DNA from: Candidatus Acetothermia bacterium
Lineage (GTDB): Bacteria > Bipolaricaulota > Bipolaricaulia > M55B111
Length of the DNA stretch: 28,165 bases
NCBI GenBank assembly: GCA_046543235.1
Contig: JBKGZT010000012.1
Span: 1-28,165 of the forward strand
Reading direction: 5' to 3'
Part shown: positions 1 to 28,165 of the stretch, one piece after another
Layout: the number at the start of each line of letters is the position of its first letter
How positions within the stretch are numbered: position 1 is the first letter of the stretch
The notes under the pieces: generated by a model
The model's input: the letters and a program-made list of their open reading frames with translations, nothing else
Database searches by the model: none
Told to the model about the DNA's origin: nothing
Made by a program: the position numbers and the translations under genes

Positions 1-548
1 TCGTTGAGTCTCAGGCCCATGTCCAGGAAGACAACCAGCATGGTATAGTTTCGGTAGCCGGACCATTCTCTTCTTCTCTGTTTGGCTGTTTCAAGCAAGG
101 TATCTATTTGCTCATCATTAAGATATTTTGGAAATTTATCCGGAGTCTTTGGCTCTTCTACATCTTCCGTGGGAGACTTTTTGAGGTAAGAATCTTTTAC
201 AAGCCAAGTGAAGAAAGCATTGAGGACTCTGTGATGAATTGAAACCGTGGTGTTTTTAAGGCCCTCGTCCATTAATGAGGCCAAATAATTCCTAATTTCC
301 CTTTTCTCTATATTTCCTATCGAAGTTTCCGGATCTACAAGATCGGTAAATCGATCGAAGACGTAATCGTACAAATTCAGAGTTTTTTCTGCCCTACCTT
401 CCACCTTGGCCATCATTTTAAAGTCTTCTATAGCTTGCTCAAGTGGAAGGTCTTCGCTCAGAGAACCTTCGGGAAATTCATGATCGTTTTCGGCAAAATT
501 ACCGCCATTTTTAGGGCCGTTACCATACGCCTGCTTGTTCCAGTTCAT
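1..548 (-). CDS. Tyrosine recombinase/integrase (XerC/D-like), N-terminal part; runs off the left edge
   Basis: Manual translation from ATG at 548 is open to base 1: ...LPLEQAIEDFKMMAKVEGRAEKTLNLYDYVFDRF...IRNYLASLMDEGLKNTTVSIHHRVLNAFFTWLVKDSYLKKSPTEDVEEPKTPDKFPKYLNDEQIDTLL...RNYTMLVVFLDMGLRLN(E). This is a core-binding domain followed by the box I catalytic Arg motif. Not in the supplied ORF track. Confidence 0.92.
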   Translation of the reverse strand, partial: MNWNKQAYGNGPKNGGNFAENDHEFPEGSLSEDLPLEQAIEDFKMMAKVEGRAEKTLNLYDYVFDRFTDLVDPETSIGNIEKREIRNYLASLMDEGLKNTTVSIHHRVLNAFFTWLVKDSYLKKSPTEDVEEPKTPDKFPKYLNDEQIDTLLETAKQRRREWSGYRNYTMLVVFLDMGLRLN

Positions 549-619
549 GTAAAAAATCGGAAGCAGAGAAATTTTAAACTTGCTCTCGTAAGCGCCGATG
601 GTAGGGAATAATAGAAGTG
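1..619. mobile_element. Right-hand edge of a putative integrated element (island/prophage) inserted at the tRNA-Val 3' end
   Basis: Integrase begins 71 bp downstream of the tRNA-Val CCA end, and the region is visibly more AT-rich than leuS and neighbours. The second att copy is not in the window. Confidence 0.7.
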
Positions 620-695
620 TGGTGGGTGGTGCTGGACTTGAACCAGCGGCCTCCTGCACGTCAAGCAGGTGCTCTCCCAGCTGAGCTAACCACCC
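620..695 (-). tRNA. tRNA-Val(GAC), CCA encoded
   Basis: Reverse complement GGGTGGTTAGCTCAGCTGGGAGAGCACCTGCTTGACGTGCAGGAGGCCGCTGGTTCAAGTCCAGCACCACCCACCA folds as a cloverleaf; anticodon arm CCTGC-TT-GAC-GT-GCAGG. Confidence 0.97.
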
Positions 696-718
696 TTATC
701 GAATTCAATTAGAACGAG

Positions 719-791
719 AGGCGACGCCCGGATTTGAACCGGGGATGGGGGATTTGCAATCCCCTGCCTTGGGCCCCTTGGCTACGCCGCC
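719..791 (-). tRNA. tRNA-Cys(GCA), CCA not encoded
   Basis: Reverse complement GGCGGCGTAGCCAAGGGGCCCAAGGCAGGGGATTGCAAATCCCCCATCCCCGGTTCAAATCCGGGCGTCGCCT; anticodon arm GGGGA-TT-GCA-AA-TCCCC; U discriminator as expected for tRNA-Cys. Confidence 0.96.
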
Positions 792-800
792 ATCTGAAGT

Positions 801-829
801 ATTATAAGTACATGAGATCGACCATTCAA
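801..829 (-). promoter_or_regulatory. Sigma70-type promoter for the tRNA-Cys/tRNA-Val pair
   Basis: TTGAAT (829-824), 17 bp spacer, TATAAT (806-801), 9 bp upstream of tRNA-Cys. Confidence 0.85.
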
Positions 830-895
830 GCTTCGAGACGTCCGGTGTAGCGGCTTCCTCTTTTGTCTTCCAGAAGGAATTCAGTGTCCGAAGGC

Positions 896-3469
896 TCAAA
901 CTACGATATTTACCAGGTTGCCCGGAACGACGATGAACTTCTTGATTTCCTTTCCATCGAGCCTCTCGGTTATCCTCTCCAGCTTCAGTACCCTCTCTCG
1001 CAGGGCCTCCTCGTCACCCTCGATCTCGGTCGGAACTTCTATGTGGGCACGTATCTTGCCGTTGATCTGGACGGCGAGTTCAGTCTCTTCCTGCTTGAGG
1101 GCATCCTCCTCCCATCCGGGCCAGTCCGCTTCCATTATCGGTTTTTCATTGCCCATTCGATGCCAGAGCTCCTCGCCCATGAAGGGAGTAAACGGGGAGA
1201 TTATCAACACCAGTTTCTTTATTCCCTCCCTAAGGAGCCCTTTATCTATCTCCTCGTCGGAAATTGCTCCGTAAAACTCGTTAGTTAGCTCCATTATCGA
1301 GGATACCGCGGTGTTGAAACTAAAGTCCTCCAGGTCCTCGGTCACTTCCTTGATGGTTTCGTTTATCTTCCGCCATAAATCCTTCTCTAGATCGCTGAGA
1401 TCCCCGGGATTCAGGGCGTGCTCTTCCTCGAACAACTCCATGTGCTGTACAGCCAGCCTCCAGACCCTTGCGAGGAAACGGTGGCTCCCTTTTACGTCCT
1501 TGTCGCTCCACTCCACGTCCTTTTCCGGTGGACCTATGAAGAGAGTGTAAATCCTTTCCGTATCCGCCCCGTATTGATCAATCAGTTCCTTGGGGGAAAC
1601 CACGTTCTTTTTCGATTTCGACATCGACTCCATCGTTACATCGAGCTCTGTACCGCATTCGGGGCACTTATTCCCATCAACGACGTTTTTAGGCATGATC
1701 CAGCCGTGTTTTTCGCAGCGATATGCCTGATGCGAGATCATCCCCTGCGTAAACAGGCGCTCGAAGGGCTCCTTAAAGTCAACGAGATCTATATCTTTCA
1801 GGAACTTGGTTACGAATCGCGAATAGAGCAGGTGGAGTATGGCGTGTTCCACGCCGCCAACGTACTGATCGACGGGTAGCCAGTCGTTGGCAGTCTCGGA
1901 ATCGAATATCTTCTCGTCGTTCCCGGCCGAGAGGTAACGCAGGTAGTACCAGCTCGAGTCGACAAAGGTATCCATCGTATCCGTCTCCCTTTCCGCCTCG
2001 GCCCCGCACTCCGGACAGGTGGTCTCTACGAACTCGTCAATCTCGGAAAGCCCCTTGTTGCCGATGAATTCGACTTCGGGTAATTTCACAGGGAGTTCCT
2101 CTTCGGGAACAGGTACGACTCCACACTCCGGACAATGGACCATCGGAATGGGCGCACCCCAGTACCGCTGCCTGCTGATGAGCCAGTCCTGGAGTTTATA
2201 ATTTACCGTGAACTCGCCTTTATTACGTTCTTCCAGCCACTCCCCGATCTTCTGATAGGCGGTCTCGGAATCCAACTCGTCGAAGTCGCCGGAGTTGACT
2301 AGGTATCCCGGTTCCTCGTAAGCTTCGTCCAGCTCTCCGACCGGTTCGCCCTTCTCTGGAGCAATGACTTCCACGATAGGTATATCGTACTTTTTCGCAA
2401 AGTCGAAGTCACGCTGGTCATGGCCCGGGACGGCCATTATGGCCCCGGAACCGTACTCGGTCAGTACGAAGTTGGCGATCCATATCGGTATTTCCTCTCC
2501 AGTGGCCGGGTTGACCGCGTACTCCCCTGTAAACACCCCTTCCTTCTCGAGATCGCCGCCAGCCCTTCGGGTCTGATCGATCCGCTTGGTTTCTTCGACA
2601 AACTGGCTTAGCTCGGAACGCCTTTCCTCGTTCCGTTGGTCGGAGATCACGTCCTCCACCAGCGGGTGCTCCGGCGCAAGCGCCATAAAAGTGGCACCAA
2701 AGAGGGTATCCGGCCTGGTAGTAAACACTTCCAGATCACCGTCGCGGTTGGCCAGATCAAAGGTGATCTCCACCCCTTCGCTGCGGCCGATCCAGTCCTT
2801 CTGCATCTTCTTGACATGGTCAGGCCAGCCGTCAAGCTCCTCGAGATCGTCCAGTAACTCCTGCGCGTACTCCGTTATCCTGAAGAACCACTGTTCCAGC
2901 TGTTTTTCCTCTACGGCGGTACCACAGCGCTCGCACTCCCCGTCAATAACCTGTTCATTGGCGAGGACGGTGTCGCAGTGCGGGCAAAAGTTCACCGGGC
3001 TCTCGTCCCTGTAAGCCAAACCTTCTTCGTAAAGCTTCTGAAAGAGCCACTGAGTCCACTGATAGTACCCGGGTTCGTGGGTTCTGACCTCTCTATCCCA
3101 GTCGTATTCGATACCCCACTGCCGGAACTGTTCTTTGAAGTCGGCTATGTTCTCTTCGGTCCATTCCCCCGGCTGTACACCACGTTCTATCGCCGCGTTT
3201 TCCGCCGGCAGGCCGAAGGCGTCAAACCCCATCGGGTTCAGCACGTTCAAACCTTTCATCGTCATAAAACGTGTCAGGGTATCGCCTATTATGTAATTCC
3301 TACCGTGGCCCACGTGCATGGTTCCCGAAGGGTAGGGGAACATGTTGAGGTAGTAAAAGTTGTTCTCAATATCGTCCAGATCGGCCTTAAAGGTCTCTTC
3401 TTCGGCCCAGTAATCCCGCCATCTGTCCTCTATTTCCTCGAAGTCGTACTCTTCCGGCGCTTCATTCAT
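896..3469 (-). CDS. leuS: Leucyl-tRNA synthetase
   Basis: MFPYPSG..HVGH (HIGH motif), CP1 editing domain (FTTRPDT, GSGAIMAVPGHDQRD), DWLISRQRYWG, GGVEHAILHLLYSRF, SMSKS, C-terminal VQINGKIR. Confidence 0.98.
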   Translation of the reverse strand: MNEAPEEYDFEEIEDRWRDYWAEEETFKADLDDIENNFYYLNMFPYPSGTMHVGHGRNYIIGDTLTRFMTMKGLNVLNPMGFDAFGLPAENAAIERGVQPGEWTEENIADFKEQFRQWGIEYDWDREVRTHEPGYYQWTQWLFQKLYEEGLAYRDESPVNFCPHCDTVLANEQVIDGECERCGTAVEEKQLEQWFFRITEYAQELLDDLEELDGWPDHVKKMQKDWIGRSEGVEITFDLANRDGDLEVFTTRPDTLFGATFMALAPEHPLVEDVISDQRNEERRSELSQFVEETKRIDQTRRAGGDLEKEGVFTGEYAVNPATGEEIPIWIANFVLTEYGSGAIMAVPGHDQRDFDFAKKYDIPIVEVIAPEKGEPVGELDEAYEEPGYLVNSGDFDELDSETAYQKIGEWLEERNKGEFTVNYKLQDWLISRQRYWGAPIPMVHCPECGVVPVPEEELPVKLPEVEFIGNKGLSEIDEFVETTCPECGAEAERETDTMDTFVDSSWYYLRYLSAGNDEKIFDSETANDWLPVDQYVGGVEHAILHLLYSRFVTKFLKDIDLVDFKEPFERLFTQGMISHQAYRCEKHGWIMPKNVVDGNKCPECGTELDVTMESMSKSKKNVVSPKELIDQYGADTERIYTLFIGPPEKDVEWSDKDVKGSHRFLARVWRLAVQHMELFEEEHALNPGDLSDLEKDLWRKINETIKEVTEDLEDFSFNTAVSSIMELTNEFYGAISDEEIDKGLLREGIKKLVLIISPFTPFMGEELWHRMGNEKPIMEADWPGWEEDALKQEETELAVQINGKIRAHIEVPTEIEGDEEALRERVLKLERITERLDGKEIKKFIVVPGNLVNIVV

Positions 3470-4929
3470 TTCTTTGGTTCACCTACCAGATCTCTGGAGT
3501 ATTTTTCCGCCTCGGTTAGTATTTCATCCAGTTTCGTTTCATCGTCCATCTCGCAGTAAAGGCGCAGGAGTGGTTCGGTCCCGGAGGCCCTAATAAGCAA
3601 CCAACCGTCCGAAAAACGGAGCTTGATCCCGTCCGTAGTCTCAACGCTCTTCACCTCGTGCCCGGCGATTTCATCTGGTGGGTCCTTCTCTACCATCTCG
3701 GCGACTTCCTTACGGCCCTCCAGATGTATGTCGTTTCTCCTGTAATAATGACCTCCGTATTCCGCCAGGAGTTCGTCAACCAGCTCGGAAGGAGGCTTGC
3801 CCGCGTCGGCGACCATTTCTAGGAGAAGCAGGGCACAAAGCACGCCGTCCCGGTCGGGAATATGGTTCTTTAAACCTATCCCGCCGCTTTCCTCTCCTCC
3901 GATCAGCACGTCTTCTCTGACCATCTTCTCAGCTATAAACTTGAACCCGACGGCCGTTTCTTCTACATCTATTCCGTGCTTCTCACCTATTTTGAAGATC
4001 ATGTCGGTAAGGGGAAAATTCTTCACTGCTTTTCCTTCCCAACCCCTGGTTTCGACGAGATATTTCATCAACAGTGCGTAAGTCCTGTGAGCATCGATAA
4101 AAGAACCGTCCTGGGCCATGCTGGAAATCCTGTCCCCGTCCCCGTCGGTTACGACACCCATAACGGGTACGTCGTTCATGGCCTTCTGTTCGAGGATCTC
4201 TGCCCTCAGTGGTTCAAGGTTCTCTTCCAGTGGCTCCGGCCTGACCCCCTTGAAGCTAGGATTGTACTCCTGGCGAACGCCGACATGAGGAACGCCGAAC
4301 TCGTCCAAAACCCTGGCGGTAAATCCGGCCGCGGAACCGTACATCGAATCAATTACCGCTAGAACAGGGTTCCTCGTCATCCTTTCCTCATCGACGATTT
4401 CGGTAAGGGCTTCGACGTAATCGGAGGAAGCATCCACTCTGTTGACGCTGATATTCGGATCGACCTCCTTAAAATCCTCCGGCAGCCGGCCCTCGATCGC
4501 GTCGGTGACCTCCGGCGGCGCGGACGCACCGGATTCCAGCTTTACCTTGAAACCGTTGTATTCAGGTGGATTATGGCTGGCAGTTATCATTACTCCAGTC
4601 GCTGCGCTCCTCTCCTTCACGGAGAACGCCAGAGCAGGGGTCGGAACCATCCGTTCGGTAACGGAAGCCGGCACCCCCGAATCGATCAAAACCCTGGCCA
4701 CGAAAAGCGCGAAATCCTCGGAGGCAAACCTCCCGTCGTAACCGATTATTACCCCTTCGTCGTGAGACCTGTAGGGGGTTCCCCATTCTTCGTAAACCCG
4801 GAGCTCCTCGCGCTCCGGGGACTTCAAATAATCCGCCAGCGCTCTTGCCACCCTCCCCAGATTCTCGTAGGTATAATCGTCAGCTATAACTCCTCGCCAA
4901 CCGTCAGTACCGAAACTTACTTCTTCCAC
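3466..4929 (-). CDS. Phosphoglucomutase/phosphomannomutase family protein
   Basis: FGTDGWRG, catalytic TASHNP, metal loop DGDGDR, GGEESGG, RASGTEP; ATGA overlap with leuS. Confidence 0.95.
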   Translation of the reverse strand: MEEVSFGTDGWRGVIADDYTYENLGRVARALADYLKSPEREELRVYEEWGTPYRSHDEGVIIGYDGRFASEDFALFVARVLIDSGVPASVTERMVPTPALAFSVKERSAATGVMITASHNPPEYNGFKVKLESGASAPPEVTDAIEGRLPEDFKEVDPNISVNRVDASSDYVEALTEIVDEERMTRNPVLAVIDSMYGSAAGFTARVLDEFGVPHVGVRQEYNPSFKGVRPEPLEENLEPLRAEILEQKAMNDVPVMGVVTDGDGDRISSMAQDGSFIDAHRTYALLMKYLVETRGWEGKAVKNFPLTDMIFKIGEKHGIDVEETAVGFKFIAEKMVREDVLIGGEESGGIGLKNHIPDRDGVLCALLLLEMVADAGKPPSELVDELLAEYGGHYYRRNDIHLEGRKEVAEMVEKDPPDEIAGHEVKSVETTDGIKLRFSDGWLLIRASGTEPLLRLYCEMDDETKLDEILTEAEKYSRDLVGEPKK

Positions 4930-5147
4930 GATTTTCCCCCCTCGCTATCCACGATTTTGTCAACTCTATCGGGAAACTCGACTATCTTTTTATTGAGAAC
5001 TTCCAGAATAAGATCCTTGGGAACCGAGGTCTCCAGCTGAATCTGTCTGATCCGTACGGTCCCGTTCTTTGCCGCCACTCTGTTCAGGGCCTCTTCAACG
5101 GCATCGGCATAGCGCTCGTAGTTAAAAGCTTCTTCACTGGCTGACAT
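4917..5147 (-). CDS. Small hypothetical protein (76 aa), possibly helix-turn-helix
   Basis: ATG start; fills the gap between DUF4139 and the mutase on the same strand and overlaps the mutase start; the segment VRIRQIQLETSVPKDLILEVL is HTH-like. Confidence 0.7.
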   Translation of the reverse strand: MSASEEAFNYERYADAVEEALNRVAAKNGTVRIRQIQLETSVPKDLILEVLNKKIVEFPDRVDKIVDSEGGKSWKK

Positions 5148-5188
5148 GGGTTAAATTTAAGATTTAAAGGGTAATAATTCCAGTAATT

Positions 5189-6526
5189 TCAATATCTGTA
5201 TTCGACGGTATACGAAATTTTCTCGGTCCCATCCTTCGGCACTCCGACCTCGAAAAGTATCCGGTTCGAATCGATCCTCTCGTACTCCTCGCTCGAGTCG
5301 GTTATCTCCCAGCTACCGTTTAATTTTTCTATAACTCTGACCTTCTCCGGAGTATCCTTTCCGTTCGTCAGCGTTATTGAAATACGGTCCCTCCAGAAGT
5401 TATCGTCCAGCTTCTCGTGTTTCAGCCTTTTCCTTTCACCCTCGAGGTCGAAAGCCTCCCCCAGCGCCAGCTCGGCACTGTTTCCCTTTGGTAACTTGGG
5501 TAGCGTGGCAGCCCCCAGAAAGGTCCTTTCTTCGTCGTCCCGGTAAACTCGGATCGGACCAGAAGCAAGGGGAAGGCCAAGACCTTTCGTGGCGTCGTTT
5601 TCAAGCACTAAAAACGTTCTTACGGCCGACGAGACAGAAGGCTCAAACTCGTAATATCGCCGGTAATCGACGTCTCTTTCTTTGACGAAACCTACCCGGG
5701 TTTCTTCCCCCGCCCCGAGATCCAGGGTGGAAGGAAGCGAGTATCGATAGTACTCGAAGGCCTTCTCCTCGCTGACGTCTTCTTCTTGAGCCACGTTTCG
5801 GGCAGCCAAAAACCTTGGACCCTGGTCCTCTCTGGCCGGACTTCCCGCCAGAAGGTACAATTCCGTATTTTCGAATTTCCGGTCCGTCCCGTTTTCTATA
5901 TGGGCTACACCGCGGAACCGCAGGAGCTGTTCCTCTTCTTTTAGAAATCCAAAATACCCGGGTGTCCAGCTCAGCCCTTCCACCTGGAAGCCATAGGTTA
6001 GGGTCCGCTTTCCTTCCTCCTCCGTGCTTACCTCGATTTCTAACCTCTTACCGTCTGCCGGAGGAGAGGAACCCTCGAACCTGTACTCAGCGGGATCCCT
6101 TATCAACCTGTATTTATTGGAGGAAATCTCCAGTAAAGGCTTACCCTCCACCACTGCTACCAGCATTCCTTCGATCCAGGTATCTTCAACGCCGCTTGCC
6201 TTGACCTCCAGGGGGTTCCCAATCCGTGCTTCGAGCATCCCCTTCTCACCCTTTATTTCAGGTTCAATAGTTATCCCTTTTAGGGTAACATCGGGGCTAT
6301 CCAGGAATATCGTGCTCGTCCGTGCCCTCTCGGGAATAGTCCTGGTTAGAACGTTTGTACCGGGCCCGAGGTCCACCTCTTCTTTCCGTACGAGGCCCGC
6401 GGGTCCGTTCTGATACAAAGTTAAAATACTCTTTTCGAGCGCAAGTCCCTCAATTAAGAAGGGAAAAGAAGAAACCAAGAAAACCCCAACAAAAAGCGGG
6501 ATCAGTAGCCTTTTTTTGATGCACAT
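5189..6526 (-). CDS. Exported DUF4139/DUF4140-domain protein
   Basis: N-terminal signal peptide; LTLYQNG..LVRKE, LSWTPGY, IENGT, C-terminal ISITLTNGK...VIEKL...ISYTVEY beta-sandwich pattern typical of the family. Confidence 0.8.
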   Translation of the reverse strand: MCIKKRLLIPLFVGVFLVSSFPFLIEGLALEKSILTLYQNGPAGLVRKEEVDLGPGTNVLTRTIPERARTSTIFLDSPDVTLKGITIEPEIKGEKGMLEARIGNPLEVKASGVEDTWIEGMLVAVVEGKPLLEISSNKYRLIRDPAEYRFEGSSPPADGKRLEIEVSTEEEGKRTLTYGFQVEGLSWTPGYFGFLKEEEQLLRFRGVAHIENGTDRKFENTELYLLAGSPAREDQGPRFLAARNVAQEEDVSEEKAFEYYRYSLPSTLDLGAGEETRVGFVKERDVDYRRYYEFEPSVSSAVRTFLVLENDATKGLGLPLASGPIRVYRDDEERTFLGAATLPKLPKGNSAELALGEAFDLEGERKRLKHEKLDDNFWRDRISITLTNGKDTPEKVRVIEKLNGSWEITDSSEEYERIDSNRILFEVGVPKDGTEKISYTVEYRY

Positions 6527-6616
6527 ACTTATCGCCTCCAGGCTGGACTATCTTACCCGATGCGGGGTAAACGATCAAAACCCCGAAAAGACGTCCCCTC
6601 GACCGGTCGTCTCTAA

Positions 6617-6645
6617 TTGCAACCGTCCTTTCCCTTCATTATCAT
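6617..6645 (+). promoter_or_regulatory. Sigma70-type promoter for gabT
   Basis: TTGCAA (6617-6622), 17 bp, TATCAT (6640-6645). Confidence 0.6.
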
Positions 6646-6734
6646 ATCGTCACGGCGTTAGGTACTTCTATGCCGGGCTTGGTGATTTTTCCGGTCACGG
6701 CCGAAATCCTAATCTTAGAAGTCGAGGGGGAAAC

Positions 6735-8000
6735 ATGACAGAGTCGGAGTTAGAGAAGTACATCCCTGACCCAATAGGCTCCCTGGTACCTGATTTTATC
6801 GATAGAGGCAAAGGGGCGATCGTCTACACCGAAACCGGGGAGGAATACATAGATCTGAGCGGCGGCTGGGGCTGTCTCGCGGTCGGCTACAGCCACCCGG
6901 AAGTAGTAGCCGCGGTCCGAGAACAGGCGGAAAGGTTTTTTCACACCGATTACAGCGCGGTACCTTACCGTAGTTATCCGAAACTGGCGAAGAAACTCTC
7001 TGAACTTGCTCCCGGGAAGACGAGAAAAAAGGCGGCCTTCTTTAACAGCGGCGCGGAAGCCGTGGAAAACGCCGTAAAATTCGCCAAAGCTGATACGGGC
7101 AGAGGAGCTCTCGTGGTTTTTGAAAACGCTTTCCACGGAAGAACGTTGCTCACCATGACACTTACCCACAAGGCGAAGCCGTACAAAGCGGGCTTCGGCC
7201 CCTTTGTCCCGGACGTCTACCGTCTCCCCTACCCCAACAGTTACAGATCCGATTTCGACTACCGGGAGCTCGAAGACAGGTTAACGAGAATGGTCGACCC
7301 GGAAAACGTGGCGGGGCTGCTGGTGGAACCGATAATCGGTGAAGGCGGTTTTCTCGTCCCCCCGGACGGCTTTCTTTCCTATCTCAGGGAGCTGACGAAC
7401 AAGTACGGCATCAATCTTATCTTTGACGAGATACAATCCGGCATGGGCAGAACAGGTAATTTTTTTGCAGCCGAAGCTTTCGACGTGGAGCCGGACCTCG
7501 TTACCGTGGCCAAATCCCTGGCAGGGGGTTTACCACTATCAGGAGTTATAGGCAAGGAAGGGGTCATGGATGCCCCATCTCCGGGAAGCATCGGCGGTAC
7601 CTTCGTCGGCAATCCTCTGGCAATCCAATCAGCTCTGGCGGTAATCGACGTGATCGAGGGAGATAACTTGCTGGAGCGCGCCTCTTGGGTGGGGGAAATC
7701 GTTCTCGAAGAGTTCGAGCGGCTGAAAAAGAAGCACGAAATAGTCGGGGACGTTCGAGGGCTCGGTGCCATGAACGCTATCGAGCTTGTTAGAGACGAGG
7801 ATACCAGAGAACCTGCACCGGAGATCACCGAGAAGGTGGTCCAGTACGCACTGGAAGAAAGGGTGATCCTGCCGGTCGCCGGGCTCCACGAAAACGTGTT
7901 AAGACTGCTGACCCCGCTCGTGATAGAGGAAGAAAACCTCGAAAGGGGGTTGGCCGTAATCGGTCGGGCCATAGCCAGGGCCGAAAAAGAGACAGATTAA
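6735..8000 (+). CDS. gabT: Class III PLP aminotransferase, 4-aminobutyrate aminotransferase-like
   Basis: FFNSGAEAVENAVK, AFHGRTLLTMTLT, EPIIGEGGF, DEIQSGMGRTG, PLP lysine in AKSLAGG. Start reassigned to ATG 6735 after SD GAGGGGG; the track's 6516 start overlaps the divergent gene. Confidence 0.88.
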   Translation: MTESELEKYIPDPIGSLVPDFIDRGKGAIVYTETGEEYIDLSGGWGCLAVGYSHPEVVAAVREQAERFFHTDYSAVPYRSYPKLAKKLSELAPGKTRKKAAFFNSGAEAVENAVKFAKADTGRGALVVFENAFHGRTLLTMTLTHKAKPYKAGFGPFVPDVYRLPYPNSYRSDFDYRELEDRLTRMVDPENVAGLLVEPIIGEGGFLVPPDGFLSYLRELTNKYGINLIFDEIQSGMGRTGNFFAAEAFDVEPDLVTVAKSLAGGLPLSGVIGKEGVMDAPSPGSIGGTFVGNPLAIQSALAVIDVIEGDNLLERASWVGEIVLEEFERLKKKHEIVGDVRGLGAMNAIELVRDEDTREPAPEITEKVVQYALEERVILPVAGLHENVLRLLTPLVIEEENLERGLAVIGRAIARAEKETD

Positions 8001-8004
8001 TTAC

Positions 8005-8649
8005 ATGGACATAAAAGAGTCAATCCAGGAAGTAACCCGGGAAACGGTAAACTTCCCCATGCTCTTTGGTCCGATTTTCATTACCTCCTTCCTCAACGGG
8101 GTCCTGGCATCCGACGCGTTCATAAGAGCTCTGGGGGCTGGAGGCAGCCTGGTCCTTAGGCTGATGATCCTGGTACTATTAACCCCCCTGGCGGCAGGAA
8201 TGACAGTATTTCTGGATCGGATGATAAGTAACCAGAAGAGTCCCGGGCTCGCGGGTGCGTTCACGGCGGTCGGCCGGAAGTACCTTCCCTTGGTCCTGAT
8301 CAACTTCGTCGCACTGATGGCAACTGTCCTCGGTCTCTTCCTCTTCATCCTCCCGGGGATTTACCTCTACGTAAAGTTCGTGTTTACCACCCAGGAAGTC
8401 CTGCTTGGAGGGGAGACAGATCTGACGTCCGCCCTGGAAAGCAGCTGGCAACACACCGAAGGGCGCTGGTTGACCGTATTTAAGATCCTCCTCGTCTTCG
8501 AAATACCGCTCCTGTTCTTCAGCTTTTCGCTCGGCGGGTTACCGCCCGGGTGGGGAGCAACTTTAAGCGTCGTGGTTGGAACTGCCTTCCAGACTTGGCT
8601 CACTCTCGTGGTTACCCACCTCTATTTACGGATCACGACTGGAGAGTGA
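8005..8649 (+). CDS. Multi-pass membrane protein of unknown function
   Basis: About 5 hydrophobic segments and the pattern GLFLFILPGIYL...ALESSWQHTEGRW, common to YciC/GDPD-membrane-domain-like proteins; 4 bp after gabT. Confidence 0.8.
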   Translation: MDIKESIQEVTRETVNFPMLFGPIFITSFLNGVLASDAFIRALGAGGSLVLRLMILVLLTPLAAGMTVFLDRMISNQKSPGLAGAFTAVGRKYLPLVLINFVALMATVLGLFLFILPGIYLYVKFVFTTQEVLLGGETDLTSALESSWQHTEGRWLTVFKILLVFEIPLLFFSFSLGGLPPGWGATLSVVVGTAFQTWLTLVVTHLYLRITTGE

Positions 8650-8739
8650 TCCACTTCCAGTTCCACGAATCTACCGGACGGACAAAGCCGTGGAAACTGG
8701 AATTCGATAGATCCGTTCCGCCAGCATCACCTCGGTTTA

Positions 8740-8769
8740 TTGAATCAGGTCCACCCGTAACCATATAAT
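8740..8769 (+). promoter_or_regulatory. Sigma70-type promoter for the 8788 gene
   Basis: TTGAAT (8740-8745), 18 bp, TATAAT (8764-8769). Confidence 0.65.
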
Positions 8770-8787
8770 CTTCTTGAGGTGATTTCG

Positions 8788-9156
8788 ATGGCTTTAATAG
8801 GATACATGGAGGGAACCGACCCGGATCTTCTCAGCAGTCTCTGCGCCCAGGGACACGACACCGCACCACTGGGTAACGGAACGGATGGGCACGGCAAGTA
8901 CATCGCCCACGTCACGAAGTCCGACGGCTTCGACGTCGTCGTGGCGTATCTTCACAAGCTCGTTTCGGTCTCCGGTATGGAGCACGTGACGATTGACGAC
9001 AGGCTCTTTGCCTGTAGGAGACACGACATTCCCGTCATTCTGGTAGTCCCTAACGAGTTCAAGGAAAAGGCAAAATCCAGAATGAAGGAATCCAGGGATT
9101 ACGTAGAACTCGCTTCTCCCGAAGAGCTCGAAGCGAGGGTAAAAGAGATAATTTAG
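8788..9156 (+). CDS. Hypothetical protein (122 aa), alpha/beta type
   Basis: SD GAGGTGA at 8776-8782, ATG 8788, own promoter upstream and hairpin downstream; globular, protein-like composition. Confidence 0.8.
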   Translation: MALIGYMEGTDPDLLSSLCAQGHDTAPLGNGTDGHGKYIAHVTKSDGFDVVVAYLHKLVSVSGMEHVTIDDRLFACRRHDIPVILVVPNEFKEKAKSRMKESRDYVELASPEELEARVKEII

Positions 9157-9209
9157 GACCGGAAACCGACAAACAAAGCAATACCTCAAGCAGGGCTCAG
9201 AAAGTCAAG

Positions 9210-9245
9210 GGGCTACCCCGGTAATGTGGGTAGCCCAAATTTTTG
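9210..9245 (+). terminator. Probable intrinsic terminator
   Basis: GGGCTACCC, 9-nt loop, GGGTAGCCC, followed by AAATTTTTG. Confidence 0.6.
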
Positions 9246-9476
9246 TAAACTCGGATGCTCTCTCTTCTACAAAGGAATAATATAACTTTCTAACAAACTC
9301 CAGTACCGGTTTAACTTTGGTCGGACCCTGGTGAGGGAGTTTGAGAAATCCAAGCCGGAGTTTTTTGAACTTCCAGTGAAGGCCTGAATTTACGTAGAGA
9401 TAAGGATCCTAGACATAATAACGAGACAAAGGTACTTGGTGCCTTTAGCCGGAACTTTTACCGGCAAAGTGAAATG

Positions 9477-9504
9477 TTGACTCTTTTTAAAGTTTAATTA
9501 TCTT
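9477..9504 (+). promoter_or_regulatory. Probable promoter of the mur/ftsW operon
   Basis: TTGACT (9477-9482), 16 bp, TATCTT (9499-9504) in an AT-rich tract. Confidence 0.5.
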
Positions 9505-9574
9505 GATTTTAACAGCACTTCAAGAATGTATGGAAAAGTGCTAGGAGAAACGGAGCCACGACGGGGACTCAAGC

Positions 9575-10891
9575 ATGAAAATCAATGACGGACTACCGGA
9601 CGCGGAAAGGGTTACCGTGGTCGGTGCCGGGGTGACTGGACGCGCCGTCGTCGAGTACCTGGATCGAACTGAGGTTAGTTTGTTTGTCACCGACCAGGGA
9701 GAAATCAACCGGGAAACACGAGATTACTTCCTGAAGGGCGGGATCGACTTCGAAGAAGGCGGGCATACCGACCGTGCTCTTGATTCGGATTGCCTAATAG
9801 TTTCCCCGGGCGTCCCACCGGAAAGCGAGCTAATGCGGAAAGCAAGGGCCCGGGGTTTGAGGATCATGGGGGAAATAGAACTCGGGTGTCGACTATCGCC
9901 GAGCAAAACAACTGTAGCCGTAACCGGCACGAACGGCAAAACGACCACGGTGGAATTGATAGAAACGCTGCTAAATCTTTCAGGGAGACGGGCCCTTGGC
10001 TGCGGTAACACAGGTGATCCGTTCATCGGAGCAATTCCCGATCTCTCGCCATCAACTATCCCCGTCGTAGAGGTAAGTAGCTACCAGCTACAGTACACCT
10101 CCGACTTCAGCCCTGACGTGGCGGTCCTTTTAAACATAGAGCCGGACCACCTAAAACGACATGGCACCTTTAATAACTACAGGGAGGCAAAGCTCAACCT
10201 TTTTCGCAATCAAGGGGCTCGAGATTACGCGGTGGTGAAGGAGGGACTCCACGTAGAAAATCTCCCGGGAGGAGCCACGGTCAGGAAGTTCGAACGGAAA
10301 GCCCTCCAGGGAATAGAACTTCCACCCCACCAGGAGGAAAACCTGGGCGCGGCGATCACGGCGGCTGAATGTGTGGTAGGAGATGACTTACCCTCCGCCA
10401 TCAATCCGGAAAAAATTACGGAAACGATCGACATCCCCCATAGGCTCGAGACGATCTCGGTTATCGGCGGTAAGGAGGTCATAAACGACTCAAAGGCGAC
10501 TAACCCCTCGGCCACCATTGCGGCGCTCGATAGCTTTACCCGACCAATCCACCTATTGTTAGGAGGCAAGAAAAAAAATGCGGGTTACGACGCCCTGGCG
10601 AAAAAAATGTCGGGAGCCCCGGTCGAAAAGGCGTATTTATTCGGCGACGCCAGAACCGGTCTGGGGGAAATTCTGTCAGAACAGGGTTACGAAACCTTCA
10701 CTTCTTACCCGTCCATGGAAAAGGCGGTAGTAGAAGCATTGGGAAACTCACGAAAAGGCGAGGTCGTCCTGTTCTCTCCGGCCTGTTCCAGTTTCGACCA
10801 ATTCTCGAGCTTCCGGGAGCGGGGAACCGAATTTACCAGAATCGTGAAGGAAGCCAACGACAACGGGAAGACAAACCCCCAAAACCTCTAA
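9575..10891 (+). CDS. murD: UDP-N-acetylmuramoyl-L-alanine--D-glutamate ligase
   Basis: VSPGVP, AVTGTNGKTTT, EVSSYQL, LNIEPDHL.RH, INDSKATN, SPACSSFDQF...ERG. Confidence 0.96.
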   Translation: MKINDGLPDAERVTVVGAGVTGRAVVEYLDRTEVSLFVTDQGEINRETRDYFLKGGIDFEEGGHTDRALDSDCLIVSPGVPPESELMRKARARGLRIMGEIELGCRLSPSKTTVAVTGTNGKTTTVELIETLLNLSGRRALGCGNTGDPFIGAIPDLSPSTIPVVEVSSYQLQYTSDFSPDVAVLLNIEPDHLKRHGTFNNYREAKLNLFRNQGARDYAVVKEGLHVENLPGGATVRKFERKALQGIELPPHQEENLGAAITAAECVVGDDLPSAINPEKITETIDIPHRLETISVIGGKEVINDSKATNPSATIAALDSFTRPIHLLLGGKKKNAGYDALAKKMSGAPVEKAYLFGDARTGLGEILSEQGYETFTSYPSMEKAVVEALGNSRKGEVVLFSPACSSFDQFSSFRERGTEFTRIVKEANDNGKTNPQNL

Positions 10892-11025
10892 CTGGCTCTT
10901 GGCGCAGTTCATCCTTACGACATAAATCACCCTCCCAAATGACAGGCAAGAAGGGGAAGAAAGACGACGGTCCTTGCAGAAAGGGGACACAAGGGATATA
11001 AAATACAATCCAGGTGGGTGAACTA

Positions 11026-12102
11026 ATGGTCAATTACAACGGTCCAAGCACAGGTTTATTGCTGAGCGCTTTTTTATTAACCGTATTCGGGTTGATCATG
11101 GTGTACAGTTCTAGCTGGGTTTACGCGGACCACCATTACGGAGATTCTTATTATCTTCTGCTAAAACAGTCCGTGGCGGGAGTGCTTGGAGTTGGAGCAC
11201 TTCTTTTCTTCATCAACATCGATCTATCTCGAATCTTACCCCTCAGTGGTTATATTTTGGCGGGTTTTACCTTTCTAACGCTTTTAACCCTCGTACCCGG
11301 CCTTTCCGCGGGGGGGCGCTGGCTCGACCTGGGCCCTCTCGCATTCCAGCCGACCGAGGGATTAAAATTCGGACTGATCATCTGGACCTCGTTCGGAATC
11401 GAGGATCTGGGTAGGAGGATTAAGGACTTCAAGCAGGGGATCCTGCCGTTCCTGGTTGTAGTGGGGTCCTTATCCCTGCTTACGCTACTTCAACCGGATT
11501 TCAGCACTACTTTTATCCTGATAGCCACGGTCGGCTTTCTCCTGTTTATCGGCGGAGCACGTCTTATTGACCTCGGAAAGGTTCTGGGGTTGGGATTGCC
11601 GCTGCTCGGCGGGCTCCTTGTGATAGAACCATATAGATTACAGCGGCTAATTTCTTTTTTCGGGCCGGGCCGGGACCCTCAGGAGACCGGTTATCAGCTT
11701 ACACAATCACTGATCGCTTTTGGCTCCGGCGGGATTTTCGGCAAAGGCCTCGGGGGGTCCGTGGGGAAATTTCTCTACCTGCCCGCGGGATATAACGATT
11801 TTATCTATTCTATCGTCGGGGAGGAGATGGGTTTTGTCGGTTCAATTGTACTTATTATTTTATTTGCTTTCTTCGGGATCGAAGGATTCAGGATAGCCGT
11901 TGAACAGGACAACTTAACGTGGGGTTTAATAGCCAGTGGTTTCACTTTCCTGATTTGTTTCCAGGCGTTGTTGAACTTCGCAGTCACGCTTGGGTTAATC
12001 CCGGTGACGGGGTTAACTTTGCCCTTTATAAGTTACGGAGGAACTTCGTTAATCGTTACTCTGGCCATGGTGGGAGTCCTCGTGAACATAGCTAGATCAT
12101 GA
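11026..12102 (+). CDS. ftsW: SEDS peptidoglycan polymerase FtsW
   Basis: GLIMVYSSS, RWL.LG...FQP.E, LQPDFST, GYQL.QSLIAFGSGG, DFIYS..GEE.G, P.TGLTLPFISYGGTS; lies between murD and murG. Alternative GTG start at 11014. Confidence 0.93.
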   Translation: MVNYNGPSTGLLLSAFLLTVFGLIMVYSSSWVYADHHYGDSYYLLLKQSVAGVLGVGALLFFINIDLSRILPLSGYILAGFTFLTLLTLVPGLSAGGRWLDLGPLAFQPTEGLKFGLIIWTSFGIEDLGRRIKDFKQGILPFLVVVGSLSLLTLLQPDFSTTFILIATVGFLLFIGGARLIDLGKVLGLGLPLLGGLLVIEPYRLQRLISFFGPGRDPQETGYQLTQSLIAFGSGGIFGKGLGGSVGKFLYLPAGYNDFIYSIVGEEMGFVGSIVLIILFAFFGIEGFRIAVEQDNLTWGLIASGFTFLICFQALLNFAVTLGLIPVTGLTLPFISYGGTSLIVTLAMVGVLVNIARS

Positions 12103-13214
12103 GAATACTGGTTACTGGAGGAGGCACGGGAGGTCATTTTTATCCGGCCCTCAGCGTCATGAAAGCCCTAAAAGCGAGCACAAACGAACATCAAATATGT
12201 TACGTAGGTACGGGAGAGGGTCTCGAGGCCGAGGTTGCCCCCGACTACGAGTGGTTAGACTTCCGCATCATTACTCTCACCGGACTCAGCAGAAGTAGTA
12301 TTTTGGGTTTTCTTAAGGGAATAGCATTTCTGCCGGTTGGGCTGATCCAGACTCTTCTGGTTGTAATTAGCTTCAAGCCGGACGCGATATACGGGACCGG
12401 CGGTTATACTACTTTCCCCCCTGCTTTCTGGGGTATACTGCTTGGGGTCCCCGTAATTACTCACGAGTTAAACTTAAAACCCGGGATAACCAACAGGGTT
12501 GTTTCCCGTTTCGTGAACAAGGTTTTGCTTTCCTTTCCGGAGACCGAGAACCTGTTGTCCGGAAAGAATTCGAAGGTTACAGGTACTCCGGTCCGGGAGG
12601 AGATCCGTAATCCCTCCGAAGACCTCGGTCCGAACGACTTTGGTTTAAGGCCGGATTCTCCTATAATTCTCGTATTTGGGGGTTCACACGGATCCAGAAT
12701 CCTGGCTAACAAAGTGTTCCGGTCGTTCGAAGAGGCCCGCGGCAAAGCCAGCCGGTCATTTCAGTTTTTAGTTCAGACCGGAAAGAACCGCTATTCCGAG
12801 TTCGAAAATAGGTTAAAACGGCTGGAAACCGAAAAAATACGGATCACGGACTATATCAAAAACATGGGAGATGTTTATAGTTTAAGCGATCTGGTGGTTT
12901 CAAGGGGCGGGGCAGGCACGATGGCCGAGTTAATAGAAGCGAGAAAACCGGCCATAATAGTACCCTGGAAGGGTGCAGCAGAAAACCATCAGTTCCACAA
13001 CGCCCGCTATCTGGAAGAAATAGGAGGGGCGTTGTTGGTCGAAGAAGAGGAATGGAAGGGATTATCCTTGCTGGAGACGCTCGAAGATATATTTACGACC
13101 GATGGGAGGTTGGAAGAAATGTCCAGGAGCTATGCGGAAATCACTAACTGGAGTGGAACGGGCGGAGTTGTCGATACAATCAATGAAATCGTCGGGGAAG
13201 TAGAACCATGTTGA
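12099..13214 (+). CDS. murG: Lipid I N-acetylglucosaminyltransferase MurG
   Basis: GGGTGGHFYPAL, GGY, HELN..PG.TNR, G.PVR, GGS.G, SRGGAGT..E, HQ..NA. Confidence 0.96.
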   Translation: MRILVTGGGTGGHFYPALSVMKALKASTNEHQICYVGTGEGLEAEVAPDYEWLDFRIITLTGLSRSSILGFLKGIAFLPVGLIQTLLVVISFKPDAIYGTGGYTTFPPAFWGILLGVPVITHELNLKPGITNRVVSRFVNKVLLSFPETENLLSGKNSKVTGTPVREEIRNPSEDLGPNDFGLRPDSPIILVFGGSHGSRILANKVFRSFEEARGKASRSFQFLVQTGKNRYSEFENRLKRLETEKIRITDYIKNMGDVYSLSDLVVSRGGAGTMAELIEARKPAIIVPWKGAAENHQFHNARYLEEIGGALLVEEEEWKGLSLLETLEDIFTTDGRLEEMSRSYAEITNWSGTGGVVDTINEIVGEVEPC

Positions 13215-14566
13215 CGATAGACCCGGAGAATAAATACCACTTGGTCGGTATCGGCGGGGACGGCATGAGCGGGCTAGCCCGGGTTCTCTTGCAGATCGGA
13301 GCGAGCGTGGTTGGTTCGGATATCAGGGAGAGCAAAAACACGGAGCTTTTACGCAGCTCCGGCGCCGAGGTCTACATCGGACACCGGAAATCCAACATTT
13401 CCCGTGACGTGGATACTCTGGTCGTCTCGTCGGCAATACCCGAAGGCAACGCGGAAGTAAAGGAGGCAAAAAGGAGAGGAATACCCGTACAAGAAAGGCT
13501 TGCCGCTCTGGCCGGGCTAATGGAGGAGAAAAAAAGCGTCGCGATTGCAGGTACTCACGGCAAGACTACGACTACCACCATGACCTCCACTTTGTTTGAA
13601 TTCGGCGGGAAGGACCCGACATTCATGATAGGCGCCGGCTGCGAACAGTTGGGAGGCAATGCCAAGCTGGGTGAGGGGCAGCATTTTATCTCCGAAGTAG
13701 ACGAATCCGACGGACATTTTACGGAACTCCACCCGGATATTTCCGTCATAACAAACATCGGGAAAGACCACCTGGATACTTACAAGAATCAAGAGGAGAT
13801 CCTGGCGGGTTTTCGTCAGTTCGTCAACCAGTCGAAAGAAACGATAATTTGTCTGGACGACGAAAACAGCAGAAAGCTATACGAGGATCTTCACGAACCA
13901 TTTACATTCGGAATTGAAAAGGAGGCCGACCTGAAGGCAAGCCGAATCCGGCAGTCAGGTTTGTGGACGAGCTTTGACCTGCAATTCCGCGGCCAGGAAG
14001 TCGGCAGTATAAAGTTGCCTGCACCCGGCAAACACAACGTCTACAACGCCCTAGCTGCTATGTCCCTCGGATATAGATCCGGGATGCGCTTCGACAGGAT
14101 GGCTGAAATACTGAAGGAGTTCCAGCTGCCAAAAAGGAGATTTCAGGTACTGCAAAATAATGGTTCTATCATAGTCGACGACTATGCCCATCTTCCAAAG
14201 GAAATCGAGGTAACTCTGGATGCCGTCAAAAGGGGCTGGGATCCGAACCGAATCCTGGCGGTCTTCCAGCCTCATCGTTTCAGCAGGACCAAACACATAA
14301 ACGGTCAGTTTGGAGATTCCTTTAAAGACGCCGACATGGTAGTTATAACGGGCATCTATCCGGCGTCGGAGACACCAATTCCGGGGGTCACCTCTCAACT
14401 AATCCAGAAATCAGTTGAGAAGACTAAAAAGAGGAACGTTTATCGTATACTCGAAAGAGAAGAACTCTATAGTTTCGTGAACGAAGAACTACGAGAGGGC
14501 GACTTCTTGATCGGTTTAGGTGCGGGAGATATCAACCAGTTCACCAGATCCATAGCGAAGGATTAA
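13208..14566 (+). CDS. murC: UDP-N-acetylmuramate--L-alanine ligase
   Basis: HLVGIGG.GMSGLA, AGTHGKTTTT, EVDESDG, DDYAH.P.E, FQPHRFSRT, GAGDI. Confidence 0.96.
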   Translation: MLTIDPENKYHLVGIGGDGMSGLARVLLQIGASVVGSDIRESKNTELLRSSGAEVYIGHRKSNISRDVDTLVVSSAIPEGNAEVKEAKRRGIPVQERLAALAGLMEEKKSVAIAGTHGKTTTTTMTSTLFEFGGKDPTFMIGAGCEQLGGNAKLGEGQHFISEVDESDGHFTELHPDISVITNIGKDHLDTYKNQEEILAGFRQFVNQSKETIICLDDENSRKLYEDLHEPFTFGIEKEADLKASRIRQSGLWTSFDLQFRGQEVGSIKLPAPGKHNVYNALAAMSLGYRSGMRFDRMAEILKEFQLPKRRFQVLQNNGSIIVDDYAHLPKEIEVTLDAVKRGWDPNRILAVFQPHRFSRTKHINGQFGDSFKDADMVVITGIYPASETPIPGVTSQLIQKSVEKTKKRNVYRILEREELYSFVNEELREGDFLIGLGAGDINQFTRSIAKD

Positions 14567-14612
14567 GAGCTCTACCTGGGCAAGAAAGCTCAATCACAGA
14601 AGAGGGGGCAAA

Positions 14613-15497
14613 GTGGTTTCTCTTTTAGCGAAAAAGCTCCAGAACGGCCTGAGGAGAGGATTTTCTCTTGGGAATCTAACGACCTGGGGGGTCGGGGGAC
14701 CCGCAGAGTTCTTCTGCGCGCCGGATTCAATCGGAGAAGCAGTAGCGGCGGTGGATTTTGCCTGGGAGGAGGAGCTTCCGTACAGGATCATCGGCAATGG
14801 AAGTAACGTGTTAATAGGAGACGAAGGGTATCCGGGATTAATAATCAACCCGAGAAGCGGTCTCGGCGGAATAGAAGTAGAGGGTAAAACTCTCAGAGCT
14901 GGTGCCACGGCATCCCTGAACGAACTCGCGGTGACCGCTAACGAATACGGCAGTCAGTGTTTGAATTTTCTTACGGGAATACCGGGTACCGTCGGCGGCG
15001 GGGTCGCCATGAACGCCGGGGCCCATGGAAAGGAAATATCCGAGTACTTAAAAACAGTCTCGTTTATAGACGAAAGCGGGAAGGTGAGGAAAACATCGGA
15101 TCTCTCGGAGGCCTTCGGATATCGAGAAAGCCCGTTCAGGGAACCCGGAAAAATAGTACTAGAAGTCGAGTTCGAACTCGACTACGACGAAAGACAACCG
15201 GAGATGGAACAGCTACTTCACTCTCGCAAAGAAAAAATCCCCTACGAAGAACGGACCGCAGGATGTGTATTCAAGAACCCCGACCACCACGAAAAGACGG
15301 CCGGAGAGCTACTCGATAAAGCAGGAGCCAAAGGACTGCGAGTCGGGGATGCGGTAGTCTCACACCAACACGCCAATTTCATACTCAACAAAGGCCATGC
15401 CACGGCCAAAAACATCCAAAACCTAATTGACATTTGCCGTCACAGGGTGTATAAAGAGTTTGGGGTGACACTCGTCACCGAAGTTATGGTCATTTAG
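14613..15497 (+). CDS. murB: UDP-N-acetylenolpyruvoylglucosamine reductase
   Basis: TTW.VGGPA, IGNGSNVL, GIPGTVGG...MNAGA, F.YR.S, AGCVFKNP, HANFI.N.G. Confidence 0.95.
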   Translation: MVSLLAKKLQNGLRRGFSLGNLTTWGVGGPAEFFCAPDSIGEAVAAVDFAWEEELPYRIIGNGSNVLIGDEGYPGLIINPRSGLGGIEVEGKTLRAGATASLNELAVTANEYGSQCLNFLTGIPGTVGGGVAMNAGAHGKEISEYLKTVSFIDESGKVRKTSDLSEAFGYRESPFREPGKIVLEVEFELDYDERQPEMEQLLHSRKEKIPYEERTAGCVFKNPDHHEKTAGELLDKAGAKGLRVGDAVVSHQHANFILNKGHATAKNIQNLIDICRHRVYKEFGVTLVTEVMVI

Positions 15498-15519
15498 GAT
15501 TGACACCCTGAAAACGTCT

Positions 15520-15548
15520 TTGCATCCATAGAAAGTATATTATATTAT
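15520..15548 (+). promoter_or_regulatory. Internal promoter for ftsA-parA-ftsZ
   Basis: TTGCAT (15520-15525), 17 bp, TATTAT (15543-15548). A TTGACA also lies at 15500-15505. Confidence 0.6.
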
Positions 15549-15813
15549 TACTTAAAGTTGATAGTAGGTGGATTTACGATAGAGCGGACTTCATAAAGCT
15601 ATATAGTAGTCCGCCTGGAAAACTTTGAAAAATGGGGGCTGCTTATCTCCGTTCAGTTGGGGGATTGAGCGGGGATGGGTGAAGTCATGGTTTTGGAAAC
15701 TCCACTACAAAAATGGATTCAGGGGCAAACAAAATTTTCAAATATTTTTCCTATAACGAAGAGTTCATCAGGGATTTCGGGTTGGTTTGGCGTGATTAAT
15801 AGGTGGTGATTTA

Positions 15814-17055
15814 ATGGAAAGCGAGGATTTGACAGTGGGGCTGGATATCGGTACTACTAAAATTGTCGCTTTAGTTGGTAACGTTGTAGATGGTTCAATA
15901 GAAATAGTGGGAATAGGCCAGGCCCCTTCCAAGGGGCTGGAAAAGGGCGTCGTAGTGGATATCGGACAGGCGACGAATTCGATCAGAAAGGCGGTCAGGC
16001 AGGCGGAAAAGATGGCGGACGTGGAAATAGATTCCGTCTACGCTGGTATTACTGGCAAACACATAAACTACCTGAACAATACCGGCACCGTGTCGGTAAA
16101 CAGGTCGGACGGGGTGATCCGTCAGGAAGACGTCAGGCGCGTAATTGAAACGGCAAAGGCCATGCAGCAAATACCACCGCAGTCCGAAATGATCCACATA
16201 ATTCCCCGTCAGTTCGTGGTCGATAACCAGGAAGGTATTTCCGACCCGGTCGGCATGACGGGCACACGACTTGAAGCCGACGTTCATATCGTTACGGGAG
16301 CAACCACGGCGGTCCATAATCTAACCAGGTGTCTTGATTCGCTCGGTATCGATATAGATCAGTTAGTTCTGGAACCTCTTGCTTCTTCTCACGCCGTATT
16401 ATCCTCGGCGGAAAAGGAGCTGGGAGTGCTATTAATGGATATCGGCGGTGGGACTACGGATCTGGCAGTATTCAAAAAAGGGGATATCTGGTTTTCCAAA
16501 GTACTGCCAGTTGCAGGAGAGCACATGACCAACGATATAACCGTTGGCCTTCAAACGCCCCTGGAAGTGGCAGAACAGATCAAGGTCGAGCACGGAACGG
16601 TATTTATCGACGAAGAGAACCAGGAGGAAGAAATCGAGGTAGCCACTGTAGGAGGAGACAAGGAAAAACGAGTGCCCCTGAAAAACCTGGCAAAGGTTAT
16701 AGAGCCCAGGGTGGAAGAGATATTCGACCTAGCTTTCCAGGAGCTCGAAGACGCGGGTTATCGGGACCTGATCCCTTCCGGAGTAGTACTGTCAGGTGGC
16801 ACCTCTCTACTAAACGGGATCGTAGAATACGGGAACCGTCACTTCGACCTGCCAATTAGACGAGGATCGACCCCGGACGACATTCATGGGTTGAGGGACG
16901 TCGTGGAGTCTCCGATTTACGCCACCTCCGTTGGTCTGCTGAAATACTCCGTGGGCTCAAACGATTACATGAGAAACGGAAAAAGGACGGGTAGAGGTGG
17001 CGAAACGGTTGTTTCGGATATTTTCAGCTGGCTGGCAAAGTTCTTCCGCGGGTAA
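15814..17055 (+). CDS. ftsA: Cell division protein FtsA
   Basis: GLDIGTTKI, DIGGGTTD, GVVLSGG, YATSVGL, C-terminal amphipathic helix IFSWLAKFF; SD AGGTGGTGA. Confidence 0.97.
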   Translation: MESEDLTVGLDIGTTKIVALVGNVVDGSIEIVGIGQAPSKGLEKGVVVDIGQATNSIRKAVRQAEKMADVEIDSVYAGITGKHINYLNNTGTVSVNRSDGVIRQEDVRRVIETAKAMQQIPPQSEMIHIIPRQFVVDNQEGISDPVGMTGTRLEADVHIVTGATTAVHNLTRCLDSLGIDIDQLVLEPLASSHAVLSSAEKELGVLLMDIGGGTTDLAVFKKGDIWFSKVLPVAGEHMTNDITVGLQTPLEVAEQIKVEHGTVFIDEENQEEEIEVATVGGDKEKRVPLKNLAKVIEPRVEEIFDLAFQELEDAGYRDLIPSGVVLSGGTSLLNGIVEYGNRHFDLPIRRGSTPDDIHGLRDVVESPIYATSVGLLKYSVGSNDYMRNGKRTGRGGETVVSDIFSWLAKFFRG

Positions 17056-17120
17056 CCGTCTAACCAACTGGAGGCCGCGATAGCTATTAAAAAAGCAAAT
17101 ATCAGCAAAGCCGATAAAAG

Positions 17121-17861
17121 ATGAAAAAAATCGCCATTATCAATCAGAAAGGGGGTACCGGTAAAACTACGACCGCGGTAAACCTGGGAAAGGGGCTGGC
17201 GGATAGGGGTATTAAGACCTTATTAATTGACGTCGACCCCCAGGGAAACCTCGCGACGTGGTTCGGTAAGGACTTTGAGAGAACCCTCTACCACCTGCTG
17301 GTGGAAAACGAAACGCCGGAAAGTTGTATCGTGCAGGTGGAAGAAGATCTTTACATGATTCCGAGCGACGAATCTACCGCCCAGGCGGAAAAGATACTTA
17401 CCGGCAAAACCAGCCGGGAGACTATGCTAAAGCGTAGACTGGAAGGACTTGACTCCTACGAAATCGTAGTGCTGGACTGCCCACCGAGCTTGAGCCTACT
17501 TAATCAAAATGCACTCGTTTACGCCGAATCCGCTTTCGTTCCCGTAAGTATGGATTACCTGGCCCTTGTCGGGGTTAGAAACATCTTGAAGAACATCAAG
17601 CGGATTAACGAGCTTCTGGAGTACGAGATAGAAGTAGAGCTGGTTATACCCACGTTTTTCGATATTAGGACGAACGAAAGCAAGGAGATACTGGAGAAAC
17701 TGAAGGATCACTTCGATGGAAAAGTAACCGAACCGATCAGGACAAACGTCCGGCTCTCCGAATCTGCAAGCTATAACCAATCTATTTTTGATTACGCTCC
17801 CAATTCCCACGGAGCCGAGGACTACGAAAAGTTAGTAGAAAGGGTGATAGAAGATGCATAA
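17121..17861 (+). CDS. ParA/Soj-family ATPase
   Basis: Deviant Walker A NQKGGTGKTT, DVDPQGN, Walker B LDCPPSL, Soj-like TFFDIRT and IRTNVRLSE motifs; no MinD-type C-terminal membrane helix. Confidence 0.93.
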   Translation: MKKIAIINQKGGTGKTTTAVNLGKGLADRGIKTLLIDVDPQGNLATWFGKDFERTLYHLLVENETPESCIVQVEEDLYMIPSDESTAQAEKILTGKTSRETMLKRRLEGLDSYEIVVLDCPPSLSLLNQNALVYAESAFVPVSMDYLALVGVRNILKNIKRINELLEYEIEVELVIPTFFDIRTNESKEILEKLKDHFDGKVTEPIRTNVRLSESASYNQSIFDYAPNSHGAEDYEKLVERVIEDA

Positions 17862-19074
17862 AAAAGAAAAATCAGTGGGTAACGATCCCCTTGACGGGGT
17901 CATGGAAGATTTCTATAGATCCGGTTCAAAGGAGGAGGATAACTCATCTTCCGAAGACGAAAAAGCTTCTGGCGACCCAGGAAAGCAAGCAAAACACACC
18001 TCCAAGGAACCGGATTCCTACAACCCCGACGATTACAACCTCGCTAATTTAATGGTTATCGGTGTCGGCGGTGGGGGAAACAATGCCGTAAACCGGATGT
18101 CCGAAGCCGGAGTAGGCGGAGTGGAGCTAGTTTCCATAAACACCGACGCCCAGGTCCTGGAGATAAATAATGCGGATCGATACATCCAGATCGGGAAAGA
18201 CCTGACGGGAGGACTGGGTGCGGGCGGCAATCCGGAAATCGGGCGGGAGGCAGCTCTGGAAAGCCAGGAGACGATCGAAAAACTGCTGCAGGGCGTGGAC
18301 ATGCTATTCATAACATGTGGAATGGGCGGGGGAACCGGTACGGGTGCCACCCCCGTAATCGCCGAAGCCGCCCAGCAAATGGAAATCCTTACAACCGGCA
18401 TAGTAACAAAGCCTTTCTCTTTTGAGGGCCAGGAACGGGCGGAAAAAGCCCACCGGGGCCTGAAGAACCTGGTCGACAGGGTCGATACGATAATCACGAT
18501 ATCCAACGATCGGTTGCTGGAGGTCGCTCCTGGGGACATATCGTTAATAAAAGCTTTTGGCATGGTCGACGAAATACTCATGCAGGGAGTCAAAGGAATC
18601 TCCGAATTGATCACGGTTCCCGGGATGATTAACCTGGATTTTGCCGATCTCGAGAACGCGATGAAAAACGGTGGTCCTGCACTAATGGGTATAGGGGAGG
18701 CAGAAGGGGACGATAAAACCGAAAAAGCCGCGGAGAACGCGATATCTTCCCCTCTTCTTGAAGGTTCCATCAAGGGGGCCCGGAACATCATCATGAACTT
18801 CACGGGGAATCCCGAGCTATCCCTGGAGGAAGTCACGAGAGCGGCCGAACTCGTCAAGGGTCAGGCCGACGAGGAAGCGGATATAATGTTCGGTACCACC
18901 ATAAAAGACGGCCTGGAGACGGTAAAGCTAACTATAATTGCAACCGGCTACAATAGCCGACAAGAGGGAAGCGATGAAGAAGCTATCAGAAACATCGCCC
19001 TCGCGGAGGATGAAAACGGCAACCTGGCCGACGAAGACGACCTGGATACCCCGACTTTCCTGAGAAAAGGTTAA
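17854..19074 (+). CDS. ftsZ: Cell division GTPase FtsZ with ~60-aa N-terminal extension
   Basis: VIGVGGGGNNAV, GLGAGG.P, tubulin signature GMGGGTGTG, T7 loop INLDFAD, C-terminal peptide LDTPTFLRK; SD GGGTGA inside the parA end; ATGCATAA 8-nt overlap with the parA stop. Confidence 0.97.
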   Translation: MHKKEKSVGNDPLDGVMEDFYRSGSKEEDNSSSEDEKASGDPGKQAKHTSKEPDSYNPDDYNLANLMVIGVGGGGNNAVNRMSEAGVGGVELVSINTDAQVLEINNADRYIQIGKDLTGGLGAGGNPEIGREAALESQETIEKLLQGVDMLFITCGMGGGTGTGATPVIAEAAQQMEILTTGIVTKPFSFEGQERAEKAHRGLKNLVDRVDTIITISNDRLLEVAPGDISLIKAFGMVDEILMQGVKGISELITVPGMINLDFADLENAMKNGGPALMGIGEAEGDDKTEKAAENAISSPLLEGSIKGARNIIMNFTGNPELSLEEVTRAAELVKGQADEEADIMFGTTIKDGLETVKLTIIATGYNSRQEGSDEEAIRNIALAEDENGNLADEDDLDTPTFLRKG

Positions 19075-19301
19075 GGGCACAAAATATTCCGAACCCCTCC
19101 ATACAAATAAAGTACCGAGTGCCTGGTTACAAAGGACGTACTCTCTTCACCAAGTTCCGGCGATGTTCGGGCTTAGTATTTTCGCTTTTCCAATCTTCCC
19201 GGCCGGTTCTCGGCCCCCCTCGTTACCCTCACCGTGAAGTGGCAGCTTCCGGAGGACTGGTACGGCGGTAAATTCTTAAACCTCAATTCTCTAGGGTCGG
19301 C

Positions 19302-19396
19302 AATAGCTGGAAAAGCCCCTGCTCGGGTTCCTCAACACCCTCGCTAGCGCTTTGGTCAAGGGCACCCAAACCCGAGCAGGAGCCTTACCAACTATT
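19302..19396 (-). other. 95-nt rod-like inverted repeat (structured RNA, processing site or terminator)
   Basis: AATAGTTGGTAAGGCTCCTGCTCGGGTT pairs without gaps with AACCCGAGCAGGGGCTTTTCCAGCTATT (28 positions, 3 G-U, 1 U-U), enclosing a G-U-rich inner stem. Confidence 0.7.
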
Positions 19397-19450
19397 TACA
19401 AGTTTTAAGATTCTAAATTGCCTCTTTTGAAAATAACTGAAAAACACAGC

Positions 19451-20482
19451 TCAGTAGAAGAGATCCTTCATCTCCAGAAAGTGATCGTCTATCGGCTTGG
19501 GAGAATTCGCTATTACTTTCTCCAGACCAACCGCTTCAATCCGGTTACCCTTGGAGGCCGTCATGTAACCGAACTCGCCTTCCAAACAAAGTTCCACTGC
19601 CTTGACTCCATATCGGGTTGCAAGAAGCCTGTCGAAGGCGGTCGGTTCCCCCCCTCGCTGTAAGTAGGCCAGGGTGGTTACCCTTATCGGCATATCCAGT
19701 ATCGCGGCGAGCTGGTCCTTGAGATAGTGCCCTATTCCCCCCAGCTTGACGTGGCCAAACGAATCAGTTCCCGACTCCCTGGTTATCTGTTGATCGACTT
19801 CCTTCGGGCTGGCCCCCTCGGATATGACGATGATCGAGAAGTTTTTCCCGGCCGACTCGCGTTCCTTGATCCGCTCCTTGACGTCTTTTACCTTGAACGG
19901 TTCCTCCGGGACCAGGATGGAGTCGGCACCGCCAGCAAGACCTCCGAACAGAGCTATCCAGCCGGAATCCCTGCCCATTACCTCGAGTACCATGACCCGA
20001 TGGTGAGAGTAAGCCGTCGTATGAAGCTGATCCACCGCCTTCATCACCTGTGAAAAAGCAGAATTAAACCCGATAGAGTATTCGGTCTCGGCGAGATCGT
20101 TGTCTATCGTCTGGGGGATTCCTACGGCGTTTATGTCGTAGTCCCTCAACTTATGAGCCACTCCGAGCGTATCGTCCCCGCCTATCGGTATTAACGCATC
20201 CAGTTCGTTGGCTTCGTAGTTCTCCACGGCCTGATCGGGGCCACCTTCGATAGAAAACGGGTTGGTTCTGGAACTTCCCAAAAACGTACCACCGACTGGC
20301 AGGATTCCTGAGACGTCGCCCCTCTCGAGCTCTTCTTTGTCGTCTTTAAGCAATCCGGCCCAGCCGTTTTTGAAGCCCAATACGTCAACCCCTTCGTCCT
20401 TTGCCTTTCGAACAATAGCTCTGATTGCCGCGTTAATGCCGGGAGAATCTCCTCCACCGGTCAAAATCCCGAGTTTATCCAT
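19451..20482 (-). CDS. pfkA: 6-phosphofructokinase (PfkA family; phosphoryl donor uncertain)
   Basis: ILTGGGDSPGINA, GGT.LGSSR, IGGDDT, PQTIDND, EVMGRDSG, LQRGG.P..FDR; start at ATG 20482 after SD AAGGTGA. Confidence 0.93.
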   Translation of the reverse strand: MDKLGILTGGGDSPGINAAIRAIVRKAKDEGVDVLGFKNGWAGLLKDDKEELERGDVSGILPVGGTFLGSSRTNPFSIEGGPDQAVENYEANELDALIPIGGDDTLGVAHKLRDYDINAVGIPQTIDNDLAETEYSIGFNSAFSQVMKAVDQLHTTAYSHHRVMVLEVMGRDSGWIALFGGLAGGADSILVPEEPFKVKDVKERIKERESAGKNFSIIVISEGASPKEVDQQITRESGTDSFGHVKLGGIGHYLKDQLAAILDMPIRVTTLAYLQRGGEPTAFDRLLATRYGVKAVELCLEGEFGYMTASKGNRIEAVGLEKVIANSPKPIDDHFLEMKDLFY

Positions 20483-20578
20483 CAATATCACCTTGTTTTT
20501 GAGTTTTTTCGAGGAAATACAGCTCCAGCCCACATGAAAAGGTTTCAAATTTTTCCCGAACCATACTACAACCGGGAT

Positions 20579-20606
20579 ATTTTACCAAGAAATCCCGGCT
20601 TTGCAA
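20579..20606 (-). promoter_or_regulatory. Promoter for pfkA
   Basis: TTGCAA (20606-20601), 16 bp, TAAAAT (20584-20579), preceded by TG (extended -10). Confidence 0.55.
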
Positions 20607-20635
20607 CAGGTAGGTCGGTTTTACGGTCAATTTAG

Positions 20636-20664
20636 TTGATAAAAGGTTTCTAATTCCGTAGTTT
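20636..20664 (+). promoter_or_regulatory. Possible promoter for folK-rng
   Basis: TTGATA (20636-20641), 17 bp, TAGTTT (20659-20664). Confidence 0.4.
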
Positions 20665-20754
20665 AATATTAGTAATGTCTTTTAAAGGGTTATGAGCGAA
20701 GATCGGAGCCTGGTTTTGGTTATTGGTTGCAATTAAACCTTCTGGTTGATATGC

Positions 20755-21237
20755 ATGGAGAGAGCTTTTTTAGGGCTGGGTTCAAATTTAGGCGACAGAA
20801 AGGCCAACGTCGATAATTCCATAGAACTTTTTACCCGCCAACCGGAGGTAAATCTCCTGGAGAAAGCCTCCAACTACGAGACCGAACCCGTCGGTCCTGT
20901 TCAACCCTGGTTTATAAATACTGCAATCGAGATCGAAACTTCCCTGTCACCCGAGGGGCTGCTGGACTGGTCAAAGGAAGTAGAAAAAAGAATTGGCCGG
21001 ATCGAATCCATACACTGGGGACCGAGGCTCGTGGATCTAGACCTGCTCCTTTATGATGAGCTGGTTACCGATACGGAGGAACTCAGACTCCCACATCCGG
21101 AGATGGCGAAGCGAAGATTTGTCCTTTTGCCCCTAATCGAGCTGGAAGACGATCTCGTTCATCCCGAACTGGGAACTCCTTTAAAAGAATTGCTAACTAA
21201 AACGGAAGAGAACAAAAAGGTGATAAAAACGTCATGA
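20755..21237 (+). CDS. folK: 2-amino-4-hydroxy-6-hydroxymethyldihydropteridine diphosphokinase
   Basis: AFLGLGSNLGDR, YETEP.G, F.N, WGPR..DLDLL, LPHP...RRFVL.PL. Confidence 0.96.
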   Translation: MERAFLGLGSNLGDRKANVDNSIELFTRQPEVNLLEKASNYETEPVGPVQPWFINTAIEIETSLSPEGLLDWSKEVEKRIGRIESIHWGPRLVDLDLLLYDELVTDTEELRLPHPEMAKRRFVLLPLIELEDDLVHPELGTPLKELLTKTEENKKVIKTS

Positions 21238-22469
21238 AACAAATCTTAATATCTTCAAAGGACAAAGAGCAACACGGGGAAAAGCGGATCGCGATTCTGG
21301 AAGACGGGAAACTGGTTGAAATCTTTTACGAGGATTTCCAGCAGGACAAGCTAGTGGGCAATATCTACAAAGGAAGAGTGGAAGATATCCTTTCCGGGCT
21401 CGGTTCTGCCTTCGTCGACGTGGGAGAGGAACAAAGCCTGTTTCTATCCCGTAGCGAAATAAACCAGGCAATCCTCAGAAGCAGGGGCTTTAACCCAAAG
21501 GAATATCCGCCCAGGATAGACAAGGTAATCAACGAAGGTGAATCCCTGATCGTTCAGGTAAAACGGGGTGGAATCGGGTCGAAGAACCCGCAGGGCACTA
21601 CGAAGGTAAGTCTCCCAGGGCGGTACTGGGTTTTCCTGCCCAAGGATAGCCGTCTGGGAATTTCTCGTAGAATAACCGACGACAGAGAAATCCAGAGGCT
21701 CAAGGACGTCGCAAGAAACCTGAAGGAAGAGAACGAGGGATTGATAGCTCGGACGGCATCCAAAAACGCTTCCAAGGAAGACCTGAAACGTGACTTCAAT
21801 TTCCTTCTCGGCACCTGGAAAGGTGTGGAGGAAGAAGCAAACAACGTAAAAGCTCCACACCTGCTGCACTCGCATGCCGGAATGGTCAGGACGGTGATCC
21901 GAGATCGGCTTCTGGAGGACGTCGACGAGGTATTGACGAACTCCAAACCCGTGTACGAGGATATAATAGATTACCTGCACTACCTGAGAATGGATAATTT
22001 TCAGGACGTCGTCCGCCACTACCAGCAAGATACCCCAATGTTCAAGCATTACGGGGTCGAAAAGCAACTCGAGAAGTGTCTCCAGAGGGAGGTTAGCCTC
22101 GATTCGGGAGGTTACCTGGCAATCGACGAGACAGAAGCCCTGACGGCTATTGACGTTAACACGGGGGGTAACGTAAACCACAAAAACCAGGCTCAAGCAA
22201 TCCTGAACACGAACCTCTCCGCGGCCAGAGAAATCCCGATTCAACTAAGGCTGCGCAAAATAAGCGGGATAATCATCGTGGACTTCGTGGATATGTACGA
22301 TAACGAGGACCAGCAAAAAGTCATAGACAAACTAAAAAAGAGCCTCCGCGAGGACCGTGTTCCAGCGGACTTCATAGATATGACGCCCCTAGGTCTAGTG
22401 GAAATCACCCGGAAGCGAGAGGGTGAAAGTCTGGCCGATTTAATGGAAGGCTACCACGACGAAGAGTAA
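21234..22469 (+). CDS. rng: RNase E/G family endoribonuclease (short form)
   Basis: GNIYKGRV, SAFVD.G (S1 domain), L.GRY.V, IART, TEALTAIDVNTG, QLRLR..SGIIIVDFVDM, GLVEITRKR; ATGA overlap with folK. Confidence 0.93.
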   Translation: MKQILISSKDKEQHGEKRIAILEDGKLVEIFYEDFQQDKLVGNIYKGRVEDILSGLGSAFVDVGEEQSLFLSRSEINQAILRSRGFNPKEYPPRIDKVINEGESLIVQVKRGGIGSKNPQGTTKVSLPGRYWVFLPKDSRLGISRRITDDREIQRLKDVARNLKEENEGLIARTASKNASKEDLKRDFNFLLGTWKGVEEEANNVKAPHLLHSHAGMVRTVIRDRLLEDVDEVLTNSKPVYEDIIDYLHYLRMDNFQDVVRHYQQDTPMFKHYGVEKQLEKCLQREVSLDSGGYLAIDETEALTAIDVNTGGNVNHKNQAQAILNTNLSAAREIPIQLRLRKISGIIIVDFVDMYDNEDQQKVIDKLKKSLREDRVPADFIDMTPLGLVEITRKREGESLADLMEGYHDEE

Positions 22470-22498
22470 ATCTTGCCTCATCCTGCGGATAAATCGAT

Positions 22499-22527
22499 AA
22501 ATGCCCCGCAACTCCTGCGGGGCATTT
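22499..22527. terminator. Probable bidirectional intrinsic terminator between rng and fabZ
   Basis: Perfect 12-bp stem AAATGCCCCGCA-ACTCC-TGCGGGGCATTT between convergent genes. Confidence 0.8.
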
Positions 22528-22592
22528 GATTTGAACGCTTAAAGGGGCAGGTGATCCAGTAGAAATCTCGGCGTTCGCCATTCACCCTGCCG

Positions 22593-23030
22593 TCATTCCT
22601 CGAAAGCCAGGGTGATCTCGGCCTCGGAAACCAGCTCGCCCTTAACGCTGGCTTCCACTAACACACGACAAACGGAGCTCCTCTTTCTTTCTAGCTTTCC
22701 CTCCAGGGTCAACTGATCCCCAGGGATCACCTTTTCCCTGAACCTGGCACCGTCGACCCCCACCAGGTACCCGAGCCCCGTTTCTTCTCTATCTCTACCG
22801 GCTAGAATTCCGGCCACCTGGGCCATCGCCTCGACAATCATGGTACCGGGCATGACCGAAGGGCCGGGTTCCGGAAAGTGTCCCTGGAAAAACGGTTCGT
22901 TGATCGTGACGTTCTTTATCCCTTTGACCCGATCGTCTTCTAATTCGACGATCCTATCCACCAGCAAATAGGGATAACGTAGTTCAATGGCGTCCTTTAT
23001 CTCTTCTATATCCATCGCTAGGGGCGTCAA
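22593..23030 (-). CDS. fabZ: 3-hydroxyacyl-ACP dehydratase
   Basis: RYPYLLVDRI, KNVTINEPFFQGHFP, MPG...EAMAQ, FR..V.PGD. TTG start overlaps the skp stop; alternative ATG at 23015. Confidence 0.95.
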   Translation of the reverse strand: MTPLAMDIEEIKDAIELRYPYLLVDRIVELEDDRVKGIKNVTINEPFFQGHFPEPGPSVMPGTMIVEAMAQVAGILAGRDREETGLGYLVGVDGARFREKVIPGDQLTLEGKLERKRSSVCRVLVEASVKGELVSEAEITLAFEE

Positions 23031-23995
23031 CCCGTCAGTTCTTCTTTCAAGGCCGACTTTGCCGTTTCCGTCAGGTCATCGACTCTATCCTCGTCCCCGT
23101 ACAGGACAACGTTTTCCTGTCGTAAAACCAGGTCGTAACCTTCCTCGTTTCCACGGCGGTTTGCAACCTGGAATATTTTAGACTCTATCAGAGAGTTCAG
23201 CTGGTCATCGAGCTGTTGGTAGATGTTTTGTATCTGAGACAGAGTATTGGAGACCTCCTCCGGCTCCGCCTCACCTTCTTCCATATCGCTCAGTACGTTG
23301 TCCAGTTCGTCCGTGGCAGGCTGCACCTGACCGGAGAGTTCTTCGAGCTGACCGGCTACCGATTCAAAACCGGGGGCGGAGATCATCTTTTCCACCATCG
23401 CCAGATCTATTGCCAGCTGGGCCTCCAGCCTTTCCGCCTGCAGTATATCGGCCTGGCGCCGGTATTCGCCTTCGGATATTTCTCCTTGAACCGCCTGTTC
23501 CCGCAGACTCACCAGTTCTTGTTCTTTCTCCTCAGCACGTTCTCTTTCCTCACTTACCGCGTCAGTGAACACGGTGAAGGCCTCAGTCGCGTTGACGTAG
23601 CCCACCTCGAGCCCAGAAGAGCCGTCTTCCGTCCCGGTTTCCGGCTCCTCGAACTGGCTCACTTCGGTTTCCAATTCACCAACCCTGCTTTCCAGGTCCG
23701 TCAGTTCCGAGCTCGATGGACCGGATTCGCTCTCATCCCCTACTTCTCCCTTCAGCTCATCGACGGAATCCTTCAGGGAGCTTACCTCGTCTACCGAGGC
23801 GTAAGACGAAAAATCCTCTGGCATTTCACTTACTTTGGAATCCAGCGTGTCGAGTCTGTCGTTTATGGCATCCACTCTTTCTGAGAGATCGGAGACGTTC
23901 GAACCTCCCCCCGTAAACTCACTACCTACAAATCCACCCAAAAATCCCAGTCCCAGCGCAACTAACAAAACTACAGTAATTTTAAGATTTGACAT
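23027..23995 (-). CDS. skp: OmpH/Skp-family periplasmic chaperone with N-terminal hydrophobic segment and coiled-coil extension
   Basis: EVGYVN...AF and GYDLVL....VLYG....DLT motifs of OmpH; directly after bamA; start ATG 23995 after SD GAGGTGA. Confidence 0.75.
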   Translation of the reverse strand: MSNLKITVVLLVALGLGFLGGFVGSEFTGGGSNVSDLSERVDAINDRLDTLDSKVSEMPEDFSSYASVDEVSSLKDSVDELKGEVGDESESGPSSSELTDLESRVGELETEVSQFEEPETGTEDGSSGLEVGYVNATEAFTVFTDAVSEERERAEEKEQELVSLREQAVQGEISEGEYRRQADILQAERLEAQLAIDLAMVEKMISAPGFESVAGQLEELSGQVQPATDELDNVLSDMEEGEAEPEEVSNTLSQIQNIYQQLDDQLNSLIESKIFQVANRRGNEEGYDLVLRQENVVLYGDEDRVDDLTETAKSALKEELTG

Positions 23996-24025
23996 GTTAT
24001 TCACCTCATTGATTTGATTGCTCGG

Positions 24026-26152
24026 TTAAAAGACCGGACCCATACCGAAGTAGAAGTTAGGCACGTAATCGAATTCCTCCGAAAGGGGCCATGCGGCTCC
24101 AATTCGCAGATGACCGAACATCTGCAGGTTAATCTCGAATCCCGCGGACGTCCTGAAATCGTAACCTTCGTTCCCCGAGAGATCCACACCCCCGTCGAGG
24201 AAAGAAGTTAGGTAAAGCTGACCGGGCAGAGCCGCCAGGCGGTACTCACTGTTGAAAAAGCCGTAATTGCTTGCCCGGAGATTTGTCCCCAGGCCCCGGA
24301 TCGAGTTCTTACCGACGAACTCCGACTGATAGTTAGCAGGTGTATCAAGCCCAAGACCGAACTGGAGGTTTAGCCCCAGTACTTGACTCCTCTCTCCCGC
24401 GATATCCAGTTCCGGTAGCGGCTGGAAATAGCTATTCTTGAAAGTCATCTGGGTAAAGCTCAAACCCGGAGCGAAATCCCCTGCCTTCTCGATCTTCAGC
24501 GACCTCCTGCTCCCATCCGTCGGGAATGTCGGGTTATCCCTGTCGTCGTATATCAGATCAGCCGATAGGATGTTGGTAAGGGAATTACTCGAGGAATCTT
24601 CCTCAATTATCCAGTCGGCGTTGTAACCTAGATTCAGCGACAGGTTACCCGACACGGGATAACCGAAGGAAGCCTCAAAACCCTGGTTGGACCCGACGTT
24701 CCGGTATAGACTTAGTTTGGTAAAGTTAAAACCCGAGGGATAATAAGTGTTTTTCCAGTCTATACTCCCGTCGAACTTGGAATCAAGCGAGAACTCCCTG
24801 CTCAGGTTGAAGGACAGGTCCTGACCTACCCCGAACAGGTTCTTGGTCGAAAGCCGCAGACGTCCTCCCAAACCACCTTCCGACCAGGTAAGGCCTCCGT
24901 TCACGCTGTTTAGTCTATTCTTTTCGCCAACCGTAACGACGAGTTTGAGGCCCTCGGAGGTCCGTTCAACTTTCGGTTCGGCTTTGGAAAAGTAACCCAG
25001 ATCGAGAATTCTCCTGCGAGAATCGGACATCTCTTTCTCGTTGTAAACGTCTCCTTCCGAGAGGAAGAGCTTGTTGGTGATAACTTGCGTGTCCGTCTTC
25101 GTGTTTCCCTCGATGACGAGCTCAGTAATTACCCCTTCTCCGATATCGAAAACGGCGTCCCCGTTTTCTATATCCTGAAAAGTTATATCGGCGTAAGTAT
25201 AACCTTCCGAGTTGTACTCCCTAAATACGGGCGCCAGAGCCCGCAACAGATCGTAGTTCGTTAATTCTCCTTCCGGGGGCCGCTTAACCAGATTATCCAG
25301 CTTTTGATCGTCAAAAACCGTATTACCCTCCAGGTGGATCCGTTCGGCCGTGATTGGCTTGTCCACCAGTTCTCGCTCTTCAAGCACCCATCGGAGAATA
25401 ATGTCGGAGGGGCTGTAGCCTTGGGCCGGTACCAGCTCCACCGATTCGAAATAAGCGGAATTCTGGAGGTTCTGGTAGGAAAGCTGCAGTTCTCTCAGCT
25501 TTATAGGTTCGCCCTTCGTGGTTTCTATCATCTCGGCAACGACTTCTCTGGGGACAGAGCTTAGGCCCTCAAACTTGTTGCTAGACAGTTCTCCTTCTAT
25601 TACCTCGATGGTCAGAGTCTCGCCAATGTCCACGTTTTCCGTGCTGATAAGCGGGTAACCCTGTTCTTCGTATTTCTCGGCTACCTTTTCCAAACCCTTG
25701 TCAAGTTCTTCGCGATTTATTACCTCGCCCTCCTTTATCCCAGCGTCTTTGAGACCCTGCTTGAGCTTTCTTTCTCCGACCAGGCTGACCCCTTCGAACT
25801 TTATCTCCTTCAAAACGGGGTACTCGTCGAGTTCGAGTGTCAAACTGATCTCCCCGTCTCCCGTCTCCAGGCTGCTCTGAACTTCCCGGAAGTAGCCACT
25901 ATTTTTGACGTTCTCTACTTTCTCTTTCAGCTCAGCCTCCGTAACCGTGTCCCCCTCCGATAGTCCCAGCTGATCGAGTATCTCCTTCCTGGTAACGTTC
26001 TGGTTGCCCGTAAGCTCTATCTGCGTGAGTGTGTAACTGTCATCGCCTTCTTCCTCCCCCTGTTGCTGAGCCTCAGCCGGAAGCAATAAAAACAAAAGGA
26101 GAGCCAGCACCGTGATTACGCTAACGAAAGCGGTTTTGTTTTTCAGTTTCAT
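24026..26152 (-). CDS. bamA: Omp85/BamA-family outer-membrane protein
   Basis: Signal peptide, five POTRA-like repeats (e.g. IELTGN..SGYF, LVIEGN..LGYF), NLFG.G, DDRDN..FPT.G, IRG motif, C-terminal FYFGMGPVF. Confidence 0.88.
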   Translation of the reverse strand: MKLKNKTAFVSVITVLALLLFLLLPAEAQQQGEEEGDDSYTLTQIELTGNQNVTRKEILDQLGLSEGDTVTEAELKEKVENVKNSGYFREVQSSLETGDGEISLTLELDEYPVLKEIKFEGVSLVGERKLKQGLKDAGIKEGEVINREELDKGLEKVAEKYEEQGYPLISTENVDIGETLTIEVIEGELSSNKFEGLSSVPREVVAEMIETTKGEPIKLRELQLSYQNLQNSAYFESVELVPAQGYSPSDIILRWVLEERELVDKPITAERIHLEGNTVFDDQKLDNLVKRPPEGELTNYDLLRALAPVFREYNSEGYTYADITFQDIENGDAVFDIGEGVITELVIEGNTKTDTQVITNKLFLSEGDVYNEKEMSDSRRRILDLGYFSKAEPKVERTSEGLKLVVTVGEKNRLNSVNGGLTWSEGGLGGRLRLSTKNLFGVGQDLSFNLSREFSLDSKFDGSIDWKNTYYPSGFNFTKLSLYRNVGSNQGFEASFGYPVSGNLSLNLGYNADWIIEEDSSSNSLTNILSADLIYDDRDNPTFPTDGSRRSLKIEKAGDFAPGLSFTQMTFKNSYFQPLPELDIAGERSQVLGLNLQFGLGLDTPANYQSEFVGKNSIRGLGTNLRASNYGFFNSEYRLAALPGQLYLTSFLDGGVDLSGNEGYDFRTSAGFEINLQMFGHLRIGAAWPLSEEFDYVPNFYFGMGPVF

Positions 26153-26156
26153 CTCG

Positions 26157-27710
26157 TTATACTCCCTCCTCCCTTAATATCTTATCTCTCGTACTCCTGT
26201 ATTGGACGGATTCGGATACGTGTTCCGGACGAATTACTTCGCTTCCGCCCAGGTCCGCTATCGTCCGAGAAATTTTTAATATCTTATGATAAGCCCTTGC
26301 AGAGAAACCGTAACGGTCAATTGCCTGCTTTACCAGACTCTCCGCGGATTCGTCCAGCTGACAGTACTTCTCCACTTCTTCCGCCGTCATCAACGAATTC
26401 GTGAAGCCATCACGTTGGAACCGCTCGGCCTGGACCTCACGACCCTTCTGGACGCTTTCCCTTATCCTCTTGCTGGACTGCCCCTCCGACCTGCCTGTCA
26501 TTTCTTCTTTGTCCAGCCGCTGGACGTCGACGAATATATCTATCCGGTCCATGAAGGGTCCGGATATTTTCTTCCTGTACCTTCTGATCTCATGCGGACG
26601 GCAGGTACACTTCTTCACGGGGTCACCAAGATAGCCACAGGGACAGGGATTCATCGCGCCGACCAGCGTAAAGTTGGCAGGAAATCTAAAGGAGTTCGAG
26701 GCCCGAGAGATGGTTATCTCCTGATCCTCCAGGGGCTGCCGAAGCGTCTCGAGAACTCTTCTGCTGAACTCGGGCAGCTCGTCCAGAAAGAGGACGCCGT
26801 TGTGAGCCAGACTTATCTCTCCGGGCGTGGGATTTCCGTGTCCTCCTCCCACCATTCCCGCGTAGGAGATTGTATGATGGGGCGAACGAACCTTCCGCCT
26901 CGTCACCAGAGGGTTTTCCGAACTCAGCTTGCCCATAATGCTATAGATCTTCGTCACTTCGATAGCTTCCTCGAAGGTGAGGGGCGGAAGAATGGTGGGC
27001 AACCTCTTCGCTAGCATGCTCTTCCCGGAACCGGGCGGTCCACTCATCAGCACGTTGTGACCACCAGCAGCAGCTATTTCCAGTGCCCTCTTTGCCCCCT
27101 CCTGGCCTTTGACGTCGCTAAAGTCTTTAGAAAAGTTCCTCCGAGAACGAAAATGCTCCTCCTGGTCGAAAGAATGAGGGCTTCTCGATCCGCTCGTACC
27201 TCGACTCAGGAAGTCGACAGCTTCTCTCAGGTTTGAAACCGGGTAAACTTCAAGCTGTTCGACGATGGATGCTTCCCGGGCGTTACCCTGGGGAACCACG
27301 AGGGAATCGATCTTCGGATCCTCTCTCGCTGCCAGCGCGACCGGGAGAACACCGCTGACGGATCGGAGTCCTCCATCCAGGGAAAGCTCGCCGATGAGCA
27401 ATTTTCCCTCAAGGGCATCCTCGGCCAGGTTTCCGGTTGCCTGTAGAATCGTGGCGGCAATAGGAAGGTCAAGACCGACCCCTTTCTTCTTCACGTCCGC
27501 CGGAGCGAGATTGGCGGTAATCTTCTTCGTCGGGAATTCGTAGCCCGAGTTGTCGATGGCGCTTTTTATCCTGTCCCGGCTCTCCTGAACCTCCTTCTCC
27601 GGCAAGCCAACTATCTTAAACCCCGGGAGTCCCCGTGAGACGTCACACTGAACCTCCACTATTATGGCATTTATACCCGTAACGGCACCGCTAAAGGCTT
27701 TTGAGATCAT
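26157..27710 (-). CDS. comM: ComM/YifB Mg-chelatase-like AAA+ helicase
   Basis: IVGLP...ESRDR, NLAPAD.KK, DLPIA, GELSLDG, GPPGSGKSM, RSPHH, PGEISLAHNGVLFLDELPEF, AMNPCPCG, SARAY; ATG 27710 (TTG 27716 alternative). Confidence 0.93.
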   Translation of the reverse strand: MISKAFSGAVTGINAIIVEVQCDVSRGLPGFKIVGLPEKEVQESRDRIKSAIDNSGYEFPTKKITANLAPADVKKKGVGLDLPIAATILQATGNLAEDALEGKLLIGELSLDGGLRSVSGVLPVALAAREDPKIDSLVVPQGNAREASIVEQLEVYPVSNLREAVDFLSRGTSGSRSPHSFDQEEHFRSRRNFSKDFSDVKGQEGAKRALEIAAAGGHNVLMSGPPGSGKSMLAKRLPTILPPLTFEEAIEVTKIYSIMGKLSSENPLVTRRKVRSPHHTISYAGMVGGGHGNPTPGEISLAHNGVLFLDELPEFSRRVLETLRQPLEDQEITISRASNSFRFPANFTLVGAMNPCPCGYLGDPVKKCTCRPHEIRRYRKKISGPFMDRIDIFVDVQRLDKEEMTGRSEGQSSKRIRESVQKGREVQAERFQRDGFTNSLMTAEEVEKYCQLDESAESLVKQAIDRYGFSARAYHKILKISRTIADLGGSEVIRPEHVSESVQYRSTRDKILREEGV

Positions 27711-27712
27711 GA

Positions 27713-28054
27713 TCAACCGTTAATTCTGATGGCGTCTTCGTAATGTCTTATCTCTCCGTCTGACAAAGCTACGACGTCAAACCTGCTATTTCCTCCGTAG
27801 TCGTTATCCTGAATCCAGCGTTGAGAACACTTGAACAACCGGCGCTTTTTCTCCTCGGTAATTGCCTCCTCTGGTGAGGCAAAACTTCCTTTTCCCCGCT
27901 TTTTCACCTCGACAAAGACCACGAAGTCACCATCAAAGGTAATCACGTCCACCTCGCCTCGATGGCAGTAGTAGTTTCTGTCCACGACATGGTGACCCTT
28001 CTTCTCCAGGTATTCCACGGCCCGTTTTTCTGCTTTACTACCTCTTTTGGCCAT
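27713..28054 (-). CDS. yraN: YraN/UPF0102 PD-(D/E)xK nuclease
   Basis: G..AE..A..YL, RNY....GEVD.I, VFVEVK.R, EAIT..K..RL, RFDVV. Confidence 0.93.
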   Translation of the reverse strand: MAKRGSKAEKRAVEYLEKKGHHVVDRNYYCHRGEVDVITFDGDFVVFVEVKKRGKGSFASPEEAITEEKKRRLFKCSQRWIQDNDYGGNSRFDVVALSDGEIRHYEDAIRING

Positions 28055-28165
28055 TAAACAACTAACCCCGGTAAAATTCTCTTGTAAATTAAAAGAAAAG
28101 AATGTAAAGGTCTTATGTATGATAACACCCCAGACCCTGAATATTCAAATAATAAATACACTTAA

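Follow-up and report, generated by a model that had tools for sequence, protein, structure and literature searches.

How midcell is found in bacteria without Min or nucleoid-occlusion proteins is an open question, and it is addressed here through a locus of the Bipolaricaulota in which a gene for a ParA-like ATPase lies between ftsA and ftsZ. What is the partner of this ParA, and what might the pair do for the Z-ring? The locus lies in a window of 28,165 nucleotides (the whole stretch of DNA that was analysed) from a MAG of 1.32 Mb (87% complete), whose family consists of uncultured salt-lake bacteria. A first-pass annotation of the window had placed the ParA between the two division genes with its stop codon overlapping the ftsZ start, and the open reading frames (15814-17055, 17121-17861 and 17854-19074) and the sequence at their junction agree with this. 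The features are:

15814..17055, + strand: ftsA, 413 aa; TIGR01174 435.5 bits (cut-off 175.85); Pfam FtsA and SHS2_FTSA
17121..17861, + strand: parA, a 246-aa Soj-like deviant Walker-A ATPase (KGGTGKTT)
17842..17847, + strand: Shine-Dalgarno-like GGGTGA within the parA 3' end, 6 nt upstream of the ftsZ ATG
17854..17861, + strand: ATGCATAA, the overlapping ftsZ ATG and parA TAA
17854..19074, + strand: ftsZ; TIGR00065 390 bits (cut-off 295.2)
17854..17925, + strand: FtsZ residues 1-24, the conserved N-terminal peptide (MHKKEKSVGNDPLDGVMEDFYRSG)
17926..18027, + strand: FtsZ residues 25 to ~58, an acidic linker of variable length
18028..19074, + strand: FtsZ core, C-terminal linker and C-terminal peptide, with the Pfam domains
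19039..19071, + strand: C-terminal peptide DLDTPTFLRKG at the FtsZ end

The third gene specifies an FtsZ not only by its TIGR00065 score but by the Pfam domains Tubulin (166.7 bits; residues 66-225) and FtsZ_C (92.7 bits; residues 274-366), and its C-terminal peptide is presumably the one that binds FtsA. The GGGTGA would serve as the Shine-Dalgarno sequence of ftsZ, and GGGTGATA is found upstream of the ftsZ start in 16 of 16 single-contig loci (L001-L017). A promoter and terminator scan of 15300-19600 gave counts no higher than those in shuffled sequence. The survey of gene neighbourhoods that the first-pass annotation had recommended returned the order ftsA-parA-ftsZ in all 17 related genomes possessing this ParA, which belong to two genera of the Bipolaricaulota; sixteen of these loci are on a single contig and one (G011) is split at a contig end. 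Single contigs from the sequencing runs X1, X2 and X4 cover 15700-19070, and a 527-nt contig from run X5, which belongs to a different study, bridges 17448-17974. Five runs in all turned up, and none of them is listed as RNA. Misassembly is ruled out by these spanning contigs together with the conservation of the order in 17 genomes.

[quoted passage not shown] In an alignment of 23 ParAs, K10, G11, G12, K15, T16, T17, D37, D39 and D119 are invariant, and so are R183 and R211, two arginines of the kind that Soj/ParA systems need to bind DNA non-specifically. The first-pass annotation had noticed them in the motifs TFFDIRT and TNVRLSE and had matched them to arginines of Bacillus Soj. The motifs are present as described; the equivalence to R189 and R218 of B. 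subtilis Soj, to which excerpts of PMC3778016 ascribe non-specific DNA binding, is plausible, the alignment having been made to the Soj of Thermus thermophilus, where both residues are matched to arginines. The ParA would be expected to bind the nucleoid. Its closest solved structure is this same T. thermophilus Soj [1wcv; E 3.3e-42], and McdA is a distant PDB match [6non; E 3e-16].

The more specific families fit less well. ParA_partition (NF041546) scores 100.6 bits, under its cut-off of 180, and the protein is not assigned to that equivalog. Nor is it classed as a MinD: TIGR01968, whose cut-off is 212.9, gives 43.6-43.9 bits and covers residues 4-144 only, no MinC or MinE partner was found, and the chain ends directly after the ATPase fold, so that it lacks the C-terminal membrane helix, as had been stated from the first. 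Pfam MipZ matches only in part (34 bits, over profile positions 3-131 of 262), beneath the far stronger AAA_31 match; with ParB not found either, the protein is not placed among the MipZ homologs.

A search of the window confirmed the earlier report that it holds no parB, minC or minE. The advice to look for a separate parAB or minCDE elsewhere in the genome was followed, and none was found in the MAG: ParB_N, MinC_C and MinE had no match in it, its sole MinD-model match is the ftsZ-linked ParA itself, below the cut-off, and that gene is the only ParA-like one. Neither SepF nor ZapA turned up in this genome, and our searches found no Noc-type ParB-like protein. ParB_N, a search which matched 10 of 14 control genomes, was present in two of 41 relatives, neither of them from the family of this MAG (f1); no cognate ParB of a Soj/ParA-ParB-parS system was found in the genome itself or in 18 other genomes of the family. 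MinC_C matched none of the 41 genomes and MinD none of them above its cut-off. Since all of the genomes compared are MAGs, 70-99% complete, genes that were not found cannot count as absent.

The first-pass annotation had called the ParA an orphan, overlooking that the FtsZ is extended at its N-terminus by some 58 residues, in which a conserved 24-aa peptide is followed by the variable acidic linker. The extension occurs in 17 of 17 genomes in which parA precedes ftsZ and is lacking in 13 of 13 other ftsA-ftsZ loci of the Bipolaricaulia, where FtsZ begins 11-18 residues upstream of the GxGGGG motif. The linker, which is probably disordered, cannot be aligned between the genera, the N-terminal stretches up to the GGGG motif measuring 67-80 residues, and at each of the 16 loci the reading frame stays open across linkers of differing length. 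Purifying selection acts on the peptide, whose residues 7-23 have a pN/pS of 0.10 and whose residues 7-16, upstream of Met17, have one of 0.12; the linker stands at 0.69 and the beginning of the FtsZ core at 0.07. For residues 2-6 pN/pS is 0.62; the basic residues there are loosely conserved, and in one lineage (L005) the start of the peptide is mostly acidic with one lysine. Basic residues matter in other activating tails. Public record P0068 starts this FtsZ at Met17, which hides half of the peptide. Translation from Met17 or from the core is rejected on the strength of the purifying selection on residues 7-16, where synonymous change is free. The full-length FtsZ model is poor overall (mean pLDDT 49), with residues 25-58 below 50.

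A likely source of the peptide is found in sister lineages. All four genomes of family f5, and metagenome contig L088, encode an orthologous ParA (59-64% identity) that does not adjoin ftsA or ftsZ; an ORF of 83-107 aa comes directly after it, its start codon overlapping the parA stop (ATGA in the sister family). This small adaptor begins with a conserved peptide, which a variable linker joins to a C-terminus resembling ribbon-helix-helix (RHH) proteins. RHH_3 matches 21 and RHH_1 20 of 21 members, every match being below the Pfam cut-offs; the C-terminus is probably an RHH DNA-binding domain. The AF2 monomer (mean pLDDT 65) has two C-terminal helices. A short helix at residues 16-22 appears in both the FtsZ and the adaptor models, and is a hint at most, as is the low confidence of residues 1-64. 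Foldseek found no PDB match to the adaptor model at E ≤0.001, the adaptor profile had zero matches among PDB sequences at E ≤10, and the surroundings of the f5 parA-adaptor module contain only short two-copy matches and no clear centromere-like repeats. Because the RHH matches are below cut-off, Foldseek returned nothing and such repeats were not found, we only infer that the ancestral module was a DNA-partition system.

The FtsZ peptide and the adaptor tail appear to be the same element. Profile alignment with hhalign of the FtsZ peptide to adaptor family A1 gave a probability of 96% [E 4.5e-9] over 26 columns, N-terminus to N-terminus and in register, and BLASTP against free adaptors gave E values of 8e-7 and 3e-6. 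M1, S7, D11, P12, L13, M17, F20 and Y21 are invariant in both contexts. These strong statistics are those of profile-profile and pairwise comparisons; the genome-wide HMM of the adaptor peptide gives the peptide of this FtsZ an E value of only 0.098, and places its ORF top of the 25,252 six-frame ORFs of the genome (runner-up 2.0). Searched against 41 genomes, the adaptor profile matched three of the 19 from the home family, this one included, all three at FtsZ N-termini, and a free adaptor was found in none of the 19. Among 5.8 billion proteins the peptide profile has 57 matches, 34 of them FtsZ and 23 small adaptors, with no other fusion. When 1.84 billion representatives were searched exhaustively with a profile, six matches came out at E ≤0.001, namely an N-terminal FtsZ fragment of 61 aa, three small adaptors and the long repeat proteins P0070 and P0071; in that collection the FtsZ clusters are probably stood for by unfused members. 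On FtsZ the peptide is found only where parA precedes ftsZ. Homologous to the adaptor tail and encoded directly downstream of the orthologous parA, the N-terminus of FtsZ is the likely partner of this ParA, which is not then an orphan. FtsZ appears to have acquired the short ParA-contacting tail of a small DNA-binding adaptor.

In the ParA tree the ftsZ-linked proteins form one side of a branch with support of 94/91, recovered in 100% of 200 bootstrap trees, and a 100/99 group contains them together with the adaptor-linked ParAs. The first-pass annotation had advised a phylogeny to see whether the protein forms a clade of its own. It falls in with ParAs of sister lineages (59-64% identity) that are adaptor-linked and probably of partition type, and is therefore taken as a chromosomal ParA put to a new use rather than as an old clade standing apart.

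A complex of the ParA dimer, ATP, Mg and FtsZ residues 1-40 was predicted with a score of 0.55 (the best of three controls reached 0.01), a result classed as weak support. Of 80 solved complexes 58 reach the mark it passed, as do 2 of 110 mismatched pairs; these counts hold here only roughly, the prediction having used its own alignments and ligands. Only seven of those 80 solved complexes, but both mismatches that passed, score at or below 0.60. The runs share at least 66% of contacts, and the partner pLDDT is at least 53. The model may also have passed through having learnt ParA-peptide complexes that are already solved.

The explanation we favour, and think probable, is that FtsZ has replaced the DNA-binding domain of the adaptor and so become the direct partner, and probably the cargo, of a ParA bound to the nucleoid. 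The starting point would be a chromosomal two-gene module of parA and an adaptor comprising a ParA-contacting N-terminal tail, a linker and a probable RHH domain. In the common ancestor of the two genera a rearrangement would have moved parA between ftsA and ftsZ and fused the adaptor tail and linker in frame onto the N-terminus of FtsZ, the DNA-binding domain giving way to FtsZ. ParA-ATP dimers would use the conserved Soj-type arginines to coat the nucleoid, and the FtsZ peptide, on its flexible acidic linker, would bind these dimers and probably stimulate their ATPase, which is what the N-terminal tails of ParB, ParG, PomX and McdB do. Sections of PMC12462528 and PMC7993993 describe ParA/MinD partners as acting by short N-terminal tails which are sufficient alone for ATPase stimulation. 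FtsZ filaments would show many tails together, and polymerised FtsZ should therefore be a multivalent cargo, which a ParA gradient or flux might position on the nucleoid, giving a Z-ring at mid-nucleoid or midcell. The data show the conserved gene order, the homology of the peptide and the selection on it, its occurrence on FtsZ solely beside the inserted parA, and that other partners were looked for and not found; peptide-ParA binding, ATPase stimulation, DNA binding, the sign of the regulation and what it is for are what we infer. The fullest form of this reading is tentative, its chances being somewhat short of even: FtsZ filaments would be both cargo and ATPase activator in a two-protein ParA system, a partition machine turned Z-ring placer that takes its cue straight from the nucleoid and has no need of Min, Noc, MipZ/ParB or Pom-like scaffolds.

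The evidence for a link between tail and ParA would fit equally well with control of the opposite sign, in which nucleoid-bound ParA holds FtsZ and hinders rings over the DNA, and the ring forms where ParA is scarce. Such control would resemble nucleoid occlusion or MipZ, with rings in zones free of DNA or in the gaps that segregated nucleoids leave. MipZ and MinCD, as ParA/MinD ATPases able to inhibit FtsZ spatially, are a precedent for it, and because no Noc-type ParB-like protein was found the nucleoid-occlusion role would be vacant. The tail, however, sits on a probably disordered linker of some 35 residues, away from the polymerisation interfaces, where binding need not block assembly, and homologous tails elsewhere mark cargo and activate the ATPase, as parts of PMC12462528 and PMC7993993 relate. 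Sequence alone cannot tell the two signs apart, and we consider the inhibitory one unlikely. Less likely still is that the ParA continues to segregate the chromosome, the Z-ring or young septum being an ATPase-activating landmark in place of the centromere complex, which would clear ParA from mid-cell DNA or couple nucleoid separation to division instead of positioning the ring. Its ancestral job was probably DNA partition, since the orthologous sister-lineage ParA is paired with a probable DNA-binding adaptor and ParB was found in just two of 41 genomes, and R183 and R211 have been kept. Against this, ParA/MinD genes often sit beside their cargo genes, a principle taken from portions of 10.1101/2022.06.09.495121, by which the placement of parA within the ftsA-ftsZ pair suggests a divisome cargo; and without a site-specific DNA-binding partner, the free adaptor being missing from our finds in the 19 genomes, there would be no defined locus to move.

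Mobile par modules do insert into genomes, and the fusion might be a tolerated relic of such an insertion, with the ParA and the N-terminal stretch having no joint function or the stretch just coupling translation. The nearly free evolution of the linker and the one public annotation beginning at Met17 would suit this reading, which we nonetheless judge very improbable: the peptide is constrained about as strongly as the FtsZ core, upstream of Met17 included and with synonymous change free, every catalytic ParA residue is kept across two genera, the frame is open at all 16 loci despite differences in linker length, and the residues conserved on FtsZ are those conserved in free adaptors.

The proposal of the first-pass annotation that this ParA is dedicated to FtsZ, as a candidate undescribed division-site system, is supported by conservation in two genera, by the FtsZ tail, and by searches that found no Min, ParB or other ParA. 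We found no description of an FtsZ with a ParA-partner tail, or of the order ftsA-parA-ftsZ, in the texts of open-access papers and bioRxiv preprints; the locus with its tailed FtsZ points to a previously undescribed way to place the division ring. If positioning by the tail is true, it would be the simplest division-site selector known, a natural minimal design of nucleoid ATPase and tagged polymer. It would also be a clear case from evolution in which one domain swap rewired a DNA-partition module to a protein cargo, and it suggests a simple route to making any protein a ParA cargo.

Known ParA/MinD systems place many cargos via separate adaptors, whereas here the adaptor tail appears on FtsZ itself. 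Like MinCDE, the proposed system employs an ATPase of the ParA/MinD family to govern Z-ring placement, but the MinD model scores low and covers the N-terminal half only, the membrane helix is lacking, MinC was found in none of the 41 genomes, and the genome itself yielded no MinE. With MipZ-ParB of Caulobacter it would share a ParA-like ATPase acting directly on FtsZ; MipZ needs ParB, which was not found here, and its Pfam match is partial. To our knowledge the Caulobacter FtsZ has no ParA-partner tail. Soj/ParA-Spo0J/ParB systems have a Soj-like ATPase with the same conserved Walker motifs and two arginines, and in them, too, an N-terminal peptide of the partner contacts ParA (passages of PMC12462528), but this genome and 39 of 41 relatives gave no ParB_N match, the partner is no CTPase clamp and NF041546 stays below its cut-off. 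The type Ib system ParF-ParG of TP228 resembles the sister module in its small ParA, the overlapping ORF of ~85 aa, the basic N-terminal tail and the RHH-like C-terminus, the role of the flexible N-terminal tail of ParG being covered in excerpts of PMC12462528. It differs in that the sister module is chromosomal and conserved among Bipolaricaulota, with a ParA nearest to chromosomal Soj and an adaptor that matched no solved chain, and in that in the window FtsZ would take the place of the RHH domain, the task being no longer DNA partition. In PomXYZ of Myxococcus xanthus a nucleoid-bound ParA/MinD ATPase (PomZ) positions the Z-ring positively, and the activator works by a short N-terminal peptide, conserved and carried on an unstructured region (parts of PMC7993993 for both); there the separate scaffolds PomX and PomY bear the activating peptide and then recruit FtsZ, whereas here FtsZ bears it, and no intermediate proteins are evident from the searches made, which covered ParB, MinC, MinD, MinE, SepF, ZapA and the free adaptor. 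In McdA-McdB of the carboxysome, as described in sections of PMC7993993, a nucleoid-bound ParA likewise positions a protein cargo, by way of an adaptor that bears an N-terminal tail; that adaptor is a separate protein which binds the cargo, while here adaptor tail and cargo are one polypeptide.

The division and cell-wall cluster of the window runs murD, ftsW, murG, murC, murB and, after a gap of 316 nt (15498-15813), ftsA; its end is formed by ftsA-parA-ftsZ. When the ORFs of the window were re-read, these three genes matched the coordinates of the first-pass annotation exactly, and the overlap of the parA stop with the ftsZ start which it had claimed was seen:

15814-17055, + strand, ftsA (TIGR01174, 435 bits)
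17121-17861, + strand, parA, encoding a ParA-type ATPase of 246 aa (AAA_31, 164 bits; CbiA, 80 bits)
17854-17861, + strand, ftsZ start and parA stop within eight bases, ATGCATAA (sequence read)
17854-19074, + strand, ftsZ (TIGR00065, 390 bits)

A GGGTGA string lies within parA, 6 nt 5' of the ftsZ ATG. The murB-ftsA gap contains no ftsQ, and a sigma-70-like site in it (15519-15548) did not rise above chance expectation. At a threshold of E 1e-5, Pfam matched neither of two ORFs 5' of murD, at 8005-8649 (214 aa) and 8779-9156 (125 aa). The genome, a MAG at 87% completeness, comprises 1.32 Mb in 97 contigs, and DNA of the window was found in hypersaline-lake and microbial-mat metagenomes.

With the ParA of the window as query against 40 relatives, clear orthologues (72-89% identity) were recovered from 13 of the 14 further members of the genus; the second genus of the family has one in each of its three genomes. 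The neighbourhood survey proposed in the first-pass annotation gave a uniform answer, in that ftsA and ftsZ flank parA in every genome of the family which carries it (17/17, the window counted). All three genes share a single contig in 16 loci, the window among them, while in genome G011 a contig end falls inside parA and the next contig opens with the 3' end of parA followed by ftsZ. The sole member of the genus without ParA, G004 (70% complete), has no match to FtsZ either, so the region is probably unassembled there. Unbroken Logan contigs from three runs cover 15700-19070, and the parA/ftsZ junction is also bridged by a contig of a separate study. Since the order is kept in 17 genomes and is spanned by contigs from other runs, misassembly was ruled out. 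In the other genera of the Bipolaricaulia ftsA directly adjoins ftsZ, with no parA between them, in all 13 ftsA-ftsZ loci.

[quoted passage not shown] Its closest solved relative is Soj of Thermus thermophilus (E 3.3e-42), and the two conserved arginines noticed earlier are indeed present, as R183 and R211, aligned with arginines of that protein. In Soj of B. subtilis, PMC3778016 names R189 and R218 in connection with non-specific DNA binding, and R183 and R211 are plausible counterparts of these. It falls under the cut-off of NCBIfam ParA_partition. It is not MinD: the model scores 43.6 bits (cut-off 212.9) and matches the N-terminal half alone. The match to MipZ is not a full one either.

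A separate parAB or minCDE, for which a search had been suggested, did not come to light. The genome has a single ParA-like gene; ParB_N, MinC, MinE, SepF, ZapA and FtsQ were not matched in this 87%-complete MAG, nor was FtsQ_DivIB_C anywhere in it, and DivIVA gave one sub-threshold match only. Among 41 genomes of the Bipolaricaulia ParB_N was found in two, neither of them in the family of the window, and MinC_C and MinD (above cut-off) in none; as all 41 are MAGs or drafts, these genes count as "not found" rather than "absent". A second FtsZ paralogue occurs in none of the 23 genomes which possess the window-type ParA or an orthologue (both genera of the window's family, the sister family f5, and family f7). 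Two paralogues, with 44-52% identity to the FtsZ of the window, are present in 16 of the 18 genomes without such a ParA, the exceptions being G019, with one FtsZ, and the incomplete G004, with none. Since the genomes are related, this complementarity may simply follow clades.

The FtsZ of the window carries about 58 residues ahead of the usual FtsZ start, a feature overlooked in the first-pass annotation. In the 13 loci from other Bipolaricaulia genera FtsZ starts 11-18 residues ahead of the GxGGGG motif, and in whole-genome searches the FtsZ alignment begins at query residue 39-64 except in the 17 genomes with an inserted parA, where it begins at residue 1-7. Residues 1-24 are near-constant over both genera (S7, G9, D11, P12, L13, M17, F20 and Y21 are invariant), with loosely conserved basic residues at positions 2-6; the acidic linker which follows varies in length and cannot be aligned between the genera. 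Across 16 genomes the pN/pS ratio was 0.10 for residues 7-23, 0.12 for residues 7-16 (5' of the internal Met17), 0.69 for the linker and 0.07 for the start of the FtsZ core. The low values for residues 7-23 and 7-16 argue that the peptide is translated and under selection, and the constraint upstream of Met17 indicates that the true ftsZ start is the codon overlapping the parA stop. One and the same FtsZ gene has been annotated publicly from Met17 (P0068, 388 aa) and from the upstream start (P0040, 404 aa); automatic annotation can therefore conceal the N-terminal peptide.

In the sister family f5 an orthologous ParA (61-64% identity) is encoded away from ftsA and ftsZ in all four genomes, and its gene is followed, with a stop/start overlap of four bases, by an ORF of 83-86 aa, here termed the adaptor. 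The neighbourhood of this pair (loci L021-L024) is chromosomal and conserved: lar-type nickel-cofactor genes (PP-loop ATPase, AIR-carboxylase-like and nickel insertion proteins) lie on one flank and an endonuclease V fused to a methylguanine-methyltransferase DNA-binding domain on the other, and no mobile-element genes were seen around it. A database search revealed 34 adaptor relatives of 49-107 aa, annotated solely as "hypothetical protein" of Bipolaricaulota/Acetothermia. In the adaptor, a putative ribbon-helix-helix (RHH) and candidate DNA-partition protein, a conserved peptide at the N-terminus is joined by a variable linker to a C-terminal region with weak matches to RHH models (RHH_3 in 21/21 members, RHH_1 in 20/21, every match below cut-off).

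The N-termini of adaptor and FtsZ align in register (hhalign probability 96%, E 4.5e-9, 26 columns; single-pair BLASTP, E 8e-7 and 3e-6), and M1, S7, D11, P12, L13, M17, F20 and Y21 are invariant in both contexts. In a third lineage, represented by metagenome contig L088, a ParA 59% identical to that of the window is followed by an overlapping adaptor whose start almost matches the FtsZ start of the second genus. A peptide HMM made from adaptors only placed the FtsZ ORF at the top of 25,252 six-frame ORFs of its own genome, at a marginal E of 0.098 (next best 2.0). When the full adaptor profile was run over the 41 genomes, it matched only FtsZ N-termini within the family of the window (three genomes); free-standing adaptors were not found there. 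Against 5.8 billion proteins the peptide profile gave 57 matches, all of them either FtsZ (34, of 388-408 aa) or small adaptors (23). When 1.84 billion cluster representatives were searched exhaustively, the sole additions were a fragment of FtsZ, three adaptors and two long repeat proteins.

Of these two repeat proteins, P0070 (1733 aa) has many tandem units like the adaptor tail, each with two arginines, a histidine-aspartate-proline-leucine/isoleucine stretch and then a methionine-containing helix-like stretch; the likeness may be due to chance, or the units may form an array of ParA-contacting motifs. The other, P0071, of 827 aa, contains six repeats like the second half of the peptide. 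In an Omnitrophota locus (L069:3001-4141) and in one of family f7 (L025:6001-7019) the gene of a more distant ParA (43% and 40% identity, respectively) overlaps a small ORF behind it, of 126 aa in the first and 90 aa in the second. Both ORFs open at the N-terminus with basic residues and then have a DPL or NPL motif, which suggests that ParA adaptors with such a tail form a wider family.

A ParA phylogeny had been proposed to see whether this protein forms its own clade. In the maximum-likelihood tree the ftsZ-linked ParAs occupy one side of a branch (support 94/91; 100% of 200 bootstrap trees) and lie, together with the adaptor-linked ParAs, in a group with support of 100/99. Between the two families the identity of ParA (61-64%) is near that of FtsA (about 58%) and of the FtsZ core (58-59%), which is more in keeping with vertical descent and a single subsequent relocation than with a recent capture from a plasmid or phage.

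Passages in two papers (PMC12462528, PMC7993993) describe ParB, ParG, MinE, PomX and McdB as contacting and activating their ATPases via short N-terminal tails located in unstructured regions, and state that in vitro the tail peptides suffice by themselves to activate ParA/MinD ATPases; a third (10.1101/2022.06.09.495121) notes that cargo genes tend to adjoin ParA/MinD genes. Whatever goes beyond homology, conservation and gene content we infer. The simplest reading would be a domain swap, in which the adaptor tail and linker were retained right after parA with FtsZ in place of the DNA-binding domain. FtsZ would then have become a partner of nucleoid-bound ParA and, because its filaments would show many tails, polymerised FtsZ should be an effective multivalent one. 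A complex of the ParA dimer, ATP, Mg and FtsZ residues 1-40, predicted with our own alignments and ligands, scored 0.55 (best of 3 controls, 0.01), with contact agreement of at least 66% and partner pLDDT of at least 53 in its runs, and was graded "weak support". Of 80 solved complexes 58 passed the mark applied, as did 2 of 110 mismatched pairs; scores of 0.60 or less were seen for only 7 of those 80 and for both passing mismatches. These counts hold only roughly here because of our own alignments and ligands, and the passing score may stem from solved ParA-peptide complexes which the predictor had memorised.

As to what such a contact might do, we favour a cargo-type, positive placement of the ring on the nucleoid by ParA. 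ParA may instead exert a negative, occlusion-like control over FtsZ, or the link between the two may couple nucleoid separation to the septum; that the arrangement is a functionless relic is the least likely of these explanations.

Neither an FtsZ bearing a ParA-partner tail nor the order ftsA-parA-ftsZ was found described in the literature searched. Passages in papers on Bipolaricaulota/Acetothermia (including a preprint on the first strain of the Bipolaricaulota to be cultured, 10.1101/2025.11.21.689855) describe midcell binary fission and not these genes, and public records name the protein plainly FtsZ. We rate the locus as a putative ParA-type positioning system in which the activator tail would be on FtsZ itself. 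With positive ring positioning on the nucleoid it would resemble PomXYZ, from which it would differ in working without scaffold proteins.

Follow-up and report, generated by a model that had tools for sequence, protein, structure and literature searches.

The FtsZ protein encoded in the window, the whole stretch of 28,165 nucleotides of DNA that was analysed, begins with a short N-terminal peptide, here called the tip, which resembles the N-terminus of a small adaptor protein encoded directly behind an orthologous ParA in another Bipolaricaulia family. We consider it likely that a ParG-type adaptor donated its ParA-partner peptide to FtsZ as this tip, and that FtsZ polymers thereby engage the probably nucleoid-bound ParA directly. 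The organisms concerned, in the case of the FtsZ tip one clade of uncultured Bipolaricaulota, are known from metagenome-assembled genomes only.

Three genes follow each other on the forward strand of the window in the order ftsA, parA and ftsZ. The first (15814..17055) encodes a protein of 413 aa matching Pfam FtsA (140.6 bits) and SHS2_FTSA (101.1 bits). Between it and ftsZ lies parA (17121..17861), which encodes a small Soj/ParF-type deviant Walker A ATPase of 246 aa, and the reading frame at 17854..19074 encodes an FtsZ of 406 aa. As described in an earlier sequence-only reading of this DNA, the ATG of ftsZ overlaps the stop codon of the upstream ParA-type gene (ATGCATAA) and is preceded at a distance of 7 nt by an SD-like motif (AAGGGTG, of the AGAAAGGGTG type), read from the sequence at 17838..17846 on the forward strand within the 3′ end of parA; this motif is kept in 17/17 related loci. 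Counts obtained in a promoter and terminator scan were within the range of shuffled sequence.

Within FtsZ, all on the forward strand, the tip comprises residues 1–23 (17854..17922) and consists of a basic head (K3–K6) followed by SVGxDPLDGVMEDFY(R/K)S. It is joined by an acidic linker of low complexity (residues 24–58; 17923..18027), variable in sequence and length, to the GTPase core and C-terminal domain (residues 59–377; 18028..18984). These match TIGR00065, the NCBIfam model for FtsZ, with 390 bits (cut-off 295.2) over residues 57–377, Pfam Tubulin with 166.7 bits from residue 66 onwards and FtsZ_C with 92.7 bits. The remaining part (18985..19074) contains the C-terminal linker, the conserved C-terminal peptide (DLD.PTFLR) and the stop codon. 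GGGTGTG and NLDFAD are invariant among the FtsZ orthologs (n = 16), as are D396, L397, P400, T401, F402 and R404; we take these to be the GTP-binding signature, the T7 loop and the conserved C-terminal peptide of FtsZ, the last presumably being the usual FtsA-binding peptide. The first 60 residues agree exactly with those of the earlier reading, which had counted all of them as additional to the core. The extension is real, but in relatives lacking it FtsZ begins 8–20 residues ahead of the GVGGGG motif, and from these short N-termini and the starts of the model matches its size is therefore about 45–55 residues.

The tip and the inserted parA occur together. The gene order ftsA-parA-ftsZ and the tip were both found in 17/17 loci of genera g1 and g2 of family f1, whereas neither was present in 13/13 loci from neighbouring lineages, namely the third f1 genus (g3) and six other families, the latter contributing 12 of the 13; in all 13, ftsA directly precedes ftsZ. 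This is the pattern that the sequence-only reading had anticipated. As the tip-bearing FtsZ loci form one clade, they represent one evolutionary event, and the co-occurrence within the clade is not independent evidence. A pattern scan of genome contigs gave no wider spread of the FtsZ tip, with 16 loci confirmed out of 40 pattern matches, all belonging to the same clade. The titles of these 16 loci name Bipolaricaulota (7) and 'uncultured Thermotogae' (9).

Nine tip residues (M1, S7, G9, D11, P12, L13, M17, F20 and Y21) are invariant in the 17 sequences from the two genera, clearly demonstrating conservation among homologues, which had been left as a point to be checked. At least one Lys is present within residues 3–6 in 17/17 FtsZ tips. 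Number and position of the lysines vary, one ortholog carrying a single Lys across residues 2–6, and the pN/pS of the basic head is 0.60. With such variation in the head, no essential Arg/Lys 'finger' is evident. The linker is 28–40 aa long in the 16 orthologs, consists to 77% of E, S, G, D, K, N and P, and has a net charge between 0 and −9. An AF2 model of FtsZ (16-row alignment) assigned the linker a pLDDT of 20–27, but the whole model was poor (mean pLDDT 45.5), so that low confidence at residues 1–66 says little.

Orthologs of the window ParA with 59–64% identity (E 1e-94 to 1e-102) were detected in 16/18 f1 genomes and in 17/18 genomes of family f5, and within the phylum in these families only; the next-best ParAs of the phylum share at most 41% identity. 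One of the 17 f5 orthologs is a contig-edge fragment. The two families are not sisters in a tree of the FtsZ core, and in f5 the parA ortholog is located away from ftsZ. There, a gene for a product of 83–86 aa follows parA in 13/13 loci, directly at its stop or overlapping it. The product is built from a tip of the form (K/R)RSI(A/G)HDPL..EIM.(D/E)FY(K/R)P with conserved R4/R5, a variable linker of 9–32 aa and a ribbon-helix-helix (RHH)-like domain. A start of the type K..(L/V)G.DPL, which the sequence-only reading had named for small proteins downstream of orphan ParAs, is indeed seen in these f5 adaptors. Pfam RHH_3 matched 14/14 and RHH_1 13/14 adaptors (best E 5.9e-5 and 0.0021, respectively), the two adaptors with listed scores falling below the gathering cut-off; the RHH assignment rests on these below-cut-off matches together with the strand-helix-helix pattern of the sequence. 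A profile search of the PDB with the adaptor gave 0 matches at E ≤ 10, so that no sequence relation to ParG or any PDB chain was detected, and a Foldseek search of the PDB with its AF2 monomer (pLDDT 67) gave none at E ≤ 0.001, the top match being NikR with a non-significant E of 1.5. The surroundings of the f5 genes contained no convincing centromere-like repeats; only short two-copy repeats lie upstream of parA in three f5 loci and in the window.

Profile comparisons clearly connected the two tips. Aligning the FtsZ tip with the adaptor N-terminus by hhalign resulted in a probability of 96.7% (E 4.5e-10), and BLASTP of the FtsZ tip against P0050, an NC10-labelled tip protein, showed 15/27 identical residues (E 2e-6). 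Following the suggestion to search with the peptide behind ParAs, 184 genomes from the phylum were searched blind with an HMM built exclusively from FtsZ tips, which matched 16/18 genomes of f1 and 13/18 of f5 but 0/148 of nine other families. Each matching genome contained one site, on the contig of the ParA ortholog. In the 12 f5 genomes whose ParA match is full-length, the site lies 18–61 nt downstream of the end of that match, and in f5 the site corresponded to a small RHH-like protein gene in 9/9 genomes in which the locus was read. Conversely, the adaptor HMM yielded seven matches in 19 f1 genomes, all at the FtsZ N-terminus and none with an RHH domain; the two HMMs find each other's gene reciprocally and genome-wide. 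Consistent with the earlier proposal that FtsZ acts with no separate adaptor, neither search detected a further tip-bearing protein in the clade with the FtsZ tip.

A metagenome scan confirmed three loci out of 234 pattern matches, with a ParA ortholog (59–62% identity) directly upstream in 3/3. Ten matches were obtained in a profile search of 1.84e9 representatives, comprising six small RHH-type proteins, one FtsZ fragment and three long repeat proteins. Two of the latter, P0047 and P0051, were rejected as tip carriers, their resemblance being read as repeat-boosted chance likeness; the third is P0048. The matches listed from a search of 5.8e9 proteins, in which up to 8000 candidates were considered and ten matched, were all FtsZ of 403–408 aa, which is weak evidence against fusions of the tip to other cargos. 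The tip was not seen on other cargo proteins among those listed matches nor, the three repeat proteins aside, among the 1.84e9 representatives. It is carried by two different RHH-type C-terminal domains and by FtsZ. That tip and adaptor N-terminus are homologous, and that the tip is strictly adjacent to the ParA ortholog, supports the fusion of an adaptor peptide to FtsZ suggested in the sequence-only reading.

The ParA of the window matches Pfam AAA_31 with 164 bits (cut-off 27) and CbiA with 80 bits; its scores against NCBIfam ParA_partition NF041546 (100.6 bits, cut-off 180) and MinD TIGR01968 (43.6 bits, cut-off 212.9) remain below the thresholds. Judged by these profiles, it is a ParA-type ATPase outside every named equivalog. 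The best PDB match is Soj of T. thermophilus (1wcv, E 3.3e-42). All 29 orthologs share K10, G11, G12, T13, K15, T16, D37, D39, D119, R183 and R211, and the deviant Walker A motif with the signature lysine (K10-G-G-T-G-K15-T), the Walker A′ residues D37/D39 and the Walker B residue D119 are all kept. R183 and R211 align with R182 and R211 of TtSoj, which correspond to BsSoj R189/R218, described in PMC6393308 as required for DNA and nucleoid binding. Because these arginines of the Soj DNA patch are kept, the window ParA would bind DNA and its ATP-bound dimers are probably located on the nucleoid. Nevertheless, the protein is acidic (pI 4.6–5.3 versus 6.1–7.1 in f5), so DNA binding is not assured. 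W47 and F48, in the loop following DPQGN, are invariant and by analogy may act like Phe52 of HpParA. With the window ParA as query, no second ParA-type match was found in its own genome. Two further CbiA-family genes of the genome were rejected as ParA or MinD proper; they encode MinD-superfamily ATPases, one of them with a ferredoxin-type (PorD/KorD-like) match.

A complex of two ParA chains, ATP, Mg and FtsZ residues 1–66 was predicted, following the proposal to model the FtsZ N-terminus with the ATP-bound ParA dimer. The score was 0.49 (runs 0.49, 0.45 and 0.51) compared to 0.00 for the best of three controls, the runs sharing at least 57% of contacts at a partner pLDDT of at least 40. In the calibration, the mark was passed by 58/80 solved complexes and 2/110 mismatched pairs, and passing scores of ≤0.60 came from only seven of the 80 solved complexes and from both passing mismatches. 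Since ParA-peptide complexes have already been solved, the pass may also reflect likeness to those. The model supports a direct ParA-tip contact only weakly.

On these grounds, the tip would once have been the N-terminal part of a small adaptor of the ParG type, consisting of tip, flexible linker and RHH domain, as encoded directly behind the orthologous ParA in f5. An insertion between ftsA and ftsZ in the common ancestor of g1 and g2 would have brought parA and the tip- and linker-coding 5′ portion of the adaptor gene in front of ftsZ, in frame, and FtsZ would have taken over the place of the RHH DNA-binding domain. A flexible arm of about 35 residues would then connect every FtsZ subunit to a ParA-binding tip, making FtsZ polymers multivalent clients of ParA-ATP dimers, which, being probably on the nucleoid, would couple Z-ring placement to it. 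With the C-terminal peptide at the membrane anchor, the N-terminal arm would face the cell interior. By analogy with ParG and ParB, the f5 adaptor would contact its ParA through the tip. On FtsZ, the tip would bind ParA physically and stimulate its ATPase, with the FtsZ filaments as putative cargo.

Such an interaction would presumably affect ring placement, and we favour PomZ-like positive positioning at mid-nucleoid. ParB_N (PF02195) was found neither in the window's own genome (87% complete) nor in any of 18 f1 genomes, while 16 of the 184 phylum genomes contain a match over the cut-off; a true MinD (TIGR01968) over the cut-off occurs in 0/184, and MinC_C is absent from the own genome. Somewhat more tentatively, a type Ib adaptor domain swap might have created a self-positioning two-gene ring, in which FtsZ polymers act as cargo and multivalent activator at once and the ParA gradient centres the ring without Min, Noc/SlmA, ParB, MipZ or a Pom-type scaffold.

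The same binding might also have the opposite sign. Acting in a MipZ-like or nucleoid-occlusion-like manner, nucleoid-bound ParA-ATP dimers would trap FtsZ by its tip and either sequester it over DNA or destabilise it there, confining rings to places where ParA is scarce. As neither MinC nor true MinD nor a ParB/Noc-type protein was found, an inhibitor of misplaced rings would otherwise be missing, and ParA does match Pfam MipZ over residues 4–144 (34.2 bits). However, this match is partial and far weaker than that to AAA_31 or Soj, the tip stems from a cargo-type, partition-like pair in which the partner is moved rather than inhibited, and there is no sign in the sequence of an inhibitory contact with the GTPase core. 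We thus regard ParA as an unlikely negative regulator of FtsZ here.

Alternatively, the tip might serve another function shared by FtsZ and the adaptors, such as self-association, polymerisation control or binding of a third factor, with ParA recognising something else. For FtsZ, conserved N-terminal peptides that act in polymerisation are known, as in Anabaena (PMC6175996), the basic head is poorly conserved, and the complex model speaks only weakly for a contact. Nevertheless, the sole common feature of the tip genes is the orthologous ParA immediately upstream (17/17 in f1, 13/13 in f5 and 3/3 in metagenomes), and the tip occurs on two RHH-type domains as well as on FtsZ. A constant upstream ParA combined with varied domains behind the tip argues for a portable module aimed at one constant partner, and a tip unrelated to ParA contact appears improbable.

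Translation of ftsZ starts at ATG 17854. The reading frame opens just one codon ahead of this ATG, and one relative uses a GTG start at the unchanged position. In 16 genes, pN/pS was 0.10 for tip codons 7–23 and 0.12 for codons 7–16, which lie 5′ of the alternative ATG 17902, compared to 0.13 in the GTPase core, with the linker reaching 0.70; at codons 7–16, pS was 0.78, with synonymous sites near saturation. Codons ahead of ATG 17902 hence show a core-like pN/pS, indicating purifying selection on a translated tip, and a start at 17902 or later, which would have removed the basis of the sequence-only reading, is excluded. Although internal ATGs exist at FtsZ residues 17 and 67, an annotation or assembly artefact, with translation from ATG 17902 or the M67 region and the upstream codons kept as RNA or as the parA 3′ end, is hardly credible given this low pN/pS despite the high pS, the parA overlap of only 8 nt, and a frame, SD-like motif and start position conserved across 17 independent assemblies.

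The proposed arrangement agrees with related systems described in PMC7993993 and PMC11229316, where partners of ParA/MinD ATPases act via a short N-terminal peptide, positively charged and carried on a flexible arm, and where ParG consists of a flexible N-terminus and an RHH domain. The cargo can also contain the ParA partner as one of its own components (PMC10241942). In HpParB, a Lys/Arg peptide (residues 1–10) binds near the HpParA dimer interface (PMC11229316). The f5 pair resembles ParF-ParG of plasmid TP228 (type Ib), a small ParA and an RHH centromere-binding protein whose flexible N-terminal tail activates the ATPase, in that a small ParA lacking an N-terminal DNA-binding domain is followed by a protein composed of peptide, linker and RHH-like domain. 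In contrast to ParF-ParG, FtsZ stands in place of the RHH domain in the window, no RHH-bearing homolog was found in the window or in 19 f1 genomes, and the locus is situated on genome contigs with conserved neighbours. The earlier comparison with ParA activators held in part: a ParG-type (type Ib, RHH) adaptor, rather than ParB/Spo0J, proved to be the closest analogue. No ParB_N was found, and the tip is marked by a motif of its own, S-V/I-G/A-x-D-P-L ... V/I-M-x-D-F-Y. Among solved structures, Soj is nearest to the window ParA.

In Caulobacter, a bacterium without Min, ring placement depends on the ParA-like ATPase MipZ, which targets FtsZ directly. ParB determines the position of MipZ, and MipZ inhibits FtsZ without any peptide on the latter. 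Unlike in this MipZ-ParB-FtsZ system, no ParB_N was found here and the window ParA is only a partial MipZ match. For PomXYZ of Myxococcus xanthus, PMC7993993 describes a nucleoid-bound ParA/MinD ATPase that sets the division site, a 22-residue N-terminal peptide of its partner that suffices for ATPase activation, and contacts of PomZ and PomY with FtsZ. There, the cargo is a separate PomX/PomY scaffold of ~15 MDa which recruits FtsZ, whereas here the peptide resides on FtsZ itself and no further tip-bearing adaptor was seen. A lineage-specific conserved N-terminal extension of FtsZ is also described for heterocyst-forming cyanobacteria (PMC6175996); that peptide affects polymerisation and has no reported ParA link. 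The present extension, by contrast, is linked both to a neighbouring ParA and to a family of adaptors. No description of a ParA-partner peptide on FtsZ was found in the literature searched.

ParA/MinD ATPases reach their cargos via small adaptors with an N-terminal peptide. To our knowledge, contact of such ATPases with FtsZ either runs through intermediates (MinC, PomXY) or is inhibitory (MipZ). In the present clade, FtsZ appears to have incorporated the adaptor peptide, and no simpler connection between a ParA gradient and the division ring would yet be known. The locus represents a natural case of modular rewiring, in which the same ParA ortholog, tip and linker are followed either by an RHH domain or by FtsZ, and which is clear because both states survive in living lineages. 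It might also offer a natural template for minimal synthetic positioning systems. If the proposed reading is true, a DNA-segregation motor has been rewired to the cytokinetic ring, and ring placement in the absence of Min, Noc or ParB would become addressable with two proteins and one peptide.

The division and cell-wall cluster in the window comprises murD, ftsW, murG, murC, murB, ftsA (15814-17055), a ParA-type gene of 246 aa (17121-17861) and ftsZ (17854-19074). The murB-ftsA gap of 316 bp (15498-15813), which lies at the usual place of ftsQ in such clusters, contained no ftsQ-like gene and no + strand ORF of at least 50 aa. The start codon of ftsZ, an ATG, shares bases with the stop codon of parA (ATGCATAA) and is preceded by an SD-like AAGGGTG 7 nt upstream; both features, noted in the sequence-only reading, were read in the sequence, and the first 60 FtsZ residues quoted there agreed exactly. 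FtsZ matches TIGR00065 from residue 57 (390 bits, cut-off 295.2) and Pfam Tubulin from residue 66, and retains the usual C-terminal peptide. In front of this core stand a tip (residues 1-23, 17854-17922) and a low-complexity linker of 28-40 residues with a net charge of 0 to -9, made up to 77% of E, S, G, D, K, N and P.

A search of 41 related genomes yielded 30 ftsZ loci, and comparison of their FtsZ N-termini, proposed earlier as a check, demonstrated that tip and parA occur together. FtsZ of all 17 loci from genera g1 and g2, our own genome counted, is headed by the consensus M-x-(K-rich)-S-V/I-G-x-D-P-L-D/E-x-V/I-M-x-D/N-F-Y-K/R/Q-S/P with nine invariant positions, and the same 17 loci carry parA between ftsA and ftsZ (one copy, at a contig edge, is visible only in its final 21 residues). 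In the 13 loci of g3, a third genus of the same family (f1), and of six other families, ftsA adjoins ftsZ, and parA and tip are both absent. In a tree of the FtsZ core, g1 and g2 formed one clade (support 100/100, branch 0.55) with g3 outside. The FtsZ-tip fusion is one clade and one evolutionary event, for which reason the co-occurrence alone proves little.

Selection on the tip bore out a start at 17854 and not at ATG 17902. Across 16 genes, pN/pS was 0.10 for codons 7-23, 0.12 for codons 7-16, which lie ahead of ATG 17902, and 0.13 for the GTPase core, as compared to 0.70 for the linker and 0.60 for residues 2-6, with synonymous sites near saturation in this comparison. Protein-level selection on the tip is as strong as on the enzyme core; the tip is therefore selected as protein and ftsZ starts at 17854, the value for codons 7-16 ruling out ATG 17902. 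The basic head of the tip is loosely conserved. Tip-bearing ftsZ genes start with ATG (16) or GTG (1), and in the g1 and g2 loci the frame opens 1-2 codons upstream of the start.

Using the window ParA as query against 184 genomes of the phylum, close orthologs outside f1 (59-64% identity, E 1e-94 to 1e-102) were detected only in f5, another Bipolaricaulia family, where 17 of 18 genomes carry one (in one case a contig-edge fragment); the next-best ParAs in the phylum reached at most 41% identity. The f5 gene is not near ftsZ. It is preceded by larC in 9 of 13 loci and followed directly in all 13 by a gene of 83-86 residues overlapping or abutting its stop. The encoded protein, referred to as adaptor, consists of a tip, (K/R)RSI(A/G)HDPL..EIM.(D/E)FY(K/R)P, joined through a short, variable linker to a strand-helix-helix segment. 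This C-terminal segment matched Pfam RHH_3 in 14/14 members (best E 5.9e-5) and RHH_1 in 13/14 (best E 0.0021); both members with listed RHH scores, the ORF of f5 locus L072 and the database protein P0009, fell under the gathering cut-offs, and a structure search with the adaptor did not confirm the RHH fold. The family is small, with 34 clusters in 5.8e9 proteins, all "hypothetical", unnamed and without Pfam domains. An ORF of 329-343 aa follows the parA-adaptor pair in 13/13 f5 loci (L070-L082, ~2540-3600, parA orientation); Pfam identified the one in L072 (2573-3595) as an MGMT-type DNA-binding domain fused to endonuclease V, the others being matched by likeness of N-terminal sequence. As for centromere-like repeats, only short two-copy repeats were seen upstream of parA in three f5 loci and the window.

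When a profile of the 17 FtsZ tips was aligned to one of 14 adaptors, the probability was 96.7% (E 4.5e-10, 27 columns), and BLASTP of FtsZ residues 1-60 against P0050, a divergent database adaptor, gave 15/27 identities (E 2e-6). An HMM from FtsZ tips alone, run blind over six-frame translations of the 184 genomes, found FtsZ in 16 of 18 f1 genomes and no match in 148 genomes of nine other families. This search for the peptide in genes downstream of ParAs, suggested from the sequence, did find a ParA-adjacent gene in 13 of 18 f5 genomes, with one site each (18.7-26.8 bits, per-genome E 2e-5 to 3e-3), always on the same contig as the ParA ortholog; where the ParA match was full-length (12 genomes), the site lay 18-61 nt downstream of its end. 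Three genomes of genus g12 were missed, and the adaptor was seen by reading in two g12 loci. Conversely, an adaptor HMM over 19 f1 genomes gave seven matches, every one an FtsZ N-terminus and none an RHH-bearing tip protein, in agreement with the earlier claim that a separate adaptor is lacking.

Of 234 pattern matches in a metagenome scan, 3 were confirmed; each of these loci, one in a different neighbourhood, has a ParA ortholog (59-62% identity) directly upstream. P0050 (83 aa) carries the tip K-S-V-G-N-D-P-L, nearly the same as that of the window, with a second, different RHH-like C-terminus. Since one member of its cluster is labelled candidate division NC10, the tip family extends past Bipolaricaulota. 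No other cargo type with the tip was found among the protein-database matches listed. Two long metagenome repeat proteins, P0047 (1733 aa) and P0051 (827 aa), contain many tip-like units, RR-x-x-AHDP(L/I)QK-x-MQ in one and VDPLDKQMSDIYR in the other; their likeness is probably repeat-boosted chance, curious all the same.

The window ParA retains the deviant Walker A box with its signature lysine and the Walker A' and Walker B aspartates. R183 and R211 align with TtSoj R182 and R211, described as part of a basic DNA-binding patch and equivalent to BsSoj R189/R218, required for nucleoid binding (PMC6393308). An extra C-terminal segment past the Soj-like core, as a possible membrane helix, is absent. 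With this query it is the sole ParA-type gene found in its genome (87% complete), in which ParB_N and MinC_C were not detected. ParB_N was likewise found in 0/18 f1 genomes and above cut-off in 16/184 genomes of the phylum, and MinD (TIGR01968) above cut-off in 0/184. Apart from this parA, the genome has just two noteworthy CbiA-family genes, neighbouring MinD-superfamily P-loop ATPases of 290 and 302 aa (G000:C9:67-1844, locus L033), which are not ParA or MinD proper; the 290-aa protein has a ferredoxin-type (PorD/KorD-like) match. Many families (f3, f4, f6, f8) and genus g3 possess two FtsZ paralogs of 42-52% identity, g1 and g2 one. ParA of f1 is markedly more acidic (pI 4.6-5.3) than the f5 ortholog (pI 6.1-7.1), and FtsZ of the tip-bearing clade stands on a long branch of 0.55 changes per column. 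These traits may stem from adaptation to the changed partner, from a proteome-wide shift toward acidity, or from both.

Short positively charged N-terminal peptides are described as acting on ParA/MinD ATPases in ParB, SopB, ParG, MinE, PomX and probably TlpT and McdB, 20-52 residues being enough for ATPase activation (PMC7993993); in HpParB, residues 1-10 make their contact close to where the two ParA subunits of the dimer meet (PMC11229316), and a partner can itself be a cargo component (PMC10241942). The f5 adaptor is laid out like ParG of plasmid TP228, whose flexible N-terminus activates ParA and whose RHH domain binds DNA (PMC11229316, PMC7993993), and by analogy its tip would be the ParA contact of the pair. 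If FtsZ is held at the membrane by its C-terminal peptide, the N-terminal arms would face inward to the nucleoid, and polymers would present the tip in many copies, which would bind and probably stimulate ParA-ATP dimers on DNA, coupling ring placement to the nucleoid. PomZ-like centring appears somewhat more likely than MipZ-like or occlusion-like inhibition.

The proposed modelling of a ParA dimer with ATP and the tip (ParA x2, ATP, Mg, FtsZ residues 1-66, custom alignments) scored 0.49 (runs 0.49, 0.45, 0.51), whereas the best of three controls reached 0.00; the runs shared at least 57% of contacts, with a partner pLDDT of at least 40. In calibration the mark was met by 58/80 solved complexes and 2/110 mismatched pairs, and at scores up to 0.60, the band into which this complex falls, by just 7/80 solved complexes and both passing mismatches; the prediction weakly supports binding, and likeness to solved ParA-peptide complexes may contribute to the score. 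In the AF2 models of FtsZ and of the adaptor, the V/I-M-x-D/E-F stretch of the tip is predicted, at low confidence, as a short helix spanning residues 16-20 and 16-22, respectively.

Because g3 and all other families lack the tip, ancestral ftsZ had none; as the ParA-adaptor pair stands alone elsewhere, the simplest history is an in-frame insertion, ahead of ftsZ, of parA together with the 5' portion of the adaptor gene, encoding tip and linker. The stop/start codon coupling would have been kept, with FtsZ substituted for the RHH domain. The FtsZ tree does not place f1 and f5 as sisters, and the module may have arrived by transfer or been lost elsewhere. In the literature searched on ParA, FtsZ and Bipolaricaulota/Acetothermia we came across neither an FtsZ bearing a ParA-partner peptide nor this order of genes. 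Both the parts and the principle are known already; FtsZ as a direct, covalently tagged ParA client, essentially what the sequence-only reading had proposed in making FtsZ filaments cargo and activator of the ParA, would be new, if true.
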